A stretch of DNA of 64,000 nt from Patescibacteria group bacterium (GTDB taxonomy: Bacteria; Patescibacteriota; Minisyncoccia; Minisyncoccales; RBG-13-36-15), in contig JAHCSE010000001.1 of the NCBI GenBank assembly GCA_018609195.1, forward strand, positions 9,559-73,558, given 5' to 3'. Both the position numbers and the translations under genes were made by a program. This document shows, piece after piece, positions 1 through 64,000 of the stretch. Positions within the stretch are counted from its first letter, which is position 1. Every line of letters starts with the position of its first letter. The notes under the pieces were generated by a model. That model was not told the origin of the DNA. It was given only the letters and a program-made list of their open reading frames with translations, and ran no database searches.

Positions 1-310
1 CTCTAAAAACTAAAGCCAATTGGCAAGAAAGTAAGACCTCTTCTAAAACTCGCTCTTTCCAGCTGTAAAATTTTCTATTTTGATAAGCAATTTTCTTTAG
101 GAAAAATCTCCCTCCTTCACCCTTTCTTAGAATAACGATAGCTACCGGGAAATTCGGTTCCTTCCCAGAAGAGGAATCGCATCCAACAATGATATCATAA
201 AATTTTTCTGGATGCTGCATCATATAACCAATTAACTCTCCCATAACTTCCTTTACACTCAGTTTTCCCTTCGTGGGATTGTAAAAATAACCTTGTTGAA
301 ATCTTTCCAT
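1..310 (-). CDS. Hypothetical protein, partial. N-terminus at 310; C-terminus runs off the window edge.
   Basis: Minus-strand ORF from ATG at 308-310 (MERFQQGYFYNPTKG...GCDSSSGKEPNFPVAIVILRKGEGG...), open to position 1; not in ORF track because truncated. Confidence 0.4.
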   Translation of the reverse strand, partial: MERFQQGYFYNPTKGKLSVKEVMGELIGYMMQHPEKFYDIIVGCDSSSGKEPNFPVAIVILRKGEGGRFFLKKIAYQNRKFYSWKERVLEEVLLSCQLALVFR

Positions 311-343
311 GTTACTAAATAATAGCAAGAAGCTTTAAGGAAG

Positions 344-1105
344 TCAACTTCTACTAACTGCTTTTACTAATATAACAAATTCTCTGGGATCTAATGAGGC
401 TCCCCCAACTAATAAGCCTTGAAAATTTGCCTCAAAAATGTAGGAGGCGGCGTTCTTGCCATTCACGCTTCCTCCGTAGAGAATTTTTATGGTTTTAGCT
501 AATTTTTTGTCATAGATTTTGGAAATAACTTTTTTAATAACATCGAGAGATTTTTTAGCTTCCCTTGGTGAACAAGCTTTTCCTGTTCCTATTGCCCAAA
601 CAGGTTCATAAGCGATTGCTAATTTTGAGTTTTGAATGTTGAATGCTGAAATTTTTGATAGAGCTTTTTTTAATTGATTTTTTAATATTGTTTGTGTTTT
701 GCCCTGTCCTCTCTCTTTTCGAGTTTCACCAATACATAAAATTGGGCTTAATTTTCTCTTGAGAGTCACTTTCAATTTTTTATTTATCATTTCATCAGTT
801 TCCTTTAAATATCTTCTCCGTTCAGAATGACCAATAATAACATATTTACAACCTGAATCTTTTAGCATTTTAGGAGAAATTTCTCCTGTAAAAGCTCCCT
901 TTTCTTCCCAGAATACATCTTGTGCGCCTAAATGGGGTTTGTAGTTTGTAGTTTGCAGTTGGGATAAATAAAGAAATGGTGGACAGATAACCACTTCTAC
1001 ATTTTTAACATTTTTTATCCCTTTCTTAAGTGAATTAAAAAGCTGCTTAGCTTCAGTCAAAGATTGAGGGTTCATTTTCCAATTTGCGACAATGAGTGGT
1101 TTCAT
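344..1105 (-). CDS. tpiA: Triosephosphate isomerase
   Basis: 253 aa; N-terminus MKPLIVANWKMN, IGHSERR and YEPVWAIGTG TIM signatures. Confidence 0.9.
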   Translation of the reverse strand: MKPLIVANWKMNPQSLTEAKQLFNSLKKGIKNVKNVEVVICPPFLYLSQLQTTNYKPHLGAQDVFWEEKGAFTGEISPKMLKDSGCKYVIIGHSERRRYLKETDEMINKKLKVTLKRKLSPILCIGETRKERGQGKTQTILKNQLKKALSKISAFNIQNSKLAIAYEPVWAIGTGKACSPREAKKSLDVIKKVISKIYDKKLAKTIKILYGGSVNGKNAASYIFEANFQGLLVGGASLDPREFVILVKAVSRS

Positions 1106-2208
1106 TGTTTCCTTAAATATTCAGCTGCTTTTTCCGGCTCAATAGTCGAAATTTCTATCCCTGTTCCCAGTTCAAAACCGGCCCAGACCCCAGTTTTAGG
1201 TAATACTTCAAAATGCCAGTGATAGTGATCATAATTTTTGCCATCGCAGGGAGCAGTATGTAAGAAAAAATTATAGGCAGGGTCATTTAAACCCTTAAAG
1301 ACTCTTTTGAGAGTCTGTTGAAGAGCTTCCGCCAAAGCCCATTTTTGCTCCTCATTTACTCGTTCAAAATAGGCGTGATGTTTGAGGGGGAAAATTCTGG
1401 TCTCAAAAGCCACTCTGGAAGCAAAAGGACACAATACCACAAAATCTTTATTTTTAAAGATAATCCTTCTGCCGTCTTTGAGATCCCAGTCAATCATTAC
1501 GCAATGGACGCACTTTTTATTTTCTTCAAAAAAGCGTTCAGATCCTTGAAGACTGGATTGAATATCAGGATCGGTTAAGGGCATGGCAATAATTTGAGAA
1601 TGGGGGTGGAAAACTGATGCTCCAGCTTCTGCTCCCTGATTATGGAAAATGGAAACGTAATTAACAAATTTCTCATTCATTAAATTCAAATATCTCTCTT
1701 GATAGGCATCTATTACCTCTTTAATTTGCTCTATTGAAAATTGAGCAATCTGTTTTACATGATCTCGGGTGATAACTACCTCATGAAAACCCATAGCATC
1801 CATTAACTGATAAGGACCTTCGGTTCTTTCATTTAAACTGGTATCTCTGGCAAAAGCTGGAAATTTATTAGGAATAACAATAGTTGTCCAGTTTTTAGGG
1901 ATGTCTAGGGGCCCGTCTTTAGCAGGAGGGCGGAGGGTGGGTTGGAGACCAAAGGGTACTTTTTTGCCTTCAGTGAAAATCAAAGTTGGTTTTTCTTGAG
2001 TTTCCAAATGACAAAAAGGGCAGGTCTTTTTTGGGGCGATAACAACTTTCCTTTTTTCTCTTTTAAAGGTCTCTGGCCGCTTAGCTCTGGCTGTAGCAAT
2101 AGTTATCCAGTCTTTAGAAACAAGGTCAAAACGAAGTTCGGAGGGACAAACTCCTGGGGGGCAAACCTTTAATTCTTTTTCGATCATTTTGATATGTTTT
2201 TTAGCCAT
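1102..2208 (-). CDS. Galactose-1-phosphate uridylyltransferase-like (GalT/HIT superfamily) nucleotidyltransferase
   Basis: 368 aa; CPFC zinc site near N-terminus, HPHSQ (HxHxQ) active-site motif, second half-domain HYHWHFE. Confidence 0.7.
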   Translation of the reverse strand: MAKKHIKMIEKELKVCPPGVCPSELRFDLVSKDWITIATARAKRPETFKREKRKVVIAPKKTCPFCHLETQEKPTLIFTEGKKVPFGLQPTLRPPAKDGPLDIPKNWTTIVIPNKFPAFARDTSLNERTEGPYQLMDAMGFHEVVITRDHVKQIAQFSIEQIKEVIDAYQERYLNLMNEKFVNYVSIFHNQGAEAGASVFHPHSQIIAMPLTDPDIQSSLQGSERFFEENKKCVHCVMIDWDLKDGRRIIFKNKDFVVLCPFASRVAFETRIFPLKHHAYFERVNEEQKWALAEALQQTLKRVFKGLNDPAYNFFLHTAPCDGKNYDHYHWHFEVLPKTGVWAGFELGTGIEISTIEPEKAAEYLRKQ

Positions 2209-2932
2209 ATTTTTTCGTGATCACATTCCATCTTATTTGGAAAACCTCAAAAAGCATCTTTATCATTCCTTTCAGTTTTACCTTGCTTTCAGGATCATTA
2301 ATCCACTTTACCGGGATCTCTTTTACTTTATAACCTAATGTCTTAGCTATTACTAAAATTTCAACATCAAAAGCCCAGCGATTAATTTTACATTTTGGTA
2401 AAATATCATCTACCGCCTTTTGTGTAAATCCTTTAAAACCACATTGAGTATCCCAAATCCCCCACAAGCCAGAAACTACCTGAACAATTAAATTAAAAAT
2501 ATCCCCCAATCTCCTTCTTATGAAAGATTGAGGAACAGCAATGACAGCTCCCTTGATATCTCTCGACCCAATAACAACTTCAAAACCCTTTTCAAGCTCT
2601 GGCCACATTTTCTCAACTTGATCAATAGAAGTAGCATTATCAGCATCAGTAAACAATCTGTACTCCCCTTTTGCCTCTAACATTCCTTGCCTTACCACAA
2701 AACCTTTCCCATTATTTTCTTTATTATCAATCAATCTCAGATTTTTTATTCGACTTTGTAAATTTTTTACAACTTCGGCAGTCTTATCTTTTGAGCCATC
2801 ATTAACCACAACTATCTCAGAATCATAATTTTGCTTTCTTAAATACTTATCAATCTCAGTCAAAGTTTTTGGCAAACGCCTTTCTTCATTATAAACAGGA
2901 ATGATAACGGATAAATAAGTTCTATTTGGCAT
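2201..2932 (-). CDS. Family 2 glycosyltransferase (dolichyl/polyprenyl-phosphate sugar transferase-like)
   Basis: 243 aa; LSVIIPVYNEE...VVNDGSKD...TDADN GT-A fold motifs. Confidence 0.8.
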   Translation of the reverse strand: MPNRTYLSVIIPVYNEERRLPKTLTEIDKYLRKQNYDSEIVVVNDGSKDKTAEVVKNLQSRIKNLRLIDNKENNGKGFVVRQGMLEAKGEYRLFTDADNATSIDQVEKMWPELEKGFEVVIGSRDIKGAVIAVPQSFIRRRLGDIFNLIVQVVSGLWGIWDTQCGFKGFTQKAVDDILPKCKINRWAFDVEILVIAKTLGYKVKEIPVKWINDPESKVKLKGMIKMLFEVFQIRWNVITKKYG

Positions 2933-2960
2933 TAGATTATTTTAGCACAAAAATTTTTAG

Positions 2961-2998
2961 AAACAAAAACGGGGCGTTCAGCTAGCTGACACCCCTTT
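2961..2998. terminator. GC hairpin terminator (bidirectional), paralogous to 3345..3385
   Basis: AAAAACGGGGCGTTCAGCTAGCTGACACCCCTTTT. Confidence 0.55.
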
Positions 2999-3018
2999 TA
3001 AGATAGGTATTTTGTGAA

Positions 3019-3246
3019 TTAGAAGGTGATGAGATAGATCTGATCCCCTCTCGGTGTTTTACAGGATTTCACTTCACGGTACTTATCGGCGAAGAATACT
3101 CGAATCCACTTTATTGCTTGGAGTGCATCATCATCAGGATTGCCTTTATTTGGCTCAGCGCTCATTGAAAGCGTTACATTGCCAGGTCTATCATGCTGGA
3201 CTACTTGAACTCGGAGCTGAACTGTCTTGTCGAACAAAACTGTCAT
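3019..3246 (-). CDS. Hypothetical 75-aa protein in a GC-rich island
   Basis: Strong SD (AAAGGAGGT, 7 nt before ATG); higher GC than surroundings; flanked by two similar GGGGCG-stem hairpins. Confidence 0.45.
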   Translation of the reverse strand: MTVLFDKTVQLRVQVVQHDRPGNVTLSMSAEPNKGNPDDDALQAIKWIRVFFADKYREVKSCKTPRGDQIYLITF

Positions 3247-3290
3247 TCCCAGAACCTCCTTTTCTCCTCTGCCAAATGATCAGGACTTAT

Positions 3291-3340
3291 GGAATTTTGT
3301 GCTGATTGTAATATAATCTATTGTTATAATTCTGTCAATA
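3291..3340. repeat. Diverged copy of the map 3'-end region (direct repeat partner of 3680..3735)
   Basis: ggaattttgtgct........tataatctatt...ataattctgtcaata vs ggaaatttgtgct........tataatctatt...ccaaatttgtcaata (about 75% identical). Confidence 0.6.
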
Positions 3341-3344
3341 AAAA

Positions 3345-3385
3345 AATGGGGCGCTCAGCCACTCGAGCGCCCCTTTCGGATGTGA
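3345..3385. terminator. GC hairpin terminator (bidirectional)
   Basis: AAAAAAATGGGGCGCTCAGCCACTCGAGCGCCCCTTT. Confidence 0.55.
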
Positions 3386-3421
3386 ACCCATTTTAGGCCT
3401 GGGTGAAGGATGAGAGATTTC

Positions 3422-3655
3422 TTATCTTCTTTTCCCGAACTCTAACTCTTTTGTTATAACAGCTATCGCTTCCTCCCTGTTTTTAGCAAATCTTATCGTC
3501 TGACCGGAGACCCAGGCAGTCCATGGGCGCTGGCGCCAAGAGTAATGCGTTATACCAGTAAAAAATTCCCTCGGGAAGTTTTGCATTTGTTCCTTAGTAG
3601 GGTCTTCAATGATTTTTATCGTCCTCCCAGCCACTATTATCTCTCCTGGCTGCAT
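3422..3655 (-). CDS. Hypothetical 77-aa protein (inserted between map and its displaced 3' end copy)
   Basis: SD-like GGAAAGGGAGAG upstream; sits between 50-nt direct repeats that both resemble the map 3' end. Confidence 0.45.
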   Translation of the reverse strand: MQPGEIIVAGRTIKIIEDPTKEQMQNFPREFFTGITHYSWRQRPWTAWVSGQTIRFAKNREEAIAVITKELEFGKRR

Positions 3656-3679
3656 TTCTCTCCCTTTCCTATCTATAAA

Positions 3680-3735
3680 ATGCAGGGCGTGGAAATTTGT
3701 GCTAACTTCCCTATAATCTATTATTCCAAATTTGT
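3680..3735. repeat. Direct repeat partner; includes the genuine map stop codon and last codons
   Basis: See 3291..3340. Confidence 0.6.
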
Positions 3736-4470
3736 CAATACTCGGCTGCCATTTTTTGTTACCGCAATTGTTTGTTCAAAATGGGCTGAAAGAGAACCAT
3801 CTTGAGTTTCATAGCCAAACCCATCTTTTGTTTTTTTAAGTTTCCAATCCCCTATTGTTACCATAGGTTCAATGCAAATTACCATACCTTCTTTTAGCTC
3901 AATTCCTTTATGTCTTTTCCCATAGTTTAAAATTTTTGGGTCCTCATGTAATTCTTTGCCAATTCCGTGGCCACAGAGTTCTCTTACTACATTGTATCCT
4001 TGAGATTCCACATATCTTTGAATGGTATTTGAGATATCCCCTATGGTATTTCCTGGCCTTACTTTTTTAATTCCTCTTTTTAAAGCCTTTTTTGTTACTC
4101 TTATTAATCGTAATGTTTCCGGATTAACTTTTCCTACTGGTAAGGTCACCGCCATATCATTGTGAAAACCCTTATATAAAATCCCCAAATCCAAAGTTAA
4201 AACATCTCCTTCTTTCAAAACTCGATTAGAAGGAACAGAATGGACAATCTCTTCGTTGATTGAACTACAGAGACAGGTTGGAAAACCTTCATATCCTTTG
4301 AAAGAACATTTCCCCCCATATTTTAAAATCAGGCTCTCTGCGAGCCTGTTCAGTTCTTTAGTCGTTATTCCCGGTCTTACTTTCCCTATCAATTCTTTCA
4401 TTATCTTGCCAAGAATTTTTCCACCTTCTGTCATGATTTGAATTTCTTCTGAGGATTTAATCGTTATCAT
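3721..4470 (-). CDS. map: Methionine aminopeptidase type I
   Basis: 249 aa; typical MetAP metal-binding residues (D..D..H..E..E context: GHGIGKELHEDP, ICIEPM). Confidence 0.9.
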   Translation of the reverse strand: MITIKSSEEIQIMTEGGKILGKIMKELIGKVRPGITTKELNRLAESLILKYGGKCSFKGYEGFPTCLCSSINEEIVHSVPSNRVLKEGDVLTLDLGILYKGFHNDMAVTLPVGKVNPETLRLIRVTKKALKRGIKKVRPGNTIGDISNTIQRYVESQGYNVVRELCGHGIGKELHEDPKILNYGKRHKGIELKEGMVICIEPMVTIGDWKLKKTKDGFGYETQDGSLSAHFEQTIAVTKNGSRVLTNLE

Positions 4471-5159
4471 TTTAAAGCCTTTAAAATATCTTGAAAAACT
4501 GCCTCCACCGATTGTTCGCCATTAACTTCTTTTATTTGTAATCCGTGTTTTTTGAAATAATCTATCAAAGGAAGTGTTCTTTCTTGATATTCTTTTAATC
4601 TAACTTTAATCACTTCTCTGGTATCATCCTTACGAATTATTAATCTTGAACCATCTAAGGGACATTTTCTCAATTTGGCGGTTTCTTGTGTATACAAAAT
4701 CGGATGGCGCATTAACTTACAGATTCTTCTTCTTGTGCCTCTCCAGATAGATTGTTCTGGGCTTAATGTGATAAGAATTATTTTTATATTTGAGGCCTTA
4801 TATAATTTTTTTAGAAAAGGGGTAACTTCTTTCCCTTCGTATAGAGTCCGAGGAGAGCCGGCTATCGACAGTCCCTTCCCCACCTTTGCTAGTTCTTTAA
4901 TCTTATTTTTTATCCAAAAAACAATTAAAGGAGGACTCATTAGTTTTCCCCTCTCTCGCATTTTTTTTTCTTCAATTAAAAAATATTTCTTTCCTTTAAC
5001 AATAATAAAATCGTCTTTTTTAATATTTTTTAAATTAGCGTCGATAATCCTACTTGTCTCCAAGTAATACAAATTCAATTTCTCAGCTAATAACTCAGCT
5101 TGGGTCCCTTTCCCAGATCCCGGCGGCCCTAATAATATAATCACTTGTTTATTACTCAT
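4467..5159 (-). CDS. adk: Adenylate kinase (long form with Cys4 LID)
   Basis: 230 aa; GPPGSGKGTQ P-loop; LID region with RRICKLMRHP...CPLDGSRL zinc-type motif; conserved position secY-adk-map. Confidence 0.85.
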   Translation of the reverse strand: MSNKQVIILLGPPGSGKGTQAELLAEKLNLYYLETSRIIDANLKNIKKDDFIIVKGKKYFLIEEKKMRERGKLMSPPLIVFWIKNKIKELAKVGKGLSIAGSPRTLYEGKEVTPFLKKLYKASNIKIILITLSPEQSIWRGTRRRICKLMRHPILYTQETAKLRKCPLDGSRLIIRKDDTREVIKVRLKEYQERTLPLIDYFKKHGLQIKEVNGEQSVEAVFQDILKALK

Positions 5160-5178
5160 TACTTTCTTTTTGAGAACA

Positions 5179-6465
5179 TTAAAAAGTTTCGTATTCTCGC
5201 ATTTGAAGTTGGGCTCTGACTTGACGCATAGTCTCTAAAACCACTGAAACCACAATAAGCAAGGCTGTCCCCCCCACCAGAAACTGGAAAAGCACCACCC
5301 CAGTTATACCTTGAACAATAATGGGTAAAACGGCAATTGTCCCTAAAAATAAAGCCCCAATTAATAAGATTCGATTTAAAACATAATATAAAAAGTTGGC
5401 GGTTGAAGGTCCTGGCCTGATGCCTGGGATAAATCCTCCCATTTTTTGCAAATTAGAGGAAATGGCTTTGGGGTCAAAGGTGACAGCTGTATAAAAATAG
5501 GTAAAAAGGCCGACTAAAAGAAAATAGAGAATTCCGTAACTCCAAGGGTTTCTGGCAGGGTCCACAATACTTCCTATGGTTTGAGCTATATTTGAAATCA
5601 TACCTTCCCCACCCGCTAAAAAACTGGCAATCATTCCTGGGAAAAGTAAGATAGATAAGGCAAAAATGATTGGAATAACACCAGCTGGATTGATATTTAA
5701 GGGTAAATAGGTGGAAACACCACCGTACATTCGCATACCCCTGACTCTTTTTGCATAAGAAACCGGAATATTTCTTCTGGCCTCATTTACTAAAACCACT
5801 CCGGCAATAATAGCTAAGGCCCCAGCAAAAAAGAGCAAATAGGCGGGAATCCTTGAAGGATCATAAGTAATAATCAGTTGGCGGATATTATTTGGAAGAG
5901 CAGAAACAATCCCAGCAAAAATTAAAAGGGAAATACCATTGCCAATCCCTTTTTCTGAGATTAACTCCCCGAGCCACATTAAAAAAACAGCTCCAGCAGC
6001 GACAGTCAAAAGAGAAGTTAAAAGAGAGATTGGAGAAAGAGTCCCAATAATATTTTGACGCTGAAGTAAAATGAGAAGCCCGTACCCTTGAAGAGTAGCG
6101 AAAGGAACAGTTAAAAGGCGCCCATATTGATTAAATTTTTGGCGCCCCGTCTCCCCCTCCTCTTTATAAAGCTTCTCTAGCTGAGGAAAAATCATTGTGA
6201 GCAACTGCAAAATAATAACTGAAGTAATATAAGGCCCCAATCCCAGCATGATAATGGAAAGGTTATCAAGGGCACCGCCGGTAAAAATATTTAATAATCC
6301 CAAAAGTTGATTGGCCTCAAAAAATTCCCTCATTCTTGCGAGATCAATTCCTGGAATAGGAATATTAGCCATTATTCGAAAAATGACAAAAATTCCCAAG
6401 ATAAACAAGATTTTGTTGCGGAGATCACGGATCTTAAATATTTGGATGATTTTTTGATACCACAT
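5179..6465 (-). CDS. secY: Preprotein translocase subunit SecY
   Basis: 428 aa, 10-TM profile, conserved operon position after rplO. Confidence 0.9.
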   Translation of the reverse strand: MWYQKIIQIFKIRDLRNKILFILGIFVIFRIMANIPIPGIDLARMREFFEANQLLGLLNIFTGGALDNLSIIMLGLGPYITSVIILQLLTMIFPQLEKLYKEEGETGRQKFNQYGRLLTVPFATLQGYGLLILLQRQNIIGTLSPISLLTSLLTVAAGAVFLMWLGELISEKGIGNGISLLIFAGIVSALPNNIRQLIITYDPSRIPAYLLFFAGALAIIAGVVLVNEARRNIPVSYAKRVRGMRMYGGVSTYLPLNINPAGVIPIIFALSILLFPGMIASFLAGGEGMISNIAQTIGSIVDPARNPWSYGILYFLLVGLFTYFYTAVTFDPKAISSNLQKMGGFIPGIRPGPSTANFLYYVLNRILLIGALFLGTIAVLPIIVQGITGVVLFQFLVGGTALLIVVSVVLETMRQVRAQLQMREYETF

Positions 6466-6468
6466 GTT

Positions 6469-6900
6469 TTATTTTATTACGCCTCCTGCTTTCTCAATTT
6501 TCTCTTGAGCTTGCTTTGAAACCTGACATTCTTCAATTGATAACTTTTTTGTCAGTTTCCCTTTTCCTAGAATTTTAACCTGGGGCAATCTTCCTTTTAT
6601 TTTACGAAATATTCTTTTCTCATGCAAGACTTTAGGAGTAATTGTATCTCCCTCTTTAAATTTTTTTTCTAAAATTTCAACATTAATTACAGTTGGTTTT
6701 AATTGAAAACTCTTAAATCTATATCCTCTCAATTTTGGATACCTTTTTATCAATTCTCGAATAATGGGCTTTAATCTTCTGCCTGCTCTCGATTTTTGAC
6801 CTTTCATTCCCTTACCAGAATAAGTTCCGCGTTTACCCCCTCGGCCAACGCGCTTTTTTCTCTTTCTTTTATAATTTGGTTTTAGCTGATGAAGTTGCAT
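6469..6900 (-). CDS. rplO: 50S ribosomal protein L15
   Basis: 143 aa; KRVGRGGKRGTYSGKGMKGQKSR signature. Confidence 0.9.
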   Translation of the reverse strand: MQLHQLKPNYKRKRKKRVGRGGKRGTYSGKGMKGQKSRAGRRLKPIIRELIKRYPKLRGYRFKSFQLKPTVINVEILEKKFKEGDTITPKVLHEKRIFRKIKGRLPQVKILGKGKLTKKLSIEECQVSKQAQEKIEKAGGVIK

Positions 6901-6904
6901 AAAT

Positions 6905-6975
6905 AATGGCTAAATGGCTCAATGGTTAAATGGTTATTTTTAACATAGCCATGTAGCCATTTAACCATGTAACCA
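6905..6975. repeat. Inverted array of an 8-mer (4x ATGGYTAA, 6-nt spacer, 4x TTARCCAT) filling the rpsE-rplO spacer
   Basis: atggctaaatggctcaatggttaaatggttat ttttaa catagccatgtagccatttaaccatgtaaccat. Confidence 0.7.
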
Positions 6976-7449
6976 TTATCTCGGTGCTTTTAACTGTTTT
7001 AACGCCTCGATGGTCGCTCTCGCATTATTCAACTTATTGCTTGTCCTTCCCAGAATCTTTGATGAAACATTTTTTATTCCAGCTAAAGTACAAATCACTC
7101 TTACTGTTCCTCCTGCTACCAGTCCCCTTCCTCTTCTTTGAGGTTTCAATAAAACTTTAGCTGGCCCAAATTTAGCATAAACTTCATGGGGAATAGTATC
7201 TTCAACAATGGGAATGGTAATTAAATTTTTCTTAGCTAATCTGGTAGCTTTTTCAATGGCTTGAGCAACATTAAGGCCTTTCGCCACTGCCACCCCAATT
7301 TTCCCTTCTTTATTACCAGTCACCACCACTGCCCGAAAGCTAAAACGCCGACCACCGGCTGTCACCCGAGTCACTCGAGCCAAATCTAAAAGCTTTGATT
7401 CAAATTCTTCCTTTTTTTCTTCTGCAATTATTTCTACCATATAGAACAA
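6976..7449 (-). CDS. rpsE: 30S ribosomal protein S5
   Basis: 157 aa; dsRBD plus S5 C-terminal domain (GRRFSFRAVVVTGN, KGLNVAQAIEKA). Confidence 0.9.
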   Translation of the reverse strand: MFYMVEIIAEEKKEEFESKLLDLARVTRVTAGGRRFSFRAVVVTGNKEGKIGVAVAKGLNVAQAIEKATRLAKKNLITIPIVEDTIPHEVYAKFGPAKVLLKPQRRGRGLVAGGTVRVICTLAGIKNVSSKILGRTSNKLNNARATIEALKQLKAPR

Positions 7450-7860
7450 TTAAAATTTTAATCCTCCTTCTCTTGCTCCTTCGGCTAGCGCTTTTACTCT
7501 TCCGTGGTATTTGTAACCTCCTCTATCAAAAACTACTTTTTCAATTTTCTTTTTTAAAGCTTTTTCCGCAATTAATTTCCCGACCTTATAAGCTACGGCA
7601 ACTTTTCTCGTCAATTGCTTTTGGGTCTTTTTTATTTCAGTTTTTTGCCTGCCCCGCATCGAATTTTTGCTGGTGCGAGGTTTTTGAATCTCTTGGTCGC
7701 TGGAAGCTGCAAGAGTCTTGCCATTTTCATCATCGATTAATTGAGCATACATATGCTTTGCTGATCTAAATACACAAAGCCGAGGCCTCTGAGCGATGCC
7801 ATAGATCTTGGCTCGTACTCGTCTGTGGCGTCTAAATTTTTTTTGTTGCTTTTCTCGCAT
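7450..7860 (-). CDS. rplR: 50S ribosomal protein L18 (start chosen at internal Met; ORF extends to 7956)
   Basis: [28 protein letters not shown] core; the 168-aa ORF is long for L18, MREKQQ start gives 136 aa. Confidence 0.8.
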
Positions 7861-7956
7861 AAGATTTATAGCTGGTATTTTGTAGCTGGTAGTTCGGGAT
7901 ATTCGAATTTTTTCAAAATCTTCCCAAACTACAAACTGCCAACTACTAACTGCCAA

Positions 7957-8544
7957 TTAAGCTTCAGTTGCCGCCTTCTTTCCTGCCTTTCTTCGAATAA
8001 CTTCCCCAAAATATCTAATTCCTTTCCCTTTATATGGTTCAGGGGGCTTAACCTTTCTTATTTTAGCTGCAATCTGCCCCACCAACTCTTTATCAATTCC
8101 TGAAACAGAAATTACATTCTTTTCTACTGAAAATTTTATTCCCTCTGGAGCTTTTATTTTTACAGGATGAGTAAATCCAACTCGCAAAACTAAATCTTCT
8201 CCCTCAATTAAAGCTCGATAGCCCAAACCCTCTATTTCTAATTTTTTTTCGTAACCCGTAGTCAATCCCTCAATGGAGTTAGCTAAAAGACTCCTAGTTA
8301 AGCCCCAAAGAGCTTTAGTTCGCTTGGTTTCTATTCGGGGAGAAACCACTAAAATTTTTCCCGAGGGGCGAGCTTGAGGCGGGAGGGTGATCGAAGGAGT
8401 AGCGTCCTTCAATTCAATTTTAATTTCAGGCGGAAGCTCTTTCGAAAGCTCGCCCTTTGGACCTTTAATCGTCACTTTCTCCCCTTCAATTTTGACTTCA
8501 ACCCCTTGAGGTATTTCAATTGGTTTTTTGCCTACACGACTCAT
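7957..8544 (-). CDS. rplF: 50S ribosomal protein L6
   Basis: 195 aa; MSRVGKKPIEIPQGVEV... Confidence 0.9.
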   Translation of the reverse strand: MSRVGKKPIEIPQGVEVKIEGEKVTIKGPKGELSKELPPEIKIELKDATPSITLPPQARPSGKILVVSPRIETKRTKALWGLTRSLLANSIEGLTTGYEKKLEIEGLGYRALIEGEDLVLRVGFTHPVKIKAPEGIKFSVEKNVISVSGIDKELVGQIAAKIRKVKPPEPYKGKGIRYFGEVIRRKAGKKAATEA

Positions 8545-8548
8545 AAAT

Positions 8549-8938
8549 TTACCAAATTTCGCAAATAACTTCTCCTCCTATTTTCTGCTTCCTTGCTTCT
8601 TTATTAGTCATTAACCCTTTTGAAGTTGAGATAATTGCTATTCCATAACCTCCTCTTACTAGTTTTAACTCTTTTGTACTCTTGTAAATTCTCTGACCAG
8701 GTTTTGAAATCCTTTTGAGACTAGAGATAGAGGGTACCTTTCCTTCATACTTTAAAGTAATTTCAATAATTTTATTTATATTTTTTCCTTTCTTCTCCAC
8801 TTTTTCTAAAAAACCTTGATGTTCTAAAATTTTAGCAATTTCATATTTCAAATTAGAAAAAGGCACATTTACCTTCGGATGCGAAACAGCTTTCGCATTA
8901 CGTATTCGGTTAAGAAGATCAGTTATTGGATCTGTCAT
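8549..8938 (-). CDS. rpsH: 30S ribosomal protein S8
   Basis: 129 aa; MTDPITDLLNRIRNA N-terminus. Confidence 0.9.
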   Translation of the reverse strand: MTDPITDLLNRIRNAKAVSHPKVNVPFSNLKYEIAKILEHQGFLEKVEKKGKNINKIIEITLKYEGKVPSISSLKRISKPGQRIYKSTKELKLVRGGYGIAIISTSKGLMTNKEARKQKIGGEVICEIW

Positions 8939-9005
8939 AATTCATATTAACATTTAAACGTTTAAGTATTTTAACATTTTATTTGTTTGTATGTCTAAAT
9001 AAAAG

Positions 9006-9191
9006 CTACCAGCTGCTTTTCTTAACTCCTGGTATCTCTCCTCTATTTGCCATTTCCCGAAAACAAATCCGGCACAAACCGAATTTTCTCATATATCCTC
9101 TTTTTCTCCCACATCTAAAACATCTGCGAACAATTCGAGTCGAAAACTTTGGTTTCTTTAAAGATTTTGCAATCTGTGCTTTAGTAGCCAT
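9006..9191 (-). CDS. rpsZ: 30S ribosomal protein S14 type Z (zinc-binding)
   Basis: 61 aa; [23 protein letters not shown]. Confidence 0.9.
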
Positions 9192-9199
9192 GTTTTGTT

Positions 9200-9757
9200 C
9201 TATGTTTTAATTGGGAATCCCAGCGACTTTAACAACTCTATTCCCTCCTCTTTGTTTTTAGCTGTCGTAACCACAGTTATTTCCAAACCGAAATTTAATT
9301 TTGTTTTTTCTGGGGATATTTCCGGAAAGGCAATATGTTCTCGAATACCTATAGTTAAATTTCCTTTTTTATCAACAGAATTTGAATTAATCCCCCGGAA
9401 ATCTCGGGATCTAGGTAGGACAATATTAATTAATCTTTCTAAAAAATCATACATTATTTTTCTTCTCAGGGTGGCTTTCGCTCCTATTGGCTGGTCTTTT
9501 CTAATTCTAAAACCAGAGATTGGCTTTTTAGCCTTACTCAAAATAGGCTTTTGTCCGCAAATTAAAGCTAAATCATTCAAAATACTGTCTGCAATTTTCT
9601 TTTGCTCCTCTGATGTTTTACCAGCTATAAATTTACCAAAGCCAGTATTGACTATCACTTTCTTAATGTTAGGAACAGCCATAGGATTTTTGTAGCCAAA
9701 CCTCTCTTTCATAGCCGGTATCACCTCTTTTTGATACTTTTCTTTTAAACTAAGCAT
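9200..9757 (-). CDS. rplE: 50S ribosomal protein L5
   Basis: 185 aa; conserved position and sequence. Confidence 0.9.
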
Positions 9758-9769
9758 AAAGTAAAATTA

Positions 9770-10075
9770 TTACACTTCTTGACCACATTTTTTACAGATC
9801 CTATACTTTTTACCCTCAGTCACCTTATATCCAACTCGAGTAGCCTTCTCACACTTTGAACAAATTAGTTTAACACTGGAGACATGAATGGAAGCTGGAA
9901 ACTCTATAACTTGGCCTTTTTCTCCAGATTTGCGAGCTCTGCGATGTTTTTTTCTTACATTAATCCCCTCAACCACAATCCTTTCTTCTTTAGGAAGAGC
10001 CTTCAAAATCTTGCCCCGTCTCCCTCGGTCTTTCCCCGAAATTATTAAAGCTATGTAACCTTTTTTTATTTTCAT
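9770..10075 (-). CDS. rplX: 50S ribosomal protein L24 with C-terminal Cys4 zinc-ribbon
   Basis: KOW motif GKDRGRRGKI; C-terminus CSKC...17...CKKC. Confidence 0.85.
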   Translation of the reverse strand: MKIKKGYIALIISGKDRGRRGKILKALPKEERIVVEGINVRKKHRRARKSGEKGQVIEFPASIHVSSVKLICSKCEKATRVGYKVTEGKKYRICKKCGQEV

Positions 10076-10076
10076 A

Positions 10077-10445
10077 TCAAACGAGTTCCTCTGCTAAAGC
10101 TGCTATTTTTTCAAATCCTTTCTCTCTTAATTCATAAGGCACAGGACCGAAAATTCTTCCTCCCTTAGGCTCTTTCTTTGTCTCTAAAATAACTGCTGCA
10201 TTATCATCAAAACGCACATAGGTCCCATCTTTTCTCCGGTAGGGTTTTCTTTGACGAATAATTACTGCTCTGACTATCTCGTGGGTTTTCACTGATCTTC
10301 TCGGTTCTGCCTTTTTAACTGTGGCCACAATCACATTTCCAATTTGAGCATATCTTCTTCTTGTTCCTCCCAACACTCGAAAACACTGAATAACTTTTGC
10401 TCCAGTATTATCGGCTACTTTTAACATTGTTCTTGGCTGAATCAT
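10077..10445 (-). CDS. rplN: 50S ribosomal protein L14
   Basis: 122 aa; MIQPRTMLKVADNTGAK. Confidence 0.9.
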   Translation of the reverse strand: MIQPRTMLKVADNTGAKVIQCFRVLGGTRRRYAQIGNVIVATVKKAEPRRSVKTHEIVRAVIIRQRKPYRRKDGTYVRFDDNAAVILETKKEPKGGRIFGPVPYELREKGFEKIAALAEELV

Positions 10446-10541
10446 AAGCGCTTCGCTAAAATAAAATATTAAATATAAAAGGTAAAATATTTTTTTAACT
10501 TTTGATTTGTGTTTTTTATTTTTGCTTTTTTATCTTTTATT

Positions 10542-10775
10542 TTAGGCTTTGCCGATTACTCGCCATCTCTTCTCTTTACTTATTGGCCGACATTCTTCAA
10601 TAACAACTTTATCTCCCATATTATATTCTTCCTTTTCATCGTGGACTTTATATTTTTTATGGACTTTATATCGCTTTTTATATTTTGGATGTTGTATAAT
10701 CTCTTCAATTTCAACCACTATTGTTTTCTGCATTTTATTAGAAATAACTTTTCCAATTAATTGACGCTTAGGCAT
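10542..10775 (-). CDS. rpsQ: 30S ribosomal protein S17
   Basis: 77 aa; RQLIGKVISNKMQKTIVVEIE. Confidence 0.9.
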   Translation of the reverse strand: MPKRQLIGKVISNKMQKTIVVEIEEIIQHPKYKKRYKVHKKYKVHDEKEEYNMGDKVVIEECRPISKEKRWRVIGKA

Positions 10776-10787
10776 AAAAATTGTTGG

Positions 10788-10967
10788 CTAACTTTTTAAC
10801 ACCGTTAATATTCTCGCAATACCTTTTCTTATTTTTCTTAGCTCTCTAACATTTTTTATTTTCTTTGAAGATAGGTCAAATCGAAGTTGACGTAACTTTT
10901 CTCGGTTATTTTGGAGTAACCTTTGAAGTTCAGGTGTTGATTTTCCTTTTAACTCTTTAGCTTTCAT
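10788..10967 (-). CDS. rpmC: 50S ribosomal protein L29
   Basis: Hand-translated 59-aa ORF MKAKELKGKSTPELQRLLQNNREKLRQLRFDLSSKKIKNVRELRKIRKGIARILTVLKS; below the 60-aa ORF-track cutoff; expected position between rplP and rpsQ. Confidence 0.75.
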   Translation of the reverse strand: MKAKELKGKSTPELQRLLQNNREKLRQLRFDLSSKKIKNVRELRKIRKGIARILTVLKS

Positions 10968-10993
10968 ATTTTAAGTACAGCTTTCTTAATTAT

Positions 10994-11410
10994 TTATTTA
11001 CGGAAGACAAATTTTGTTTTGATTGGTAATTTATTCCCCGCTCTCCTCAAGGCTTCCTTCGCCTGTTCCATTTTTATCCCTTCTAACTCAAAAATAATCC
11101 GGCCTGGTTTTATTGGAAAGACATAATGATCAACTGATCCTTTCCCCCCACCCATTGGAACTTCTGTCCCTTTCATAGTCACTGGTTTCTGAGGAAAAAT
11201 TCTAATCCAAAGCTTCCCCCCTTTTTTCAAATATCTAATAATCGCTCTCCTCGCTGCCTCAATTTGCCTGGAACTAATCCATCTACTCTCAAGGCTTTTT
11301 AAACCAAAGCTACCGAGGACAAGCTCCGTTCCTCGGGTCTCAATCCCTTTCGATCTCCCCTTTTGCCATTTCCTATGTTTAACTTTTTTTGGGTAAAGCA
11401 TATTATTCAA
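10994..11410 (-). CDS. rplP: 50S ribosomal protein L16
   Basis: 138 aa; [14 protein letters not shown]. Confidence 0.9.
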
Positions 11411-12047
11411 ATTTTTCTCCCTTATAAATCCAGACCTTCACCCCTATTACTCCATACGCACAAAAGGCTTCGGCAGTTGCATAATCAATATCCGCTCTTA
11501 AGGTCTGACGGGGAAGCCTTCCTTTTTTCTGCCATTCCTTTCTCGCAATCTCTCTCCCGCCCAATCTGCCCGAAACCTCTACCCTCGCCCCTTGGACTTG
11601 TTTTGAAGCCATGATTCTATCCAAGGCCTGTCTTAATACTCTTCTATAGAAGATTCTCTTTTCTATCTGCTGAGCCATCCATTGGCTAACCAATTGAGCA
11701 TGGGCCCAGGGGTCTCTAATCTCTCGAATTTCAACTTTAACCTCCCTTTTTTTATCTGCAGTTAAAATCTTTTTCGCTAAATCTTTTCTTAGTTTCTCAA
11801 TTCCTTCTCCCCCTCGACCAATAATTAAACCGGGTCGGGATGTCGTTATGATAATATTTAATTTCCCAGCAGATCTTTCAATTTCAATTTTCTCCAGGCC
11901 CATCTGGCTTAATCTTTTTTTTAAAAATTCTCTAATTCGGAAATCTTCCTCTAAAAATTTAGAGAAATCTTTTTTAGTTAGCCACCTCGAACCCCAATCG
12001 GCTGTCTCTTTTATTCTAAAAATTTTGGGATGAACTTTATGAGCCAT
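11403..12047 (-). CDS. rpsC: 30S ribosomal protein S3
   Basis: 214 aa; KH domain plus S3-C. Confidence 0.9.
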
Positions 12048-12049
12048 TT

Positions 12050-12541
12050 TTAGAAGGCTTTCCGCCTAAAGACCCGTTTAACCTCCCTTTCTACTTTCGG
12101 TCTGGGTAAGACTATCTCTGGCCTTAATTTAGGTTTCTCTTTTTTGAGAATTTTAATCTTTTCCACTTTTTCTACCTTTTTTGCTTCCTTAACTTTTTTA
12201 GGTTTTTTCGTAACCTCCTCTAATATCAAAGTGATGTGGGAAGTCTTTTTTTGAATTTCTGAAACCTGTCCCCGGGCTCGGGGCATCCATCTTTTTAGTT
12301 TTGGTCCCTCGTCAACTGTGATTTTTGAAATATAAAAATTGTCCTCAGTTAATTGGAGAGTATTTTTAGCATTGGAGATCGCTTGCTTTAAAAGCTTAAG
12401 TAAAGGAAGAGCTGCTCTTTTGGTAGTAAAATTTAAAATAGTTTGGGCTTCTAAAACTGACTTTCCCCTAACTAAATCAGTAACTAATCTCACTTTCCGG
12501 GGAGCAATTCGTAAATATCTTAACTTAGCTGTAACTGGCAT
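12050..12541 (-). CDS. rplV: 50S ribosomal protein L22 with Lys-rich C-terminal extension
   Basis: 163 aa; LRIAPRKVRLVTDLVRGK. Confidence 0.85.
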   Translation of the reverse strand: MPVTAKLRYLRIAPRKVRLVTDLVRGKSVLEAQTILNFTTKRAALPLLKLLKQAISNAKNTLQLTEDNFYISKITVDEGPKLKRWMPRARGQVSEIQKKTSHITLILEEVTKKPKKVKEAKKVEKVEKIKILKKEKPKLRPEIVLPRPKVEREVKRVFRRKAF

Positions 12542-12576
12542 AAAATAATAAACAAGATTGGTTATTCTTTTTCCTT

Positions 12577-12888
12577 TTATTTTAGTTTCTCTGTCTCTTT
12601 TGCTCTAGTTTTTTCCTCTAATTCTCTTTGCATCCTACCACCATGTCTAAAAAACTTCGTGGTTGGGGCAAATTCTCCCAATTTATGACCAACTATCTCT
12701 TCAGTTATAGTAACTGGAATATGTTCTTTGCCATTATGAACGCCGAAAGTAAAGCCGACCATTTCCGGAGTGATGGTACAGCTTCTTGACCAAGTCTTAA
12801 TAATTTCTTTCGTACCAGGTTTTAGATTTTTAATTTTTTTTAATAATTTTTGGTCAACAAAAGGACCTTTCTTTAATGAACGTGCCAT
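12577..12888 (-). CDS. rpsS: 30S ribosomal protein S19
   Basis: 103 aa; [12 protein letters not shown]...[10 protein letters not shown]. Confidence 0.9.
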
Positions 12889-12889
12889 A

Positions 12890-13684
12890 TTATTTCTTTT
12901 TTCTTCTTTGAATTATGTATTTATCTGTCCATCTTTTTTTTCTGGTCCTCACCCCTCGAGCTGGTTTTCCCCAAGGAGTTTTTGGATGTTTCAAGCCAAT
13001 GGGAGCCTTCCCCTCCCCTCCCCCATGGGGATGATCAGGAGGAATCATGGCTGTTCCCCGAACAGTAGGTCTCCTTCCTTTTAATCTTGTTCTTCCTGCT
13101 TTGCTAATTATCTCGTAAATTTTTTCAGGGTGAGAGACCATTCCAATTGAAGCGAAACATCGATTGGAAATTTTTCTAATTTCTCTAGAAGGCATCTCCA
13201 AATGAGTAAATTGATCTTCTTGGGCCAAAACCCGAGCTCCGGTTCCAGCCCCCCTGACCAGTTTTCCTCCCCTGCCTGGCTCAATTTCAATATTATAGAT
13301 CATGGTGCCTAAGGGAATATTTTTTAATTTCATTCGATTTCCAGCAGATATTGGGGCTTTCTCTGAAATCTGAACCTCATCTTTAATTTTTAAGTTTTGG
13401 GGAGCTAAAATATATCTCCTCTCTCCATCCTCATATTCCAGAAGAGCTAAAAACCCAGATCTGTAAGGATCGTATTCAAGAGATATGACTTTAGCTTTCT
13501 TTCCCATTTTTTCCTGGCCAAAATCAACAATTCGATAGAGCCTTTTTACCCCTCCCCCTCGGTGCCGCACCGTAATCCTGCCACTTGATCCTCTGCCGGC
13601 CGCACTCTTTAAGTGCAGGAGTAATCTTTTTTCGGGCTCTTTTTTAGATAATATTTTAATTGATGTTGATTTATCTCTTTTCAT
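12890..13684 (-). CDS. rplB: 50S ribosomal protein L2
   Basis: 264 aa; [23 protein letters not shown]. Confidence 0.9.
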
Positions 13685-13696
13685 AAAAATTAAGTT

Positions 13697-14113
13697 TTAT
13701 CTTGGCAACACTTCAATTTTTTGTCCCTCTTTTATTTTGACTATTGCTTTTTTATATCCTTTTCTCCAGCCAGTTATTCTCCCTAATCTTCTCCTTTTTT
13801 GAGGAATCTTTATAATTTTAACATCTACGACCTTCACTCCATAAAGACCTTCAATTACCCTTTTAATCTCAATCTTATTAGATCTGGAATAAACTTTAAA
13901 AACGTATTGATTTTTTTTAGTCAAATCGGTAGCTTTCTCTGTGATATGGAGGGATTTTAATATTCGATAGGCATGAAGGGGAATTCCCTTTCTCTCAATT
14001 CTTTTTTCTTCTGGAGGAATTTCAGGTTCTCTCACTTCCTTCACCTTCTTTTCTGGAATTTCTCTTTTCTCTTTTTTAATTTTTTTCTTTCGAAAACGGT
14101 CTAAAATTCCCAT
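13697..14113 (-). CDS. rplW: 50S ribosomal protein L23 with N-terminal extension
   Basis: 138 aa; YVFKVYSRSNKIEIKRVIEGLYGVKV. Confidence 0.85.
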   Translation of the reverse strand: MGILDRFRKKKIKKEKREIPEKKVKEVREPEIPPEEKRIERKGIPLHAYRILKSLHITEKATDLTKKNQYVFKVYSRSNKIEIKRVIEGLYGVKVVDVKIIKIPQKRRRLGRITGWRKGYKKAIVKIKEGQKIEVLPR

Positions 14114-14132
14114 ATTGTTATTACAGAGCGAA

Positions 14133-14276
14133 GTCGCTCGCCCTCCTCCAGCCTTTGGCTGGCGGTCGCCTTCGGCGACCTTCGGGCTCGCTCTTTAGAA
14201 ACCCTCGGTTTCTAACACTCGCTTCGCTTGCTGTTTTCCTACACGGGAGAACCTATGGTTCTCCCGACCCCTCTCC
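14133..14276 (+). repeat. GC-rich structured element family A, copy A1 (overlaps the rplD 3' end)
   Basis: GTCGCTCGCCCTCCTCCAG..hairpin GGTCGCC-TTC-GGCGACC..TAGAAACC-CTC-GGTTTCTA..CTGTTTTCCTACACGGGAGAACC-TATG-GGTTCTCCCGACCCCTC. Confidence 0.8.
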
Positions 14277-14923
14277 ATTTTGGGCAGCAAATTGGGTTTC
14301 AGGAATGTCTCTTTTATTATATTTATTGATTCTTTAGGTATTAATAAATATTTGAAAGAAAGTAAGTCCAAGGGATTTAAATCTTTAGTCTGGGTAGTTT
14401 CTACTTTAGGAATATTTTTTGAGGCTCTAATGACAGCTTCCTCTTTTGTAGGAAGAGCAATCAAACAAGATGCTTTTTTTATTGGTAGATTATTTAAAAT
14501 CTCAACAATCAATTTTGTCTTTGGTTTATCTAATTTTAAAGAATCCAAAAGAACTATTAAATTTTCTTTAGCTTTCGTTGATAATACCATAAACAAAGCT
14601 TTTCTTCTCATTTTTTTAGGAATTTTTTGCTTAAAAACTCTCGTTTTTCTTGGTCCAAAAGTGATTCCTCCTCCTCGCCAGATTGGAGAACGAATAGAGC
14701 CTGCCCTCGCTCTCCCTGTTCCTTTTTGCCGCCAGGGTTTTCTTCCTCCACCCCGAACCTCAGCTCTAATTTTGGTATGAGCGATAGGAATCCTTCTATT
14801 TGCCATCTGGCTCACCACTACCTGATGTACTAAATCAGGATTGATTTTCACATCAAAAATTTCTTTTGGTAATGAAGTTTTCCCAACTTCTTTTCCTTCT
14901 TGATTGTAAGTCTTAATAAACAT
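14195..14923 (-). CDS. rplD: 50S ribosomal protein L4; the last ~27 codons are encoded by repeat element A1
   Basis: 242 aa vs ~205 typical; C-terminal MERGRENHRFSRVGKQQAKRVLETEGF is read from the GC-rich element. Confidence 0.85.
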   Translation of the reverse strand: MFIKTYNQEGKEVGKTSLPKEIFDVKINPDLVHQVVVSQMANRRIPIAHTKIRAEVRGGGRKPWRQKGTGRARAGSIRSPIWRGGGITFGPRKTRVFKQKIPKKMRRKALFMVLSTKAKENLIVLLDSLKLDKPKTKLIVEILNNLPIKKASCLIALPTKEEAVIRASKNIPKVETTQTKDLNPLDLLSFKYLLIPKESINIIKETFLKPNLLPKMERGRENHRFSRVGKQQAKRVLETEGF

Positions 14924-14932
14924 AAGTTAATA

Positions 14933-15078
14933 GCGAGGGTAAGTTTTTCAAAGAGCATCTCGGAGGCATCGCTGGCATGGTGTCCGAGCGCAACGAGGAA
15001 CAGCGACGCCGAGAGTTGAACAAAATTTTCCTCGCTGGGGAAAATTATTGTGTCTCTTTGAGGAAGCTTTGCCCGAAC
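14933..15078 (+). repeat. GC-rich structured element family B, copy B1 (rplC-rplD spacer)
   Basis: About 92% identical to 20289..20435; nested inverted repeats CTCGGAGGCRTCGCTG / CAGCGACGCCGAGAG and TCAAAGAG / CTCTTTGA. Confidence 0.8.
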
Positions 15079-15080
15079 GC

Positions 15081-15674
15081 TTATCCTCTAATTTCAAGCA
15101 GTGTTCCTTTTGCTCCTGGTACTGCTCCCTTCACTGCTAATAAATTATTTTCTGCATCAACTTTCACAACTTTTAAATTTTTCACTGTAACTCTTTCAAA
15201 GCCCATTCTGCCTGGCATTTTTTTTCCTTTAATCACTCTCTCTGGGAATGAAGAACCAACAGATCCCGGAGTTCTGGCTTCATGCTTTACTCCGTGAGAA
15301 GCTCCTCTTCCAGCAAATCCCCATCTTTTGACTACTCCGGCAAATCCTTTTCCTTTTGAGATACCAGAAATTTTCACTTTTTCTCCTTCCTCAAAAATTG
15401 AAACATCAATCTTTTGCCCTTCTTTAAAATCCTTTGCTTTATTTTTAAATTCTCTTAGAAATCTGAAAGGTTTTTTCCTCAGTGGTTTTTTAATCCGCTT
15501 TTTTTTCTCTATTTTTTTAAAACCGAGTTGAATAGCTTCGTACCTATCTTTTTCTTCGGTCTTCACTTGCGTGACAAAACAGGGGCCAGCCTCGATTACT
15601 GTTACTGACAAGACATTACCTTTTTCATCAAATATCTGGGACATTCCTAATTTTTGACCAAGAATAAACTTCAT
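15081..15674 (-). CDS. rplC: 50S ribosomal protein L3
   Basis: 197 aa; MKFILGQKLGMSQIFDEKGNVLSVTVIEAGPC. Confidence 0.9.
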   Translation of the reverse strand: MKFILGQKLGMSQIFDEKGNVLSVTVIEAGPCFVTQVKTEEKDRYEAIQLGFKKIEKKKRIKKPLRKKPFRFLREFKNKAKDFKEGQKIDVSIFEEGEKVKISGISKGKGFAGVVKRWGFAGRGASHGVKHEARTPGSVGSSFPERVIKGKKMPGRMGFERVTVKNLKVVKVDAENNLLAVKGAVPGAKGTLLEIRG

Positions 15675-15678
15675 ACTT

Positions 15679-15745
15679 TCCTACGAATTACTCTATCGCT
15701 AAGCGACTCCCCGGAGGGTTGATATTTGCGAATATACGAATAATA
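15679..15745 (-). promoter_or_regulatory. TTCGTA-repeat leader/promoter motif upstream of rplC
   Basis: Minus-strand TATTCGTATATTCGCA...GTAATTCGTAGGAAAGT-ATG. Confidence 0.45.
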
Positions 15746-15871
15746 ATTTTCCAACAAAATACCGGGCACTAACCCGGTACTTTATTTTGTAGGTTAGTTA
15801 ATTTTATAATTTTATAAATTTTTGAAATAATTATTTCTTATCATAATGAGATAAAAAATATATTCGTAGGT

Positions 15872-15900
15872 ATCTACATTTTTATTTCGATATCACCTCC
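15872..15900. repeat. 29-nt near-exact duplicate of the rpsJ 3' end (direct repeat flanking element A2)
   Basis: atctacatttttatttcgatatcacctcc vs atctacatttttatttcgatgtcaactcc at 16007..16035. Confidence 0.8.
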
Positions 15901-15996
15901 GTCGCTCCGCTCCTTAGAAACCCGCGGTTTCTAACGCTCGCTTCACTCGCTGTTTTCCTACACGGGGAGACACCCAGTCTCCCCGACCCCTTCTGT
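15901..15996 (+). repeat. GC-rich structured element family A, copy A2 (short form, immediately after the rpsJ stop)
   Basis: GTCGCTCCGCTCC..TAGAAACC-CGC-GGTTTCTA..CTGTTTTCCTACACGGGGAGAC-ACCCA-GTCTCCCCGACCCCTTC. Confidence 0.8.
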
Positions 15997-16009
15997 GCGG
16001 AGTTGCCAT

Positions 16010-16354
16010 CTACATTTTTATTTCGATGTCAACTCCGGCTGGTAAATTTAAATTCATCAGAGAATCGATCACTTTTGAGCTAGGATTTAAAATATCAATG
16101 AGTCTTTTGTGAATTCTCGTTTCAAACTGTTCTCGGGCATCTTTGTGGATAAAAGAAGATCTATTGACGGTGTATTTGTGAATTTCAGTTGGTAAGGGGA
16201 CAGGTCCCGAGACCTCCGCCCCATATCTTAAAACAGTCTCCACAATCTGCCGAGCACTGCTATCTATAACTTTGTGGTCATAGGCTTTAAGCCTTATCCT
16301 AATCCTTGGCTTAACTTCTTCCTCAATTTCTTTTGATTTTTCCTTAACTTTCAT
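16010..16354 (-). CDS. rpsJ: 30S ribosomal protein S10
   Basis: 114 aa; [14 protein letters not shown]... Confidence 0.9.
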
Positions 16355-16458
16355 CTTAAAAAGGACAAAAAATTTTTAGGTTTTAGCGTTTAGGATCTAG
16401 GTCTATTAAGTGATATTAAATTTAAAAAAACTCGACGCTAAAACCTAGGCGCTAGACC

Positions 16459-17658
16459 CTATTTCACTATCTTCGTCACCACTCCTGCCCCCACTGTCTT
16501 TCCTCCCTCTCTGATGGCAAATCTTTGTTTTTCTTCCAAGGCGATAGGAAAAATTAATTTGATCTTCAAATTAACCGTATCCCCTGGCATAACCATTTCT
16601 GTACCTTCTAGTAAAGTTACCTCTCCTGTAACATCGGTGGTCCGGAAATAAAATTGGGGTTTATAACCAGAAAAGAAAGGAGTATGCCTTCCCCCTTCTT
16701 CTTTCGTTAGCACATAGACTTCTCCTTCAAAATCAGTATGGGGGGTAATTGAACCCGGTTTAGCTAGAACCTGACCTCTTTCCACTTCTTCTTTTTTTAA
16801 TCCCCTTACTAAGATTCCAACATTATCTCCTGCTCTTCCTTCGTCAAGTATTTTGTTAAACATTTCAATACTCACAACCACAGTTTTAATAGTAGGTCGC
16901 AAACCAACCAGTTCAACTTCTTCATTAGGGTGAACTATTCCCCGTTCGATTCTGCCCGTAGCCACCGTTCCTCTCCCTGCAATAGAGAAAACATCTTCAA
17001 TAGCCATCAAAACGGGTTTATCAATTTCTCTCACTGGTTCTGGAATAAAATCATCTAAGGCTTTAACCAAATCCAAAATTGGTTTAGCTTTTTCATCATC
17101 AGGGGAACTGGCCTCCAAGGCTTTCAAAGCCGATCCTCTAATTATTGGAGTTTTATCTCCTGGGAAACCATATTTTTTCAAAAGCTCCCTGAGTTCTGAC
17201 TCCACTAAGTTAATCATCTCTTGATCTTCTACGAGATCGCATTTATTCAAGAAAATAACAATTGAAGGCAGACCAACCTGTCTTGCTAATAAAATGTGTT
17301 CTCTAGTCTGGGGCATGGGGCCATCAGGAGCAGAAACTACTAGAATTGCTCCATCCATTTGAGCAGCTCCCGTAATCATGTTTTTGATGTAATCTGCATG
17401 GCCTGGACAATCAATATGAGCGTAGTGTCTTTTCTCGGTCTCGTATTCAACGTGAGTAATATTGATAGTCAATCCTCGAGCCCTTTCTTCGGGAGCTGAA
17501 TCAATTTCCTCCACTGTCTTTTTTGAGGTCCGCAATCCTTTTAACCCCAAGATTTTCAAAATAGCGGCAGTCAGCGTAGTCTTTCCATGATCGACATGGC
17601 CAATTGTCCCTACGTTGAGATGGGGTTTTACCCTTTCAAATTTTTCTTTCTCTGCCAT
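16459..17658 (-). CDS. tuf: Elongation factor Tu
   Basis: 399 aa; [22 protein letters not shown]. Confidence 0.95.
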
Positions 17659-17847
17659 TTTGTAAGAGCTTCTAGGTTCTCGCTTCTAGGTTTTAGAAAT
17701 TTACTAATTATCTATAAGCTGAAAGCTAAAAGCTGATCTTATATTATTATCTTAGTAAACCCTGAAAAATAGTCAAGCTAGTTTACTAACTAATTTCCTT
17801 TGTATCAAAAATTCCTAACGGGGTCAATAGATTGGTTGTGGATTATC

Positions 17848-17925
17848 CTATTTCCTCTTTCCCTCAATGATCTCCTGAGTAATATTCTGAGGTACTTCTC
17901 CGTAATGGTCGAATTCCATCGTAAA
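17848..17925 (-). pseudogene. Diverged in-frame duplicate of the last ~25 codons of fusA, downstream of element A3
   Basis: Encodes ...[25 protein letters not shown] vs the genuine fusA end [25 protein letters not shown]; nucleotide identity is low at synonymous sites. Confidence 0.7.
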
Positions 17926-18097
17926 GTCGCTCCGCTCCTCCAGTCTTCGGCTGGCGCTCCCCGCCAACATCTTCGAAGTTGTGGCGGGTCGCTTCGCTCC
18001 GCTCCCCAGACACCTCTCGGTTTCTGGCGGTCGTCGCTTCGCTCCTCCCTGTTTTCCTACACGGGAAAACACCCAGTTTTCCCGACCCCTTTCTGCT
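17926..18097 (+). repeat. GC-rich structured element family A, copy A3 (between the fusA stop and its duplicated 3' end)
   Basis: GTCGCTCCGCTCCTCCAG..long hairpin CCCGCCAACATCTTCGAAGTTGTGGCGGG..CTGTTTTCCTACACGGGAAAAC-ACCCA-GTTTTCCCGACCCCTTTCTG. Confidence 0.8.
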
Positions 18098-18120
18098 TCA
18101 CTATGGAGTTTTATCTAAAA

Positions 18121-20256
18121 TTATCTCCGTTTGCCTTCTATAATTTCTTGTGCGATGTTCCCTGGCACTTCACCGTAGTGATCAAACTCCATAGTAAACG
18201 TTCCTCGGCCTTCGGTCATCGATCGCAAAGCTGTGGCATAACCAAACATCTCAGCCAGAGGAACTTTAGCTGAAATTATTTTCAAATTTAACCTATCTTT
18301 TGTTTCTTCAATCTTCCCCCTCCTCGCTCCTAAATCCCCAATAGTATCTCCAAAAAATTCAGAAGGAATAATTACTTCTAATCTCATTATCGGTTCAAGT
18401 AAAATAGGTTTTGCTCTTTTGGCGGCCGTTTGCAAAGCAGCAGATGCAGCTATCTTGAAAGCAAATTCTGAGGAATCAACCTCATGATAGGAACCATCAT
18501 AAAGAGTCACTTCGATGTCAACCATAGGATAGCCTGCAGTTATCCCTTTTTCCATAGCTTCCTTCACTCCTTTTTTCACAGCGGGGATAAATTCTTTTGG
18601 GATGATTCCTCCTTTAATCTCGTCGATAAATTCAAATCCCTCTCCTCGTGTTTTGGGCCGAATTTTCAAGAAAACATGACCATATTGGCCTCTGCCGCCT
18701 GATTGTCTAATATATTTTCCTTCAGCTGAAGTTTCCTCTTTTATTGTTTCTTTATAGGCAACCTGAGGTCTTCCGGATGAAGCTTCCACCTTAAATTCTC
18801 TTCTCATTCGATCATTAATTATCTCTAAATGGAGCTCCCCCATTCCTGAGATAATAGTTTCTCCCGTTTCTAAATCACTTTTAATTTTAAAAGTGGGGTC
18901 TTCCTCAGCCAATCTTTTCAAAGCTAAACTCATTTTCTCTTGGTCGGCCTTCGTTTTCGGTTCAATTCGAATGGAAATGACAGGTTCTGGAAAGGTAATT
19001 TTTTCTAAGACAATGGGGTTATCAGGGTCACAAAGAGTATGACCAGTACTAGTTTTTTTTAATCCAACCGTAGCCCCAATATCTCCAGCGAAAAACTCTT
19101 GTACTTCCTCACGATCTGCCGCATGCATCCTTAAAATTCTCCCAATTCTCTCTTTCTCGCCCGTAGTTGCATTTAATACATAAGAACCTCTTTTTAAGCT
19201 ACCTGCATAAACTCGGAAATAATTTAAAGTTCCAACATAAGGATCAGCAGCAGATTTAAAAACCAAAGCGGAAAATGATTCTGAATCTAAAACTTTTCTT
19301 TCAATTTCCTGACCATTTCGAGGATCAACTCCTCTCACCGGAGGTAAATCCAAGGGGCTAGGCAAAAAATTCACAATTCCATCTAAGAGAGGCTGAATTC
19401 CTTTATTTCTCAAAGCTGATCCACAAAATACCGGGATGAGTTTGTAGGAAATTGTGGCTTTTCTCAATACTTCTCTCAATTCATTGATTGAAATTTCCTT
19501 TTTGGCTAAGTATTTCTCTAAAAGTTTCTCATCTTCAGCTGCAATTTTCTCCACTAATTTTTCTCGCCACTCTTTAGCGATCTTGCGCAAATTTTCAGGT
19601 ATCTCTTCTTCAACAACATTCTGGCCAAAGTCACCTTCAAATTTTAAGGCTCGCATTGTAAAGAGATCAATCACTCCTTCAAAATTTTCCTCGCTACCAA
19701 TTGGTAATTGAAGAACCACCGCCTGGGGAGATAATTTTTCCCAAATTGATTGCAAGCTCTTTTCAAAAGAAGCTCCTGTCCTATCCATTTTATTGATAAA
19801 GCAAATTCTGGGAACAGAAAATCTATCTGCTTGATGCCATACCGTCTCAGATTGAGGTTCTACTCCTGCTACTCCATCGAAAATCACTACCGCCCCATCC
19901 AAAACTCGCAAAGATCTTTGTACTTCCGCTGTAAAATCAATATGGCCAGGAGTATCAATAATGTTTATTCGATACTCATCTTTTTTGCTTTTTTCTTTGG
20001 ATTGACCGGGGGCGGTGTGTGGGTGATAGGTGGATGGAGTCCAAAAACAAGTAGTGGCTGCAGCTGTAATAGTAATTCCCCTTTCTTTTTCTTGAATCAT
20101 CCAATCCATTATTGCCTCCCCTTCATGAACTTCTCCAATTTTATGAGAAATTCCAGTATAGAAAAGCACCCGCTCAGTAACGGTTGTTTTCCCAGCATCG
20201 ATATGAGCAATAATACCAATATTGCGAGTTCGTTCTATTGGATACAAACGAGGCAT
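18121..20256 (-). CDS. fusA: Elongation factor G
   Basis: 711 aa; AHIDAGKTT, full EF-G domain set. Confidence 0.95.
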
Positions 20257-20288
20257 AATTTGTAGAAGCGGATTTACGCGGATCTAAA

Positions 20289-20435
20289 GCGAGGGTAAGC
20301 TTCTCAAAGAGCATCTCGGAGGCGTCGCTGGCAAGGTGTCCGAGTAAAGCGAGGAACAGCGACGCCGAGAGTTGAACAAAATTTTCCTCGCTGGGAAAAA
20401 TTATTGTGTCTCTTTGAGGGGGCTTTGCCCGAGCG
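20289..20435 (+). repeat. GC-rich structured element family B, copy B2 (fusA 5' side)
   Basis: Near-identical to B1 (14933..15078). Confidence 0.8.
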
Positions 20436-20452
20436 AATCACCAAGCCAAATG

Positions 20453-20612
20453 GTCGCTCGCCCTCCTCCAGCGCAGAGCGCTGGCGGACGCCTTTGGCGT
20501 CCTTCGGGCTCACTCCCCAGACACCTCTCGGTTTCTGGCGCTCCTTCGCTTTCGCTCAGTCACTGTTTTCCTATACGGGGAAACACCCAGTTTCCCCGAC
20601 CCCTTTCTGCCA
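20453..20612 (+). repeat. GC-rich structured element family A, copy A4 (abuts the rpsG stop)
   Basis: GTCGCTCGCCCTCCTCCAG..GGACGCC-TTT-GGCGTCC (compensatory vs A1)..CTGTTTTCCTATACGGGGAAAC-ACCCA-GTTTCCCCGACCCCTTTCTG. Confidence 0.8.
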
Positions 20613-20619
20613 CTTTGCG

Positions 20620-21087
20620 TTACCACGCAAAGTGGGCAAAAGCTCTATTCGCCTCTGCCATCCTGTGAGTATTTTCTTTCTTTTTCACTGCCCAGCCAGT
20701 GTTATTTGCGGCTTCTATCATTTCTTCAGCCAATTTCTCTCTCATTGGTTTTCCTTTTCTTGATTTGGCAGCTTGGATAATCCAACGCATAGCTAAAGTT
20801 AGCCTTCTTTCCCCTTTCACTTCTCTCGGAACCTGATAGGTAGCACCTCCAATTCTTTTCGCTTTAACCTCAAGTAAGGGGGAGGCATTTTTCAGAGCCT
20901 GATCAAAAACTTCCAAGGGGTCTTTTTTCGTTTTTCCTTTAATTATATCAAAGGCCTGATAAACAATTCTTCTCGCCAGCATCTTTTTCCCTCGCCGCAT
21001 TACCTGATTGATAAACTTTGATACAATGATGTTATTGTAAACCGGGTCAGATGTAATTTCCCTTTTTTCTTTTTTCTTCCTCCTCAT
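20620..21087 (-). CDS. rpsG: 30S ribosomal protein S7
   Basis: 155 aa; ends AFAHFAW. Confidence 0.9.
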
Positions 21088-21090
21088 AAA

Positions 21091-21501
21091 TTATTTTTCT
21101 TTTTTTGTTCCATACCTTGATCTTCTTTGTTTTCTCTCCTCCACTCCTCCCGCATCTAAAACCCCCCTGACCACATAATATCTTACTCCTGGTAAATCCT
21201 TCACTCTTCCTCCCCGAAGTAAAACTATTGAGTGCTCTTGCAAATTATGGCCTTCCCCAGGTATGTAAGCTGTAACCTCCATACCATTGGTCAATCTTAC
21301 TCTCGCTACTTTTCTTAAGGCAGAATTTGGTTTCCTGGGAGTAACGGTAAATACTTTTAGACAAACTCCTCTTTTGAAAGGAGAAGGATAAAATTTTGGT
21401 CTATTTTTTAATACATTAAAGCTAAATTCCAAAGCTGGCCTCTTTCCAGGTTTTTTAATTCTCTTTCTCCCTTTTTTGATTAGTTGATGAATAGTTGGCA
21501 T
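21091..21501 (-). CDS. rpsL: 30S ribosomal protein S12
   Basis: 136 aa; [16 protein letters not shown]. Confidence 0.9.
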
Positions 21502-21504
21502 AAA

Positions 21505-21545
21505 CCCTACGAATTACGAATCAGTACGAATATACGAATAAATTT
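21505..21545 (-). promoter_or_regulatory. TTCGTA-repeat leader/promoter motif upstream of rpsL
   Basis: Minus-strand TATTCGTATATTCGTACTGATTCGTAATTCGTAGGGTTT-ATG. Confidence 0.45.
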
Positions 21546-21549
21546 CCCC

Positions 21550-21575
21550 GACCCCTTCCGACGTGGGCTGCTATT
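21550..21575 (+). repeat. Fragment of element A 3' tail (TTTCCCCGACCCCTTCC)
   Basis: Matches the terminal arm and tail of copies A1-A4. Confidence 0.5.
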
Positions 21576-21671
21576 TCTGTTTCGCAGACAATAGTAACAT
21601 TATCCTCTCAAAAATAATTAAGCGGCTGACCGCTTACATTTGAGATTATCAAATATTTTAATTTAAGTCAA

Positions 21672-22370
21672 TTAAATTCCAATAATAAACTTGAAAACTG
21701 CAAATATTAATGAAAATAAAGGTATTACGCCAGAGATTACCAGAAAAAGAAAAAATATCAAAATAAACATTCCATATGTTTCTAAATAAAATTTAATATG
21801 TTCTAAACGATAAGGTAAAATACTATAAAGAACTTTTGAACCATCTAAAGGTGGAATGGGAATTAAATTAAAGATAGCTAAAAGAACATTTAAAAAGACA
21901 ATGAAGCTAAAAATAAGAAAAACTGGAGCGAGGGGAGAAGCCTGAAGCAAGGAAGGTAAATCTTCTGTTCTCGCAGAAAAGAAAGCAAAAATTAAACTTG
22001 TTTTCAACTCTTGAGAAAGAGGCAAAATCCGGCTCAAAACCCCAAAAAGCATCGCTAACAAAAGGTTGGCAGCAGGTCCTGCTAGGGCAATTTTAGCTGG
22101 TCCCCATTTCTGATCTCTCAAGTTATAAGGATTGAAAGGAACAGGTTTTGCATAGCCAAAAAGGATTGGGCTTCGAAACAAAATTAAGAGTAAGGGTAAA
22201 AAAATGGAACCGAAAGGATCTAAATGCTTTATTGGATTTAAAGTAAGCCTGCCTGCGTATTTTGCCGTAGGATCACCCAAAAAATAAGCCGCTTGCCCAT
22301 GGGAAACTTCATGAATAACAACTGAAAAAAGTAAAACAATTAAAGAGAAGAGCAATAAGATAATTTCCAT
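21672..22370 (-). CDS. M50-family (site-2 protease / SpoIVFB-like) zinc metalloprotease
   Basis: 232 aa polytopic; HEVSHG (HExxH) in TM1. Confidence 0.7.
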   Translation of the reverse strand: MEIILLLFSLIVLLFSVVIHEVSHGQAAYFLGDPTAKYAGRLTLNPIKHLDPFGSIFLPLLLILFRSPILFGYAKPVPFNPYNLRDQKWGPAKIALAGPAANLLLAMLFGVLSRILPLSQELKTSLIFAFFSARTEDLPSLLQASPLAPVFLIFSFIVFLNVLLAIFNLIPIPPLDGSKVLYSILPYRLEHIKFYLETYGMFILIFFLFLVISGVIPLFSLIFAVFKFIIGI

Positions 22371-22434
22371 ATTATTTCATTTTAGCAAATTAAAAGTTAC
22401 TTGTAAAAACTGGAAACTCTGTTAAGTTTAATAT

Positions 22435-22623
22435 ATGTCTAAAAAATGCTCAATCTGTAGCAAGGGCTCCATGTTGGTTTGGCGAAGAGTTAAACTCCGG
22501 GGAAAATATAATCCAACTATAAAAAGAAGGCAATACCCTAATTTACAATGGGCAAAGTTGCCTTCTGGAAAAAGAGTTTTAGCTTGTACAAAATGTATTA
22601 AGGCGATGGGGAAAAGAAAATAA
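22435..22623 (+). CDS. rpmB: 50S ribosomal protein L28 (Cys4 form)
   Basis: 62 aa; MSKKCSICSKG...KRRQYPNLQ...ACTKC. Confidence 0.8.
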   Translation: MSKKCSICSKGSMLVWRRVKLRGKYNPTIKRRQYPNLQWAKLPSGKRVLACTKCIKAMGKRK

Positions 22624-22697
22624 AAAATAATTAGCATATAAACACCCTATCTATTTTTTATCTTTTATATTTTATATTTGATTTTGAGCGAAGCGAA

Positions 22698-22770
22698 CGG
22701 GGCATAGTGTAATGGTTAACATTTGCGCATGGGGTGCGTAAGATTCTGGGTTCGAATCCCAGTGCCCCGA
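22698..22770 (+). tRNA. tRNA-Pro (anticodon GGG)
   Basis: Hand-folded cloverleaf: acceptor CGGGGCA/TGCCCCG, D-stem GTGT/ACAT, anticodon stem TGCGC/GCGTA, loop ATGGGGT (U33, GGG, G37), T-arm CTGGG-TTCGAAT-CCCAG, discriminator A; 73 nt, CCA not encoded. Confidence 0.8.
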
Positions 22771-22845
22771 CTAAAAGCAATTTCTCTCAATCCTAAGGAA
22801 AACATCTCTGAGAGATGAAAAAATTGAGGAACATGGTTTACAAAT

Positions 22846-23895
22846 ATGAGTAATAAATTTATTGTATCCTTAACTTTTATCATCTTTCTGGTTATTGTCG
22901 GAGGCCTTTTGTGGTTAGCCATTCAAAGTGACAATGCCGTTAGTGCCTTGCTTTCTTTTACCGCTGGGCTTTCCATGATATTTTTGCCCTGCACCTTGCC
23001 GTTAGCTTTTGTTATTATTCCTATTGCTGCCAAAGAACAAAAGCAGGGTCGAGCCCTGGGTATTGCGGTAGCTTTCGGTTTGGGGCTTTCGGTGACTCTG
23101 GCGCTTTATGGAATTGTCACAGCTTTCTTAGGTGATTACTTTGGACTTGATCAATTCACAAGAGTAATGTTTGTTGTAGCTGGAGCAATGGCTCTCATTT
23201 TTGCCTTGACCGAACTTAAGCTTTTGCAAATCCCACTTCCGATATTTACGCATCGTATTCCTAATTGGATTACGGGAGGATACGGCAAAACTTTTCTTTT
23301 AGGGATGTTTTTAGGAAATGCAGGAATTGGGTGTCCCAATCCTGCTTTTTATGTACTCTTAACCTACATCGCCTCTACAGGTTCATTGGTAACGGGAGGC
23401 TGGTTGGGCTTGGTTCACGGCCTCGGTCGAGCCACGCCTCTTATATTCCTCGTTCTTTTGACAATACTGGGAATCAAAAGTATCCAGTGGATGGGTAAAG
23501 CATCAGCAAAAATTCATATTTTAACTGGCGTAGGGTTAGTTCTTGCCGGAGCATTTATCCTTACCTATGGTCTTTTTGGTATGCACTGGTGGGAAGATTC
23601 TATATTTCATGCTTCATGGAATAGATCTGTATATAACATAGCTCCGAATCTTGCCGAACAACCCGGCCATCCTGTTGCCGAAGGAGTATGGGAGGCGCCG
23701 TCATGGGTAGGATGGTGGTCGCTAATCATATTCATGCTGATTCCTTTCATTTGGTATAAGCTCAGACACGGGGTGAAAAATAAAGTGTTTTGGATTGTGA
23801 GTGCATTCTTGATTCTTCTGGGGCTTTCTGCATCAGCTGGACTTATAGAGGTTGAGCATGGGCACGGAATTGAAGTTGAACAGGAACAACTTTAA
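22846..23895 (+). CDS. CcdA/DsbD-family transmembrane thiol-disulfide protein with C-terminal extension
   Basis: 349 aa; LPCTLP in TM1 and GIGCPNP in TM4. Confidence 0.6.
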   Translation: MSNKFIVSLTFIIFLVIVGGLLWLAIQSDNAVSALLSFTAGLSMIFLPCTLPLAFVIIPIAAKEQKQGRALGIAVAFGLGLSVTLALYGIVTAFLGDYFGLDQFTRVMFVVAGAMALIFALTELKLLQIPLPIFTHRIPNWITGGYGKTFLLGMFLGNAGIGCPNPAFYVLLTYIASTGSLVTGGWLGLVHGLGRATPLIFLVLLTILGIKSIQWMGKASAKIHILTGVGLVLAGAFILTYGLFGMHWWEDSIFHASWNRSVYNIAPNLAEQPGHPVAEGVWEAPSWVGWWSLIIFMLIPFIWYKLRHGVKNKVFWIVSAFLILLGLSASAGLIEVEHGHGIEVEQEQL

Positions 23896-23960
23896 TTATA
23901 GGCGTTACGATACAATAATTTTTTTTCAAAATAAGTTTGTACAAAATTTAGTAAATGCAA

Positions 23961-23992
23961 CAAAAAAGCGCCACAATGTGGTGCCTTTTTGA
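23961..23992 (+). terminator. Rho-independent terminator after the CcdA-like gene
   Basis: aaaaaGCGCCACAatgTGTGGTGCctttttg. Confidence 0.55.
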
Positions 23993-23994
23993 AG

Positions 23995-24135
23995 CCCTGC
24001 CTTCTTTCTAGAGAATCTTCCGGTAAATCATTTCTAGTGGGTGTCCGCACCCTGAGCCCACGGGCTCAAGAAATGTAGGACTCCCGAGAAAGAACTTTTG
24101 TTCCAGAATCTGGCTAGAAAAAACGAACAGGGCTA
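23995..24135. ncRNA. GC-rich structured segment in a convergent spacer (candidate small RNA, family unknown)
   Basis: GCCCTG...CAGGGC closing helix; internal hairpins GGGTG-TCCG-CACCC and TGAGCCC-ACG-GGCTCA; ~50% GC in an AT-rich spacer. Confidence 0.25.
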
Positions 24136-24251
24136 ATTTTATTGTAGCAGTTTAAGAAACTCAGTCAAGGTTTAAAATTTTACATATTTCTTCAGGATAT
24201 CCACAGTTTATTAACTATTTCCAAAAATTTTATTAGCTTTCTAAAGTATTT

Positions 24252-25325
24252 TCAGAAATGTAAAACATCTACCATTTGTTTAATTAAAGAAAGAACCACT
24301 GCCGGAGGCAATAAACTGTAAGAAGGAACTCCTTTATCATCAGGAAAAACCCAGGGTTTTTCAATTATTTCCACCTTTTTATCTTCCTCTATCCACTTAT
24401 AGTTATATTCGGGAGTAATTTCATAATCATCTACATATTCTTTTACCCTCTCTACAGGAACTGAATTTCTCAGAAGAATCCTGGGAATTCCATAAAGAGC
24501 GAAGGCTTGTTTAATCAACCGTTCATCCATTGTAAAACGCCTCTTTATTGGCTCTATTCCTCGCTCATCTCCTTCTTTTGCGACCATTTTTATTTCCTGA
24601 CAAGTGGGATTATCACAAATAAAGAAAAACTTTTTGCTCAGTTCATCGTATCTAACTTCTTTCGCTGGATGAAGCCTTAAATTTCTGGGGGTTTGACAGT
24701 TAGGACACACTACTCGAAATTTCATTCTCTCGTCAATTACTTTTCCAGGAACATCAATCAAAATAAAGACATCAGGGTCAGATCTGTAACCAATAAGGTC
24801 TCGGAAAAATAAAGAATATGAGATCTGATCCAAATCTCTCGGAAAACCATCTATAAAAAGGGCTTTTCTTTCCATTTTGTCTATCTCTCCTTTCGCTAAG
24901 GCTAAAATAAATTCAGTTGGCAAAAGAGTCTCCGTATTTCTACTCAAGAGTTTTTCAATTGCTTTCTCAATGGGAAGGAAGCCTCGATAATTTGAGGAAA
25001 GCCGGTGTATCAATTCTTCTTTGTTTTTTTGTTCTAAAATTTCTTGGTGCGATTTTCGAACGATATCTCCAATCGAAACGTGACTCACGCGTTCTTTATT
25101 AACAATCTCTGCAAATATCTTTGAGTAAGTTCCTTTGCCAGAATTCTTTTTCCCCAAGAGATAAGCAATGAAAGTATTTTTCTTGAGATACTCTCTTAAT
25201 TTCTTGATTTCCGATCCCGCCTTGAACTCAAAATATTCCTGTATCTCTTTGGGATCAGCTAAATTGAATTTCCGAGTGGGACCTTTAATTTTTGTTTTAA
25301 AAATCGGGAAGTTAATATCCCTCAT
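24252..25325 (-). CDS. Divergent adenylate/NMP-kinase family paralog with zinc LID and N/C extensions
   Basis: 357 aa; GKKNSGKGT P-loop (AK-type GxxGxGKGT), DGFPR NMP-binding motif, CPNC...CDNPTC. Confidence 0.55.
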   Translation of the reverse strand: MRDINFPIFKTKIKGPTRKFNLADPKEIQEYFEFKAGSEIKKLREYLKKNTFIAYLLGKKNSGKGTYSKIFAEIVNKERVSHVSIGDIVRKSHQEILEQKNKEELIHRLSSNYRGFLPIEKAIEKLLSRNTETLLPTEFILALAKGEIDKMERKALFIDGFPRDLDQISYSLFFRDLIGYRSDPDVFILIDVPGKVIDERMKFRVVCPNCQTPRNLRLHPAKEVRYDELSKKFFFICDNPTCQEIKMVAKEGDERGIEPIKRRFTMDERLIKQAFALYGIPRILLRNSVPVERVKEYVDDYEITPEYNYKWIEEDKKVEIIEKPWVFPDDKGVPSYSLLPPAVVLSLIKQMVDVLHF

Positions 25326-25328
25326 AGT

Positions 25329-25362
25329 CCTACGAATTACGAATATTTACGAATATACGAAC
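25329..25362 (-). promoter_or_regulatory. TTCGTA-repeat leader/promoter motif upstream of the kinase paralog
   Basis: Minus-strand GTTCGTATATTCGTAAATATTCGTAATTCGTAGGACT-ATG. Confidence 0.45.
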
Positions 25363-25364
25363 AG

Positions 25365-26219
25365 TTATTTTATTTTTAGATTTGTTCCGTCAGAAATAAT
25401 TTTAATATCTCCGTCTTCATCAGTCCTCAGCACTTTTATACCATGTTTCTTTAAAGTTTCCAAAGTTTCTTGATGGGGATGTCCGTAGCGATTATTCCTG
25501 CCGACCGGGATTACGGCGATCTCAGGAGTAACAGCTTCCAGAAACTCTTCGGCAGTTGAGGTCCTGCTGCCTTGATGAGCTACTTTTAAAATATCAGAAT
25601 CAATGAAAATGTTTTTCTCAACCAATGTTTTCTCCACTGATTTATAGATATCACCAGTCAGCAAAAAAGAATTTTCTCCAAAAACTAATCGAGCGACAAT
25701 TGAAGTATTGTTCGTATTTTTCACCGTTTTTCCTTCTAAATTTTCAGATGGATGTAAAATGTCTAAACGAGCTCTAGATGCCCCTATCCTTTGGCCAGCT
25801 TTGGCAATGAAAATCTGAGCTCCCTCTTTTTGAATTAACTTTTGCCATTCTCGAGCTTCGGACGTATCTTTCACAATTCCCGTCCATAAAATATTTTCCA
25901 CTTTATATCTTTTTAACACCTCCAAAAGCCCAGCAAGATGATCTTTATCAGGATGAGTTAAAATTATAAGATCAATCGTTCTATCGAAAAAAGGTATTTC
26001 CTTTCCCAGTTTTTCCAAAATAGTGGAATCCGGTCCCCCATCAATTAAAATTTGATGCGATTGCGGGGTTTCAATAAAAATAGCATCACCTTGGCCGACA
26101 TCAAAAAAAGTAACCTCAAGGAATCTTGGCTGGCTTAAATCGTAAACAGCAATCCAGGCTAAGATATTAAGGAAAAACAGAATACCTAAAATAATAAAAG
26201 CACTGTTATGCTTTTTCAT
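25365..26219 (-). CDS. Signal-anchored MBL-fold hydrolase resembling the ComEC/Rec2 C-terminal lactamase domain
   Basis: 284 aa; FFDVGQGDAIFIE, ILTHPDKDH, HQGS, RYGHP. Confidence 0.65.
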   Translation of the reverse strand: MKKHNSAFIILGILFFLNILAWIAVYDLSQPRFLEVTFFDVGQGDAIFIETPQSHQILIDGGPDSTILEKLGKEIPFFDRTIDLIILTHPDKDHLAGLLEVLKRYKVENILWTGIVKDTSEAREWQKLIQKEGAQIFIAKAGQRIGASRARLDILHPSENLEGKTVKNTNNTSIVARLVFGENSFLLTGDIYKSVEKTLVEKNIFIDSDILKVAHQGSRTSTAEEFLEAVTPEIAVIPVGRNNRYGHPHQETLETLKKHGIKVLRTDEDGDIKIISDGTNLKIK

Positions 26220-26294
26220 TGATTTTATTATAACGAACTATGTTCGATATATCACGCTGCGCGTGCTATAGGTTAGTTTATTGTGATTGAAAAC

Positions 26295-26317
26295 AAAAAA
26301 CCGCCTTCTTGGCGATT
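26295..26317 (-). terminator. Conserved terminator hairpin repeat (copy 1 of 5)
   Basis: Minus strand AAUCGCC-AAGAA-GGCGGUUUUUU. Confidence 0.65.
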
Positions 26318-26338
26318 AGAATGGTATTTTAGTAACTT

Positions 26339-26704
26339 TTATTTTTTATACCTTCGTTCATTAGTTTTATAACCAGTATCTGATGACCAAATAAGAAACA
26401 GCCTCTTTTTAAACCCTCCCTTAATCTTTGTACCCTCTTTCTGGGCATTTTTTATTTGCTGATTTGTAATTCCCTTAAATCTCTTTATTTCCTGAACAAC
26501 ATCTAAAACATCGGCTAACTCTGAAATCAATTTCTTTTTAGTTTTTGCGGCAAGTAAACCGTCTGCTTCTTCCCCTACTTTTTTTATGAGTTCTTTTTCA
26601 AAATCTTTTGCGTTTAATTTTCTTATTTTAAAATCGCCCCCGCTCTTTTTAATCTTTTCTGGTATTTTGTCACGAATTAGCTTATTGTAGCATATCTTTT
26701 TCAT
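26339..26704 (-). CDS. MazG/HisE-like all-alpha NTP pyrophosphohydrolase
   Basis: 121 aa; YNKLIRDKIPE...ELADVLDV. Confidence 0.6.
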   Translation of the reverse strand: MKKICYNKLIRDKIPEKIKKSGGDFKIRKLNAKDFEKELIKKVGEEADGLLAAKTKKKLISELADVLDVVQEIKRFKGITNQQIKNAQKEGTKIKGGFKKRLFLIWSSDTGYKTNERRYKK

Positions 26705-26718
26705 TATTTCATTCTATC

Positions 26719-26742
26719 AAAAAACCGCCTTCTTGGCGATTT
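26719..26742 (-). terminator. Conserved terminator hairpin repeat (copy 2)
   Basis: AAAAACCGCCTTCTTGGCGATTTTTT. Confidence 0.65.
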
Positions 26743-26822
26743 TTTTGTGGCTTCATCTATGAAAAGAAAAAGGCGACACGATAACCTCGGGTCGCCACTA
26801 AAAAAGAACAATTATAGTTTTG

Positions 26823-27479
26823 TTATTCAAGCCTATAATCCATAATATCCAAGAACCAATAACCTTCCATTTTAACTGGCCTGCTTTTCAGTATCCTTAT
26901 TTTCTTCTTAAATAGCGGGCCATCTACTACAAGGGTATGGTATTCGCCGTTCTCACCGCAAGGGTCAATATGTTTATATGCTCTCAAGTCTTTAAGAAAT
27001 TCCATATCCAGTCTTCTTCCAATCCACTCTTCACCAAGAAGACTTGCTTGGGTGCTTACTATTATTGCCTCAAATCCCGAATCTATGAATTCTAAAAGAA
27101 TTTCTTCTGGATTGCGACCCCAGAGAGGTTCAACCAACCGAAGACCGAGTTCTCCGCAAATCTTCTCTGCCCACTCTAAACAGTGCTGGAGGTGAATATC
27201 ACCAAAGACCATTCCCGATACTCCTCCTGGAAGCAATCTCCGCACGGCTTCCTTAAATTCTTGTTCGTATCCATCGGGCGTAGTCTCTACTTGCAAAATG
27301 GGAATACCCATTACTTGGGCTTGTGTTTGGATAAGCCCGGCTTCTATGCCGTGGAATCGGACACGCTTGAATTCTCTGGAAATAGTGTTGAAGAGATACG
27401 AAATATCATATCCTTCACGCTTTGCCTTATAGACGGCAAGGCAACTATCTTTGCCGCCGCTCCAAGAGGAAATATACAT
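26823..27479 (-). CDS. PP-loop ATPase of the Dph6 / MJ0570 (diphthine-ammonia ligase-like, DUF71) family
   Basis: 218 aa; SWSGGKDS PP-loop, EYHT. Confidence 0.65.
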   Translation of the reverse strand: MYISSWSGGKDSCLAVYKAKREGYDISYLFNTISREFKRVRFHGIEAGLIQTQAQVMGIPILQVETTPDGYEQEFKEAVRRLLPGGVSGMVFGDIHLQHCLEWAEKICGELGLRLVEPLWGRNPEEILLEFIDSGFEAIIVSTQASLLGEEWIGRRLDMEFLKDLRAYKHIDPCGENGEYHTLVVDGPLFKKKIRILKSRPVKMEGYWFLDIMDYRLE

Positions 27480-27725
27480 TTTTCTCTTCCCTCCTTAACT
27501 GCAGATGTATTTTAAGTTAATTTAGATATTTGTAAAGAGTTAGGTTATATAGATTTTCACAAAAACAATCATTCAATAAAGAGTGGCGTTTTATTTTTTT
27601 AGGCTCCCAGACGGCGACTCAAACCCTTAAACCCTCACCTCCAACTCAAATTTAAGCCAATTATTGGACCATTGTCTATGGTCTCTCAGATTACGAACGG
27701 TGGTCTACTAATGGTTATTAAGGAT

Positions 27726-27747
27726 AAAAACCGCCTTCTTGGCGATT
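27726..27747 (-). terminator. Conserved terminator hairpin repeat (copy 3)
   Basis: AAAAACCGCCTTCTTGGCGATT. Confidence 0.65.
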
Positions 27748-27841
27748 AAGTTGGCTCCCCAGTCTAAATCTTATTATAATTTTGGAGGATTGGGAATATG
27801 TGCAACATCTAAGAAATCGGGTAAGTGGTCTGACTCCCAAC

Positions 27842-28087
27842 TCATACCTGTAGAAAAACCCCAAAGAACTGAAGGCCAAATCCAATAGTAAAAAGGATAA
27901 AGCCAACTTTTCCCAACTTCCTACCTTTTAGGTGTCTCTTTTGCTTGTAATTACCTTTGTGATCCATATCTACGATAAGATCATCATCGACATTCTCATG
28001 TGCTCGCAAATAAGGATATAGCATCACTAACGATGCCGCTGTATTAAATAAGAGTCCTACCAAAATTAAAATGATAGAAAGGTCCAC
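27842..28087 (-). CDS. Small membrane protein (2 TM)
   Basis: 81 aa; hydrophobic profile only. Confidence 0.35.
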   Translation of the reverse strand: MDLSIILILVGLLFNTAASLVMLYPYLRAHENVDDDLIVDMDHKGNYKQKRHLKGRKLGKVGFILFTIGFGLQFFGVFLQV

Positions 28088-28092
28088 AAATT

Positions 28093-28917
28093 TTATTCTT
28101 TAACCCGTGGAATTAAATCTTTTAACGACTGCTCATCCATTGGCCCAGCAAACTCAACAAGAATGTTATCTACTTCCTTATAACTCTCCGGGTCTTTTAA
28201 CTCCATGTAAGTCATTTTCAAAGCAATTAAAGTGGTCACCATAGCATTTTTTAGAGCCTCCATATTTCTCAAGGTATAATGTGCACCGCCATACCTATTC
28301 CAATCAAAATCTTCATTGAAAACATCTACACTATCCAAAAGTGCGGCGTAAGAACAATGTGTATACTTAGAAAAACCTCTATATACATCTGTGGCCATGC
28401 TGTAAGGTGACAAACCATGCTCTTCCACAGATTTAATGGATCCCTTCTTAATAAATTCATCTGACAACCGGCGAGCTACTCTATTCGTAATTATTTCACC
28501 CTCAAACCATTTTTTAAGATGCGTCTGTTCTTTGTCTAAATGAAATGTGTGAATTAGATCTAAATTTTCGTTGATTGATCGAGTCAACTCCATTATCTCA
28601 AAGTTATATCCTCTCCTAGCTAAAAGAAAAATTGCCTCCCATGTCTGAAGTACCTTCCCATATATTAAGTAAACAGCGCACAGAGTGGTTTGTTCTGATA
28701 TCTCCGGTATTAGACTTTTTAATTTTCTAACTTTCTCCTCTATCTGAAAGTGAATAGACTCCAATCCTTTTAACTTTTCTTGAATGTCCTGCAAATCTTT
28801 TCCTTGTTGTTGTTGAGGATAAGATGGATTCTGCTCAAAATATTTCCTCCCTCTGTGCGCCCTCATCTTAGCAACACGATCTTGAATAAGCTGCTTTATT
28901 TTTTCATCGAGACTCAT
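28093..28917 (-). CDS. Hypothetical protein (start chosen at internal MSLDEK; ORF extends to 29025)
   Basis: Coding-like composition; no recognised family; upstream ORF part overlaps a terminator repeat. Confidence 0.45.
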   Translation of the reverse strand: MSLDEKIKQLIQDRVAKMRAHRGRKYFEQNPSYPQQQQGKDLQDIQEKLKGLESIHFQIEEKVRKLKSLIPEISEQTTLCAVYLIYGKVLQTWEAIFLLARRGYNFEIMELTRSINENLDLIHTFHLDKEQTHLKKWFEGEIITNRVARRLSDEFIKKGSIKSVEEHGLSPYSMATDVYRGFSKYTHCSYAALLDSVDVFNEDFDWNRYGGAHYTLRNMEALKNAMVTTLIALKMTYMELKDPESYKEVDNILVEFAGPMDEQSLKDLIPRVKE

Positions 28918-28933
28918 ATATATAATTCTAACA

Positions 28934-28956
28934 AAAAAACCGCCTTTTTGGCAATT
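28934..28956 (-). terminator. Conserved terminator hairpin repeat (copy 4)
   Basis: AAAAAACCGCCTTTTTGGCAATT. Confidence 0.6.
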
Positions 28957-29071
28957 TGTGCAGCTGAAAACATCAGACCAAAATTTGATGCCCTTGAGCT
29001 GTTTCAATAAAAATAGAAAACCCAAAACCCTTTTAAGGCCTTGGGCTAAATAGTTTATAGTCTAAGGTTAT

Positions 29072-29224
29072 TTACTTTCCCAAAATTCTATACATTTTGG
29101 TGCCACATTTCGGGCAGGTTCCAGTCAAAGCTCTTCTCGTTGTTCCTCCCTTTCCCTTCATAGATACTTCTTTCTCATCTTGTATTTCTCTTTTGGCTTT
29201 ACATTTTACGCAATAAGCTTCCAT
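29072..29224 (-). CDS. Small Cys4 zinc-ribbon protein (50 aa)
   Basis: Hand-translated MEAYCVKCKAKREIQDEKEVSMKGKGGTTRRALTGTCPKCGTKMYRILGK; below the ORF-track cutoff. Confidence 0.4.
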   Translation of the reverse strand: MEAYCVKCKAKREIQDEKEVSMKGKGGTTRRALTGTCPKCGTKMYRILGK

Positions 29225-29264
29225 AATTTTTTTATAGGTTGTAGTTTTAAGTTTTTAGATTTGA

Positions 29265-29277
29265 TCGACCTTTTCCC
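29265..29277 (-). promoter_or_regulatory. AAAGGTCGA motif (site 1), ~45 nt upstream of the zinc-ribbon ORF
   Basis: + strand gatCGACCTTTTCC followed by imperfect CCCC...GGGG hairpin. Confidence 0.45.
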
Positions 29278-29391
29278 TTTTTGTTCGTGGATTCCTTTGC
29301 CCCGTATCATCCGCCCAGGGCGGATTGGTGTGGGGTACTTATCCACAGGTTTATTTTAGCTTAATTTAAGCTAAAGATATAGTCAAGCCCC

Positions 29392-30630
29392 TTAAACTAT
29401 CTGAACAGAGGAATTTTTTACTGCCTCTTTAACTAATTTTTCAATATTTAGTTTTTTTTCTGTTTTTAAAATATCCTCTACTCTAGATTTCGTTTCAGGA
29501 TGTTTTGGTAAGAATCGAGAACAGCAATCTTGATGAGGCAAAATGGAAACATCAAAAGTGCCAATTTCTTTGGCTTTTTGTATTATCTCTTCTTTATCTT
29601 GGGAAATTAAAGGCCTGAAAACCGGGAGTTCAATTGTCTCTTCAATTACTTTTATATTCTCCAAAGTCTGGGAAGCAACTTGTCCAATACTTTCTCCGGT
29701 GAAAATTCCCAAAGCCTTTTCTCTTTTTGCTATCTCCTCCGCTATCTTTAACATAAATCTCCGATAGAGAATTACTCTTAATTTTGCTTGAGTTTTCATT
29801 AAAATCTCCTTTTGAATGTCAGCAAAAGGAATTAAATAGAGTTTTGATTTTCCCTGATAATCGCTTAAAATTCTGACTATTTTTATTGCCTTTTCAATAG
29901 AGGCTTTAGAGGCGAAAGGGTAGGCATGGAAATGTAAAAAAATAACTTTTACTCCTCTTTTCATTGCCAAAAAAGAAGCTACTGGTGAATCAATTCCACC
30001 TGAGAGCAGAGAAACTGCCTTTCCACTGGCACTAATTGGTAATCCTCCCTGGCCTCTGATTTTCTCCAAATATAAAAAAGCATAGTTTTCAACGATTTCA
30101 ATAAAGCAAGTTACATCTGGATTTTCCAAATCAACTTTAATTTTCGCTTGCGAGCCTAAGCCTTGGCGAAGGCGGGGTTTTTGAGTCTTTAATTTTTTTA
30201 AAACGTACGCCCCTACCCGCTCGTTGATCTGTGGGGAAGTTAACGAGAATTCTTTTTTTGATCTTTTGGTTGCAATTTTAAAAGTTTTAAATTTTTTATC
30301 CCTTAAAAGCTCAAGGGCCTTCTCTTGTATATTTTTTATTTTTTGAGGACAGCTAACAGCTAAAGCAGAATAGGCGATACCAAAAACCTTCTTGATATTT
30401 TCCTTAATCTCTTTTTCGTTTTCCTTTCCTTTTTTAGTTAATTTCACAATTATTCTCCCAGAAATTCTTTTAACAAATTCAAAAGAAGCGGATCCTAGGC
30501 TCCGCTTAATATTCTCCACTAATTTTTTTTCAAAAAATCTTCTATTCTTTCCTTTCAATCCAATCTCATGATAATGGCAGATAACAAAATCCATCTTGTT
30601 TAGGATAACAAAAAAAATCTCTTGAGCCAA
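29392..30630 (-). CDS. thiI: tRNA 4-thiouridine synthase ThiI
   Basis: 412 aa; THUMP region plus LLSGGIDSPVA PP-loop. Confidence 0.85.
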   Translation of the reverse strand: MAQEIFFVILNKMDFVICHYHEIGLKGKNRRFFEKKLVENIKRSLGSASFEFVKRISGRIIVKLTKKGKENEKEIKENIKKVFGIAYSALAVSCPQKIKNIQEKALELLRDKKFKTFKIATKRSKKEFSLTSPQINERVGAYVLKKLKTQKPRLRQGLGSQAKIKVDLENPDVTCFIEIVENYAFLYLEKIRGQGGLPISASGKAVSLLSGGIDSPVASFLAMKRGVKVIFLHFHAYPFASKASIEKAIKIVRILSDYQGKSKLYLIPFADIQKEILMKTQAKLRVILYRRFMLKIAEEIAKREKALGIFTGESIGQVASQTLENIKVIEETIELPVFRPLISQDKEEIIQKAKEIGTFDVSILPHQDCCSRFLPKHPETKSRVEDILKTEKKLNIEKLVKEAVKNSSVQIV

Positions 30631-30662
30631 GAGTTATTTCGTTCTTTTTAATTTAAACTGCC

Positions 30663-30690
30663 CTTTTATAAAAGGGCAGTCTTTGTTACA
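30663..30690. terminator. Palindromic hairpin CTGCCCTTTTATAAAAGGGCAG
   Basis: Perfect 9-bp stem in the thiI-cobO spacer. Confidence 0.5.
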
Positions 30691-30731
30691 TTTATTGGTA
30701 AGCTCTCGATGGTTTTACTTTTTCGTACCAT

Positions 30732-31253
30732 TTAGTATTCAACCCCTATTTTTGCTAAAACCCCTTTTTTAAAAGGGTGTTTTATTTCTTTACATTCAGT
30801 TGCCAAATCAGCAATCTTAATTAACTCTTTGGGGGCACCTCTCCCAGTAAGAATTAAATCTACTTCAGAAGGAGCTTTTTTTAGAATTTCCAAGACTTCT
30901 CTTAATTTAATGAGATTTAAAGAGATGGCAACATTTACTTCATCTAAAATTATCAAGTCAAATTCTCCAGAATGAATCGCATTTTTGGCAATTTTTAAGG
31001 TCTCTCGGGCTGCAAGTTCGTGAACTTCTCGGGGAAGCTTGTCCCCCATTATCCCAACAAAACCTTCTCCGCCTTTTATCAATTGAAATTTTGGTTCTAG
31101 GCTTTGGATGGTCTTTTCCTCGCCAGTTGGCCATTTTTTACTTTTAATGAACTGAATCATCAAAACTCGCTTTCCCTGGCCAACTGCCCGAATTCCCTGG
31201 CCAATGGCAGCTGTCGTTTTCCCTTTTCCATTCCCAGTAAAAACAAAAATCAT
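30732..31253 (-). CDS. cobO: Cob(I)alamin adenosyltransferase (CobO/BtuR family)
   Basis: 173 aa; MIFVFTGNGKGKTTAAIGQ. Confidence 0.8.
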   Translation of the reverse strand: MIFVFTGNGKGKTTAAIGQGIRAVGQGKRVLMIQFIKSKKWPTGEEKTIQSLEPKFQLIKGGEGFVGIMGDKLPREVHELAARETLKIAKNAIHSGEFDLIILDEVNVAISLNLIKLREVLEILKKAPSEVDLILTGRGAPKELIKIADLATECKEIKHPFKKGVLAKIGVEY

Positions 31254-33553
31254 GTTTGAGGTATTTGAGCAGGTACACTCCCTTCTTCAGAGTCAAACTC
31301 ACACACACCTCCTACACAGGCTAACTCTTTGAAACCTGTGGTTTCATCTTCTTTCTCATAAACGATAATCTGGGCAAAGTCAACTTTTGGTAGTTTCTCT
31401 ACCAGTTCTTGATATTTTTCCTCATCGATTTCCTCGTAGGGAGCAAGTCGATAGACATGTTCTGCGCGTGGAATAAAAGAGAGCCCTCCTAAAATATTCC
31501 AGTTATCATAAAGCCAGTATGTAGCTTGAATCCACTCGTTCTCACCTACAGAAACGGTAACTGAGGGATTATGCTCGGTGAAATTTTCCTTCACCATCTT
31601 CCAGTGTCTAAGTTGATCGAGTGCTGTTAAATCATTTCGGAAAACAGCTCTCTCGGGAGATTTTACTGGAAACTCAAGCACAAAGGTCGTGGCCGAGTCC
31701 TCGAGCTGTCCAACTTCAGGATGATATGGAAATTTTTGTTCTTTCAACATTTGGAAAAGAGGGTCATTTGCCGATATACGAACTCGTCTAATATAAAAGG
31801 GAGAGTGTCGAGGGTGCATACCAGAGGCAGCATCCACAAGTTGAGATAATGTACCTGAAGGTTTGACACAGGTGATGCAGGTTGATTCCGAAATCCCAAA
31901 TTTCTTGGCATATTCACGATTGATTTCGAGCGATCTTTCCCGAAGTTTCCTGAGGGTTTCGGCTGATCTAGCTGCAGGACAATCCCACTGACCGGTTATC
32001 GAAATTCCTAAAAGCCTTTCCTCCTCGCAGTTTTGCTTCCATTCTTTTGAAAGATAAGAAAAATTGGTGAGAGTAGATTGATAGGTACCGAGCAAGGTGG
32101 CGATTTCGATCTTTTTCAGAAGAGATTCTTCAGTATCCTCGGGTCTGGCCACTACCTCGGTTAAATTGCAAAATTGTTTGGATCTTAATATAATTTCTCC
32201 GCATGGATTTGTGCCGGCAGTGGCCCAATATTTTTTAAATGTCTTCCAGCGCCTCTCTGGTAATTGATGTTTTAATCCTCCTCTATTAAAAATGCCTCTC
32301 TCGCCAGTTCCACTTTTAGCGAGCGCTAACCATTCTTCAAGAAACTGGATTGCGCTGGGTTTCTCATTATAAACCGCGGAGTTGTTGGCCATCGATCTCT
32401 GAGGATCAGTAACATAAAACTGGCCAGCTTTAGCTCCCCTCATATCTTCATCGTCGAGATCAGAAAGGGATATTAAAGCAGATCTTCGCACTCCACCCAT
32501 CACTACAATTTCCCCAATTTTGCAGATAATGTCATGAACATCAAGATTGGAGAGGCGTTTTCCTTGACGACTCAAAACTTTAGAGCGAACAAAATCTAAA
32601 AGTGATTTAAGTGCCCCAGGGCCTGAACTTCGACCTCCCATGGTCTTTAACTTTGATCCTGCTGGCCGAATCTTGGAGTAATCAAATATAATATCTTTAC
32701 CATTATACCAGGCTTTAAGTCCGATAGTTAACGCATCTCCCCATCCCTCTTTGCTGTCTAAAATTACATGGGCAGGTAATACTTGACCGGTCTGGCGTTT
32801 CACAATTGGTAGCTGCTGGACCGTTTGACTCTCCACTGAGAAGCCAACTCCTGTACCGCACATTAAAAGATATATAATTTCAGCAAAATCACGAAACTCG
32901 CTTGGTGCAATAAAAGAACAGTTATACACTGAGACATTGGAAGCCCTCGCTGCTTTCCCGGCAGCCCATAAAAGTCTCATCGATGGCATCACTTGATGAT
33001 TTAGGATTGCCTCTTTTATTTCCTGGTATTCGTTATCTCTTAACTTCTTGCCAAGATTCTCTCTCATGAAATCCACATAGCGATTGACCGTCTCAATCCA
33101 GGTTTCTCTCCTTCCCTCCTCTTCAATCCAGCGAGAATAAGTACGATAATAAATAAACTCAGCCAGCTCATTCCTGAAATATTTCCTACTCTTTCGCACA
33201 AGACCCTGCACCCGCTCGGGAATTAACTTCTTTTTTTCCCGAACTTCAGCTCTTGCTTGCCGATAGAGAATGTAAGCTTTTGCTGTCTTTGGAAAATCTC
33301 TCAGAATCAGAGTTTCTTCTACTAAGTCTTGAGTCCCCTCCACTTGAGGAATGTGAGGAGGAGGATAACGCTTCTCGAGTTTTTTCACTACCCTGTCTGA
33401 AATTCGAAGAGGATCTCGCGAAAGATTCCCTTCCCCAGCAGCTTGCATTGCTTTGGAGATTGCATTGGTAATTCGATTTTGGTCAAACGGAACAATATTG
33501 CCTTCTCTTTTTCGAATTTCTTTAATTTTATTTTTCAATTTTGGAAGCTGCAT
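31250..33553 (-). CDS. nrdJ: Class II (adenosylcobalamin-dependent) ribonucleotide reductase
   Basis: 767 aa; NPCGEI active-site loop, N-terminal ATP-cone-like region. Confidence 0.9.
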   Translation of the reverse strand: MQLPKLKNKIKEIRKREGNIVPFDQNRITNAISKAMQAAGEGNLSRDPLRISDRVVKKLEKRYPPPHIPQVEGTQDLVEETLILRDFPKTAKAYILYRQARAEVREKKKLIPERVQGLVRKSRKYFRNELAEFIYYRTYSRWIEEEGRRETWIETVNRYVDFMRENLGKKLRDNEYQEIKEAILNHQVMPSMRLLWAAGKAARASNVSVYNCSFIAPSEFRDFAEIIYLLMCGTGVGFSVESQTVQQLPIVKRQTGQVLPAHVILDSKEGWGDALTIGLKAWYNGKDIIFDYSKIRPAGSKLKTMGGRSSGPGALKSLLDFVRSKVLSRQGKRLSNLDVHDIICKIGEIVVMGGVRRSALISLSDLDDEDMRGAKAGQFYVTDPQRSMANNSAVYNEKPSAIQFLEEWLALAKSGTGERGIFNRGGLKHQLPERRWKTFKKYWATAGTNPCGEIILRSKQFCNLTEVVARPEDTEESLLKKIEIATLLGTYQSTLTNFSYLSKEWKQNCEEERLLGISITGQWDCPAARSAETLRKLRERSLEINREYAKKFGISESTCITCVKPSGTLSQLVDAASGMHPRHSPFYIRRVRISANDPLFQMLKEQKFPYHPEVGQLEDSATTFVLEFPVKSPERAVFRNDLTALDQLRHWKMVKENFTEHNPSVTVSVGENEWIQATYWLYDNWNILGGLSFIPRAEHVYRLAPYEEIDEEKYQELVEKLPKVDFAQIIVYEKEDETTGFKELACVGGVCEFDSEEGSVPAQIPQT

Positions 33554-34122
33554 TATTTTATTGTACCAAATTTTGTTTTGGGCAACAAAATGGCTCTCTT
33601 TAATAGATAGTATATGAGTCTTTTATTCAAAACGAACTCGTAAACTCCGAAAAACAAGGTGACATAGAAAAGATTTCCTAAAATTGTATTTTTAAAAAAT
33701 AGTAAAGCCATGTAATAAGAAAGAAGCAATCCAGAAAGATCCTCTGGATACCAAGGGGTAAAAGCCCAGACAGCAAAATTAGTGATGAGATAAAACAATA
33801 GCGCTGCAAATAAAGAACTACTCAATATCATTCCCGGGCCTTTGTGTTTCCTCAACCAAAGGCCTATTAGACCGATTATACCAAAGCTCCCATATACTGC
33901 AATCATTAATTTTAAGCTATAAAACCCGATAAAATAATCACTTATCAACATGGCGAGAAGAGGCGCAACCAAGAAATACTTTTTTCTAAGATAAACACCG
34001 CCAAACAAAGAAATAGCTGCAATGGGAGCAAAATTAGGGGGGTGGGGCAAAAGCCTTAGACTCACTCCGATGATAATTAAGACCAATACACCTAAAATTT
34101 CTAAAATTTTTTCTTTTTTCAT
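33553..34122 (-). CDS. Polytopic membrane protein, possibly ECF-type substrate (B12) capture component
   Basis: 189 aa, 5-6 TM; context next to nrdJ and DUF4430. Confidence 0.4.
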   Translation of the reverse strand: MKKEKILEILGVLVLIIIGVSLRLLPHPPNFAPIAAISLFGGVYLRKKYFLVAPLLAMLISDYFIGFYSLKLMIAVYGSFGIIGLIGLWLRKHKGPGMILSSSLFAALLFYLITNFAVWAFTPWYPEDLSGLLLSYYMALLFFKNTILGNLFYVTLFFGVYEFVLNKRLIYYLLKRAILLPKTKFGTIK

Positions 34123-34805
34123 TTATTTTTTAGGGATACTTTTTGTATATTCATATACATTAGCGAATCTTTTGCATGCTTCGAATAAACATTTATATGA
34201 ATGCTTTTCTTAAATGGTGGCCCATCTACAACCATGGTATGATACTCCCCTTGTTCCCCACAAATATCAAGCCCCGTTTCGGCATTTATTGCCCGCAACC
34301 GCTCTAAAGAATCCTTCTTAAGTTCCATTCCAAGCAAATTATCATCCGTAAACCAAGGTTTCTTTATACAAGTAAAAATTAATTTAAATCTGTATGAAAG
34401 AAGTCGATTAAGAAGTTCTAATCTATCACGTCCCCACAGTGGAGTTAGGACACCAATACCTGAATATTTACTGCATTCTCTTACCCAATTAGGGTGGCCA
34501 TCAACTTCTGCAATATCGCCAGTTATTAATGTAGCTATTCCGTGTTTTTCTTTTAAAGAATGAATAGCTTTTTCATAGCTTTCTTTGAATGGCTCATTAA
34601 CCTCCAATGCATAATGTGGAATACCCAAAGCTTCTGCTTGATATTTCATAAAACTAAGAGGATGAGCAAGAAATTCTGGTTCACTGGGAATGAACGTAAC
34701 TAGACTTATAACTCTATATCCCAACAACTTTGCTTCATAAAGAGCCAAAGAAGAATCTTTCCCACCAGTCCACGATACGGCTGCGTTCCTCATCACTTTA
34801 TTCAT
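34119..34805 (-). CDS. Second Dph6/MJ0570-family PP-loop ATPase paralog
   Basis: 228 aa; SWTGGKDS, EYHT. Confidence 0.65.
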   Translation of the reverse strand: MNKVMRNAAVSWTGGKDSSLALYEAKLLGYRVISLVTFIPSEPEFLAHPLSFMKYQAEALGIPHYALEVNEPFKESYEKAIHSLKEKHGIATLITGDIAEVDGHPNWVRECSKYSGIGVLTPLWGRDRLELLNRLLSYRFKLIFTCIKKPWFTDDNLLGMELKKDSLERLRAINAETGLDICGEQGEYHTMVVDGPPFKKSIHINVYSKHAKDSLMYMNIQKVSLKNK

Positions 34806-34829
34806 AATTTAATAATTCCCAATTTTATA

Positions 34830-35297
34830 TCATTCAAATTGAGATTGAAAAAATTTCCATTCTACGATATCTCCATCTTCTAACTGAAACTGGCTTGCTC
34901 CAACTTGCGCGTATTCATTGTTGACCCAATACTGCCAGTATTTATTATCTTTACCATTTTCTTTATCACCAATTTGTTTAATAAAGGAGCCAAATTCTGG
35001 GTGCAAATCATAATCTAACGCAAAAGGATTTTCTGTATCACTTGAGCAAATCTCTAATAAATCAAGTACAGTTCTTTTTTCTTTTAGTTTCTGATTATTG
35101 CAAGTGATAATTTTCCCATCTGAAAAATCAAGCATCAAAGAAACACTAATTTCTTCTTTTGGTTGAACAGATTTCTCAAAATCTTGAACTGGAGGAGGCG
35201 CAATCTCTCCTTGAAAAATAAAAGAGCCTGCTGTTAAACCTAAAGCAAAACCAGCTCCGAAAATGATGATAGTTTTCATTCCATTAAACATCTTCAT
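34830..35297 (-). CDS. DUF4430-like (transcobalamin-like) secreted B12-binding protein
   Basis: 155 aa; signal/TM then ...YWQYWVNNEYAQVGASQFQLEDGDIVEWKF. Confidence 0.55.
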   Translation of the reverse strand: MKMFNGMKTIIIFGAGFALGLTAGSFIFQGEIAPPPVQDFEKSVQPKEEISVSLMLDFSDGKIITCNNQKLKEKRTVLDLLEICSSDTENPFALDYDLHPEFGSFIKQIGDKENGKDNKYWQYWVNNEYAQVGASQFQLEDGDIVEWKFFQSQFE

Positions 35298-35308
35298 AGA
35301 AATAAAAA

Positions 35309-35605
35309 TTAAAATCGAGGAATTAAACTCATAATTCCTTTCGAACCAACTAAAACGGCAGCAATCAGGAAAAGGAAGTTAGGAAGAACTACCCAAAAAC
35401 TTAAGAGAAGCAATCCTCCTCCCGTAATATCCATCAGGCCTCCGATATCTAAGGGAAAAAGAAAACCTTTTATCAATAAATAGCCCCCGAAAATAATTAA
35501 AATGAGTAGAGAAACATCCACTTGAAAGGCTCTTGATAATAATAAGCCTGCACTCGCGATGTCCATTAATCCCAAGGAGAACATAAAAGAAATTAAAAAT
35601 CCCAC
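35309..35605 (-). CDS. Small membrane protein (first gene after the candidate riboswitch)
   Basis: 98 aa, 3 TM. Confidence 0.4.
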   Translation of the reverse strand: MGFLISFMFSLGLMDIASAGLLLSRAFQVDVSLLILIIFGGYLLIKGFLFPLDIGGLMDITGGGLLLLSFWVVLPNFLFLIAAVLVGSKGIMSLIPRF

Positions 35606-35679
35606 CTCGAGTGGGATGGAAACTCCCCAAGCTTAGTCGCTTGGGTTGGCCTTTCCCTTTGCTCGAAGGTAGAGGTTAA

Positions 35680-35830
35680 AAAAATGTGTCCTCCTCCGTT
35701 AAAACTTTGGAGGACATGGATGGCATTCTGACTTTCACAGTTACGGCATAGTCCCGGATTTCCTGCCCGCATCGCTATACGAAGTATTGCAGGCGGGTCA
35801 CCGGAGTTCCCCATCCGTTTTCAAAGTCCG
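35680..35830 (-). ncRNA. Candidate cobalamin riboswitch in the 5' leader of the B12-uptake/nrdJ gene string
   Basis: Minus-strand GGGGAACTCCGGTGACCCGCC ... GGAAATCCGGGACTATGCCGTAACTGTGA resembles GGGAAnnnGGTGa / AAnTCC / CCGCnACnGTnA cores; GC-rich and structured. Confidence 0.4.
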
Positions 35831-35915
35831 TTAATAAATAATATCAGCTTGCACGAAGTAGTGTCAAGAGAAAATCTGGGGATAACTGATTTAATTTGGA
35901 GAGATTTCTTAAAAT

Positions 35916-36494
35916 CTAAATTTTACCTACTAATTTTAATCCGGGTTTTAAGGTTCTCTTTCCAGGTTCCCAACTGGCTGGGCAAACCAATCCTTTGTGT
36001 TCTCTGACAAATTTAGCTGCCTGCAATTTTCGTAAGATTTCTTTGACCGATCTGCCAATGCTATTGTTGTGCATTTCAAAAGCTTTAAGCTGACCATCAG
36101 GATCAATAATGAAAGTTCCTCGTAAAGAAAGACCTTCTTTTTCAATGTAGGTACCAAATTCTTGGCAAAGCTTTCCCGTTGGATCAGCTACCATCGGGAA
36201 TTTAATCTTTTTAATCGAAGGAGAATTATCATGCCAGGCCTTATGTACAAAAGCCGTATCGGTGCTCACACTTAAGATCTCTGCTCCCAATTTCTTAAAT
36301 TCAGAATAATATTTCGCAGCTTCTTCTAATTCTGTTGGGCAAACAAACGTAAAATCAGCAGGATAAAATAGCAATATAATCCATTTTCCCTTGTAATCAG
36401 AAAGTTTAATTTTTTTTATTTTTCCACTATGAAAAGCTTCCAACTCAACATCAGGTACTTTTTGATCAATTTTAACCATAGTTTTGTTAAACAA
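35916..36494 (-). CDS. Peroxiredoxin (AhpC/TSA, typical 2-Cys)
   Basis: 192 aa; FTFVCPTE. Confidence 0.9.
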   Translation of the reverse strand: MFNKTMVKIDQKVPDVELEAFHSGKIKKIKLSDYKGKWIILLFYPADFTFVCPTELEEAAKYYSEFKKLGAEILSVSTDTAFVHKAWHDNSPSIKKIKFPMVADPTGKLCQEFGTYIEKEGLSLRGTFIIDPDGQLKAFEMHNNSIGRSVKEILRKLQAAKFVREHKGLVCPASWEPGKRTLKPGLKLVGKI

Positions 36495-36508
36495 TTTTAA
36501 TTTTTATT

Positions 36509-36520
36509 GCGACCTTTTAC
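36509..36520 (-). promoter_or_regulatory. AAAGGTCGC motif (site 2), ~30 nt upstream of the peroxiredoxin
   Basis: gCGACCTTTTAC then hairpin CCCCGTTAGAAAT...ATTTCTAACGGGG (36521..36589). Confidence 0.45.
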
Positions 36521-36588
36521 CCCGTTAGAAATTTGTTCTTTCTACACTTTCTCCATTGTATTTGGTATTTCTAACGGGGTTTACTTTA

Positions 36589-36957
36589 TTAAATAAATAT
36601 TATTTTCCCTAAAACTAAATTTTTATTCACTTGACCAAAATTTTTACTCGATTCTGACCAGGAAACAGTGCCTTCTACAAAATAAAAATTATTTTTTATT
36701 TCTTTCACTTTTTTCACAAATATTTCTTTTCGGTTTTTTGGGTTTTGAAAAACAATAAAATCAGAAACTTTGGGTTTCAACAAATTAGTGGCCAAATACC
36801 TTTTCTCCGGAACTAAATTTGGCCAAGCTGATTCCCCTTCAACTTTTACCAGAAAAATCAATCCCAAAATTTTAGTAAAGTTTATCAGTGATTTCTTTAT
36901 AGGATTTAAATCTCTCTGGGACATTTTTAACCTCATAGAAGATTTTCGCAATTTCAT
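36589..36957 (-). CDS. sodX: SodX-like S26-family peptidase (NiSOD maturation protease); true start probably internal (M8/M12)
   Basis: GESAWPNL resembles the S26 GxSMxP box; immediately downstream of and overlapping sodN. Confidence 0.6.
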   Translation of the reverse strand: MKLRKSSMRLKMSQRDLNPIKKSLINFTKILGLIFLVKVEGESAWPNLVPEKRYLATNLLKPKVSDFIVFQNPKNRKEIFVKKVKEIKNNFYFVEGTVSWSESSKNFGQVNKNLVLGKIIFI

Positions 36958-37345
36958 CTACTGCATCTAATAATTTCTTGGCAGCTGTTTCATTTACTTC
37001 CTGTTTATTTTGAGAGCAAAGTTTTACTGCCTTCCAGAAAAGTTCATGAAGATTAGGAAACTTCTCGAGATGTTCTTCTTTGAAGAAATCAGACCACAAA
37101 ATCTCAAGTTCCTTTTTGCAAAGCTCTGCATGGTCTTCCTTATTTTTGATTCTTCTTGCCACGCTATTGAAATACTGCAAAAGAGAGTCTTTGTCCATAA
37201 TATCTCTTGGTAATTCCAATTCCTTCAATTGTTGAATCATCCTGGCAACGGTTTTCGCAGCAATTTTGGCAGGAGTAGGTTCATAAATTGCACAAGGAAT
37301 ATCACAATGCGCTTGAGCTATAATTTTTGGAAAAAAATTCATCAT
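36872..37345 (-). CDS. sodN: Nickel superoxide dismutase (start at MMNFF; ORF extends to 37435)
   Basis: Propeptide ...IIAQA then Ni-hook HCDIPCAIYEP; ILWSDFFK..HLEKFPNLHEL matches NiSOD core. Confidence 0.85.
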   Translation of the reverse strand: MMNFFPKIIAQAHCDIPCAIYEPTPAKIAAKTVARMIQQLKELELPRDIMDKDSLLQYFNSVARRIKNKEDHAELCKKELEILWSDFFKEEHLEKFPNLHELFWKAVKLCSQNKQEVNETAAKKLLDAVDEIAKIFYEVKNVPERFKSYKEITDKLY

Positions 37346-37375
37346 AATCTTCGATCTATTTAAAGGAAAACTGAC

Positions 37376-37387
37376 CTCGACCTTTCC
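37376..37387 (-). promoter_or_regulatory. AAAGGTCGAG motif (site 3), ~32 nt upstream of sodN
   Basis: CTCGACCTTTCC then hairpin CCCCCCACCACTT...AAGTGGTGGGGGG (37388..37455). Confidence 0.45.
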
Positions 37388-37498
37388 CCCCACCACTTCT
37401 GCACTCGCTTTATGATACTTGTGCCAAAGGCACAAGTAGAAAAGTGGTGGGGGGTTTATCTAAGATTTTTATCATTTTGAATAAAAAAATCAAGTTTT

Positions 37499-38530
37499 TC
37501 AAAAAATCTCTGCGAAAAGTTTATTTGAAAAATAAATAACTTGCCAGAAATCTTTAGAAAATAAATCTTTTAAAGATGGTCTTTCTGGAGAAACGTGGCC
37601 GTACTTTTCAGATATTACTACCGTCTTTTTGCCAGAGTAAATTTCAGAAAGAAAAAGAGAATGAGGAAAAGGAATTAATTGATCCTTTTTTCCATGGAGA
37701 ATAAAGAGAGAGGCTTTAACTTCTGGAACCACGGTTTTTGGCGAGAGCGATTCGAGAATTTCATTGGTATAAGGTGGCAAGTCTCGAAAAAGTTTTTCTA
37801 ACTCTTCTCTCTGTTTGCTTTCCATAATTTTTTCAATAATTATTTTTCCTTCCAGAGTTTTTTCTTCTTCAAAAAATCTTTGAAGATTTTTTTCCACTAC
37901 CTCTTTAATTCTCAATGAAGGATCCCAAGAATTTACCTTTTCTTGATAAACAAAACTTTCAGAAAGCACCTCTTGAATAAGTTGCTTTGCATCAAAGTAT
38001 CCACCACTCCATAAAATGTATTTAACTTTCTCTTGAATCTCAGGATCTGCAGCTGCCAAGAAAGCAAGAGAGGAACCTACGGAAAGACCAAAAAAACCAA
38101 TTGTGCTAGAATCAATATAAGGTTTCTTTTCAAGGAATTGAAAGGCCTCTACAAGATTTTTTATTTCTTTTTTATCAATCAAGGAATCTTTTAAAGCTGA
38201 CGAGTCAACAGTGATAACCACTACTCCATTTTGTACCAATCCTTGAAAAAGTTTTTGTAAATTTTTCTCCTCAGCTCCTTGAGGATGAATACCAAGAGAA
38301 ATAACAACCCCCGGGTGCCTATTGTCATCAGCTGGACGGAAAATATAAAAGGTGGAGTCTTTATCTTTGGGGTAAATTTCTTGAATTACATCTTCTGAAA
38401 GTTCGGTTGCCTCTATTGGTAAAATAGAGAAGAGGAAGCTCAATGTTTTGAATGTCATTCCCAAGGGAGTAGCAACGAAAAGAAAGGTAATTACTGCCAA
38501 AAAAATAAATATTACAATAAAGAGCCTCAT
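37499..38530 (-). CDS. Secreted alpha/beta-hydrolase (dienelactone hydrolase-like)
   Basis: 343 aa; signal/TM; GLSVGS nucleophile elbow. Confidence 0.6.
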   Translation of the reverse strand: MRLFIVIFIFLAVITFLFVATPLGMTFKTLSFLFSILPIEATELSEDVIQEIYPKDKDSTFYIFRPADDNRHPGVVISLGIHPQGAEEKNLQKLFQGLVQNGVVVITVDSSALKDSLIDKKEIKNLVEAFQFLEKKPYIDSSTIGFFGLSVGSSLAFLAAADPEIQEKVKYILWSGGYFDAKQLIQEVLSESFVYQEKVNSWDPSLRIKEVVEKNLQRFFEEEKTLEGKIIIEKIMESKQREELEKLFRDLPPYTNEILESLSPKTVVPEVKASLFILHGKKDQLIPFPHSLFLSEIYSGKKTVVISEKYGHVSPERPSLKDLFSKDFWQVIYFSNKLFAEIF

Positions 38531-38555
38531 TGATTATTCTTAAGTAAATACAAAT

Positions 38556-39476
38556 ATGCCTTGGCTTATTTTTGCAATTTTAGCTTATTTCTTTTTTGCT
38601 ATCAGCGTTTTTATTGATCGATTTTTAATGAAAGGTCCCCTGAAAAGTCCTTTCGCCTACGCCTTTTACGCAGGAGTGTTGACGAGTAGCGCAGTCTTTT
38701 TGCTTTTTTTGGATCTCGTATTTGATTTTTTTGAACCAGTATCTGTCACAACAATCACTCTTGGGCTTCTGGCTGGTTTTTTCGCAGTATGGACCTTATT
38801 GGTCTGGTTTACTTTGGTGTTAAAAGAAGAGGTATCGAGAGCAAGCCCAACGGTAGGGGCAATTCAGCCTATTTTTATAGTTGGAATTTCTTTATTATTC
38901 TTTCTCAAACAGGCCCTCCCTTCTCTTAATGAACTTTCTGCCTTTGTATTATTTTTGATAGGAAGTGTGATAATAATGCAAAAACCTGGAGAATTTCCTT
39001 TATTAAAAAATCACACAGCTCTTTTTATCTTGAGTGCTTTTTATTTTGCCTTTAGCTGGGTGATGCTAAAAACTATTTTTTTGTTAACTAATTTTTGGAC
39101 TGCTCTCTTTCTTTTGGGCGCGGGGGCTGTAATTGGAACAGCAGCCTTGCTTGTATTTCCAGAAACTCGCTCAGATTTAGCTAAAAAAGGTTTGCCAATT
39201 CAAAAAAGGGTTTTTCTCCCTTTTCTGATTGGTAGGGTCACCGGGGCATTGGGAGCAATTTTCCAATTGGTTGCTATCCGTTTTGCAACAATCACCCAGC
39301 TCCCTCTCATTGGAGCATTAACAGGAATTCAGTTTCTCTTTCTTTATGTAATTCTTTTCTTTTTTATCGGTCGATTCCCTCAAATGGAAGAACAAATGAC
39401 AGGTAAAGCCTTTTTCCAAAAACTCGGAGGAGTGGCAATTATTGGCCTTGGATTCTTAGCTTTAACTTTTGGATAA
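38556..39476 (+). CDS. Polytopic membrane protein (about 10 TM; DMT/EamA-like?)
   Basis: 306 aa, hydrophobicity only. Confidence 0.5.
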   Translation: MPWLIFAILAYFFFAISVFIDRFLMKGPLKSPFAYAFYAGVLTSSAVFLLFLDLVFDFFEPVSVTTITLGLLAGFFAVWTLLVWFTLVLKEEVSRASPTVGAIQPIFIVGISLLFFLKQALPSLNELSAFVLFLIGSVIIMQKPGEFPLLKNHTALFILSAFYFAFSWVMLKTIFLLTNFWTALFLLGAGAVIGTAALLVFPETRSDLAKKGLPIQKRVFLPFLIGRVTGALGAIFQLVAIRFATITQLPLIGALTGIQFLFLYVILFFFIGRFPQMEEQMTGKAFFQKLGGVAIIGLGFLALTFG

Positions 39477-39499
39477 TTATTTATGGTGAGCTTGTCGAA

Positions 39500-40279
39500 C
39501 TACTGAACGGTTAATTCTCCTTTCATGCCGTTTGCCCGGTGGCCAGGAACTGAGCAGAAAAAGGTATAAGTTCCGGAGGCTGAAGCAGTAAATTCAATCG
39601 TATCTGTCTTGCCAGAACCAATAGTTTTTGTTCCTACTCCTAATTCAGTAATTTTAAAATTGTGGATAATACTGCCATCGTTCCTGAAAGTTATTTTCAG
39701 TTGATCCCCAGCTGAAACAGTGATGGAAGCTGGGCTAAGACTAAATTCAGTACCACTGACGGTAATCTCTCTCACTATCGATGCTGGAGCAATACTCTTT
39801 GTAACCGTCATTGACTTTACCACAATCTTATCATCAACTTTCACTGGTACATCATCTCCTGGAAACTCATAGATGTCATCTCCATCATCAATATGGATCA
39901 TGGCAAAAAGGAAATTCTCTCCTTCTTGAAGCTCACTTACCACAACAGAAATGTTATTGTAGGTTCCAGATTCAACGAAATCAGAATTCCCAAGAACTTT
40001 CCCTGGTTTTCCATCTTCTGAAAGGTGAATCACAACATAGCCTGGGTCTTTAAAGCTTACCTCTTGGATAGTCACTTGATCTTCTGTAACCTGCTGATCC
40101 TGAACAGTAATCGCAGCCTGGGTTACTGGTGGTAGGAGTACTGTAGGTAGTGCTTCTGGTGGCTGATATCCTCCTTTCAATAGAAAATAGCCACCAATAA
40201 TAACCACCAAAATAATCACTATCACCCCTATCCACTTACACCCGCACATCTTCTCTGATTTACAAATTAGACATTTCAT
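39500..40279 (-). CDS. Membrane-anchored cupredoxin (plastocyanin/azurin-type blue copper protein)
   Basis: C-terminal FFCSVPGHRANGMKG (Cys-x2-His-x4-Met); paralog of 59724..60359. Confidence 0.7.
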   Translation of the reverse strand: MKCLICKSEKMCGCKWIGVIVIILVVIIGGYFLLKGGYQPPEALPTVLLPPVTQAAITVQDQQVTEDQVTIQEVSFKDPGYVVIHLSEDGKPGKVLGNSDFVESGTYNNISVVVSELQEGENFLFAMIHIDDGDDIYEFPGDDVPVKVDDKIVVKSMTVTKSIAPASIVREITVSGTEFSLSPASITVSAGDQLKITFRNDGSIIHNFKITELGVGTKTIGSGKTDTIEFTASASGTYTFFCSVPGHRANGMKGELTVQ

Positions 40280-40310
40280 AATTTTTTATCTTTAATTTTT
40301 TATTTTAAAG

Positions 40311-40322
40311 CTCGACCTTTTA
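40311..40322 (-). promoter_or_regulatory. AAAGGTCGAG motif (site 4), ~37 nt upstream of the cupredoxin
   Basis: CTCGACCTTTTAC. Confidence 0.45.
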
Positions 40323-40377
40323 CATCCTAATTATATTCTAACAAAAATTAAATAATTTCAAATATCCCTGGCCTTTT

Positions 40378-40842
40378 TTATTTTTCCTCAATTCTTTTTA
40401 TTTTTTTAATTCGCCTTTTATGGCGAGGTAATTGGCTAAATTTTGTTTTTAAAAATTTCTTCACAATCTCTCTTGCTTTTTTCTCTCTGATTTCCCAACC
40501 ATCAAGGCATAAAATATTAATGTCATCTTCCTCTCTTAGTTTTTTTGCCTGTAAAGGGGTAAAAGCTTGAGCTGCCCTAATACCTTTGATTTTGTTTGCT
40601 ACAATACATACTCCAGCTCCAGAACCACAAATTAAAATTCCTTTATCTTTTGTTTTAGCCACTTTTTTGGCAACGGGAATTGCAAAGTCTGGGTAGTCAT
40701 CTTTTGGATCAAATTTTGTGTTTCCCAAATCTCTATAATCAATACCTAATTTTTTGAGGTATTTTTTTATTACCTTTTTTAGCTTAAAACCATTATGGTC
40801 AGCTCCCAGAAGAATTTTCATCTCGTTAAAAATTTCTTTCAT
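40378..40842 (-). CDS. rpiB: Ribose-5-phosphate isomerase B
   Basis: 154 aa; ILLGADHNGF...ICGSGAGV. Confidence 0.85.
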   Translation of the reverse strand: MKEIFNEMKILLGADHNGFKLKKVIKKYLKKLGIDYRDLGNTKFDPKDDYPDFAIPVAKKVAKTKDKGILICGSGAGVCIVANKIKGIRAAQAFTPLQAKKLREEDDINILCLDGWEIREKKAREIVKKFLKTKFSQLPRHKRRIKKIKRIEEK

Positions 40843-40858
40843 GTTTTTATTGAACCAA

Positions 40859-41692
40859 TTAACCTATGCACAGCTCTCTCGCTTCCTTCTGAAGTTTTTT
40901 GACAGCCCTTGGCTGAAGGCCAATTATTTGAACTAAATCGTATAATGAATATTTTAATATATCTTTAGCTAACATCAGTTTCTTTTCAGCTAATCTCTGT
41001 CTGGCGTATTTCGTAAGCGAAGGTAAAATCGTAATCGGGTAAAGTCCCTTCTTCTCAATTAAATACTCCAAGCTTTCATCTCTCGGATAGTGCCAACCAA
41101 TGATTTTCAAACCGACACAGCGAGCATAGCCAATTGCCTCACTCGTGCATCTGGTATTCGTTACCAACCAAGCTTGATGAAAATGCTGCCCTTTTTCTCT
41201 GATTTTTTCCCAAGCCTTTTTTATATCTAAAAATCTGGCAAAAGTATACAAAGCTACTTTTATATCAGAACGGCTCCCCCGGCTATTGTGATATTTGCAC
41301 TCAACCATAAAATGCTTTTTTCCTTTCTGGGCAATGACATCAATTTCATGACGAACACAATATCCCCTCACTATTCTTCCTATTTTTGTATTATAACCAT
41401 ATCCTCTTAAAATTTCTGAAACGTATTTTTCAAAAAGAAAACCAGCTGGCCCCAATTTCATAATCGCTCTTTTTAGATTATATCGAGCAGCTAATATGGG
41501 ATTTTCTCTTCTCAGGCATTGCGTAACTTGACTCAAAATCTTTCCCGAACTATCGCCGGGGACAATAGTTCTGGCCACCTCCTGACAAACTTCTTGAGCC
41601 AGTTTTGGCTGAACGCCAACCCGTTTGAGGGAGCTATAGATTTTCTCTTTGCTGAATTTTTCTTTCTCACCTGAAGCTTTGATTATATCCAT
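40859..41692 (-). CDS. ATP-cone domain fused to a PD-(D/E)xK (Mrr-like) restriction-endonuclease domain
   Basis: N-terminal IIKASGEKEKFSKEKIYSSLKRVG (ATP-cone); then HEIDVIA...MVECKYH nuclease motifs. Confidence 0.6.
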   Translation of the reverse strand: MDIIKASGEKEKFSKEKIYSSLKRVGVQPKLAQEVCQEVARTIVPGDSSGKILSQVTQCLRRENPILAARYNLKRAIMKLGPAGFLFEKYVSEILRGYGYNTKIGRIVRGYCVRHEIDVIAQKGKKHFMVECKYHNSRGSRSDIKVALYTFARFLDIKKAWEKIREKGQHFHQAWLVTNTRCTSEAIGYARCVGLKIIGWHYPRDESLEYLIEKKGLYPITILPSLTKYARQRLAEKKLMLAKDILKYSLYDLVQIIGLQPRAVKKLQKEARELCIG

Positions 41693-42405
41693 TATTTATT
41701 TCGGATAGGTGTCTTTTTAATAATAGCAAAAGCCTCTTCTGCTGAATCAACAAGATGAAAAATTTGCAGATCCTTTCTCCTCACTGCTTTTTGTTTTTTG
41801 AAAACCTCGTTTTCAATCCAATGAAATAATGGCTGCCAATACTCTTTGCCAACAGCAACAACAGAAACTTGCTGAGGTAATTTTCTCGTTTGGATTAAAG
41901 TCACCATTTCAAAAAATTCATCCAAAGTACCAAAACCACCAGGAAAAAAGACATAGCCGCAACAAGCAGAAGAAAGCATTACTTTCCGAGTAAAAAAATA
42001 GTGAAAACCAATTGGGCTTTTGACATATTCGTTCATGCTCTGGCCTTCGGGAAGTTGGATGTTAATGCCAACCGATTCTCCCCCGACTTCAAAGGCTCCC
42101 CGATTGGCAGCTTCCATGATTCCGGGCCCCCCGCCAGTCATTACCGCATAACCTGCTTTAGCCAATAATTGAGCTAATTTTCTGGCTTCTTGATAATAAG
42201 GATTTTTGGGAGAAAAGCGAGTTGAGCCAAAAATAGCTACTGATTTTTTAAAATCTGCGATAAACTGAAAACCCTCCACAAATTCAGCCATTATTCTAAA
42301 AATTCTCCACTGGAAGGTCTTTCTAAAATCCTCTTTTACTGGAGGGAGTTCACTTTCTGGCAGACAAATTATTTTTTTTAATTTTGGAACTTTTGATTTT
42401 TTCAT
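41692..42405 (-). CDS. LOG-family (TIGR00730) nucleotide 5'-monophosphate nucleosidase-like protein
   Basis: 237 aa; VAIFGSTR...MTGGGPGIMEAANRGA...PGGFGTLDE. Confidence 0.8.
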   Translation of the reverse strand: MKKSKVPKLKKIICLPESELPPVKEDFRKTFQWRIFRIMAEFVEGFQFIADFKKSVAIFGSTRFSPKNPYYQEARKLAQLLAKAGYAVMTGGGPGIMEAANRGAFEVGGESVGINIQLPEGQSMNEYVKSPIGFHYFFTRKVMLSSACCGYVFFPGGFGTLDEFFEMVTLIQTRKLPQQVSVVAVGKEYWQPLFHWIENEVFKKQKAVRRKDLQIFHLVDSAEEAFAIIKKTPIRNK

Positions 42406-42416
42406 TATTCGTAGGA

Positions 42417-43328
42417 TTATCTCTTCACTTTATGGTGGCCGAATTGTTCTCTGAGAGCGGAAAGGATTTTTCCAGTATAGTTTGGTTTCTTCTGGCTTGA
42501 GACGCGGAATTGAAAAGAATCTTCAATCACTTTCACTTTAATTTTCCATTTTTTAGCTACTTTCACCGTCCACTCCCCTTCCCCGGTATGAGAAACCTTA
42601 CCTGAAACATCTTGAAGATTCTCACCATGTTTTTCAAAGGCTTTTTTTAACCAATCCATTAAGCGAGATTGAATGACGCTGCCGTAATTATAAACATCAG
42701 CCACTCTTTTTAAATCAAGTTTAAAAGGAGCGCTTCGTATCAAATTAAAACCTTCTGCAATTGATTGCATCATTCCATACTCAATCCCGTTGTGAACCAT
42801 TTTCACAAAGTGGCCAGCTCCCACTCCCTCAAAAAATTGAAAACCATTTTTCGTTGCCAAATCTCTAAAAAGGGGTTTTAACTTTTCAAAGTTTCTTTTC
42901 TTCCCTCCAATCATTAAGCAAGCGCCTTTCCGAGCTCCCTCTGGACCTCCTGATACCCCCACATCGAAAAACTCAATTCCTTTCTTAGCAAGTTTTTTTG
43001 ATCTTTTTATTGAATCTAAATAAAAAGAATTGCCTCCATCAATCACTATATCTCCTTTTTTTAAAAAATATATTAAGCCGCCCTTCCTAAATAAAACCTC
43101 ATCTACTGGTTTTCCAGCGGGTATCATTAACCAAATCAATCTTGGAGGAGAAAGTCTTTTTATTAAATCTTCTGGAGAATCAACAGAAATTGCTCTTTTC
43201 TTTGACAATTCTTTTTTCGGTCTAGGATTTTTATCGTAAACAATAACTTTCCAATTTCTTCCCAGTAATCTCAAAGCCATATTTTTCCCCATTTTCCCTA
43301 AACCGATAAGACCTATTTCTTTTTTCAT
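42417..43328 (-). CDS. 6-phosphogluconate dehydrogenase (decarboxylating), short YqeC/Gnd-like form
   Basis: 303 aa; IGLIGLGKMGKNMALRL Rossmann N-terminus. Confidence 0.8.
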   Translation of the reverse strand: MKKEIGLIGLGKMGKNMALRLLGRNWKVIVYDKNPRPKKELSKKRAISVDSPEDLIKRLSPPRLIWLMIPAGKPVDEVLFRKGGLIYFLKKGDIVIDGGNSFYLDSIKRSKKLAKKGIEFFDVGVSGGPEGARKGACLMIGGKKRNFEKLKPLFRDLATKNGFQFFEGVGAGHFVKMVHNGIEYGMMQSIAEGFNLIRSAPFKLDLKRVADVYNYGSVIQSRLMDWLKKAFEKHGENLQDVSGKVSHTGEGEWTVKVAKKWKIKVKVIEDSFQFRVSSQKKPNYTGKILSALREQFGHHKVKR

Positions 43329-43348
43329 ATTTTTTTAATTCTCAAATT

Positions 43349-44602
43349 TTATTTTCGTAAAATTTTCCTGGTCTCTTTTTTATACAATTCAACTCCTGGT
43401 TGGTCAAAGGCATTCACGCGCATCAACTTTGCCAAAAAGATAATTTCTATCATTTTCATTTGAAAGAGCGCTCCCAGACTTCTTTCATCCAATTCTGGCA
43501 AAATTGTCTCGGTAAAAGGGAGTTTTTTCTTGATATAGGCCTTTTTCACTCCCTCAAAAATTGCCAAAGTGAGTTCCCAGATTTTCTTTCCTTCGCTCCC
43601 CGGAAAAAGGAAATCAAGATCTCTATTTGGAGGAATCTGAAAGTCATGATTTAAATTTTTAACAAAAACAAAATTGATTAATTTATCCCTTGGCCCATCA
43701 AAATAAAGTTGAGCTAAAGAGTGAAAGTCAGTAGTGCCAACCGTAACAGTTGGAGTAATACCCTTTTTATCTTTGCCTAAACTTTCTGCCATTAATTGAC
43801 AATACCATCTCCCAAAGAATTCCAAATCCGGGGGAAAGACAAAATTACTATAAATGTTTTTCCCTTCCTTGTAGTGATAAAAAATGATTAAAGCTGAAGC
43901 TAAGGCTGGGTTTTTTAAAGGATTTGCTATCAAACAAATTTTATTTACCTCCTTAGCTCCCGCAAGCAACTCTTTTGGGTCAACCCCTGCCAAGGCTAAG
44001 GGAAAAATGCCAACATTACTCAAAACAGAATATCTCCCAGAAACCTCTTTCGGAATGGAAAGTATGGAGTAATTTCTTTTTTTCGCAAAATCCCAAAGAA
44101 TTGATCCTTCATTAGTGATGACAAAGATTTTAGGTTGATATCTTTTCAGAACTCTCAAAAGAACAAAAAAATTGGCAATGGTCTCAAAAGTCTTGCCTGT
44201 TTTACTCACCAGACAAACTGCAATCTCATCTCTTTTAAGAGGAGCTAATTTCAATTTTGAAATAAGTTCAGAAAAAGAAAGAGGGTTAAGAGTGTCAAGG
44301 AAAAAAATTTCAACTAAATCTGCTTTCTTTCTTTTCAGTGCTTTATAGACTGCCTCCGTCCCCAAACTCGATCCTCCAATTCCTACTACAATAATCAACT
44401 TGAGATTTTTTGGAATTTTTTTTAAAAAAATTGGCTTTTCAGTAGGTAACAATAAAAAACTTTCTGGAAATTTATAATTCTTTTCTTTTAAAATATTTTT
44501 AATCTTTTTCAGATAATTACTAATTTCTCCTTTTTTGTGAAAAAAAGTCAAAGGTACTTGGCTAATTTTTTGGAAGTTAAATTGGAACATGGGTCTCATC
44601 AT
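43349..44602 (-). CDS. pgi: Glucose-6-phosphate isomerase
   Basis: 417 aa; GGRYSVLSNVG, SIS domains. Confidence 0.8.
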   Translation of the reverse strand: MMRPMFQFNFQKISQVPLTFFHKKGEISNYLKKIKNILKEKNYKFPESFLLLPTEKPIFLKKIPKNLKLIIVVGIGGSSLGTEAVYKALKRKKADLVEIFFLDTLNPLSFSELISKLKLAPLKRDEIAVCLVSKTGKTFETIANFFVLLRVLKRYQPKIFVITNEGSILWDFAKKRNYSILSIPKEVSGRYSVLSNVGIFPLALAGVDPKELLAGAKEVNKICLIANPLKNPALASALIIFYHYKEGKNIYSNFVFPPDLEFFGRWYCQLMAESLGKDKKGITPTVTVGTTDFHSLAQLYFDGPRDKLINFVFVKNLNHDFQIPPNRDLDFLFPGSEGKKIWELTLAIFEGVKKAYIKKKLPFTETILPELDERSLGALFQMKMIEIIFLAKLMRVNAFDQPGVELYKKETRKILRK

Positions 44603-46030
44603 TTAAAATTTGCTTTTCGGCCCCTCAGATCCTGGTTTATACATTTTCAAAGGGGAAAGATTTTTTTGCCAACCTTTTAAAATTTGATCAATAAATCGCC
44701 AGCTATTCAGAGTCTCTCCGGTACTGACAAACAAAGTCTGATCACCCAAAAAAGAATCAATTAAAAGTTTTTCATAGGCTTCTAAAAGTTTTGCTTTGGG
44801 ATAGGCTTCTTGATAAATAAAGTGGAAAGTTTTTTTCTCAATTTCCATTTTTGGTCCTGGCTTTTTGACATTAAAACAATAGGATATGCCTTCTTTAGGT
44901 TGAATTTGAAAACATAAAGTATTTTTATAATGTTCTAACTCAGCTGGTGGACAAAAAAGACAAGGAGTGGTTTGTCTAAAAGTGATTAAAATCTCAGCTA
45001 CGTCCTGGTTTAATTTTTTACCACTTTCTAAATAAATAGGGACTCCCTCCCACCTTGGATGATGTAAAAAAGTCTTGATTTTAAAATAAGTCTCTCTCCG
45101 GGAATGGGGTTTAACTCCTGGGATTTCCAAATAGCCCTGGTATTGCCCTCTTACCGTATTCATTTTAATATCTTTTTTCGTCATTTTGGGGAGATATTTC
45201 AAAATCTCCGCTTTTTTTTCTCTAATCTCTTGGGGAGCTAAGTTAGGAGGAGCATCCATTGTGATTAAAGCCAGCATTTGTAAAAGGTGGTTTTGGCCAA
45301 CATCTCGTAAAGCCCCGAGGGGATCATAGAATAATCCTCTCTTTTCCACACCTTCTTTCTCCAAAAGCCTTATTTCAATTTTTTCAATAAAATCTTTGTT
45401 CCAGAGATTCTCAAAAACTGAGTTGGCAAAACGGAAAACTAATAAATTGGAAATCGTCTCTTTGGCTAAATAATGGTCAATTCGGAAAACCTGAATTTCT
45501 TTAAATAATTTGCCTAAAAGTTGATCCAACTTCTGAGCTCTCTCTAAATCTTGGCCAAAAGGCTTTTCCACCAAAACTCGAGTCCACCCTTCCTCAGGAC
45601 TACAAGGTTGCGTCAAACCGGATTTAGCTAAATTTTTAAAAATTATTTCATAATAATTTGGCGGGACAGCCAAATAAAATAATTTATTGGCACAAGTTCG
45701 AAATTTTCCATCAATGTGGCCTAATTTTTTACCTAGTGCAAAATAGCTTTCCATATTTTCAAAAAGCCCTGGTTGGTAGGAGAATTTTTTCAAAAGATCC
45801 TCAACCTTTGGGCTTTTTTTTAATAAATTTTTTCTTAACCAACCTTGATATTCTTTTTCTGTAAAATTTTCTTTTGCAAAACCAATAACTTGAAACATCT
45901 TTGGCAGAAAACCAGTTTGAGACAAATGCAAAATGCTTGGGAGTAATTTCCTTTCCATCAAATCTCCAGTGGCTCCAAAAATTATTAAAATCGTTGGGAA
46001 ATTTTCTAATTTCCTTTCAAGATTTTTCAT
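44603..46030 (-). CDS. zwf: Glucose-6-phosphate 1-dehydrogenase
   Basis: 475 aa; FGATGDL, RIDHYLAKE. Confidence 0.9.
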   Translation of the reverse strand: MKNLERKLENFPTILIIFGATGDLMERKLLPSILHLSQTGFLPKMFQVIGFAKENFTEKEYQGWLRKNLLKKSPKVEDLLKKFSYQPGLFENMESYFALGKKLGHIDGKFRTCANKLFYLAVPPNYYEIIFKNLAKSGLTQPCSPEEGWTRVLVEKPFGQDLERAQKLDQLLGKLFKEIQVFRIDHYLAKETISNLLVFRFANSVFENLWNKDFIEKIEIRLLEKEGVEKRGLFYDPLGALRDVGQNHLLQMLALITMDAPPNLAPQEIREKKAEILKYLPKMTKKDIKMNTVRGQYQGYLEIPGVKPHSRRETYFKIKTFLHHPRWEGVPIYLESGKKLNQDVAEILITFRQTTPCLFCPPAELEHYKNTLCFQIQPKEGISYCFNVKKPGPKMEIEKKTFHFIYQEAYPKAKLLEAYEKLLIDSFLGDQTLFVSTGETLNSWRFIDQILKGWQKNLSPLKMYKPGSEGPKSKF

Positions 46031-46304
46031 AGATACTTAAGTTCTTTTACGTATGTGAGCCAGGGTTTTATCTCCACTGTCACCTGCTTTCCAGCGAATT
46101 CGTTTCGCTTCATATCTTCTAAAATCTCAGTATTTATCTCGCATTCTTTGCATTCACTCTTTATTGTAATGCCGAATTTACTTCCTGCCCAGCACCAGAG
46201 CGAAGCTCGGTGCTGGGCTAGTCCCGCACCGAAACAAAGTTTCTGGTGCGGGGCCCAGAGATACATTGTAATTTTTACTGATTTCATATTCTAATCCGGA
46301 GTTT

Positions 46305-47420
46305 TTACCCAAAAGTAAATGTAAAGACCTGAAGTCCTGGTGAGTGAATTATTATTTCTAACGTGTGCCATCCGTACTCCTTCCCCGTATCTACAAGATT
46401 ATAGAGTTTTGATTCTTTGACCTTCGCGAATGACTTCCCCTCTTTAAAAAACGAGTCAGCCCCTTTGTTTTGCTCGGTAAGATATTCTCCATCGAGCTTT
46501 ACTTCAAGCGTAATCTCTGAATTTTCTCGATTTTCGAGCACTACATTTACCTTATTGGCCTTGTAGCGAAGGATGAGTTTTCCTTTCTCATCCACAAATT
46601 CTGCAAATTCAGGGTTAATACTCCAAGTGCCCACAAAATAAAAGCGGTTTCGCGCGATGCGCTCAGGTTCTACAAATGTATGTGGTTCATTCGGGCGAAC
46701 ATTTTTATCTTTATTACCAAGATTATTTATGCGCAAATACCCGAGATATATTTCCGGAGTCCCAATTTTTCGGAACTCAACACCAAGAGGTGCTTCTTTG
46801 ATTTCTGAAATTTTGTCAATCGAGAGAAATCCAGCTTCCAAAAGAAGCTGTTGAATTGCTCGTTCGGTTTCTGCATAACGGCCCTCTCCGAAATGATGGT
46901 AACGAATATTTCCATTAACGTCTATCAAATATTCAGCCGGCCAGTATTGGTTTTGAAAGGCATTCCAGGTTTTGTGATCGTTGTCCAAGGCAACGGGATA
47001 TTCCAGATTATATTTGCGAACTTCTTGTAAAACATTTTCCTTCTTTTTTTCAAAATCAAATTCCGGAGAATGAACGCTTAAAAGAACAAAGCCGCTATCT
47101 TTATATTTTCGATGCCACTCCGAAAGATGCGGAAAGGTACGGATGCAGTTAATGCAGGTGTAGGTCCAAAAATCGACCAAAACTACTTTGCCTCTTAGTT
47201 CCTCGAGGGTCAATGGCTCGGAATTAATCCAATCTTCAATACCTACCAACTCAGGTGCCTTTCTTTCAATGGGCAATTTTTGTAATTGCGGAATGGGCAT
47301 GATTCCTTTGAAAGTAATAAGACCTTTTTTATTTAGATATGAAATAGTACCCGCGATCAAAAGAAGCGCTAAAAGAAATAAAAAAATATACCTCATTGAA
47401 GTAATTTGCTTTGCAAACAA
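46305..47420 (-). CDS. Secreted thioredoxin-fold (TlpA/redoxin-like) protein with a large C-terminal domain
   Basis: 371 aa; VVLVDFWTYTCINCIRTFPHL. Confidence 0.6.
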   Translation of the reverse strand: MFAKQITSMRYIFLFLLALLLIAGTISYLNKKGLITFKGIMPIPQLQKLPIERKAPELVGIEDWINSEPLTLEELRGKVVLVDFWTYTCINCIRTFPHLSEWHRKYKDSGFVLLSVHSPEFDFEKKKENVLQEVRKYNLEYPVALDNDHKTWNAFQNQYWPAEYLIDVNGNIRYHHFGEGRYAETERAIQQLLLEAGFLSIDKISEIKEAPLGVEFRKIGTPEIYLGYLRINNLGNKDKNVRPNEPHTFVEPERIARNRFYFVGTWSINPEFAEFVDEKGKLILRYKANKVNVVLENRENSEITLEVKLDGEYLTEQNKGADSFFKEGKSFAKVKESKLYNLVDTGKEYGWHTLEIIIHSPGLQVFTFTFG

Positions 47421-47429
47421 ATGTGCTTT

Positions 47430-48185
47430 TTAGTTTTCTTGAACCCAATTAAGTTTTGCTATATGCGGAATCCACCCCTCTTTATCGACAGGCATATAGA
47501 TAGCTTCATACGTTTGCCCTGGCTTCAATCTCGGTTTTGGCTTAGGTTCATGATAATAGTAGGGCACCTCCACATCTATATCCGGAAAGCGCCACTTCTG
47601 TAAAAGTGAATAAATACCAGTTACCATTTTCTTGCCATCATTAATCAATAAAAATGATATCCAATAGGGATGCCCCTGCTCTTTTGGCCACGAAAATTCT
47701 GGTTCTTTTTGTTTTGAAATTGAGAGAACATCATTCTTTTGAATTGACGGTAGGGTATCAATTTTACCAAGAACAGTATTAGAGGCGATAATTTTCCTCC
47801 CTTTTCGAGCTCTTATTATGTAATGTGCACGGTCCTTATAATTATCGGTTACAAAGGCATAAAGGGAACCCTCAAACATTGGGAGTAATTTCGCATTAAT
47901 CTTCTTAAACGAATTGTAATTCTTGCAATCTTGATCCTTGCTTAACCTGCATTCCCATAACTCAAAATCTCTCGCTTTCACTGCTGGCCGAAATAGAATA
48001 GTGGTTGGTTCTGATTCACCCTTTTTTAACAAATCTACCTTCCCGCCGTATACACAGGCAAGAATAAATTTTGAACCAAAAAGAATCTTCGCCCGATGCG
48101 CCAAAACAGATTTATACGAAATCCATGCCGCTAACTTAATAAAAGTGCGACCTAAGATATTTTTTGTATCAAAAAGGAAAAACAT
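47430..48185 (-). CDS. Hypothetical protein
   Basis: 251 aa, no recognised motif. Confidence 0.45.
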   Translation of the reverse strand: MFFLFDTKNILGRTFIKLAAWISYKSVLAHRAKILFGSKFILACVYGGKVDLLKKGESEPTTILFRPAVKARDFELWECRLSKDQDCKNYNSFKKINAKLLPMFEGSLYAFVTDNYKDRAHYIIRARKGRKIIASNTVLGKIDTLPSIQKNDVLSISKQKEPEFSWPKEQGHPYWISFLLINDGKKMVTGIYSLLQKWRFPDIDVEVPYYYHEPKPKPRLKPGQTYEAIYMPVDKEGWIPHIAKLNWVQEN

Positions 48186-48202
48186 TAATACGGATCCTTC
48201 TA

Positions 48203-48979
48203 TTACAAATAATCAAGTATCCGCTCGTAGTCTATAAATTGCAAAGCTCTAAACCCCCAGGAAATTAAGAGCACCATCTTATTAGTAAGAAGCAGGATAC
48301 CAAGGAGGATAAGGAATGCGCCTCCGATAATTTCTACCCAGTGTAAATATCGAGTTATTTTTGTAATCGCAGAGGATACTGCTCCAATACCAGCGGCAAT
48401 AAGTAAAAAAGGGATAGCTAACCCCATAGAGAAAACGAAAAGGAGAAAGCCGCCCTGAAAGGCGGTAGAAGAAGTCGAAGCAAGAAAGAGAATTGCACCA
48501 AGAATTGGTCCCACACATGGTGTCCAGCCAGTGGCAAAAGCTGAACCAAGTAGAGCTGAACTCAATGGATTTCCGCGTCTGACTTGAAAAGGGAGTCTTA
48601 CCTTTCGTTCTTTGCTGAGGAATGAGGTAAGAAAAGGAATCCTGAAAATTCCTAACATAGAGAGACCGAAAAGTATGACAAATACGCCGGCAATACGCGT
48701 GAGCCAAATGCGATAAGCGCCAAAGGCTTGCCCTGCAAGACCTGCTAACGTTCCGAAGAGAACAAAAATAACCGTGACTCCCGCCATAAAAAATAGGCCG
48801 TTCAAAAAAATCTTCCTGCGGGCACTTCTTGCTTTTGTAGGATCTCTGAGTTCTTCAGCAGAGGTTCCACTGATAAAACCTAAATAAGCCGGTATAAGAG
48901 GAAGAGTGCAAGGGGCTAAGAACGTAATAATGCCGGCAATAAAAGCCGGGATAATGAGGGCAATTACTTCAGGGGTCAT
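48203..48979 (-). CDS. ccdA: Cytochrome c-type biogenesis / disulfide electron-transfer protein CcdA
   Basis: 258 aa; LAPCTLPLIPAY, TPCVGPIL. Confidence 0.8.
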   Translation of the reverse strand: MTPEVIALIIPAFIAGIITFLAPCTLPLIPAYLGFISGTSAEELRDPTKARSARRKIFLNGLFFMAGVTVIFVLFGTLAGLAGQAFGAYRIWLTRIAGVFVILFGLSMLGIFRIPFLTSFLSKERKVRLPFQVRRGNPLSSALLGSAFATGWTPCVGPILGAILFLASTSSTAFQGGFLLFVFSMGLAIPFLLIAAGIGAVSSAITKITRYLHWVEIIGGAFLILLGILLLTNKMVLLISWGFRALQFIDYERILDYL

Positions 48980-49506
48980 AATGCAAAAAGTTGTTGTACC
49001 TTAGATTTCATCTCATCAAAGGTCATGGGGCCCCGCTTATGGAAGAGGATATTTCCTTCTCCATCAACAAAAATTGTCTCTGGCATAGAAAATCCTCCGA
49101 TTGAGCGATAAAAAGAATCTTTGGGATCGAGGAGGAAAATAAGGGTATCTGTCACACCGAGATCATCTGTATAGCTCTTGGTTAGCTCAAGAGATTCAGC
49201 TCGGTCAATTGGAATAATGGTGATTTTATCTCCAAATTCCTGTTGGAGTTTTGCAAAATCCCCCAGTTCCTTAACGCAGAATGGACACCACACTGCCCAG
49301 GAATTTACAATAATGGATTTGCCTTGGAAATCGGAAAGAGCCACTGTGTTGCCACTATAGTCTTTCAAACTGAAATTGGGCGCTGGCTCAGGTTTTGGGG
49401 GCGTAAGAGTTTGAGTATCCTGTTTCTGACCCCCGCCCGAAACTATAAAAAAGATGATAATGGAGGCAAGAATAATAATTCCCACCACTACAAAGATTTT
49501 ATTCAT
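48976..49506 (-). CDS. TlpA/ResA-like thiol-disulfide oxidoreductase
   Basis: 176 aa; signal anchor; SWAVWCPFC. Confidence 0.75.
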   Translation of the reverse strand: MNKIFVVVGIIILASIIIFFIVSGGGQKQDTQTLTPPKPEPAPNFSLKDYSGNTVALSDFQGKSIIVNSWAVWCPFCVKELGDFAKLQQEFGDKITIIPIDRAESLELTKSYTDDLGVTDTLIFLLDPKDSFYRSIGGFSMPETIFVDGEGNILFHKRGPMTFDEMKSKVQQLFAL

Positions 49507-49562
49507 AATAAATGCTAAAGCGAACCCACGGATGTATCACATTGCCGTGGGTTTGCTAAGAA

Positions 49563-49721
49563 TTATGCACATCCACCGCAGCCCCCTTTTTCTTTATGAG
49601 TATGTCCGCACTTCGAACATTTTTCCTGACGCTCCGCTCCACAGCAGGTCCCAGGGCTTTCAGTAGACTCTGAACCACAGCCGGGACAAATATGTGTTTT
49701 TTCGGTTGTTTCTTCTGCCAT
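49563..49721 (-). CDS. Small Cys-rich metallothionein-like protein (52 aa)
   Basis: Hand-translated MAEETTEKTHICPGCGSESTESPGTCCGAERQEKCSKCGHTHKEKGGCGGCA; not in ORF track. Confidence 0.45.
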   Translation of the reverse strand: MAEETTEKTHICPGCGSESTESPGTCCGAERQEKCSKCGHTHKEKGGCGGCA

Positions 49722-49758
49722 ATTTTATATTTTTTGAAAATTTAATTTTACAATTTTT

Positions 49759-49769
49759 TCGACCTTTTC
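49759..49769 (-). promoter_or_regulatory. AAAGGTCGA motif (site 5), ~40 nt upstream of the metallothionein-like ORF
   Basis: TCGACCTTTTC. Confidence 0.45.
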
Positions 49770-49778
49770 TTGGTTGTA

Positions 49779-50834
49779 TTATTTATACAATTCGGTATCT
49801 GGATAAGCTGCCACCCACGAAAACCAAAAAGCAGAAAAGGGATTGATGCGCTCCTCGCTGCCATCTGGCAATATCTTAAACATCCTGATCACATCAAGTT
49901 CTTTATCAGGCCGCAAGATAATAGTGGTATCTTGAAAAACATCCTCTACAGTGCCTTTTTCTTTTACTGCATCAATGTGGTATGCCTTAGCTTCTCCATT
50001 GATAACAATCCCGAATACAAAAGCATCATTAGGAAGTCGGGTATCAGTAGGTTTGGCAAGGGATAATGCCAAGTTTGTAGTTGAAAAATAATCGCCATAA
50101 GGCTTTGAGCCATAAAAGCGAAGAGCTCCCGTATCTTTGGAAAGAATTTCGCCATCAGGATGTAATTTTTTCCAGTTGCCGTAGCGCATCTGGTCTGAGG
50201 GCAATACTTTGAGTTTTGTTCCTGTCATTTCTCCTACAGCGGCTTCTCCCAAAATTTGCGGCCACAGGCTATCTGTCTTCCTATCATACATCACCAAGTT
50301 TGCCTTCCAGAGTTTTCCTGAGGTTCCAAACTCAACTCTCTCCCCTTTTACCAGAGGATCAAATATATACCCAGTGAGACAGAGAGGACAATAAGTAACA
50401 AGAACGCGTTCTCCCTCCACAATATCATTGACGATTTCATGCCAGACAGTAATCTGATAGGGATAAAAACGGTGAGTGTTTCCTCTCGAAAAAGCAATAC
50501 CTGGCTCTTCATCACTTAACCACTGATTTGCCTCTGTAATAGAAATAAACTTTGGATTATCAATAGAGGGAATGCCGTCTTTGGGCGGACCTCCACTAAT
50601 AATTTCTTCCAAAGGTATACTATGTTTAACTCCATCCGTCACCATAATTTCTTTTTCGGTTACCACAATTTCTTTTTCTCCTTCTTTGGTGATAATTTCC
50701 TCTTCTATGAGAACTTTTTCCTCTCGTGTTTCTCCTTTCGGCAGTTCAAACCTTTCTTTTCCAAATCTTTGGAAAATTAAAAAACCTACTCCTAAAAGAA
50801 TTAAAACTAAAATAGCAATATTAATAATCTTCAT
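49779..50834 (-). CDS. Signal-anchored hypothetical protein (DUF3179-like?)
   Basis: 351 aa; VTYCPLCLTGYIFD. Confidence 0.5.
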   Translation of the reverse strand: MKIINIAILVLILLGVGFLIFQRFGKERFELPKGETREEKVLIEEEIITKEGEKEIVVTEKEIMVTDGVKHSIPLEEIISGGPPKDGIPSIDNPKFISITEANQWLSDEEPGIAFSRGNTHRFYPYQITVWHEIVNDIVEGERVLVTYCPLCLTGYIFDPLVKGERVEFGTSGKLWKANLVMYDRKTDSLWPQILGEAAVGEMTGTKLKVLPSDQMRYGNWKKLHPDGEILSKDTGALRFYGSKPYGDYFSTTNLALSLAKPTDTRLPNDAFVFGIVINGEAKAYHIDAVKEKGTVEDVFQDTTIILRPDKELDVIRMFKILPDGSEERINPFSAFWFSWVAAYPDTELYK

Positions 50835-50844
50835 TGGAATCTTT

Positions 50845-51099
50845 TTACTTTTTAGCCCACTGTTTTACCCTTTCGTAATCAACTTCGCCACAAATGAAAT
50901 CTTCGTTTGCAGTGTTGAAGAAAAATGGTACTCCCATACACCTCCCCTCCGCATATTCTCTCATTTTTTGAGCACTGTCTTTATTATGCCACACTTCGTA
51001 TTTTTCAACTTTTACCCCTTCTTCTTTCTCTAATCTCTCTATCAAAGGGTGCATATTCATACAATGAGGGCATTCTTCCCCGTAAAATTCCAAAAGCAT
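50845..51099 (-). CDS. Glutaredoxin/thioredoxin-like small protein
   Basis: 84 aa; FYGEECPHC. Confidence 0.65.
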   Translation of the reverse strand: MLLEFYGEECPHCMNMHPLIERLEKEEGVKVEKYEVWHNKDSAQKMREYAEGRCMGVPFFFNTANEDFICGEVDYERVKQWAKK

Positions 51100-51188
51100 G
51101 AGGTTAAAAAATCTGAAAGGCGCCTTAAAAACGAACCAGTCGCTCAGCTCCTTGTAATGCTTCGTATTAAAAGGCGTCTCAGGCTATT

Positions 51189-51338
51189 TTAAGCTGCGCA
51201 ACACTCTTTGGCGTACTTACCCGAACCACATCCACAAACCTTTTCTCTTGATGCACCACAACACGTTCCTCCTTCTTCACCCTCGGGAGGTGTACTGCCA
51301 CAGCTTTGGCATTTGTACTGGTCTTTTTCTTCAGCCAT
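51189..51338 (-). CDS. Small Cys-rich metallothionein-like protein (49 aa), paralog of 49563..49721
   Basis: Hand-translated MAEEKDQYKCQSCGSTPPEGEEGGTCCGASREKVCGCGSGKYAKECCAA. Confidence 0.45.
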   Translation of the reverse strand: MAEEKDQYKCQSCGSTPPEGEEGGTCCGASREKVCGCGSGKYAKECCAA

Positions 51339-51372
51339 AAATTGCTAAAAATTTAACGGTATTTTTGTTTTT

Positions 51373-51383
51373 TCGACCTTTCC
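51373..51383 (-). promoter_or_regulatory. AAAGGTCGA motif (site 6), ~37 nt upstream of the second metallothionein-like ORF
   Basis: TCGACCTTTCC then 90-nt hairpin CCCCGTAGAG...CTACGGGG. Confidence 0.45.
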
Positions 51384-51465
51384 CCGTAGAGAAATTTTGA
51401 CATCCGCCTTTGGCGGAAATAGTGTTTTGTTTAACAAAACACCAGTCAAAATTCTTCTACGGGGT

Positions 51466-51780
51466 TTATTTTAATAATCCTTTAATTTTTTCAGCAAGGG
51501 AGTAGCAAGCCATTCTCCCAATCTTCACCCTTCTTACCAAACCTGCTCTCTCAAGTAAACTCAATTGATGGGAAACAGCGCTTATACTAATATGTAAAAT
51601 TTGTGAAAAGTCAGTAGGACACAATTTTTTATAGTGTTTGAGCAAAAAAATAATTTTAAGGCGGGTGGGGTCAGAACAAAGATAATAAAAACTGCTTTTT
51701 TCTTTAATTTTTTGAGAAAGTTTTGCTAATTCTCTCTGGGAATTTTTGATTTCTCTTCCCTTAAGAAGCATTAATTGCAT
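51466..51780 (-). CDS. ArsR/SmtB-family metalloregulator
   Basis: 104 aa; DPTRLKIIFLL...ISAVSHQLSLLERAGLV wHTH. Confidence 0.8.
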   Translation of the reverse strand: MQLMLLKGREIKNSQRELAKLSQKIKEKSSFYYLCSDPTRLKIIFLLKHYKKLCPTDFSQILHISISAVSHQLSLLERAGLVRRVKIGRMACYSLAEKIKGLLK

Positions 51781-51941
51781 ATTTGCTCAACTATTTAAAT
51801 ATTATCTGGATAAAAAAACTTGTCAAGTGGTAGGTTGTGGAAAACTCAACCTTAAGAAATAAAAAGCCACTTTAAAACTTGGGGGTTTAAACTTTTGAAT
51901 CAACATGTTTTTGTCTTATTACTCTTTTTCCTTAAGATTAA

Positions 51942-52799
51942 CTACGGCAGAATTTGAAGTAGCCGTTCGCTTAACGTGATTACAATATTAAAGGCACCCA
52001 TAAGGATGAGGAAAAAGCCTCCTAATAACCTGATAGGTTTCATTTGCCTAACCAATGTTTGTGTCAAGGATTCTCTCGCAAATCCAGCTATAACTGAAAG
52101 TGATATCATGAGCAAAGCCATAACAGTACTTGCAAGTATAAAGACAGTTAAAGCAGAGGATAACCCGCCGCCACTCAAGGCAAAAAGAGAAAGTCCACCA
52201 ACTAAGGGAGCTACACAACCTATCCCAGCTAAAGTATATCCAAATCCAAACATAAAAAATTTACCAAACATTCCGCGGCCTCTTTTCGATATTTCAGTGC
52301 CAAGATGTTCCACTTTTCCTAAACTGACGAATACTTTATTGGTTACCAATGCCAACCCAAGTCCTATCAACAAAACACCAATGATTCGTCTAAACCATAG
52401 CAGTGCCGTTGTTCCTGGTTTAATAAAATTAATAAATGTTTCTCCCAAAAGTCCGATGACAATTCCGAAAAGAATCATAAACGCTAAAAGACCTAATGCA
52501 GCATAGAATCCATTACGAATCAGTTTTCCTCGAGAAAGTACTCGCCCTCCCCCACTCACCACCTCTGTTTGATAAACCAAATAAGATGGGAGGATCGGTA
52601 AAACACACGGATTAAAGAAAGCCGCTATCCCGACACCTAAGCCAGCGACAATAAGCGTAACCAAGGATATATCCGATGGTTTCATAAAACTTTTTGTAGC
52701 CGAAAAGAGGTAAAATCCGATAACTGCTATAACAATAAAAAACACTGCTAAGCCGATGTAAAGTAGAACAGGATGAGTTTTTGTCTGAGTATTATTCAT
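51942..52799 (-). CDS. CcdA/DsbD-family membrane protein (paralog)
   Basis: 285 aa; FNPCVLPILPSY, GIGCVAPLVGG. Confidence 0.75.
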   Translation of the reverse strand: MNNTQTKTHPVLLYIGLAVFFIVIAVIGFYLFSATKSFMKPSDISLVTLIVAGLGVGIAAFFNPCVLPILPSYLVYQTEVVSGGGRVLSRGKLIRNGFYAALGLLAFMILFGIVIGLLGETFINFIKPGTTALLWFRRIIGVLLIGLGLALVTNKVFVSLGKVEHLGTEISKRGRGMFGKFFMFGFGYTLAGIGCVAPLVGGLSLFALSGGGLSSALTVFILASTVMALLMISLSVIAGFARESLTQTLVRQMKPIRLLGGFFLILMGAFNIVITLSERLLQILP

Positions 52800-52844
52800 A
52801 GGTACTATTTGAAGTTATAAGCTATTAGTTAATCATTTTAGAAC

Positions 52845-52855
52845 TCGACCTTTGA
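52845..52855 (-). promoter_or_regulatory. AAAGGTCGAG motif (site 7), ~45 nt upstream of CcdA 51942..52799
   Basis: CTCGACCTTTG. Confidence 0.4.
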
Positions 52856-52896
52856 TTTCTTTTTCTTTAACTAATGCCCTCGTGGTTATAATAGGT

Positions 52897-53064
52897 TTAT
52901 TGATGCCTGTCCTGTAGGACGTGCTTATTAATTTCGAGATTGCAGCTTTTGTGTTCTCTGCACCAAGCCTCACATTTCTCTGCCCACTCTTCATCTTCAT
53001 ACTTATATCCACATTCCTCGCATTGATATAATTCTTTGTTTTCTTGTTCTATTTTCTTAACCAT
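52897..53064 (-). CDS. Small Cys-rich protein (55 aa), paralog of 57515..57700
   Basis: Hand-translated MVKKIEQENKELYQCEECGYKYEDEEWAEKCEAWCREHKSCNLEINKHVLQDRHQ. Confidence 0.5.
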   Translation of the reverse strand: MVKKIEQENKELYQCEECGYKYEDEEWAEKCEAWCREHKSCNLEINKHVLQDRHQ

Positions 53065-53332
53065 TTTGGGGAGATAATTCTTTTAATTTTTCTACTAACT
53101 TATTTTTATCAAGCCCTCCAACTGCAAAAAGCTCTCCATTAACGACAATACCAGGCGAAACCATAATACCGTATTCCTGAACCATTTTCTGGCCTTGTTC
53201 AGAAAACATATCAATGTATTCAATTTCCGCATCTGGAAATTGGGGTTTAATTTCTTCTTCTAAAGTTTTCTTTGCCGTGGCACAGTGACTACACCCTGGT
53301 GTTGAAAGTTCTTGAATTTTTATCTTATTCAT
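53057..53332 (-). CDS. Thioredoxin/glutaredoxin-like protein
   Basis: 91 aa; STPGCSHCATAK. Confidence 0.65.
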   Translation of the reverse strand: MNKIKIQELSTPGCSHCATAKKTLEEEIKPQFPDAEIEYIDMFSEQGQKMVQEYGIMVSPGIVVNGELFAVGGLDKNKLVEKLKELSPQNG

Positions 53333-53882
53333 ATTCTCTTAAGGCTTGGAAAGAATTATCTAATATATTATTGACCTTATCCCAATATCCTTGACTGATA
53401 GCATCATTCAACTCCTCTTCAATAAATACTTCGAGAGAGACTCCTCGTTCTGCAAGTCCTTGAGCGAGTATGCTTAATTTGAATTCAATTTCTTGAGGAA
53501 TTTCTGTTACTTGCCCCCGAGAAGTAGTGCCGGTATATGCCTGGTCAGCAAGGATACGAGCAGAATATGCTTGAAAAATTGAAGCATCTATAATTTGTTC
53601 TTTCGTAATGCTCGTAGAATCATATATTACCCAACCAGAATCAGTTCTCGGGTCAGCATCTGCTTGCACAACTCCTGGTATGCCCAATAAGGAATTTACC
53701 ACACTTGAACGACATCCCAGACAAAACATATTGTTAATCTCCAAATCCACCTTCCGAAGGTTTGCTTGGACAACATCTCCTCCAAGAGAAGTATCCTTAC
53801 TGCTGCCACCGAATAGAAACACTCCTCCGATAATTGCCCCCACAATAATTATTGACAATGGTATGAGAAGACTCTTATTCAT
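53325..53882 (-). CDS. Secreted heavy-metal-associated (HMA)-like domain protein
   Basis: 185 aa; signal anchor; NMFCLGCRSSV resembles GMxCxxC. Confidence 0.5.
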   Translation of the reverse strand: MNKSLLIPLSIIIVGAIIGGVFLFGGSSKDTSLGGDVVQANLRKVDLEINNMFCLGCRSSVVNSLLGIPGVVQADADPRTDSGWVIYDSTSITKEQIIDASIFQAYSARILADQAYTGTTSRGQVTEIPQEIEFKLSILAQGLAERGVSLEVFIEEELNDAISQGYWDKVNNILDNSFQALREYE

Positions 53883-53905
53883 AGAGGTTTAATAATAGTG
53901 TAAGT

Positions 53906-54200
53906 CTACTACATCCCCCAAATAAAAAATATAGTAAACATCCACATGCTTGTTAAAACTAATATTCCGCCTGCAACCTTTTTCATTGTTTCTGTTTTTC
54001 CAATCATTGTTTTGAAAAAAGTGTGCTTACCCTGTCCGATAAATACGGTAACTGCAATAAGAAATAGGGCTTGAAATTTAAAAACCCGCAGCTCGTTCCA
54101 TGACTTCAGCCACTTGTTCTTTTGTAATGTTTTTTGCTATTTTGATTACACTTTCGCAGCAGGTGCAATCTTTTATATGGATTATAGTTAGCGTTGTCAT
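53906..54200 (-). pseudogene. Gene remnant: ~170-nt duplicate of the 3' end of the CcdA-like gene 55387..56214, plus a 40-codon HMA-like ORF
   Basis: 53906..54075 about 93% identical to 55387..55560 with a 26-nt deletion; upstream ORF MTTLTIIHIKDCTCCESVIKIAK... Confidence 0.55.
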
Positions 54201-54235
54201 AATATGTGTTTAATTAGTTATTATTTTTCTATACA

Positions 54236-55357
54236 TTACCTTACTGAAGTATATTCTCCGAGCAGACCTTTTTTCGATAATACTATCTGCCATTGCTGGG
54301 CTTTTCGAGCCCGGAAGGATCCTGCAGCCGAGAGAAGATAGTATTTCCACATTCGATAAAATCTATCCCCATATTTAGTGCGCAATTCATTCCAGTGCGA
54401 ATTAAAGTTGTCCCACCAGTGCATAAGAGTCGTATCGTAGTGAGTACCAAAGCTATGCCAGTCCTCAAGAACAAACAGCCCTTCCGCTGCCTTTGCGATC
54501 TGTTTGTATGACGGAAGCATTGTATTCGGAAAAATATATTTCAAATACCACGGATCCAATCCAATTGAGGACGTACTAACACCTCCTGCGTCTAAGAGAA
54601 AAAGTCCATCATCGCTAAGCATGGAGTGAACCTTTTCCATGTAGAGTCGGTAATTTTTGTATCCGACATGCTCAAACATCCCTAACGAAACAATATGGTC
54701 AAACGTTCCATCAATATCACGATAATCCTGTAGACGAGTTTCTGTCGGCAAATCACCGCGCTGTGCGTTCGCATAGTCCGCCTGCTCTTTCGACACCGTA
54801 ATCCCTACACATTGAGCCCCGTAGCGCTCAGCAGCAAAGTTGATAAAGCTGCCCCACCCTGAGCCAATATCGAGAATTCGATCGCCTTTTTGTATTCCAA
54901 GTTTCCTGCACGTAAGGTCGAGTTTTAATTCCTGTGCCTCGTCAAGTGTTTGCGCATTCTTCCAGTACCCACATGTGTAGGTCAGTCGTTTGTCGAGCAT
55001 TGCCTTAAATAAGTCATTGCCAATGTCATAGTGATCTTCTCCAACCTGAAACGCGCGCAAACGCGGCATGTTGATGAGCTTTGCCTTGAGATAATTCCAT
55101 ACCAATACTGGATTTATGCGTGCCTGTTTTTCAAGTCTCGAGCGAAGAACTTTGTTAAAAAATTCATCAAGCTCTTTCACGTCCCACCAGCCGTCCATAT
55201 ACGACTCACCAAGCCCGAGAGAGCCCTGGCTTAGGACACGACCGTAGAATTTCTCGTTGTGCACTTGAATATCCCATGGTCGATCGCCATTGATTGTAAT
55301 ACCTGCCTCCGAAGCTAATTGTTCAATAACTACTTTAGGTGTAAACGGCATATTCAA
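54236..55357 (-). CDS. Cyclopropane-fatty-acyl-phospholipid synthase family SAM methyltransferase
   Basis: 373 aa; ILDIGSGWGSF SAM motif; noticeably higher GC than neighbours. Confidence 0.85.
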   Translation of the reverse strand: MNMPFTPKVVIEQLASEAGITINGDRPWDIQVHNEKFYGRVLSQGSLGLGESYMDGWWDVKELDEFFNKVLRSRLEKQARINPVLVWNYLKAKLINMPRLRAFQVGEDHYDIGNDLFKAMLDKRLTYTCGYWKNAQTLDEAQELKLDLTCRKLGIQKGDRILDIGSGWGSFINFAAERYGAQCVGITVSKEQADYANAQRGDLPTETRLQDYRDIDGTFDHIVSLGMFEHVGYKNYRLYMEKVHSMLSDDGLFLLDAGGVSTSSIGLDPWYLKYIFPNTMLPSYKQIAKAAEGLFVLEDWHSFGTHYDTTLMHWWDNFNSHWNELRTKYGDRFYRMWKYYLLSAAGSFRARKAQQWQIVLSKKGLLGEYTSVR

Positions 55358-55386
55358 TTATTTTTCTACAAACGTTAGAAAGATTA

Positions 55387-56214
55387 CTACATTCCCCATA
55401 TAAAGAATATAGCAAACATCCACATACTTGTTAAGACTAATATTCCGCCTGCGACCTTTTTCATTGTTTCTGTTTTTCCAATCATTGTTTTGAAAAACGT
55501 GTGCTTTCCCTGCCCGATAAATACGGTAACTGCAATAAGAAATAATGCTTGAGCAAGACTAAAAATCAGAAAGCTTGAAATACTGACTAAAAATTCTCCA
55601 CCCACAAGAGGGAAGAATACCAATGGTAAAAAGATGGGCAAGAAACACATCAATCCTCCAGCCCCATATACAATGCCAAAGCCAAAAAGATTAACGCTTT
55701 GTGAACGCCCACGACTCATTTTATTAACTTTATCTCTGAAGGAAGAAAGAAAATTAATATTGATAGATTTGCCACGCAAAAAAGCAATGCCGATAAACAA
55801 AATGAGAATTGCAACGGCAAATTTCAATTGGCTAGCATAGGAAGCCAGAAATGTCCCGATAGTCGCAAAAAGTAAACCAAGGACAATAAAGAAGCTGAAT
55901 ACACCGAGTGAGGCAATAATGCCAAGCTTGATACTTCTTTTAATTGGCGAGTGTTTTTCTTCTCCCTCGTCCATTCCAAGATAAAAAGACATATAAGCCG
56001 GAAGCACTCCTAAGGAACAGGGTCCAAAATTCACAATAAGCCCGGCAATGAAAGCAAAGCCCAAAATACCAAGCGTGCTAAAGGCAGCAAGATTGCTTGT
56101 CTGGGGAATAATAATCCCATACAGAACTTTCCAGCCAAAGATACTGGCAACCACAAAAATAGTAAGTGCTGCCAATATCCAAATGCTATAAGTTACTATT
56201 TTTGACTTAATCAT
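55387..56214 (-). CDS. CcdA/DsbD-family membrane protein (start at internal MIKSK; ORF extends to 56286)
   Basis: NFGPCSLGVLPAY, GGLMCFLPIF. Confidence 0.7.
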   Translation of the reverse strand: MIKSKIVTYSIWILAALTIFVVASIFGWKVLYGIIIPQTSNLAAFSTLGILGFAFIAGLIVNFGPCSLGVLPAYMSFYLGMDEGEEKHSPIKRSIKLGIIASLGVFSFFIVLGLLFATIGTFLASYASQLKFAVAILILFIGIAFLRGKSININFLSSFRDKVNKMSRGRSQSVNLFGFGIVYGAGGLMCFLPIFLPLVFFPLVGGEFLVSISSFLIFSLAQALFLIAVTVFIGQGKHTFFKTMIGKTETMKKVAGGILVLTSMWMFAIFFIWGM

Positions 56215-56218
56215 AAAA

Positions 56219-57076
56219 TTAAGGAAAAAGAATTTTTGTAAATGGAGTGATGAAAACAGAAGAAAGAATAAGGAAAATTCCGACAATAAGAAGTAGAACG
56301 CCGCTTACTCTTTTGATAGCAACGGTTGATTGGCGAAGACTTTGGAGTAAAGTTTCTTTGGAAAAAGCAATGAGCAGTGATACAACAATCATCAGAAGTG
56401 CCATTACTAATGAATAAACCACAAAAGCCAGAAACGCATCTGAGAAGCCACCTTGAGATAGTGCAAATACAATGAGCCCACCCATGATTGGGCCTCCACA
56501 ACCGATACCAAGTAGTGGATAGCCAAAACCATAGCCATAGAGTTTTCCAAATCCCGCTTGTTTTTCTTCCGGCAATGATTTCGGATGCCATAAATGCCCT
56601 AATCTCCCAAAAGGATTCCCTCTCCCTGTGGCGTGGCTAAAACCAAGATACAGAAGAAACACTCCTACAATGCCACGCAGCCATCTTACTGGTATGCTTG
56701 GGTTTTCTCCTGCAAGCCCTAATGATTTCCCAAAACCAGCTCCTAAAATACCAATGCCAATACCGAGTAAAAGATTAAAGGTGATAAGACCTAATGCTGC
56801 TGCTAATCCAGAGAGGAGTAGTTTCGTTGCTGACTTTTTACTTTCACCTTCTTTTGTTGTGTAGTATTGAGCAAAGTAGGCAGGAAGCAATGGAAAAGCA
56901 CAAGGGTTAAAGAAACTTGCCACTCCTGCAACTACCGCAACAAATAGTAACCCAAAAGCAGCACCTCCCTTCATTATGTTGATAACAAACCAGATAAATA
57001 ACCCATACCCGCCTGCTACCAAAACAAAAATAATAAAAAAAAGAAAAATGAGCTTGCTCCAATCTTTTAACGACAT
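56219..57076 (-). CDS. CcdA/DsbD-family membrane protein (paralog of 51942..52799)
   Basis: 285 aa; FNPCAFPLLPAY, GIGCGGPIMGG. Confidence 0.75.
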   Translation of the reverse strand: MSLKDWSKLIFLFFIIFVLVAGGYGLFIWFVINIMKGGAAFGLLFVAVVAGVASFFNPCAFPLLPAYFAQYYTTKEGESKKSATKLLLSGLAAALGLITFNLLLGIGIGILGAGFGKSLGLAGENPSIPVRWLRGIVGVFLLYLGFSHATGRGNPFGRLGHLWHPKSLPEEKQAGFGKLYGYGFGYPLLGIGCGGPIMGGLIVFALSQGGFSDAFLAFVVYSLVMALLMIVVSLLIAFSKETLLQSLRQSTVAIKRVSGVLLLIVGIFLILSSVFITPFTKILFP

Positions 57077-57369
57077 AGCTTTTTGCAGAATTTGTTAATA
57101 TGCTTATCCATTAACCCAAGAAGCGGCTTTGTTGTTTCTTTGTTTAGAGTATAAATGCGTTCTTTTCCATTTCTTTCCATGCTTACAAAACCACATTTTT
57201 GAAGCCGTCCTAAGTGATGCGAGACAAGACTTTGCTCATAGCCAAGTTTCTTGGCAATAGCAGTTACATTTAGCTTTCCTTTTCGAAGCAAATGGATAAT
57301 ATCCCACCTTGTTTTATTCCCCAGGGTTTCAAAAAAGATTTTATATGGTTCGCGAATAATTCTCTTCAT
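57067..57369 (-). CDS. ArsR/SmtB-family regulator
   Basis: 100 aa; wHTH IAKKLGYEQSLVSHHLGRLQKCGFV. Confidence 0.8.
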   Translation of the reverse strand: MKRIIREPYKIFFETLGNKTRWDIIHLLRKGKLNVTAIAKKLGYEQSLVSHHLGRLQKCGFVSMERNGKERIYTLNKETTKPLLGLMDKHINKFCKKLCR

Positions 57370-57453
57370 AGTATGAATTATATTTCATATGAAACTTATG
57401 TCAAGTGTATTTTTCCACAAGAGTTCTCATTGTTTTGTTTTGTATAGAGATAT

Positions 57454-57476
57454 AAAAAACCGCCTTCTCGACGATT
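57454..57476 (-). terminator. Conserved terminator hairpin repeat (copy 5)
   Basis: AAAAAACCGCCTTCTCGACGATT. Confidence 0.55.
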
Positions 57477-57514
57477 GATTAAGATTTCAGCCTACCCTGT
57501 TGCTCCCTATTTCT

Positions 57515-57700
57515 TTAGCTCTCTGACTTCTCAAGGAAAGCAGGTTCTTTCACAGCGTGCTCGGTAATCTCAAGGTTACAGCTTTTGTGTTCCAAGCACC
57601 AAGCCTCGCATTTCTCTGCCCACTCTTTTTCTCTATAAGTAAAACCGCACTCTCTGCACTGGTAATACGTTTTATTGTTTTGAGTAATAACTTTTGGCAT
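57515..57700 (-). CDS. Small Cys-rich protein (61 aa)
   Basis: YYQCRECGFTYREKEWAEKCEAWCLEHKSCNLEI; paralog of 52897..53064. Confidence 0.5.
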   Translation of the reverse strand: MPKVITQNNKTYYQCRECGFTYREKEWAEKCEAWCLEHKSCNLEITEHAVKEPAFLEKSES

Positions 57701-57729
57701 AAATCACTTATATAAAAAGCAAAAGTAAA

Positions 57730-58107
57730 TTATTCATTACTTCTTCTCCAAAATCTAAAATTTTCTGGCCAGGCACTAATCGCTAAAGCCAAGGCTGCAG
57801 TAAATAATCCAATATCGCGAACTGTAATTGTATTAATACCAGAGACTGTAAGAACGGTGACTAAGTGCAAAGCTCCAAGAAGTGCTGCTAACCAAGTGAA
57901 GTAATCTATTAAAAGCAAAGCACCAATAATAATATCAAAAAGGGCTGTTCCAATCATTACTCCTTTTAAGGAGATTGGTAAAAGATTAGCTGCCCAGGGT
58001 TGCACGTAGCCTCCCCACCCTACTGGGTCCCGTAAAATGAGAATGCCAATCCACAAGAAAGTAATGGCCATTCCCACTCGTAATATGTGAAATGCACTTG
58101 ATTTCAT
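57730..58107 (-). CDS. DoxX-family membrane protein
   Basis: 125 aa, 4 TM. Confidence 0.55.
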   Translation of the reverse strand: MKSSAFHILRVGMAITFLWIGILILRDPVGWGGYVQPWAANLLPISLKGVMIGTALFDIIIGALLLIDYFTWLAALLGALHLVTVLTVSGINTITVRDIGLFTAALALAISAWPENFRFWRRSNE

Positions 58108-58175
58108 AAATAATACTAGATTTTAAAGAATATGAACTTTATCTTCGATAAAGACCGTATAATTTTCGTTTCGCT

Positions 58176-58589
58176 TCAAATTATAAGCTCGCTAATTAAT
58201 ACAATAAGTCCCATAGCAAAAACGGTAAAGGCAGACAGTACACACCAAAAACACCAAGCTTTGATAACCCGCCATTGAAGATAGGTCAAAATGATTGATA
58301 TAACTACTCCAGCTCCAATAAGAATCTTTACCAACATATCCCAAAAGATCAGTGGTTCAACCCCAATTATCAAAAAAGCAGTGAAAAGGGAAATTAAAAC
58401 ATAAAATGTAAATCCCAAAACTTCATTATGAATACCAATAATTTTATTGTACTTACTTCCCAAGACTTCATAGCACTCCTCGCCGAAAATACAGACAGGT
58501 TCCTCTTTTGCTATTCTTTTACGAATTAAATAAACTGTCTCTGAAATACCTATGGCGGCGAGTGTGAAAAGAAGGGCATGTGGAGTCAT
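58176..58589 (-). CDS. Vitamin K epoxide reductase (VKOR)-family membrane oxidoreductase
   Basis: 137 aa; loop Cys pair CIFGEEC and TM active site CFWC. Confidence 0.7.
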   Translation of the reverse strand: MTPHALLFTLAAIGISETVYLIRKRIAKEEPVCIFGEECYEVLGSKYNKIIGIHNEVLGFTFYVLISLFTAFLIIGVEPLIFWDMLVKILIGAGVVISIILTYLQWRVIKAWCFWCVLSAFTVFAMGLIVLISELII

Positions 58590-58594
58590 GGTTG

Positions 58595-58810
58595 TTATTT
58601 TCGCTCTTGATCACGGTGGATGAGCGTCCCTACACCAAAGGCAATGGAAACAAGTAATAATGTTATTGCGTCATTGTAAAAATCTCCTTGAGACAATCCA
58701 AGAAAAGTGCCATACGTTCTCACAATCCAAGCGCCAAAGAGCGATAATATGCCTAAAATTCCAGAAATCATGGCAACGTGGTGTAAAATTGGTGACCATT
58801 TCATATTCAT
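58595..58810 (-). CDS. Small membrane protein
   Basis: 71 aa, 2 TM. Confidence 0.35.
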   Translation of the reverse strand: MNMKWSPILHHVAMISGILGILSLFGAWIVRTYGTFLGLSQGDFYNDAITLLLVSIAFGVGTLIHRDQERK

Positions 58811-58917
58811 AGAATGTATCTAATAAATTTACGTTTAGGCCTGCCTGCCCCGTAGGGAAGCGAAGCTTCTCCTTCGGGGCTTAATCTTACAGGCCATTTA
58901 TTGTTCAATAGGGTCTC

Positions 58918-59703
58918 CTATTTTTCATTTCCCTCGTTCTTGTTCTCTTCTGGTAATTTTTTGCCAAATCTTTCAAAGGCTCTAAGAATTTCCAAAGGCA
59001 CAGCAAAAATAATCGTATTTGATTTATCAGAGCTTATATCATTGATTGATTGAAGAGTTCTTAAATGAAGGGCTCCCTTAGCCTCAGATAGAGTCCGGGC
59101 AGCTTTTGCCAGATTACCGGAGGCAATTACTTCTCCTGCGGCCTTAATAATTATTGCTCTTTTTTCCCTTTCTGCTTCAGCTTGCTTTCCAATTACCCTC
59201 TTCATTCCTTCTGGTAAAGTTATATCTTTTAATTCCACATTGAGAACTTTAATTCCCCAAGGATCGGTAGCCTTATCTATAATGCTTCTTATGTTTTCTG
59301 AAACCCTGTCTCTTTGAGAAAGGAGGCCATCTAAATCTACTTGACCTACGGCATTTCGCATTGTTGTTTGGGCTAACTGAGAAATGGCAAAGAAAAAATC
59401 CTCTACTTCCAAAACTGCCTTATCAGCTTCTTGGACTTTATAATAGATAACAGCATTAACCCTAACTGAGATATTATCCTTGGTAATTGCCTCCTGATCT
59501 GGTACATCTACCGCCTTTACTCTTAAATCTATTTTTCGATAAAACTGAACAATAGGCAAAACTATTCTCCAGCCAGGTTCCATCAAACCGATATACTTAC
59601 CCAGCATAAACTTAACTCCCTTTTGATACTGATTAATCTGCTTAATGGAGGTTAAAATAATCAAGACAATTATTGCTAAAATTACCCAACCTATATTTGG
59701 CAT
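58918..59703 (-). CDS. SPFH/band-7 (stomatin/prohibitin-like) protein
   Basis: 261 aa; N-terminal TM then SPFH core. Confidence 0.8.
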   Translation of the reverse strand: MPNIGWVILAIIVLIILTSIKQINQYQKGVKFMLGKYIGLMEPGWRIVLPIVQFYRKIDLRVKAVDVPDQEAITKDNISVRVNAVIYYKVQEADKAVLEVEDFFFAISQLAQTTMRNAVGQVDLDGLLSQRDRVSENIRSIIDKATDPWGIKVLNVELKDITLPEGMKRVIGKQAEAEREKRAIIIKAAGEVIASGNLAKAARTLSEAKGALHLRTLQSINDISSDKSNTIIFAVPLEILRAFERFGKKLPEENKNEGNEK

Positions 59704-59723
59704 ATTTTTTTGAAGTTAATTAA

Positions 59724-60359
59724 TTATTCGACCTTTAAGGAACCCAGCATTCCATTGGCGCGGTGACCAGGGATAGCACAATAATACTCAAAGGTACCTA
59801 GCTTATCGGGTATGAAAGAGACAGTTTTCGATCCAGTACCATAGTAACCACCAGATAGTGAGTAGTTAACTCCTAGTTCATCGATAGTAAAAGTATGGGT
59901 GCCAGAGATGGAAAAGTTAATCTTAAGTTCTTGTCCTTTTTGAACCGTTGCTGAATTTGGAATAAACGCAAAGTTGCGTGCCGTCATTGAAATCTCTTTA
60001 GTTGGAAGTGGCTCAGGAGTAGGTTCAGGTTCAGGGGTTGGCTCAGGCTCTGGAGTAGGTTCTTGCATAGGTTCAGGTTCAGACTCTGGTTCTGGGGTTG
60101 GTTCGGGTGTAATCATCTGTTCTTCTGTCAGTGCTGGAGCGATTGCCTCTTCTTCATCTGGGAGAGACACCTCCTCGGGTGGACTAGGAATTTGTTCTCC
60201 TGGGGCGACTTTTTCTGGTGCTAGAGGCCCGGTTGGAGTTGGAGTTGGGGCTTGATAACCTCCTTTTAAAATAAAATATCCACCCACAATGACTGCAAAC
60301 GCCACCGCTGCAATAATAATACCCCACGTTACTTTATCCATATATTCCCTACCTTTCAA
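59724..60359 (-). CDS. Membrane-anchored cupredoxin with a Pro/Glu/Thr-rich repeat linker
   Basis: YYCAIPGHRANGMLG copper site; linker (PEPT/PEPE) repeats. Confidence 0.7.
   Translation of the reverse strand: MKGREYMDKVTWGIIIAAVAFAVIVGGYFILKGGYQAPTPTPTGPLAPEKVAPGEQIPSPPEEVSLPDEEEAIAPALTEEQMITPEPTPEPESEPEPMQEPTPEPEPTPEPEPTPEPLPTKEISMTARNFAFIPNSATVQKGQELKINFSISGTHTFTIDELGVNYSLSGGYYGTGSKTVSFIPDKLGTFEYYCAIPGHRANGMLGSLKVE
59728..59739 (-). promoter_or_regulatory. AAAGGTCGAA motif (site 8), ~27 nt upstream of the SPFH gene
   Basis: TTCGACCTTTAA. Confidence 0.4.
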
Positions 60360-60891
60360 TAAATTCTTTTATTTTATCTTCATCAAAACCATCTAAAATT
60401 TCTCTTTTGTTAAGCTTGGTTAAGATAATTTTCCCATCATAATTATTGGGAGCTAAATAAACATTGTCTGGGTATTGTTTTACTAAAGCTGTGATCTTTT
60501 CTATTAAACCTAATTTACACTTAAACTTATCACAGTTGTATTGAATGATAACTCCTGGTTTGCCTCTGCCATCGGCATGCTCTAACATGTGTTTTTGGAT
60601 GACTTCTGGTATAGGTTGCGAAAGAATGTGAGCTGGGGGTATTGCTTCTGAATGATTAAGGAGTGTCGTTGGAGGTAAATCAGGACTGCTGGTTAAAAAC
60701 CATCCTAAACCAAAAATTCCTCCTCCTATCACCAAGACAATTAAGCTTAAATTTAGTGTCTTTTTAAATCGCAGTCTCCGTCTTCCCCCCTCTTGTTCTT
60801 TTTGTCTAAGTTTTCTTTTGAGAAGTCGACGCTCTTTTTTTGTCAGTTGTTGATCCTCAACGAGAACCTTGTTTTTCTCTAATTCCTCCAT
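60349..60891 (-). CDS. Membrane-anchored hypothetical protein (DUF3105-like?)
   Basis: 180 aa; HMLEHADGRGKPGVIIQY. Confidence 0.45.
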   Translation of the reverse strand: MEELEKNKVLVEDQQLTKKERRLLKRKLRQKEQEGGRRRLRFKKTLNLSLIVLVIGGGIFGLGWFLTSSPDLPPTTLLNHSEAIPPAHILSQPIPEVIQKHMLEHADGRGKPGVIIQYNCDKFKCKLGLIEKITALVKQYPDNVYLAPNNYDGKIILTKLNKREILDGFDEDKIKEFIER

Positions 60892-60917
60892 TTTCCTTTA
60901 AGTAAAACCGGATCCTT

Positions 60918-61613
60918 TTATTTCAGATCAGCCAATGCCTGATCTACTGCGGCCTTGAAGGTTGAGTAAGGAACTGCTCCAGGAATGGATCGCCCATTTA
61001 CAAAACTTCCCGGAGTCCCTCTTACTCCTGTCTTTATCCCCTCTTGATAATCAGCGGCTACCTTATCTTTGTATTTTCTGGAAGAAAAACAACTATTAAA
61101 CTGATCTATATTAAGCCCGAGATTTCCTGCTAATTCTTGATAAAGTGCTTTTCCCAATCTGGATTGATTTTCAAATGCGCCATCTACAAACTGCCAAAAT
61201 CCATCATTTCCCGTTTGTTCCCAGACGCACTCGGATGCTTCAGCTGCAGGGGTTGCCTGAGGATGAATTTGGTCTAAAGGAAAGTGCTTGTACACCCAAC
61301 GGACTTGACCGGAATACTCTGCCAAAATCTGCTTCAGAGTGGGATGAAGTCTATCGCAAAATGGACACTCAAGATCAGAATATTCAACAATAGTTACGGG
61401 GGCCTCAAAATCTCCTCGGATATGATCTTTCTCGGAAATAGTAAGCGTTCCTCCTGGACTTCCTTTTTGAGACTCTGTTTGAGAAATATCAGCCTGCGAT
61501 TTTTGAGTTAATCCAGTGGATTGTTGAGGGCTTTTTGTATAAATCAAAGCTCCAACAATCAGTAAAGCACCTACAATTATTGAGACTGGTAAATATAATT
61601 TTTCTCCTCTCAT
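60918..61613 (-). CDS. DsbA-family thiol:disulfide oxidoreductase
   Basis: 231 aa; signal anchor; SDLECPFCDRLH. Confidence 0.75.
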   Translation of the reverse strand: MRGEKLYLPVSIIVGALLIVGALIYTKSPQQSTGLTQKSQADISQTESQKGSPGGTLTISEKDHIRGDFEAPVTIVEYSDLECPFCDRLHPTLKQILAEYSGQVRWVYKHFPLDQIHPQATPAAEASECVWEQTGNDGFWQFVDGAFENQSRLGKALYQELAGNLGLNIDQFNSCFSSRKYKDKVAADYQEGIKTGVRGTPGSFVNGRSIPGAVPYSTFKAAVDQALADLK

Positions 61614-61637
61614 AGATTTATTTGAATAAAGTATAAT

Positions 61638-61649
61638 CCGACCTTTTCC
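61638..61649 (-). promoter_or_regulatory. AAAGGTCGG motif (site 9), ~27 nt upstream of dsbA-like gene, adjacent to hairpin
   Basis: CCGACCTTTTCC then CCCCCACCACTTTT...AAAAGTGGTGGGGG (61650..61715). Confidence 0.45.
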
Positions 61650-61730
61650 CCCACCACTTTTTGATTCGCTTCGCGAATGAGTCCATGAATATATCCAAAA
61701 GTGGTGGGGGATTTTTATCTCATATCAACT

Positions 61731-62225
61731 TTACCAAGTATTTTTAATCTTGGCAAGCCCGCCTAAGTTTTTTTTCAAAAAATTTGGGTGGGCAAGGATT
61801 TTTGAAATAGCCTCCCTTGGTCTAATTTTATCTGTATTTATAGAAAGATCAGGTTTTAAAGGTTTTTCCATTTCTCGGTTTAAAATGTGAATAACTTTAT
61901 CTGGAAGGCTTGGCTTCCTTTCTTTATTTCTTTTGAGACAAGTTTCTAAAGAGCAATAAAGATAAATAGTTAAAGCTTTCTTTGAATTTACTAATTTGTA
62001 CACCATATTTTGCCACTTTCTTTTATAAAAAGTGGCATCAATTAAAAGAAAATCTACCTTGTTTTTATTCTCCTTAACAATTTTCCCAATTTTTTCGTAG
62101 ATTCTGCCTGAAATTTTATCAGAGGAGAAAAGCTTTACAGTCCCGAGCTTTTGGAGTTTTCTGGCCAAAAGCCGAGCAATAGTCGATTTTCCCACGCCGG
62201 GAATTCCAGAAAAAATTATAATCAT
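61731..62225 (-). CDS. Small P-loop NTPase/kinase (AAA_33/KTI12-like)
   Basis: 164 aa; IIFSGIPGVGKST. Confidence 0.55.
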   Translation of the reverse strand: MIIIFSGIPGVGKSTIARLLARKLQKLGTVKLFSSDKISGRIYEKIGKIVKENKNKVDFLLIDATFYKRKWQNMVYKLVNSKKALTIYLYCSLETCLKRNKERKPSLPDKVIHILNREMEKPLKPDLSINTDKIRPREAISKILAHPNFLKKNLGGLAKIKNTW

Positions 62226-62337
62226 AATATTTTAAATCTGCCAAAATCATTCATATCTTAGGGCATCGGCTGGTTTAAATCTGGCTGCTCGGATTTATTT
62301 ATACAAAGTCTGCTCCTCTACGATGCGAAACTAGAGG

Positions 62338-62664
62338 CTATTTTAATTCTCCTTTTATCCAATTGATATAATCTTTGTTCATGCCTTTAATTTCAATAAA
62401 CCCAATAAAGGGAAGCTTGTCTGAATGAAGTCTTTTTACTTCCTTTGCCACCAAATTATATTTCTCTTTGAAGGTTTCAATAATTAAAGTGGCCCCTTTC
62501 GCTTTCTCAATCTTTCCACTTTTTGGGGGCCAATAGTAAACAGCCAAGTGCCGGGGAATGATATCAAAACAAACTGAGGACCTCTTTTTTAATATTTTCT
62601 CCCCTATGAATTTTGCTTCTTTTATACTATTGCAATTGACTAAAATCCAAATTACTTGAGTCAT
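62338..62664 (-). CDS. cutA: Divalent-cation tolerance protein CutA (start at internal Met; ORF extends to 62775)
   Basis: SVCFDIIP...AVYYWPPKSGKIEKAKGATLIIET...LHSDKLPFIGFIEIKG...YINWIKGE. Confidence 0.7.
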   Translation of the reverse strand: MTQVIWILVNCNSIKEAKFIGEKILKKRSSVCFDIIPRHLAVYYWPPKSGKIEKAKGATLIIETFKEKYNLVAKEVKRLHSDKLPFIGFIEIKGMNKDYINWIKGELK

Positions 62665-62668
62665 AAAA

Positions 62669-63346
62669 TTAACGTGATGTAAACCAACGATTGGCAGCAG
62701 GAGGATAGATTTTTGTGAGAGGGTGAGATTTACAATCGTGCGATCTCGCAGGACAAATTTTTCTTCCATAGTCAATCATCCGATAGGTAAAATCGGACCA
62801 TTCTTTTTTTGGTAAAATTCTCATGAGATCTTTTTCGATCTTATCTGGATTTTTTGAGTCGGTTAAATCAAATTTTAAGGAAAGGCGCCTTACATGTGTA
62901 TCAACAGCTATCCCCTCTACTATTCCGTAAACATTACCTAAGACAATGTTTGCAGTCTTTCTGCCAATTCCAGGAAGCTGAGTTAATTCCTCCATACTTT
63001 TTGGAATCTTTCCTTTGTACTTTTCTTTAATAATTTTGGCAGTTGAAAGTATATTTTTTGCTTTCGTTTTATAAAGTCCTATTTCTCTGATATCTGCTTC
63101 AAATTCTTTCAAATTAGCTTTTGCATAATTATCAAGAGTTTTGTATTTTTGAAAAAGACTTTTCGTAACCTCATTAACTTTTTTATCAGTCGTTTGGGCA
63201 GACAAAACTACAGTTACCAGCAGCGCCCAATTGTTTTTATAATGTAAAGCAATTTTTGTTTTAGGAAATAATCTTTTTAACTCTTTCACAATTTTTAAAA
63301 TTCTTTCTTTTCTCTCTTGAAATTTTTTATCCTCTTTAGCGTTCAT
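62669..63346 (-). CDS. nth: Endonuclease III (Nth) with degenerate Fe-S motif
   Basis: 225 aa; HhH-GPD LPGIGRKTA; only CPARSHDC retained at C-terminus. Confidence 0.8.
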   Translation of the reverse strand: MNAKEDKKFQERKERILKIVKELKRLFPKTKIALHYKNNWALLVTVVLSAQTTDKKVNEVTKSLFQKYKTLDNYAKANLKEFEADIREIGLYKTKAKNILSTAKIIKEKYKGKIPKSMEELTQLPGIGRKTANIVLGNVYGIVEGIAVDTHVRRLSLKFDLTDSKNPDKIEKDLMRILPKKEWSDFTYRMIDYGRKICPARSHDCKSHPLTKIYPPAANRWFTSR

Positions 63347-63386
63347 TCTCTTTTATTGTATTGGAATTTTAATTCCGATACAACAC

Positions 63387-63510
63387 AGGAGGGGTCGGGA
63401 GGATTGGGTATCCTCCCGTATAGGAAAACAGGCTTTCAGGTGAGCGAAGCGAAGACTGAAAACGTTAGAAACCGTGGGTGTCTAAAGAACATGGTGCCGA
63501 GCGTTAGCGA
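63387..63510 (-). repeat. GC-rich structured element family A, copy A5 in inverted orientation
   Basis: Reverse complement reads ...GGTTTCTAACG..CGCTTCGCTCAC..CTGTTTTCCTATACGGGAGGATACCCAATCCTCCCGACCCCTCCTG. Confidence 0.75.
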
Positions 63511-63544
63511 GGTCTATGTTCTTATACCGCATTTTATTCACAAA

Positions 63545-63575
63545 CAAAAAAGACCCGAAACGGGTCTTTGAAATA
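63545..63575 (-). terminator. Rho-independent terminator (minus strand)
   Basis: AGACCCG-UUUC-GGGUCUUUUUUGUUUG on minus strand. Confidence 0.6.
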
Positions 63576-63583
63576 CTGGCCAA

Positions 63584-63877
63584 TTACTTGTAGAGAGAAT
63601 CAATTGCATCACTTTCCCCTGTCCAATACTCTTTATACCAAGTTTGGAATAAAATTGGGAATTGCTCGGCAAAAATTTCGGCGATTTTCATAGCATACCG
63701 GCGGTGTTCCTCTTGGGCATGCCAATCACAGCGCAGGTTGAGAAAGTTAAAGAGCTCTATTCCATCGCTGTTGCGCAAAACTTGAACATAAAAACAGTAA
63801 GGAAGGAATCGTTCAGCGTACTTTGGAGGTATCCCCTTTAGTAAAAATTCTCCATAGCGGTTTCTCCGCTCTTCCAC
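63584..63877 (-). CDS. Hypothetical protein
   Basis: 97-aa ORF; no motif recognised. Confidence 0.4.
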   Translation of the reverse strand: MEERRNRYGEFLLKGIPPKYAERFLPYCFYVQVLRNSDGIELFNFLNLRCDWHAQEEHRRYAMKIAEIFAEQFPILFQTWYKEYWTGESDAIDSLYK

Positions 63878-64000
63878 ATATTCGTTAAAAGCTTGGGTTA
63901 ACGCGGTGTTCTCTCTCTGATTAAATTGTTCGAAGACATATCTCGATCCTTTGGTCTGTGCTCTCCATTGTTGGGGAATATAAAAGTGGTCAGTAATTTC

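Follow-up and report, generated by a model that had tools for sequence, protein, structure and literature searches.

A two-unit accessory gene islet in the variable slot after map of a small-genome Paceibacteria bacterium

The window, the whole stretch of 64,000 nucleotides that was analysed, comes from a Paceibacteria bacterium of the Candidate Phyla Radiation (CPR) with a tiny genome of ~750 kb. The region described here lies 3′ of map, in the slot that separates map from a glycosyltransferase (GT) gene at the end of a ribosomal-protein/secY/adk/map gene string, and all of its genes are on the minus strand. The slot holds an islet of 0.8 kb made of two stacked 400-nt units with one small gene apiece. 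Each unit runs in the order of a predicted promoter, a 45-55-nt leader with a Shine-Dalgarno (SD) site, one small open reading frame (ORF) and a predicted intrinsic terminator. The features are:

3721..4470, minus strand: map, methionine aminopeptidase, 249 aa (ORF list; Pfam Peptidase_M24 on the identical public gene)
3690..3740, minus strand: repeat copy A, the true map 3′ end with a putative promoter (sequence, alignment, motif search)
3660..3666, minus strand: SD-like AAGGGAG, 4 nt upstream of the start codon of ORF A (sequence)
3422..3655, minus strand: ORF A, 77 aa, an orphan small basic protein with a pI of about 10 (ORF list)
3340..3373, minus strand: predicted terminator A (hairpin folding and T-run)
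3290..3340, minus strand: repeat copy B, a map 3′ pseudo-end displaced from the gene, with a predicted promoter (sequence, promoter scan)
3254..3261, minus strand: strong SD site AAGGAGGT, 7 nt upstream of the ATG of ORF B (sequence)
3019..3246, minus strand: ORF B, 75 aa, a small basic protein representing a new, very small family (ORF list)
2961..2995, minus strand: predicted terminator B, related in sequence to terminator A (hairpin folding and T-run)
2939..2947, minus strand: extended -10 (TGCTAAAAT) of the downstream GT gene, the right-hand border of the slot (sequence)

A preliminary description of this DNA had named the direct repeat, a 77-aa ORF between its copies, a 75-aa ORF with a near-perfect SD and the two hairpins, and all of these are present. 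The extended -10 of the GT gene ends 6 nt before the GT ATG (2932), and relatives have the same TGnTAnAAT-then-ATG arrangement; the GT mRNA is probably leaderless.

The two copies of the 51-nt direct repeat (3290-3340 and 3690-3740) are 400 nt apart and 76% identical. The resemblance to the end of map reported earlier for ~50-nt repeats is real, with the second copy at 3690-3740 rather than at 3680-3735. A 27-nt motif derived from the repeat occurs only at these two sites in 64 kb (0.04 expected by chance). The genuine 3′ end of map (V-L-T-N-L-E-stop, stop codon 3721-3723) makes up the copy at 3690-3740 together with the next 31 nt, and the copy at 3290-3340 is a decayed map pseudo-end reading L-T-E-L-stop. 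The V/I-L-T C-terminus of map is conserved in relatives, and the identity between the two copies is concentrated in the -35, -10 and +1 regions. Read by these boxes, the repeat is a predicted sigma-70-type promoter whose -35 box is taken from the conserved Leu-Thr codons that end map. In copy A, the last codons V-L-T (GTA TTG ACA) supply the -35 box TTGACA (3733-3738), and after a 17-nt spacer the -10 box TATAGG (3710-3715) lies just past the stop codon; the predicted transcript begins with the ~14 nt AGCACAAATTTCCA. The last base of this -10 box is weak: the promoter scanner does not accept TATAGG, which has no T at position 6, and the TATAAG of the related contig L001 likewise lacks the near-invariant final T. 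Copy A may therefore not be a promoter at all. Copy B has TTGACA (3333-3338), a 17-nt spacer and TATATT (3310-3315), matching 11 of the 12 consensus positions, and is among only three promoter matches of at least 11/12 in the 60 kb scanned. Copy B thus has consensus boxes at -35 and -10, 17 nt apart, copy A is doubtful in this respect, and both terminators have a GC hairpin with a U-run; we infer promoter and terminator activity from these features.

The hairpin of terminator A (3348-3373, GGGGCGCUC/GAGCGCCCC) has a folding energy of -21.6 kcal/mol (z -3.7) and 8 G-C pairs, the most among the terminator-like sites in the 60 kb scanned, and in the related contig L002 the stem is kept by paired substitutions. 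Its T7 run (3340-3346) continues straight into TATTGACA of repeat copy B. The hairpin of terminator B (2971-2995, GGGGUGUCAGC...GCUGAACGCCCC) has -15.7 kcal/mol, and its arm CTGAACGCCCC is common to terminator A of L002. The paired GGGGCG hairpins noted earlier are accordingly related GGGGCG...CGCCCC hairpins, each followed by a T-run. Alignment of the two units showed a common 5′ part of 85 nt (z 13.8) and a common terminator region, in which the ORF B 3′ end and terminator B align with their counterpart in unit A (z 9.3). The interiors of ORF A and ORF B have no similarity (nucleotide z -0.2; no BLASTP match; proteins compared in any frame). The gap of 175 nt between the two ORFs holds both the terminator with its T7 run and the 11/12 promoter. 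Thus, with a terminator and a second full promoter between them, the two genes would be independent transcription units rather than an operon. The stretch from map to ORF A contains no terminator, and read-through from map may therefore contribute to ORF A transcription.

The strong SD is atypical of the window, as had been remarked: 71 of the 87 ORFs have no SD-like 4-mer, and AAGGAGG occurs in only two other ORFs. The GC content, described as clearly above that of the host, is indeed raised (0.444 in ORF A and 0.439 in ORF B, against a window mean of 0.377), but at about the 94th percentile of 400-nt windows it is not an outlier.

Two other versions of ORF A are known, P0002 of L001 (79% identity) and the copy in L002 (66%). 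The comparisons gave dN/dS of 0.29-0.40, with 3-nt and 9-nt indels that are in frame; at the position of the ORF A SD, L001 reads GGAGGAGGAGG. ORF A is known from these three closely related contigs only. The homologs of ORF B are P0003 of L002 (84% identity) and P0005 of the loci L086/L087 (49%, E 5.5e-12), with dN/dS of 0.41 at a dS of 0.89 against L086 and indels again in frame. Judged by dN/dS of 0.3-0.4 and by indels that are all in frame, ORF A and ORF B are real coding genes. Antisense ORFs were rejected as genes, as the ORF antisense to ORF A lacks conservation and all expression signals are on the minus strand.

Neither ORF, nor any of their homologs, had a significant match in Pfam, PHROGs, PADLOC or NCBIfam, with PHROGs matches only at E of at least 0.04. 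Scans of IMG/VR viral contigs for either ORF, a scan of metagenome contig proteins and a tblastn search of phage genomes with ORF A gave no match, and a metagenome scan for the DNA pattern of promoter and leader gave 77 matches, all by chance. No paralog of either ORF was found in the window or in 38 related loci. Among 5.8 billion proteins, ORF A retrieved itself and one match, with nothing further from its profile, and ORF B retrieved one match; an exhaustive HMMER search with ORF B gave one true distant homolog, P0005, and four spurious repetitive proteins. A displaced ribosomal protein or infA was rejected as a candidate, since there are no family matches, infA is elsewhere in the genome and the distribution is far too narrow.

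The structure predictions that had been suggested for the two proteins gave no significant fold match. The AF2 model of ORF A (pLDDT 70) has the order strand-strand-helix-strand-strand-strand-helix, that of ORF B (pLDDT 61) strand-strand-helix-strand-strand, and Foldseek against the PDB gave E > 0.4 for both, with no AP2 or Arm structure among the ORF A matches. Against BFVD, ORF A has weak matches to HNH endonucleases, to phage integrase N-terminal regions and to an AP2-domain protein (rmsd 0.8-1.5 Å over 36-40 residues, E 0.03-0.7). Residues about 33-76 of the model form three strands (33-37, 45-49, 52-57) and then a helix (60-76), an order that may recall the three-stranded sheet packed on a helix of AP2-like and integrase Arm-type domains. 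However, ORF A has no sequence likeness to these domains in Pfam or PDB sequences, where hmmsearch with its profile gave noise only, and hhalign against the AtERF1 AP2 domain (1GCC, sequence verified) gave a probability of 0.9%. As a lead from the model, ORF A may bind nucleic acid through its three-strand-plus-helix C-terminal half. Both proteins are soluble, mildly basic, fast-evolving orphans and, as far as weak fold hints and location suggest, are probably dispensable and niche- or conflict-related.

Comparison of about 37 Paceibacteria loci showed that the gap after map is 3-242 nt in 21 and 350-3500 nt, with unrelated cargo, in 16. The preliminary description held that the insertion breaks the map-infA-rpmJ continuation, and this has to be corrected: about 30 related Paceibacteria have GT-GalT-TIM or TIM immediately after map, so the loss of the map-infA linkage is clade-wide and ancestral to the clade, and the insertion is not its cause. 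Gaps of just 3-82 nt separate map from GT or TIM in about 20 relatives. In this genome infA lies ~10 kb further on. The cargo found in relatives includes PIN, AbiEii, an OLD-like ATPase-nuclease, Vsr, a methylase and many orphans, together with one Clp_N protein and one small multidrug exporter, and is not specifically defensive. A TTGACN-17-TAnnnT promoter motif across the map stop is present in 9-10 of the 16 cargo-bearing loci and in none of the 21 empty ones, these loci not being phylogenetically independent. In L036, a terminator T-run passes into a 49-51-nt copy of that locus's own map end and promoter (junction T7/TTGACA), ahead of a second cargo gene. By its sequence, L036 is an independent second case of map-end promoter duplication.

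With conserved flanks and cargo that differs or is absent, the slot is a hotspot. It resembles other chromosomal hotspots (genomic islets) in its conserved core flanks (adk-map on one side, GT-GalT-TIM on the other), in cargo that differs between related genomes, and in recombination breakpoints inside the flanking genes. Unlike typical hotspots, the islet is tiny and sits at the end of the ribosomal-protein/secY/adk/map string, its left border doubles as a predicted promoter in the last codons of map, and the stacking of further units appears to proceed by duplication of that promoter. The setting of horizontal exchange proposed earlier fits the slot, which holds exchanged accessory genes in relatives and shows recombination mosaics. 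The window and L001 are nearly identical except for a divergent tract at 3820-3510. L002 is close to the window across ORF B (dS 0.098) and switches to a sequence close to L086 inside GT, near 2550-2620. The region is an ordinary accessory islet with a tidy architecture.

The comparison of map neighbours suggested in the preliminary description also revealed the order of acquisition. In L086/L087, a B-type leader comes right after the only map end, then the ORF B homolog, a terminator and GT; ORF A is absent. Since L086, a more distant relative, thus has map-ORF B-GT with one promoter copy, the inserted part is the 400-nt ORF A unit alone. The proposal of a small horizontally acquired module therefore stands as an insertion flanked by the duplicated map 3′ end; it does not stand as one two-gene module, because ORF B is older and is alone in L086.

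We infer that the ancestral state was map, ORF B and GT, as still seen in L086, and that a later recombination event with a different allele of this slot brought in the ORF A unit. One end would have been anchored by homology in map, and the other joined illegitimately where the T-run of the donor terminator met TATTGACA of the recipient map end. The process would be homology-facilitated illegitimate recombination or unequal crossover, leaving the map end and its promoter duplicated, and the islet would since have been exchanged among related lineages by homologous recombination. ORF A would probably be transcribed by read-through from map and from its own weakened promoter copy, stopping at terminator A, and ORF B would be transcribed alone from the near-consensus second copy, stopping at terminator B. 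Homology-facilitated illegitimate recombination, in which a one-sided homology anchor is combined with a microhomology join, is known from natural transformation of Acinetobacter and Streptococcus pneumoniae. The parallel would lie in foreign DNA placed beside a conserved gene, in duplication of the recipient DNA from the join to the point where homology stops, and in a junction at a short AT-rich microhomology (the T-run and TATTGACA). Here, however, the process would be read from the end product, and unequal crossover between sister alleles would give the same product. Microhomology this short and AT-rich is weak evidence. A donor allele map-ORF A-GT was not found in protein, genome, metagenome or viral searches. 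The most likely origin is a recombination event that used map as its anchor and was closed by an illegitimate join in the T-run of the terminator. Overall, we assign a probability of about 55% to the reading that the islet consists of accessory genes in a variable slot, arranged as two self-contained expression units, with the ORF A unit added by recombination.

Alternatively, the whole 400-nt ORF B unit might have been duplicated in tandem, with the upstream coding part later replaced or diverged into ORF A. Both units are exactly 400 nt long and have both ends in common (the promoter/leader start, and the 3′ end with the terminator), a T-run passing directly into TATTGACA fits a head-to-tail copy, and in L086 the N-terminal half of ORF B has been locally duplicated in tandem (a 44-aa ORF, BLASTP E 1e-5). 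However, the interiors retain no residual similarity: with flanks 76% identical and interiors unrelated, drift from a common sequence, neutral or adaptive, cannot explain the interior, and the idea that ORF A diverged from an ORF B copy was rejected because there is no similarity in any frame. The predicted secondary-structure orders of the two proteins also differ, and a replacement step would still require a foreign donor. This duplication is therefore unlikely.

It is quite unlikely that the ORF A unit is the remnant, or a form mobilised in trans, of a site-specific integrative element with its attachment site at the map 3′ end and the 51-nt repeats as attL and attR. Elements that integrate at the 3′ ends of tRNA, tmRNA and protein genes, including integrase-less cis-mobilisable ones, likewise leave repeats derived from the target 3′ end, an intact gene and a displaced pseudo-end downstream; direct repeats with the map reading frame restored are the classic footprint, and L086 provides an unoccupied site. 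A GC-rich structured element after fusA would have been placed likewise: behind it lies a 78-nt second copy of the fusA 3′ end, in which 31% of the nucleotides differ yet 23 of 25 amino acids are kept. The preliminary description had proposed one 3′-end-duplicating mechanism for the islet and the structured elements, and the parallel with the fusA element is real. The weak Foldseek matches of ORF A to phage integrase N-termini, HNH endonucleases and AP2-domain proteins point the same way, but are joined by no sequence similarity to AP2 or Arm-type domains. Moreover, no recombinase or integrase gene lies within 10 kb on either side, where the gene table lists housekeeping genes only, and merely 349 nt separate the repeats. 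The repeats are 24% diverged and their conserved blocks are the -35, -10 and +1 regions, which suggests selection on a promoter rather than a crossover core, and the L036 copy matches its own, different map end, so that independent insertions have no conserved att core. An integron gene cassette, with an attC site at its end and IntI and attI nearby, does not fit: each unit is bounded by a sigma-70-type promoter on one side and a simple GC hairpin with T-run on the other, and no integrase is present within 10 kb.

The preliminary description also suspected an addiction or defence-type pair, and acquisition of ORF A and ORF B as one toxin-antitoxin, addiction or anti-phage module appears improbable. 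As in type II toxin-antitoxin systems, two small genes are adjacent, and in relatives the slot carries true toxin-antitoxin genes, with PIN, AbiEii, OLD-like ATPase-nuclease, Vsr and methylase genes among its cargo; both genes are small, fast-evolving and patchily distributed, and SD-led translation is unusual for this genome. Against this, the strong terminator and separate promoter place the genes in separate transcription units, the partners do not strictly co-occur, as the suggested check showed (L086/L087 have the ORF B homolog without ORF A), neither protein matches a toxin or antitoxin family or anything in Pfam, PHROGs, PADLOC, NCBIfam, PDB sequences or folds, and the slot cargo of relatives, with its orphans, Clp_N protein and exporter, is not specifically defensive.

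A highly improbable proposal would unite the map repeat, the L036 repeat and the fusA duplicate as footprints of one dedicated, undescribed insertion process in reduced CPR genomes. Its targets would be highly expressed genes, whose outermost 3′ ends it would regenerate, and at map it would stack self-contained promoter-gene-terminator cassettes like an integrase-less cassette array; ORF A, with its possible Arm/AP2-like fold, might take part.

That the ORFs are incidental and the units make non-coding RNAs from two promoters is extremely improbable: ORF B is missing from the genes listed in the public records looked up for this genome and, when the window is compared with L002, is conserved even at its synonymous sites (dS 0.098, dN/dS 0.76), but the ORFs are open in every relative with all indels in frame, dN/dS is 0.3-0.4 at dS of 0.3-0.9, the SD sites are correctly spaced, Rfam gave nothing beyond noise for the region at E <= 10, and the low dS to L002 is explained by a recombination tract reaching into GT.

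For the accessory islet with a recombined ORF A unit, the evidence points to no new function or biochemical system. The region shows how a variable gene slot grows, with two unrelated genes found almost nowhere else, each supplied with a copy of one promoter and terminator type. It defines two new orphan small-protein families; of the two proteins, ORF B is missing from the gene lists looked up for this genome. The predicted promoter hidden in the last codons of map would serve as a ready-made expression port for genes arriving in the slot, and stacking of units by duplication of this promoter appears to have occurred twice independently, here and in L036. The islet is thus a clean, small example of gene gain in a very reduced, symbiont-type genome.

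All the genes in the rplO-to-tpiA part of the window lie on the minus strand, with two small genes, ORF A and ORF B, between map and the family-2 glycosyltransferase gene (GT):

6469-6900, minus strand, rplO
5179-6465, minus strand, secY
4467-5159, minus strand, adk
3721-4470, minus strand, map
3422-3655, minus strand, ORF A, 77 aa
3019-3246, minus strand, ORF B, 75 aa
2201-2932, minus strand, GT
1102-2208, minus strand, GalT-like gene
344-1105, minus strand, tpiA

Public contigs of up to 750 kb hold the same sequence. Within a species-level genome collection, the map gene is closest to those of Paceibacteria/Parcubacteria MAGs (58-80% amino acid identity). In relatives, GT-GalT-TIM or TIM, not infA, comes after map, and infA is located ~10 kb downstream in the window's genome; the preliminary description was therefore wrong in stating that the insertion breaks a map-infA-rpmJ-rpsM continuation.

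ORF A is known from just three sources: the window genome, L001 (79% identity), which is a near-identical strain, and the contig L002 (66%). Homologs of ORF B are found in L002 (84%) and in the related loci L086/L087 (protein P0005, 49%, E 5.5e-12). Both reading frames are open in every homolog and the indels are in frame (3 nt and 9 nt in ORF A, four codons and one codon in ORF B). The dN/dS ratios are 0.29-0.40 for ORF A and 0.41 (at dS 0.89) for ORF B compared with L086, vs. 0.08 for map and 0.18 for GT. Both are thus protein-coding and fast-evolving. The public records of the window sequence that were looked up (L003-L005) do not list ORF B as a gene, and its homologs are annotated as genes on L002 and L086; the missing call is likely an annotation gap. 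Antisense ORFs are unsupported as genes. The Shine-Dalgarno (SD) sequence of ORF B, AAGGAGGT, lies 7 nt before the ATG. Among the 87 window ORFs of at least 70 aa, 71 lack any SD-like 4-mer in the 20 nt before the start, and AAGGAGG occurs at only two ORFs besides ORF B (6976-7449 and 26823-27479), bearing out the claim that a strong SD is atypical of the window. The GC content of the two ORFs, described as clearly higher, is raised only modestly (0.44 vs. 0.377 for the window, ~94th percentile).

The paired repeats reported to resemble the map end were confirmed as a 51-nt direct repeat of 76% identity at 3690-3740 (copy A) and 3290-3340 (copy B), spaced by 400 nt, with an alignment z of 13.8 against shuffles. 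A 27-nt motif derived from the repeat matches only these two sites in 64 kb, vs. 0.04 expected. On the coding strand the repeat forms a putative promoter. In copy B this is TTGACA-17 nt-TATATT, which fits 11 of 12 consensus positions, a level reached at only three sites in 60 kb; in copy A it is TTGACA-17 nt-TATAGG, and AGCACAAAWTTCCA is located at about the transcript start in both. Copy A is the genuine map end, in which TTGACA forms the Leu-Thr codons of the C-terminus V-L-T-N-L-E and the -10 box lies just past the stop codon (3721-3723). Copy B translates as L-T-E-L-stop and is a decayed pseudo-end of map. Each unit closes with a GC hairpin followed by a T-run (terminator A, -21.6 kcal/mol; terminator B, -15.7 kcal/mol), and both are predicted to be good intrinsic terminators. 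The T7 run of terminator A passes straight into TATTGACA of copy B. Further downstream, an extended -10 box, TGCTAAAAT (within 2930-2947, minus strand), ends 6 nt before the ATG of GT, implying that the GT mRNA is probably leaderless; the GT orthologs of several relatives show the same arrangement upstream.

In L086, map ends with T-L-T-N-L-E-stop, carries TTGACT-17-TATATT and is directly followed by a leader homologous to that of ORF B in the window, then by a 44-aa ORF, the ORF B homolog in full length, a terminator (GGGCG...CGCCC) and GT. This locus has no ORF A and a single promoter copy, which makes map-ORF B-GT the older arrangement and the ORF A unit (400 nt, promoter copy A to terminator A) a later addition. 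Thus, the two-gene acquired module previously proposed gives way to a single inserted unit set on top of an older one, with ORF B standing alone in L086; in most other respects the earlier observation was correct, and the anatomy is tidy. The 44-aa ORF (955-1089) is a truncated paralog of the N-terminal half of ORF B (BLASTP E 1e-5), which points to a local tandem duplication in the L086 lineage. It lies immediately 5' of the ORF B homolog and uses the strong SD and the leader that serve ORF B in the window.

The interval between map and the next conserved gene (GT or TIM), here called the slot, was compared in ~37 Paceibacteria loci. The slot is empty in 21 loci, where the next conserved gene begins 3-242 nt past map, and holds 350-3500 nt of unrelated cargo in the other 16.

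Cargo of occupied slots
L007: PIN toxin, small upstream ORF and two AbiEii genes
L041: AbiEii nucleotidyltransferase and DUF6922
L028, L018, L021: PaaX/Cas2-like genes
L029: OLD-like ATPase-TOPRIM protein, methylase and Vsr
L020: Clp_N protein
L042: small multidrug exporter

The genes of L007, L041, L028, L018, L021 and L029 are recognisable as toxin-antitoxin or defence cargo, and those of L020 and L042 are recognisable genes of other kinds. Several cargo genes, in loci among L006-L043, are orphans with no family match. A TTGACN-17-TAnnnT promoter over the map stop codon is present in 9-10 of the 16 cargo loci vs. 0 of the 21 empty ones (Fisher p ~1e-4 to 2e-5, for loci that are not phylogenetically independent). 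The slot is a clade-wide variable hotspot, with the promoter embedded in the map end as its probable entry port. In one locus, L036, stacking of units has arisen a second time independently, with cargo unrelated to that of the window, a different map-end sequence and an architecture that is alike. At 6733-7772 of L036, a 180-aa orphan gene stands behind the map-end promoter, and after it comes a terminator (7362-7387), whose T-run runs into a second promoter, TTGACA-17-AAGAAT. The second promoter sits in a 49-51-nt copy of the locus's own map end and promoter (7392-7420; ~73% identical, z 4.7) and has an SD site and then a 110-aa ORF downstream.

Comparisons with the closest sequences suggest that the islet and its flanks have been exchanged among related lineages by homologous recombination, as seen from a divergent tract in L001 and from the mosaic and GT breakpoint of L002. 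Almost no differences separate the window from L001 along map and from 3510 onward. The exception is the tract 3820-3510 (map end, promoter A and the initial two-thirds of ORF A), where 60-nt bins show 7-25% divergence (~17% overall) and the variants are shared with L002 in mosaic. Between L002 and the window, bins from ORF B to the start of GT show 87-98% identity (ORF B dS 0.098). A breakpoint of L002 lies inside GT near 2550-2620, beyond which it is closer to L086 than to the window. In the comparison over 2402-2932, its identity to the window upstream of the breakpoint is 81-98% per bin, and in the first bin downstream it is 81% identical to L086 vs. 58% to the window.

We infer that the ORF A unit originated through homology-facilitated illegitimate recombination, equivalently an unequal crossover of two slot alleles. 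One end would be anchored by homology in map and the other joined illegitimately at the T-run/TATTGACA microhomology. The product would be the recipient map, then a map end, promoter, cargo A and terminator, then the recipient map end from TATTGACA on with ORF B. The two units share ~85 nt at the 5' side (z 13.8) and the terminator region (z 9.3), which would represent shared slot borders. This recombination would also account for unrelated cargo, a map kept intact by the left copy, a junction exactly at the T-run and the reappearance of the pattern in L036, where the repeat is specific to that lineage. A map-ORF A-GT allele, the postulated donor, was not found. Tandem duplication of a whole unit would agree with the equal size of both units (400 nt) and fits less well, as the coding interiors have no similarity (z -0.2, with no alignment by BLASTP and nothing shared in other frames) and the predicted secondary-structure orders of the two proteins differ. 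Integrase-mediated insertion of the ORF A unit is disfavoured, with no recombinase within 10 kb, just 349 nt between the repeats and no core common to the window and L036.

Elsewhere in the window, GC-rich (0.50-0.55) structured elements of ~180-195 nt are located directly 3' of the fusA and rpsG stop codons (17848-18120, counting the duplicate described below, and 20440-20617, both minus strand). They have a common 5' consensus, GCAGAAAGGGGTCGGGRAAACTGGGTGTTT, and align over most of their length. The minimum free energy is -68 kcal/mol (z -2.6), and there was no Rfam match at E <= 1. Behind the fusA element lies a 78-nt repeat of the end of fusA (17848-17925), with 54 of 78 nt yet 23 of 25 amino acids identical. 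These elements look like a separate and more unusual finding. An AdoCbl-II (cobalamin) riboswitch (35713-35827, minus strand; 39.1 bits vs. a gathering score of 36.5) is closely preceded, at 35838-35867, by an extended -10 promoter that fits 11 of 12 consensus positions.

The proteins of ORF A and ORF B are soluble and mildly basic and have no match in Pfam, PHROGs, PADLOC, NCBIfam, PDB sequences, phage genomes or viral contigs. The C-terminal half of the ORF A model (pLDDT 70, pTM 0.61) consists of three strands and a helix, and several weak BFVD matches (E 0.03-0.7) are to HNH endonucleases, one integrase and one protein with an AP2 domain. These hint at an AP2/Arm-like nucleic-acid-binding fold, as a lead only, and a small DNA-binding regulator is a possible role for ORF A. 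Alignment with the AtERF1 AP2 domain by hhalign gave a probability of 0.9%, and a fold search of the PDB returned nothing. The ORF B model is poor (pLDDT 61) with no credible fold match. A toxin-antitoxin pair, as in the suggestion of an addiction or defence-type pair, is contradicted by the separation of the transcription units by a predicted terminator and promoter and by the presence of ORF B alone in L086. The islet is an accessory islet of a known kind at a hotspot and holds two orphan protein families, for which the best guess is that both are small, dispensable proteins, independent of each other and related to conflict or niche.

Follow-up and report, generated by a model that had tools for sequence, protein, structure and literature searches.

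Several spacers of a ribosomal-protein and elongation-factor operon in this genome hold GC-rich structured elements, and we asked what they are and how they came to lie there. We built a covariance model of the more frequent type, family A, from 60 copies and searched the window, i.e. the whole 64-kb stretch of DNA analysed. Exactly five full copies were found (A1-A4 and A6, 84-96 bits). A 5' fragment in the rpsL leader, missed by the covariance model, and two copies of a second type, family B, were also located, so that all elements lie where the original prediction had put them. Pfam agreed with its gene names, identifying the operon genes as L23, L4, L3, S10, EF-Tu, EF-G, S7 and S12. The motifs and hairpin variants that it cited were found in the sequence, and the GC islands that it described were recovered (GC 0.55-0.68 in the elements, about 0.25-0.45 in their surroundings). 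The strand had to be corrected: all operon copies lie on the minus strand, in gene sense. In the list below, D1 and D2 are the upstream and downstream copies of a duplicated host sequence, and the third strand is a purine run next to the first hairpin, P1.

14111..14284, minus: whole A1, 'leader' class, with 5' module and third strand at 14272-14284
14187-14279, minus: A1 covariance-model match, between rplD and rplW
14133-14271, minus: A1 core
14111-14132, minus: A1 3' module, ending in the rplW ATG
14932..15079, minus: B1, between rplC, whose stop it immediately follows, and rplD
15872..16037, minus: A2 with its target duplication (empty site in loci L004 and L046)
15906-15998, minus: A2 covariance-model match, after rpsJ
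16008-16037, minus: A2 D1, the rpsJ end and stop
15998-16005, minus: A2 target-complementary segment CAACTCCG
15991-15997, minus: A2 third strand
15902-15990, minus: A2 core
15872-15901, minus: A2 D2
17848..18198, minus: A3 at the fusA C-terminus (empty site in L046)
17998-18097, minus: A3 covariance-model match, after fusA
18121-18198, minus: A3 D1, the last 25 fusA codons and stop
18097-18112, minus: A3 target-complementary segment AAAACTCCATAGTGAA
18090-18096, minus: A3 third strand
17926-18089, minus: A3 core
17848-17925, minus: A3 D2, a relic copy of 26 codons with about 70% nucleotide identity
20288..20435, minus: B2, between the relic rpsG stop (D2 of A4), which it immediately follows, and fusA
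20438..20635, minus: A4 at the rpsG end (empty site in L046)
20509-20611, minus: A4 covariance-model match, after rpsG
20620-20635, minus: A4 D1 CCACTTTGCGTGGTAA
20610-20619, minus: A4 target-complementary segment CGCAAAGTGG
about 20604-20609, minus: A4 third strand
20454-20603, minus: A4 core
20438-20453, minus: A4 D2 CCATTTGGCTTGGTGA
21543..21567, minus: 3'-truncated family A 5' fragment in the rpsL leader (5' module, third strand and start of P1)
63356..63522, plus: whole A6, lying between the thyX end and the nth start and antisense to both
63383-63493, plus: A6 covariance-model match
63356-63383, plus: A6 upstream palindrome
63384-63390, plus: A6 third strand
63391-63522, plus: A6 core

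Hairpins P1, P2 and P3, with optional additional hairpins, form on the element strand (GGGGTCGGG...GAGCGAC). Over 60 distinct copies the pairing of P1 and P3 was 99%, and it collapsed when the partner column was slid. Changes on both sides of these stems filled 114 cells compared with 28.7 in shuffled data (0 of 500 shuffles were as high), confirming the hairpin covariation first noticed in the window. The 6-8 purines immediately 5' of P1, separated from it by a linker of 1-2 nt, mirror and covary with the P1 purine strand (A·A-T and G·G-C triples). At mirror columns 8/18, 7/19 and 6/20, respectively, 50, 58 and 59 of 60 copies had the same base; shuffles had means of 28-38, and none of 2000 reached the observed counts. 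All three strands were concordant in seven distinct sequence states. Three consecutive blocks that could supply G·G-C and A·A-T triples thus lie on one strand, and we infer that the third strand and P1 form a putative triple helix. Intrastrand purine-motif triplexes have been demonstrated by CD and NMR for the TMECO/BoxC repeats (PMC4666352).

A second feature of the element strand is the word GCGNAGC, found 52 times compared with 7.3 +/- 2.8 in dinucleotide shuffles, while its complement occurs only 6 times on the same strand. GCGNAGC and AGCGN words are abundant in the 3' part of the element. GCGNAGC mini-hairpins are much more stable as DNA than as RNA, resist nucleases and are poorly bound by SSB (PMC13037366). 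The triple-strand pattern and these words are no less suggestive of folded single-stranded DNA than of a non-coding RNA. At gathering score no Rfam family matched the elements anywhere in the window, in keeping with the original view that this is not a known RNA family: r-protein leaders, riboswitches, ribozymes, omega-RNAs and retron RNAs had no curated covariance-model match. Apart from hits at chance level, the only matches were one tRNA and an AdoCbl riboswitch located elsewhere in the window. Group I and II introns were rejected: between 13600 and 21800 their cores (RF00028 and RF00029) gave no match, even at E values as high as 10, and Patescibacteria are reported to lack group II introns (PMC13011429).

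The host sequence around the copies carries clear scars of insertion. A de novo insertion sits at a conserved host sequence X, and the order is gene body, D1, an inverted copy of the start of D1, element, D2. The inserted DNA thus has the inverted X copy (8-20 nt) at its 5' end, and its 3' end (..GCGAC) is flush with X. In about 25-30 copies D1 begins exactly at X and D2 exactly past ..GCGAC. The direct duplication D starts at the insertion point, extends as far as the host gene does and measures 16-112 nt (16, 18-30, 52, 66, 73-78 and 93-112 nt). Because D duplicates the gene end, the essential host gene stays intact: D1 completes it and D2 is a relic. D1 and D2 are identical or nearly so in recent events (66/66 in L009, about 111/112 in L007, also L004 and L054). 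The elements are intercistronic, as originally described, but three of them lie within duplicated gene ends and not simply in spacers; in addition, the rplD reading frame continues 31 codons into A1, with its stop at 14195.

Exact complementarity of at least 9 nt between the 5' segment and its target was found in 11 copies compared with 1.95 expected, and in 9 of the 11 X' directly follows the element 3' end (GCGAC, GCGAT or the GCGAAGCG variant). D1 matches the 5' segment better than D2 does. In L004 and L073 the segment mismatches both local X copies, indicating that it was inherited and not copied locally; the L004 mismatch is the allele present in the window's D2. A3, A4 and L065 have closely related cores with unrelated 5' segments and a sharp boundary between the two. 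The 5' segment could be a by-product of insertion instead of a guide. About half of the copies (the 'leader' class and a palindrome class) have no D1/D2. The leader class ends in a conserved module, GCGAC-TGACTTAGTAGT-ACCA-CT, in direct contact with a start codon, a tRNA 5' end or the 16S leader. Most can be learned from three features that the original prediction lacked: the duplicated gene ends, the triple-strand covariation and the target-complementary segment.

Host genes include EF-G, S10, S7 and tRNAs (T-arm). Three targets recur: the fusA C-terminus (in the window, where A3 occupies it, and in L002, L004 and L073), the fusA G1-motif region in antisense (L007 and L060) and the T-arm of about 10 tRNAs. 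Empty sites were identified in L004 (rpsJ end, rplD/rplW) and L046 (fusA, rpsG and rpsJ ends), and junctions without elements in close relatives have compact spacers. Two observations at tRNA targets are not predicted by a simple insertion model. The tRNA class has an additional insert in D2, and these short inserts resemble the element 3' end only; L019, compared with L057, looks like a block copy that includes D2 up to the tRNA CCA end. Some tRNA insertions have separate terminators beside them.

Contrary to the original proposal, family A was not specific to this lineage. We found at least 72 loci, containing 82 covariance-model matches, all in Patescibacteria genomes except for one on a short contig binned as Aminicenantia; because the loci were sampled with a strict pattern for the core, they under-represent the diversity of the family. 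The elements are about 95-190 nt long, encode no protein and occur singly or in direct tandem, with a tandem array in L073. None was found in the viral contigs, phage records or plasmid records searched. No recurrent neighbouring ORF was present at the 72 loci, the roughly 60 ORFs of the window included no transposase, reverse transcriptase (RT) or integrase, and no integrase, RT or Y1 transposase lay near any of the 72 loci. No autonomous insertion sequence with the same ends was found across 72 x 8 kb of loci and the 64-kb window.

The reading that we favour, with a probability of roughly 55%, is that family A is a Patescibacteria-wide, small, protein-less mobile element that acts as folded single-stranded DNA and is placed by target pairing. 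On this best reading it is a new, previously undescribed kind of non-autonomous mobile element; the empty sites in relatives and the target duplications bear out the original suggestion of mobility. A mechanism can be inferred from the insertion scars. The active form would be folded single-stranded DNA, whose 5' segment would pair with X and so bring the element 3' end to the bond that precedes X. At this bond joining or priming would take place; together with fill-in and a second break at varying distance, it would give duplications of variable length. The enzymes would come in trans from the host replisome or repair machinery or be some other protein. Homologous recombination in the conserved genes on either side may then carry established copies from one lineage to another, and recombination between D1 and D2 could remove a copy precisely.

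Alternatively, the elements could be host-useful cis-acting RNA modules of polycistronic transcripts, with spread being secondary. The 5' segment and X/X' stems would then be processing or stability sites (e.g. for RNase III) and the 'leader' class would provide the translation start region, as the abutment of its 3' module on start codons, tRNA 5' ends and the 16S leader might suggest. The better fit of the 5' segment to X of the functional D1 agrees with this, as does a closed four-way junction predicted for element and flanks (z-scores -2.6 to -6.6). Among 54 copies with two scorable neighbours, 42 (78%) were co-oriented with both genes, which is equally compatible with co-transcription or a replication-strand bias, but 12 were antisense to both, including A6 and the fusA 5' insertions. 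No signature of an RNA strand was found: G-U pairs filled only 3 of 954 pair cells, and sense and antisense strands had equal folding energy. RNA supports purine-motif triples and GCGNAGC words poorly (PMC13037366), pairing of X would compete with tRNA T-arm folding, and the same junctions are element-free and compact in close relatives. We consider RNA modules unlikely.

A SINE-like retroelement, in which read-through element RNA is copied by a trans-acting RT at a nicked target (target-primed reverse transcription, TPRT), would account for duplications ranging over 16-112 nt, since priming at a nick makes them variable. The D2 inserts at tRNA targets look like 5'-truncated copies, the block copy seen in L019 versus L057 resembles 3' transduction, and the array in L073 would also fit. 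Yet no RT lies in the window or near any of the 72 loci, the G-U signature of RNA is missing, there is no A-rich or other tail, and the rpsL fragment is truncated at its 3', not its 5', end. We regard this origin as quite improbable.

Even less probable is movement as single-stranded DNA by a Y1 (HUH) RAYT/TnpA encoded elsewhere, family A being a REP/BIME-like or IS200/IS605-derived palindrome-associated element. Its structure is hairpin-rich and strand-asymmetric, GTAG occurs inside the invariant CCCGTGTAGGAAAACAG block, and the orientation bias is compatible with insertion into one replication strand. IS200/IS605 cleavage sites are recognised by pairing with an element-internal guide, a precedent for base-pairing. 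However, IS200/IS605 and REP elements use a fixed 4-5 nt target and make no duplication, compared with differing 8-20 nt targets and 16-112 nt duplications here, which also rejects an IS200/IS605-derived PATE. The unit is 95-190 nt with at least three distinct hairpins and no inverted pairs, not a 20-40 nt GTAG palindrome, and the window has no RAYT (Y1 transposase) gene, nor was one found near the 72 loci. A MITE is contradicted by the range of duplication lengths and by the ends (GGGGTCGGG.. and ..GAGCGAC), which are not inverted repeats; the sole inverted segment is the target copy, which differs per site. The earlier label 'MITE/REP-like' does not fit.

Finally, att-site scars of integrase-driven islands or phages at gene 3' ends, or ordinary r-protein leaders or terminators, can hardly explain the data, although integrase targets typically have a tRNA or protein gene 3' end duplicated with the gene kept intact and the elements are intercistronic in r-protein operons: between D1 and D2 lies always the same structured element of only 100-190 nt, without integrase or cargo and beside unrelated genes in many genomes, no Rfam leader matches, and neither P1-P3 nor the 3' end is followed by a T run.

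Family B is a separate and older structured intercistronic element of about 150 nt, located directly after stop codons. B1 and B2 are 92% identical, reproducing the earlier value, and the nested stem-loop described for them is conserved in 5 copies from 3 genomes, with double changes at 17 pairs. It occurs only in close relatives.

Compared with known systems, family A resembles MITEs, REP/BIME, ERIC, BOX, Correia, RPEs and MIRUs in being short, protein-less, multi-copy and structured, and it shares the intercistronic operon positions of bacterial small interspersed repeats. Like Rickettsia palindromic elements it can extend a reading frame (A1 adds its 31 codons to L4), like mycobacterial MIRUs it can abut start codons, and like BOX elements it is modular. 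It differs from all these in having no terminal inverted repeats of its own or fixed short duplication, and in its target-derived inverted segment, its duplications, which regenerate gene ends and reach 112 nt, its insertion at conserved positions within essential genes and its triple-strand covariation. With TMECO/BoxC (PMC4666352) it shares purine, purine and pyrimidine blocks in one DNA strand repeated in the genome, and with single-strand initiation signals and hairpin promoters (PMC13037366) the GCGNAGC words. Its sequence differs from that of TMECO, as does the order of its blocks (third strand, 1-2 nt, purine, loop, pyrimidine), the triplex blocks lie in a larger multi-hairpin element, and it has covariation over seven states and clear insertion scars, whereas no target duplication or target-complementary segment is described for TMECO.

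Placement by pairing is known from the guide tetranucleotides of IS200/IS605, EBS/IBS of group II introns and the omega-RNA of TnpB/IscB, and family A likewise has a segment complementary to the insertion-point sequence and flush with the junction. This segment is 8-20 nt compared with 4-5 in IS200/IS605 and pairs 3' of the insertion point; there is no intron core, ORF, Rfam match or associated nuclease or transposase gene, and the pairing-guided systems make no long target duplication. LINE/SINE-type TPRT, which is not known from bacteria, shares variable duplications, possible truncated copies, possible 3' transduction and non-autonomy, but for family A no RT was found, and a tail and an RNA-type pairing signature are missing. 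Tyrosine-integrase islands and casposons target and restore the 3' ends of tRNA or EF-2/EF-G genes. Family A also uses conserved tRNA and elongation-factor gene ends, with a duplicated end that keeps the gene intact; those elements span kilobases, carry an integrase or casposase and have a fixed duplication or att core, whereas in family A the whole insert consists of about 100-190 nt of hairpin element.

We searched the window with a covariance model built from 60 copies of family A, a small GC-rich structured repeat, and recovered five full copies (A1-A4 and A6). The str/S10 ribosomal cluster (rpsL, rpsG, fusA, tuf, rpsJ, rplC, rplD and rplW by Pfam) occupies 12-22 kb on the minus strand.

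Family A and family B elements in the window (full family A copies by the covariance model from 60 copies)
14187-14279, minus strand: full family A copy A1
15906-15998, minus strand: full family A copy A2 (rpsJ)
17998-18097, minus strand: full family A copy A3 (fusA)
20509-20611, minus strand: full family A copy A4 (rpsG)
63383-63493, plus strand: full family A copy A6
21543-21567: 25-nt 5' fragment of family A in the rpsL leader
14932-15079: family B copy B1, 92% identical to B2
20288-20435: family B copy B2, 92% identical to B1

By covariance model, coordinates and GC content, everything that the original prediction had placed here (family A copies, fragment, family B pair and GC islands) was present, with a GC fraction of 0.55-0.68 in the elements against a background of about 0.25-0.45. 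The rplD (L4) frame was found to continue 31 codons into A1 (14195-14290, minus strand), with its stop inside P3, the third hairpin of the element. The L4 Pfam domain ends at residue 205 of 242, and in L004, a locus from a genome ~80% identical to the window, L4 ends four codons past the shared ETFLK.

A pattern scan (GGGGTCGGG-N13-19-CCGTRTAGGAAAACAG) in which each species was represented by a single genome matched 72 loci, in which the covariance model identified 82 family A copies. The matches fell in Patescibacteria MAGs of Parcubacteria/Paceibacteria groups, e.g. Nealson-, Niyogi- and Staskawiczbacteria, the single exception being a short contig binned as Aminicenantia, which is probably mis-binned. 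Viral contigs, phage records and plasmid records yielded no copies. Rfam returned nothing relevant over the elements, at gathering score or at E up to 10. Literature searches by sequence words and by topic found no description of family A, their sole yield being a Patescibacteria group I intron survey that concerns different elements. A species-specific 22-mer, run against metagenomes for population variants, gave 0 hits; the fusA-site pattern found one metagenomic locus, L073.

In gene sense, family A starts with a purine stretch followed by GGGG-T-C and hairpin P1. An invariant joiner (GTRTAGGAAAACAG) leads from P1 to the highly variable hairpin P2, after which come CG, P3 (NNAGAAACC..GGTTTCTNN), RGAGCG, 0-3 extra hairpins and the 3' end ..GAGCGAC. 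The predicted covarying stems held in the wider alignment: P1 and P3 were 99% paired over 60 distinct copies, and both sides had changed in 114 pair cells compared with 28.7 in shuffles (0/500 shuffles reached the observed value). Sliding the partners lowered P1/P3 pairing to 28-62%. The P3 loop can hold an extra hairpin of ~45 nt (at 6130-6180 of locus L072 and at the contig end of L018), so the loops of the scaffold can accommodate cargo.

Immediately 5' of GGGGT lie 6-8 nt, here called the third strand, that mirror the purine strand of P1 with the T as centre. Columns 8/18, 7/19 and 6/20 were identical in 50, 58 and 59 of the 60 copies, respectively, against shuffle means of 28-38; none of 2000 shuffles reached the observed counts, and sliding abolished the match. 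Seven distinct sequence states were found in which third, purine and pyrimidine strands were all concordant. The mirror pattern is of the type expected for a putative purine-motif triple helix (G·G-C, A·A-T); read on the opposite strand, it would correspond to a pyrimidine-motif triplex. The word GCGNAGC occurred 52 times in 75 elements compared with 7.3 +/- 2.8 in dinucleotide shuffles, an excess that partly reflects (AGCGN)n repeats, and its complement occurred six times on the same strand. G-U pairs were almost absent (3/954 pair cells), and neither folding energy nor G-U counts distinguished sense from antisense as RNA. Intrastrand purine-motif triplex repeats of the TMECO/BoxC type have been physically verified as DNA (PMC4666352), and DNA mini-hairpins of the GCGNAGC type have extraordinary stability, much greater than that of their RNA counterparts, as well as nuclease resistance and poor binding by SSB (PMC13037366). 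Together, the covariation, the words, the lack of an RNA signature and these published DNA motifs suggest that the folded form, in which family A probably acts, is single-stranded DNA of the GGGG...GCGAC strand.

We found a common flank plan in ~30 of 75 copies: gene body, D1 (X + R), 0-50 nt, an inverted X of 8-20 nt, third strand, element and D2 (X' + R'). Here D1 and D2 are the upstream and downstream copies of a duplicated host gene end, X is the host sequence at the insertion point and X' its D2 copy. In these copies D1 starts exactly at X and D2 exactly after ..GCGAC.

Duplicated gene ends and inverted segments at three window copies
A2 (rpsJ): D1 16008-16037; inverted segment CAACTCCG; D2 15872-15901
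A3 (fusA): D1 18121-18198; inverted segment AAAACTCCATAGTGAA; D2 17848-17925
A4 (rpsG): D1 20620-20635; inverted segment CGCAAAGTGG; D2 20438-20453

The D copies are 16 to 112 nt long. Because they are identical or nearly so in young events (66/66 in L009, about 111/112 in L007, also L004 and L054), D is a target duplication and not foreign DNA. In every case it extends to the host gene end, be it a stop codon or the 3' end of a tRNA. Upstream of the element, the essential gene that was interrupted is whole, and D2 is a relic. Exact complementarity of at least 9 nt between 5' flank and downstream sequence was detected in 11 copies, compared with 1.95 expected from permuted pairs, and in 9 of the 11 the match begins directly after the element 3' end. 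The element strand with its flanks folds as a closed four-way junction (z-scores -2.6 to -6.6).

Empty sites were found in related loci. The rpsJ end of L004 carries no element and reads ...GGAGTTGATATCGAAATAAAAATGTGACCATAG..., and the same locus has none between rplD and rplW; L046, from a more distant genome, has compact empty sites at the ends of rpsG, fusA and rpsJ. Targets recurred as well: the FTMEFDHY-coding fusA end (window, L002, L004, L073), the fusA G1-motif region in antisense (L007, L060) and the T-arm of about ten different tRNAs. Tandem arrays in L073 and L031 are the product of re-insertion into D or else of unequal exchange between copies of D. At 2140-2260 of L031, in a tandem array after tRNA-Lys, the second copy looks circularly permuted (CCCCCGTGTTGGAAAATAG ... 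P3 ... TGGGGGTCGGGGG).

In favour of a guide role, the inverted segment abuts the junction without a gap. It is mismatched to both local X copies in L004 and L073, the L004 mismatch being the window D2 allele; the segment therefore came with the element by inheritance and is no copy of the local target. In the window, the fusA segment matches D1 at 14/16 positions and D2 at 11/16, the distinction falling at the three positions where D1 and D2 differ. These two copies differ at ~22 of 78 nt and in only 3 of 26 codons, suggesting that D1, segment and element came jointly by homologous recombination from another lineage, with D2 as the resident allele. From such junctions we infer that the 5' segment guides insertion, and likewise the order of the strand-joining steps. 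As a counterpoint to a guide role, ~90% identical cores (A3, A4 and locus L065) carry unrelated segments, with a sharp boundary.

About 20 copies elsewhere share with A1 a 'leader' arrangement, with a 5' module ACCCAYATCGGARR and a 3' module GCGAC-TGACTTAGTAGT-ACCA-CT that directly adjoins start codons of unrelated genes, tRNA 5' ends or the 16S leader. No duplication was visible in this class. Its four-way junction and ACCA tail invited a tRNA-like reading, which was not adopted, since neither a T-loop-like nor a D-loop-like motif is present and the class lacks a consistent closing stem; nor was the 3' module taken for a promoter, for want of consistent -35/-10 elements. In a palindrome class (A6, L015, L017, L048, L052), X lies adjacent to its inverted copy. 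The D2 T loop of tRNA-targeted copies holds a 10-16 nt insert resembling the element 3' end. Two loci of one MAG, L019 (3850-4070, minus strand) and L057 (3150-3350), have a block in common that begins 43 nt before the element and runs through to the CCA end of D2; their P2 hairpins are completely different, and L019 lacks the upstream tRNA. P2 behaves as an exchangeable module, and sequence downstream may be carried along by the element.

Family B was found in five copies, two in the window, two in L004 and one in L002, and was absent from L046. It folds into an outer stem (CGCTCGGGCAAAGC..GCTTACCCTCGCT), an inner stem (TCAAAGAG..CTCTTTGA) and two hairpins, with both sides changed in 17 pairs. 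The copies follow immediately on the native stop codon of the preceding gene, which is rplC, relic rpsG or relic fusA. The window and L004 share both family B junctions, so family B was in place before the A insertions at these sites. It showed neither a duplication nor a strand signature.

Several other features were recorded in the window. The 5' leaders of rpsL and rplC (..TAATTCGTAGG..ATG; 21502-21550 and 15675-15745, minus strand) carry 3-4 copies of the heptamer ATTCGTA. In L046 the motif also precedes fusA and tuf (2790-2870, 4510-4570), and it recurs after rpsJ in the form of TACGAAT repeats. It may serve as a leader or translation signal particular to this lineage, whose genomes are mostly without Shine-Dalgarno sequences. 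At 16380-16460 and 17660-17700 there are imperfect inverted repeats (AGGTTTTAGCGT / ACGCTAAAACCT) of the rpsJ-tuf spacer and CTAGAAGC repeats of the tuf leader, and a sigma-70-like promoter (TTGACT-17-TAAGAT) upstream of tuf is kept in L004, L046 and L073. A 32-nt repeat ending in AAAAACCGCCTTCTTGGCGATT, with a small hairpin (CGCC..GGCG), follows genes at five places (26286, 26710, 27716, 28925, 57445) and is possibly a terminator family. An AdoCbl-II riboswitch (35713-35827, minus strand, 39.1 bits) lies upstream of a cluster of DUF4430, DUF6580, class II ribonucleotide reductase and BtuR (corrinoid adenosyltransferase). The ORF at 40859-41692 (minus strand) combines an ATP-cone, an Mrr-like restriction endonuclease fold and an AF1548-like C-terminal domain. 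Paralogous blocks at 52.4-54.1 kb and 55.4-57.7 kb, each with an ArsR-type regulator, a DsbD-like membrane protein and neighbours, are 70-92% identical in stretches.

When all ORFs near the 72 loci were clustered, the only recurrent families were host genes (fusA, rpsG etc.); a small GIY-YIG protein occurred in 3/72 loci, too few to count. Pfam found no transposase, integrase, reverse transcriptase, TnpB or HUH protein among about 60 window ORFs. Relative to both neighbours, 42 copies have the same orientation and 12 the opposite one.

Of the earlier 'MITE/REP-like or ncRNA' proposal, the mobile structured repeat stands; those defining features of MITEs, REPs, IS200/IS605 derivatives, introns and known RNA families that were sought in family A were not found. 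[quoted passage not shown] Several step-by-step insertion models (Okazaki-fragment capture, fold-back priming, partial reverse splicing) each fail to fit all junction features. A diversity-generating retroelement, with D1/D2 as template and variable repeats, was rejected because D1 and D2 do not differ specifically at adenines and housekeeping genes are the targets.

The family, its fold, triple-strand covariation, strand-asymmetric words, junction anatomy, empty sites and recurrent targets are shown by the data and are best accounted for by a new kind of non-autonomous element, which a complementary 5' segment would position at conserved targets and whose long, variable duplications regenerate the gene end. 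A bolder proposal, to which we give roughly one chance in eight, casts family A as a sequence-programmed 'homing oligonucleotide' with no protein gene. It would be a folded single-stranded DNA that selects its insertion site by base pairing through a 5' segment of 10-20 nt, with a scaffold of triple helix and mini-hairpins to recruit, or even stand in for, the strand-joining activity. Altering the 5' segment would then retarget the element to new conserved sites, which would make it a programmable DNA insertion system of a new class, carried by the smallest of bacterial genomes.

The covariance model permits annotation of family A elements, which account for several oddities of CPR assemblies: 'long spacers', duplicated gene ends, extended ORFs and pseudo-tRNA fragments. 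If the main reading holds, family A would also mark a trans-acting activity in minimal-genome organisms, and a natural case of triple-strand covariation would make a functional triplex directly testable. It would be a widespread Patescibacteria mobile element that enters conserved sites in essential genes (EF-G, S10, S7, tRNA T-arms), possibly programmed by its target-complementary segment, and spares the host by duplicating the gene end, with an insertion chemistry unlike that of any described prokaryotic transposon, intron or repeat.

Follow-up and report, generated by a model that had tools for sequence, protein, structure and literature searches.

Several described systems resemble the repeat family reported here in one respect or another. 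Phage and ICE att-type elements insert at the 3' ends of tRNA and housekeeping genes and bring a substitute for the end that they displace, and folded single-strand substrates or guided targeting are known from integron attC, CTX-phi attP, the guide-target pairing of IS200/IS605 and the bridge RNA of IS110. GC clusters and 'byp' elements have reportedly been described in the AT-rich mitochondrial genomes of yeast (by Lang and colleagues, in PNAS in 2014), and Ogata and colleagues are said to have described the Rickettsia palindromic elements (RPEs) in Science in 2000. The term RPE also appears in PMC1166351 and PMC1458961. REP, BIME and REPIN elements are mobilised by RAYT transposases (PMC3337134, PMC3733652), and the bacterial MITEs (Correia, ERIC, BOX and RUP) are treated in a review (PMC3184786).

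The family, for which the name E is used here, comprises GC-rich, multi-hairpin, non-coding repeats of approximately 110–190 nt, and one copy (A1) lies at the rplD–rplW junction of the window, i.e. the whole 64,000-nucleotide stretch of DNA that was analysed. Many copies are arranged in the order gene end (T1), a segment that is the reverse complement of the start of T1 (G), the element, and a displaced second gene end (T2). Like RPEs, E is a small non-coding palindromic repeat of a reduced genome that joins housekeeping or essential ORFs without a conserved peptide function. However, when the two are compared by description rather than by sequence, RPEs are typically, and often, in frame inside ORFs, whereas E is overwhelmingly intergenic (genes run into 3 of 77 copies), and an RPE interrupts a domain whereas E at L4 replaces a stop codon. 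To our knowledge, target-derived flanks (T1, G and T2) have not been described for RPEs. The byps are likewise GC-rich mobile hairpins in an AT-rich reduced genome, some of them inside coding sequence, but they are bypassed by the ribosome, nothing suggests bypassing for E, and size and sequence are unrelated.

With REP, BIME and REPIN elements, E shares GC-rich, structure-conserved, extragenic hairpins at gene ends, lack of autonomy and a GTAG motif. An assignment to the REPs was rejected, as these are palindromes of 20–40 nt with GTAG/CGTC at the 5' foot, whereas in E 2 nt separate the 3' side of hairpin P1 from the GTAG, beyond which the element runs on for a further 60–150 nt; nor do REPs duplicate 15–113 nt of target. 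MITEs are also short, structured, multi-copy, non-autonomous and co-transcribed, and they too can reshape the ends of genes and the regions where translation starts. A MITE is bounded by terminal inverted repeats that come from its parent IS; the only counterpart seen in E is a short closing helix (in class I copies GGGGTCG/CGAC plus a purine linker with a pyrimidine stretch). Short target-site duplications of fixed length were not found either. Flanking direct repeats of variable length (15–113 nt), as in SINE-like, target-primed elements, accompany approximately 27–31 of 77 copies and are undetectable at most copies of class I, to which A1 belongs. In the genome loci from L004 onward, the 2.5 kb around each copy holds no recurrent ORF for a transposase, an integrase or a reverse transcriptase, and neither a RAYT-like ORF, a parent IS nor a partner reverse transcriptase was found there; the neighbouring ORFs are housekeeping genes, apart from a LAGLIDADG-like family whose linkage to E is loose. 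No catalytic core of a group I or group II intron in Rfam matches E.

As with att-type elements, E sits at the 3' halves of tRNAs and at the conserved ends of fusA, rpsJ, rpsG and rplD, a replacement end stands on the element side with the native end displaced beyond it, and the adjoining functional end and the displaced far copy differ as orthologues do across lineages. However, E, at approximately 150 nt, is non-coding, has no integrase or recombinase of its own and no linked recombinase ORF, its targets have no core sequence in common, and att sites lack the inverted G copy of the target start. Folded single-strand substrates and guide-target systems also combine a conserved fold with variable sequence, and by analogy the stem segment of E that copies the target could specify the site by base pairing, though this likeness is purely architectural, and E, with no fixed site, goes to conserved gene ends of any kind.

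The rplD–rplW junction

The minus-strand gene order in the window is rpsL-rpsG-fusA-tuf-rpsJ-rplC-rplD-rplW-rplB. The rplD gene is the ORF 14195..14923 of 242 codons, ending in ...KETFLK-PNLLPKMERGRENHRFSRVGKQQAKRVLETEGF*, and the features around its 3' end are:

14297..14923, minus strand: homologous part of rplD (uL4), residues 1–209, to ETFLK, where the PF00573 homologues (no more than 81 % identical) stop
14195..14296, minus strand: 33-codon extension of L4 (PNLLPK plus MERGRENHRFSRVGKQQAKRVLETEGF) with the TAA stop at 14195–14197; relatives have no homologous tail
14285..14296, minus strand: junction segment CCCAATTTGCTG, from the last L4 homology codon to the A1 5' extension, read from the sequence; it can pair with the following CAAAATGG
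14114..14284, minus strand: A1, a class I copy, from a covariance-model match at 14186–14281 (97 bits, E-value 4e-24) and a five-copy alignment
14244..14266, minus strand: hairpin P1 of A1 (CGGGAGAACC-ATA-GGTTCTCCCG), with compensatory double changes at five pairs in 44 copies
14195..14215, minus strand: hairpin P3 of A1 (TTAGAAACC-GAG-GGTTTCTAA), which holds the L4 stop, with two covarying pairs (UA<->CG)
13697..14113, minus strand: rplW (uL23), its ATG (14111–14113) directly abutting the A1 3' extension, which ends at 14114; at 15 or more further loci such an extension likewise adjoins a start codon

The A1 copy consists of a 5' extension (CCCAAAATGGAGA), the core with hairpins P1–P3, two 3' GNRA-like hairpins and a 3' extension (CTTCGCTCTGTAATAACAAT). 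Its closing helix pairs ATGGAG-A-GGGGTCG with CGACTTC-G-CTCTGT, and its RNA fold has an energy of -75.7 kcal/mol (z -5.3).

A preliminary description of this DNA had the rplD frame running into A1, and the comparison of L4 homologues that it proposed bears this out. Homology stops at ETFLK(K), approximately at residue 209 (K codon, 14297–14299), the native stop is lost, and the tail is read from the element; of the 120 best L4 homologues, 118 lack a tail and are approximately 209–216 aa long or deviate only N-terminally or internally. The tail had been put at approximately 27 codons, which is correct for the part derived from the element core, but the whole extension in and beside A1 is 33 codons (14198–14296). 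The last 27 (MERG...GF) come from GGGGTCGGG, hairpin P1, CCCGTGTAGGAAAACAG, P2 and half of P3, the first six from the A1 5' extension and the junction segment, and the TAA is in the 3' strand of P3. An open frame of 33 codons in sequence of 55 % GC is not improbable alone; the loss of the native stop is the significant fact.

The tail is basic and unconserved. Querying a protein word index with the end of L4 and its tail gave only six fragments, too few to tell of further tailed L4s. Among the 120 best hits only P0032 and P0096, two distant L4s, are tailed, both with long basic tails, and both carry the same element in their DNA in another frame, so that no tailed relative lacking the element was found. 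The tails read FSRVGKQ versus SRKT/YRKTG because the length of P1 differs by one nucleotide. The frame thus varies while the DNA stays, placing the constraint on nucleotides and not on the peptide; the element DNA is conserved across tailed L4s and the tail peptide is not.

The N-terminus of L23 agrees with those of relatives, and 81 nt separate the stop of L4 from the start of rplW. The proposal that the rplW ribosome-binding site lies inside the element holds only in position: the ATG abuts the element, but there is no Shine-Dalgarno-like 4-mer in the last 20 nt of A1. Such 4-mers precede only 4 of 56 long ORFs in the genome.

At the same junction in the closest relatives, the L4 stop is followed by 2–4 nt and the rplW ATG (...TTGAAATAAtgatATG in L088 and ...AAAAAATAAgtATG in L089), and L001 and L007 have a longer AT-rich spacer instead. 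The covariance model found no E at the rplD–rplW junction of L001, L088, L089, L090 or L007, and in 40 metagenomic S10 loci it found a single weak match, elsewhere in the locus. In L002, which has the element, the original L4 end (SVKVIKETFLK*, then aatATG) is retained downstream of it. With empty junctions in relatives and a displaced L4 end in L002, the earlier view that an inserted element remodelled both the L4 end and the rplW initiation region is upheld. The relative L007 (L4 78 % identical) has A3 and A4, which follow fusA and rpsG, but neither A1 nor A2, the copy after rpsJ, and this dates A1 as more recent. E occupies the junction, with the L4 stop lost each time, in three distant lineages (the window, L002 and L003), which could reflect a site preference or some benefit rather than accident. 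At A1, neither a displaced L4 end (T2) nor the G/T1/T2 arrangement was found, only a weak 8-bp hairpin (CCAATTTG/CAAAATGG), and as there is no T2 the history of insertion and deletion there cannot be reconstructed from the window alone.

The element family and the displaced gene ends

A covariance model trained on 44 copies from other genomes finds exactly five copies of E in the window, at 73–97 bits, and nothing else below an E-value of 0.1. The four besides A1 are:

15872..16037, minus strand: A2, after rpsJ (T1 16008–16037, G 15998–16007, element approximately 15901–15990, T2 15872–15901)
17848..18198, minus strand: A3, after fusA (T1 18121–18198, G 18097–18107, element approximately 17926–18089, T2 17848–17925)
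20438..20635, minus strand: A4, after rpsG (T1 20620–20635, G 20610–20619, element approximately 20454–20603, T2 20438–20453)
63381..63520, plus strand: A5, a variant whose 5' extension is a hairpin; it precedes the gene at 62668–63346 and points away from it

T1 and T2 of A2 are identical at 28 of 30 positions. At A3, which has an orthologous copy in L007, T1 is the true EF-G C-terminus and T2 is displaced. The ORF 17848..18072 at A3, previously taken to be spurious, does contain the FSRVGKQ core as claimed (it starts MFSRVGKQ), but it is not simply spurious, as its last 25 codons are the displaced copy of the EF-G C-terminus. At A4, T1 and G form a perfect 10-bp stem around the stop codon, and in the orthologous copy of L007, which scores 58 bits and has a mutated core, two compensatory changes preserve that stem.

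A pattern scan found 84 stretches of E in MAGs of Patescibacteria (CPR). Each module comprises three to six hairpins, in which seven pairs of P1 and P3 have compensatory changes (44 copies) and the motifs GGGGTCGGG and GTGTAGGAAAACAG are invariant; the single-stranded motifs are invariant across CPR orders and several candidate phyla. In 44 co-directional contexts the orientation is biased to sense (36 sense versus 8 antisense), and four copies are antisense to the 5' end of fusA. At more than 15 loci the class I 3' extension ends 0–3 nt before start codons or tRNA 5' ends. The same DNA is non-coding at more than 70 loci, beside unrelated genes and tRNAs, and the real read-ins (3 of 77 copies) are all at gene 3' ends; their rarity fits accident rather than design.

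With Rfam 15 at the gathering threshold no copy of E gave a match, and the region 13900–21000 gave none even at an E-value of up to 5. Several other identities were tried and rejected: E is not recognised as tRNA-like in an ARAGORN tRNA/tmRNA scan of the window, it has neither an Rfam match to nor the core motifs of the hammerhead, HDV, twister, pistol or hatchet ribozymes, and it forms no array as a CRISPR repeat would. An attenuator formed by pairing of GGAAAACAG with the P1 3' strand was discarded because the pairing is lost where P1 covaries. The core pattern has no match in IMG/VR viral contigs, nor has A1 in blastn searches of phage and plasmid collections, and judging from these sequences E is not evidently carried by known vectors. 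No description of E was found in the literature on the core sequence, on CPR repeats or on Nealsonbacteria. The family is widespread in Patescibacteria and apparently undescribed.

Pairs of T1 and T2 occur at the 3' and 5' ends of fusA, at rpsJ, rpsG and rplD (in L002) and at more than ten tRNA genes. They differ mainly at third codon positions (54 of 69 differences), with 55 synonymous and 9 non-synonymous codon differences. At class II loci the upstream T1 completes its gene, stop codon included, and a guide-like segment can base-pair at either boundary of the element; scoring inverted repeats in 45-nt flanks was too noisy in this AT-rich DNA, and a boundary-anchored test with cross-locus controls was used instead. 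At four tRNA loci T2 has CCA and T1 does not, and the opposite case was never observed, though CCA confined to T2 is only suggestive as a hallmark of an RNA-derived copy.

Origin of the junction and of the L4 tail

The comparisons show that A1 is a copy of E inserted between rplD and rplW and that the L4 stop is lost; the probable explanation is that the tail is a tolerated by-product and that E is a mobile or horizontally spreading insertion. A class I copy took the junction in the lineage of the window after it split from all sampled relatives, and the L4 stop codon and the coupling spacer were lost with this. Ribosomes on rplD would then run on for 33 codons, through the 5' half of the element to the TAA in P3, and rplW, uncoupled translationally from rplD, would initiate on the AU-rich 3' extension of E. 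Presence or absence at the same junctions together with the multi-copy distribution suggests mobility. The L4 tail is presumably made, and presumably harmless; most likely it is a by-product of the insertion and not a selected protein feature.

How E moves, and what it does, admits several answers. Tentatively, E may be a new kind of non-autonomous element, homing by base pairing or homology to the ends at which essential genes and tRNAs are conserved. The unit would consist of a replacement gene end (T1), a target-mimicking stem formed with the inverted T1 start (G) and the conserved multi-hairpin core. The site would be chosen by pairing or homology at the first 10–20 nt of T, with no fixed att site, and the route may lead through a single strand that folds up, or through reverse transcription that the closing helix primes by snapping back. 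Under homing the host gene would stay intact because the element supplies its end, and a tail such as that of L4 would arise if the duplicated segment ended one codon before the stop. Possibly, and on a par with homing, E is instead a domesticated structural RNA of operon transcripts, a 'punctuation' of gene boundaries, stabiliser or initiation module that is not, or not only, selfish; the T1:G hairpin would cap the upstream gene end, the 3' extension would present the next start codon, and the overlap with L4 would be tolerated or even useful in letting ribosomes unfold E. The covarying hairpins and invariant single-stranded motifs across several candidate phyla, the 3' end placed exactly at start codons and mature tRNA 5' ends, the favoured sense orientation (36 versus 8) and the compensated T1:G stem at rpsG in the window and L007 all agree with such a role, as does the scarcity of Shine-Dalgarno sites, given which unstructured AU-rich leaders would matter. 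However, most relatives have no E at the same junctions, so that E is dispensable, 8 of the 44 co-directional contexts are antisense (including the four at the fusA 5' end), copies decay, as at rpsG in L007, and no Rfam family exists. On the conserved single-stranded motifs and the sense bias, a functional RNA fits as well as a selfish element.

Other readings concern the tail itself. Though E is compact and structured, has the size of an RNA module and is closed by a helix, with a class II guide-like segment superficially like an internal guide sequence and coding integrity kept in the displaced gene ends, it is unlikely that the tail is never made, i.e. that E or the mRNA is cleaved or removed in the manner of an intron or ribozyme, or that translation terminates otherwise, leaving L4 of normal length. 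The Rfam intron and ribozyme models remain unmatched even at an E-value of up to 5, no L4 end that could serve as a splice partner lies downstream at A1, an L4-L23 fusion or a stop-less mRNA would result if E were taken out, and class II T1 ends, already complete with a stop, need no splicing. Metagenome bins are often misassembled at repeats, as is well known, and the window holds five copies of E, yet a chimeric join or a stop-removing indel is very improbable as the source of the read-through, with both flanks collinear with the conserved S10 operon order, the same junction architecture in two assemblies that other projects made independently (L002, NCBI; L003, Logan), and a whole stop and spacer replaced rather than a mere frameshift. 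The idea that the tail is an ancestral functional extension of L4, from which the repeats elsewhere derive or which they merely resemble, might draw on the long basic tails of P0032 and P0096, but it is effectively refuted: 118 of the 120 best homologues have no tail, the three tails are different frames of the same DNA, and that DNA is non-coding at more than 70 loci.

Insertion of E with a by-product tail, the reading preferred here, means that an essential, universally conserved ribosomal protein has a predicted 33-residue tail derived from selfish or structural DNA, and that the tight translational coupling of L4 and L23 has been exchanged for a structured spacer of 81 nt. At least three CPR lineages have had this junction taken over, which illustrates cleanly, in nature, how repeats remodel core genes of minimal genomes, and it carries a warning for annotation, in that element-derived tails will be called as protein in CPR proteomes. 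The family is of more interest than the L4 tail, its target-derived hairpin and synonymously diverged displaced end being unmatched by known elements. If integration is indeed specified by base pairing, E would represent a new mobility route, and it would mark frequent inter-lineage recombination at the core genes of organisms for which growth in isolation is not yet possible.

Structured repeats in and around the str/S10 cluster

The window is AT-rich overall, and its minus strand carries the str/S10 ribosomal cluster rpsL-rpsG-fusA-tuf-rpsJ-rplC-rplD-rplW-rplB-rpsS-rplV-rpsC, in which several intergenic spacers are sharp GC-rich islands (51–61 % GC, against a background mostly of 25–45 %). 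A repeat search and a five-way alignment defined five copies (A1–A5) of E, a family of GC-rich multi-hairpin repeats.

Copies of E in the window, and the rplD reading frame
about 14114–14284, minus strand: A1
14195–14923, minus strand: rplD ORF, 242 aa
about 15901–15990, minus strand: A2
about 17926–18089, minus strand: A3
about 20454–20603, minus strand: A4
about 63381–63520, plus strand: A5

Scanning one genome per GTDB species for an exact pattern retrieved 84 stretches, all from Patescibacteria-type MAGs (Nealson-, Niyogi-, Staskawicz-, Jorgensen- and Colwellbacteria, 'Paceibacterota' and others) and often several per MAG. GGGG-C-GGG, CCGT-TAGGAAAACAG and AGAAAC...GGGTTTCT are invariant across 44 aligned copies, and compensatory double changes occur at seven base pairs of hairpins P1 and P3, e.g. 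GC<->AU in 20 of the 44 sequences. The covariance model built from these 44 copies found exactly five copies in the window (73–97 bits) and no further match there below an E-value of 0.1. The predicted fold of A1 has an energy of −75.7 kcal/mol (z = −5.3 relative to shuffles). In all copies, a 6-nt purine linker 5′ of GGGGTCGGG forms a mirror repeat with the first 6 nt of the P1 5′ strand, with covariation between them (AAA/AAA, AGA/AGA, AGG/AGG) and 182 of 260 positions matching vs 139 ± 6 in permutations; such a repeat would fit a purine-motif triplex or pseudo-symmetric helices. Orientation relative to flanking genes favours sense, though not absolutely (36 sense, 8 antisense).

An Rfam search identified no family for E, even at a permissive threshold, and nothing similar was found in IMG/VR, GenBank phages or PLSDB plasmids. 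No recurrent transposase-like ORF was found near E copies. A family of 200–226 aa ORFs, marked by an LYW(G/A)EG motif and an N-terminus resembling a helix-turn-helix, lies 0.2–1.7 kb from E in four MAGs (L049 118–739, L061 1446–2109, L067 1214–1895 and L075 2357–2960), that in L067 having its start at the very end of a tRNA-Glu gene; these are possibly LAGLIDADG-type endonucleases and are not tightly linked to E.

Other elements were noted in the same regions. A second GC-rich structured repeat, B, of about 150 nt and without a match in Rfam, is present at 14924–15080, where it fills the rplC-rplD spacer, and at 20288–20435, between A4 and the fusA start (both minus-strand sense, 92 % identical); a 71 % identical copy occupies the same rplC/rplD junction in L007, and L088 has a B-like sequence after rplC. 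Short ATTCGTAGG / CCTACGAAT(T)A motifs, which may be promoters or another small repeat, recur in AT-rich spacers upstream of rplC, tuf, fusA and other genes in the window (15675–15880, 24220–24260) and its relatives (L001 1320–1400; L002 2400–2460, 4130–4170). An AdoCbl-II (cobalamin) riboswitch aptamer lies at 35713–35827 on the minus strand (39.1 bits vs a gathering score of 36.5).

The rplD/rplW junction

The preliminary description held that A1 extends L4, the rplD product, by about 27 codons. Nearly all of the 120 best homologues, from Candidatus Nealsonbacteria and other Patescibacteria, are 209–216 aa long (~86 % query coverage) and stop in the alignment at ...KETFLK(K/Q), where the window L4 adds 33 residues, PNLLPKMERGRENHRFSRVGKQQAKRVLETEGF. 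The last 27 of these are encoded by the repeat core (AGGGGTCGGG, a hairpin, CCCGTGTAGGAAAACAG and onward), and the stop codon is a TAA within the 3′ strand of the hairpin TTAGAAACC-GAG-GGTTTCTAA. Apart from its length, which is 33 codons, the read-through is as described. A tail in relatives without the element had been named as evidence against this reading; the opposite was found, as the only two homologues with matching long tails (P0032, 238 aa, and P0096, 259 aa) both have E in their DNA. In L002, which encodes P0096, an upstream copy of the gene end (SIKIIKETFLK) has no stop and reads on, and downstream of E the original end, SVKVIKETFLK*, survives in displaced form, with aat and then the rplW ATG after it.

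The three tails diverge in frame after P1 (...FSRVGKQ... in the window, ...PSRKTA... or ...PYRKTG... in the others), because P1 plus its loop differs by one nucleotide in length. Conservation resides in the DNA or RNA and not in the protein, and with the three tails in different frames an ancestral functional L4 tail is excluded. No selection on the tail peptide is visible. Only four ORFs run into E among 77 copies with adequate flanks, hence read-in is rare; one of the four, which overlaps a tRNA, is probably spurious, and two of the other three are L4. We infer that the tail is made and tolerated. In ribosome structures the C-terminus of uL4 faces the solvent on the 50S subunit, and the protein has long C-terminal extensions in archaea and eukaryotes. 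The Rickettsia RPEs likewise provide a repeat-derived protein segment.

In the nearest L4 relatives the junction is without the element and the L4 stop lies 2–4 nt from the L23 start (L088, 81 % identity, ...TTTTTGAAATAAtgatATG; L089, 78 %, ...AAAAAATAAgtATG), and in L001 and L007 (78 %) the two genes are separated by a simple AT-rich spacer. The E model detected no copy at the rplD/rplW junction of L001, L088, L089, L090 or L007, and in 40 metagenomic S10 loci (265 kb) gave one weak match only, elsewhere in its locus. By comparison with these sequences, A1 is an insertion. Since L007 has orthologues of the window's E copies at fusA/tuf and rpsG/fusA but is missing A1 and A2, A1 is a comparatively recent, lineage-specific arrival.

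The rplW ATG (14111–14113) comes straight after the final repeat base, and the 20 nt preceding it (CTTCGCTCTGTAATAACAAT) are the 3′ extension of A1, for which class I copies have the consensus CTAACTTNGTATTACCACT. The rplW initiation region is thus within the element by position, as had been proposed, but the last 20 nt of A1 include no Shine-Dalgarno sequence. The genome hardly uses them: an SD-like 4-mer (GGAG, GAGG or AGGA) lies within −18 to −4 in 4 of 56 long window ORFs, and initiation in this organism appears to be largely SD-independent. Hairpins and a distance of 81 nt now separate rplW from the L4 stop upstream, and on sequence grounds rplW would have lost its tight coupling to rplD and would now depend on the AU-rich extension for its start. 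In at least 15 loci, involving unrelated genes (nusG, rpmF, rplN, rpsG and others), the extension stops 0–3 nt short of a start codon, and an equivalent or shortened version terminates at the first base of mature tRNAs (L038, L067, L080, L086, L087); the E 3′ end also lies just upstream of 16S rRNA (L057) and tmRNA (L014) genes. These positions could mark a boundary for RNA processing or follow from a rule of targeting.

Duplicated gene ends and the proposed movement of E

About 27–31 of the 77 copies (class II) are flanked by direct repeats of 15–113 nt that correspond to the end of the adjacent gene. T1, the gene-attached repeat, is a full gene end that includes its stop codon or tRNA terminus, and T2 is displaced past E and contiguous with the native downstream flank, as checked against the element-free L001 and L002. 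G, of 9–22 nt, is the reverse complement of the start of T and sits 5′ of E beyond a 5–8 nt purine linker.

Gene ends duplicated at E copies
fusA 3′ end: A3, L005, L007
fusA 5′ end, antisense orientation: L010, L071, L077, L084
rpsJ 3′ end: A2
rpsG 3′ end: A4
rplD end: L002
T-arm to 3′ end: more than 10 tRNA genes
Displaced tRNA ends: L017, L023, L025, L029, L032, L037, L063, L076
T1-G-linker-E-T2 layout: window 15872–16037, 17848–18198 and 20438–20635, minus strand; L005, L007, L010, L012, L017, L020, L065, L071, L077, L084 and others
T1 and T2 compared: window 17848–17925 vs 18121–18198; L071, L077, L084, L002, L005

Third codon positions hold 54 of the 69 nucleotide differences between T1 and T2, and 55 codon differences are synonymous vs 9 non-synonymous (binomial p about 3e-14); hence T2 is no duplicate undergoing neutral decay. 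T1 and T2 resemble gene ends that evolved apart, as parts of functional genes, in separate lineages and were then joined by transfer or recombination, and their divergence would imply either inter-lineage exchange or that both copies are under selection. A doubled rplC 3′ end (...EVRGM* and VKEAVLGHKGTILEIRG*) surrounds a different GC-rich hairpin element, not detected by the E model, in L088 (660–830), the closest L4 relative; several families of elements in these genomes may thus have gene-end duplication in common.

The G/T match is above the 95th percentile of cross-locus controls in 19 of 31 loci, in most of which G fits T1 better than T2. Because G is an inverted copy of the T start, the last codons and stop of the gene are enclosed in a hairpin, as in A4 (CCACTTTGCG-TGGTAA-CGCAAAGTGG), L015, L030 and L041. 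The orthologous rpsG-end hairpins of the window (20610–20635) and L007 (approximately 7838–7863) are both perfect 10-bp stems around the stop codon; T1 differs by two synonymous changes (CCACTTTGCG vs CCATTTTGCC), and G (CGCAAAGTGG vs GGCAAAATGG) compensates both. Class I copies are without a clear T/G pair and have a closing helix in which the linker plus GGGGTCG pairs with CGAC and the pyrimidine stretch of the 3′ extension.

At four loci (L017, L029, L079 and L023/L068) the displaced tRNA end includes CCA; the gene copy is without CCA in L017, L029 and L079, where T1 is readable, and the reverse was never seen. This leans weakly towards an RNA-derived step in the movement of E. Several displaced tRNA 3′ halves have a 9–16 nt AGCGAAGCG-type insert in or beside the T-loop, clearest in L017 and L023, where it lies between C56 and R57 (TTC|GAA).

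As to how E might move, a small unit [T-G-E], circular or folded, could integrate by crossover at the T start to give T1-G-E-T2; alternatively, staggered cleavage and target-primed synthesis could give the same layout, with G arising by snap-back priming off the closing helix. Any such model would demand inter-lineage exchange, because T1/T2 divergence is synonymous-only. A live rival, itself compatible with mobility, is that E is a functional RNA serving as gene-end hairpin and start-codon presenter, in which case it would be a bacterial analogue of mitochondrial 'punctuation'.

The observation on L4 is confirmed and its interpretation as the result of an insertion is supported. No description of E was found in the searchable literature; the family is undescribed, and its architecture deserves follow-up. 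It is well supported that E represents an insertion polymorphism targeting gene boundaries, which at rplD/rplW replaced the stop codon and spacer.
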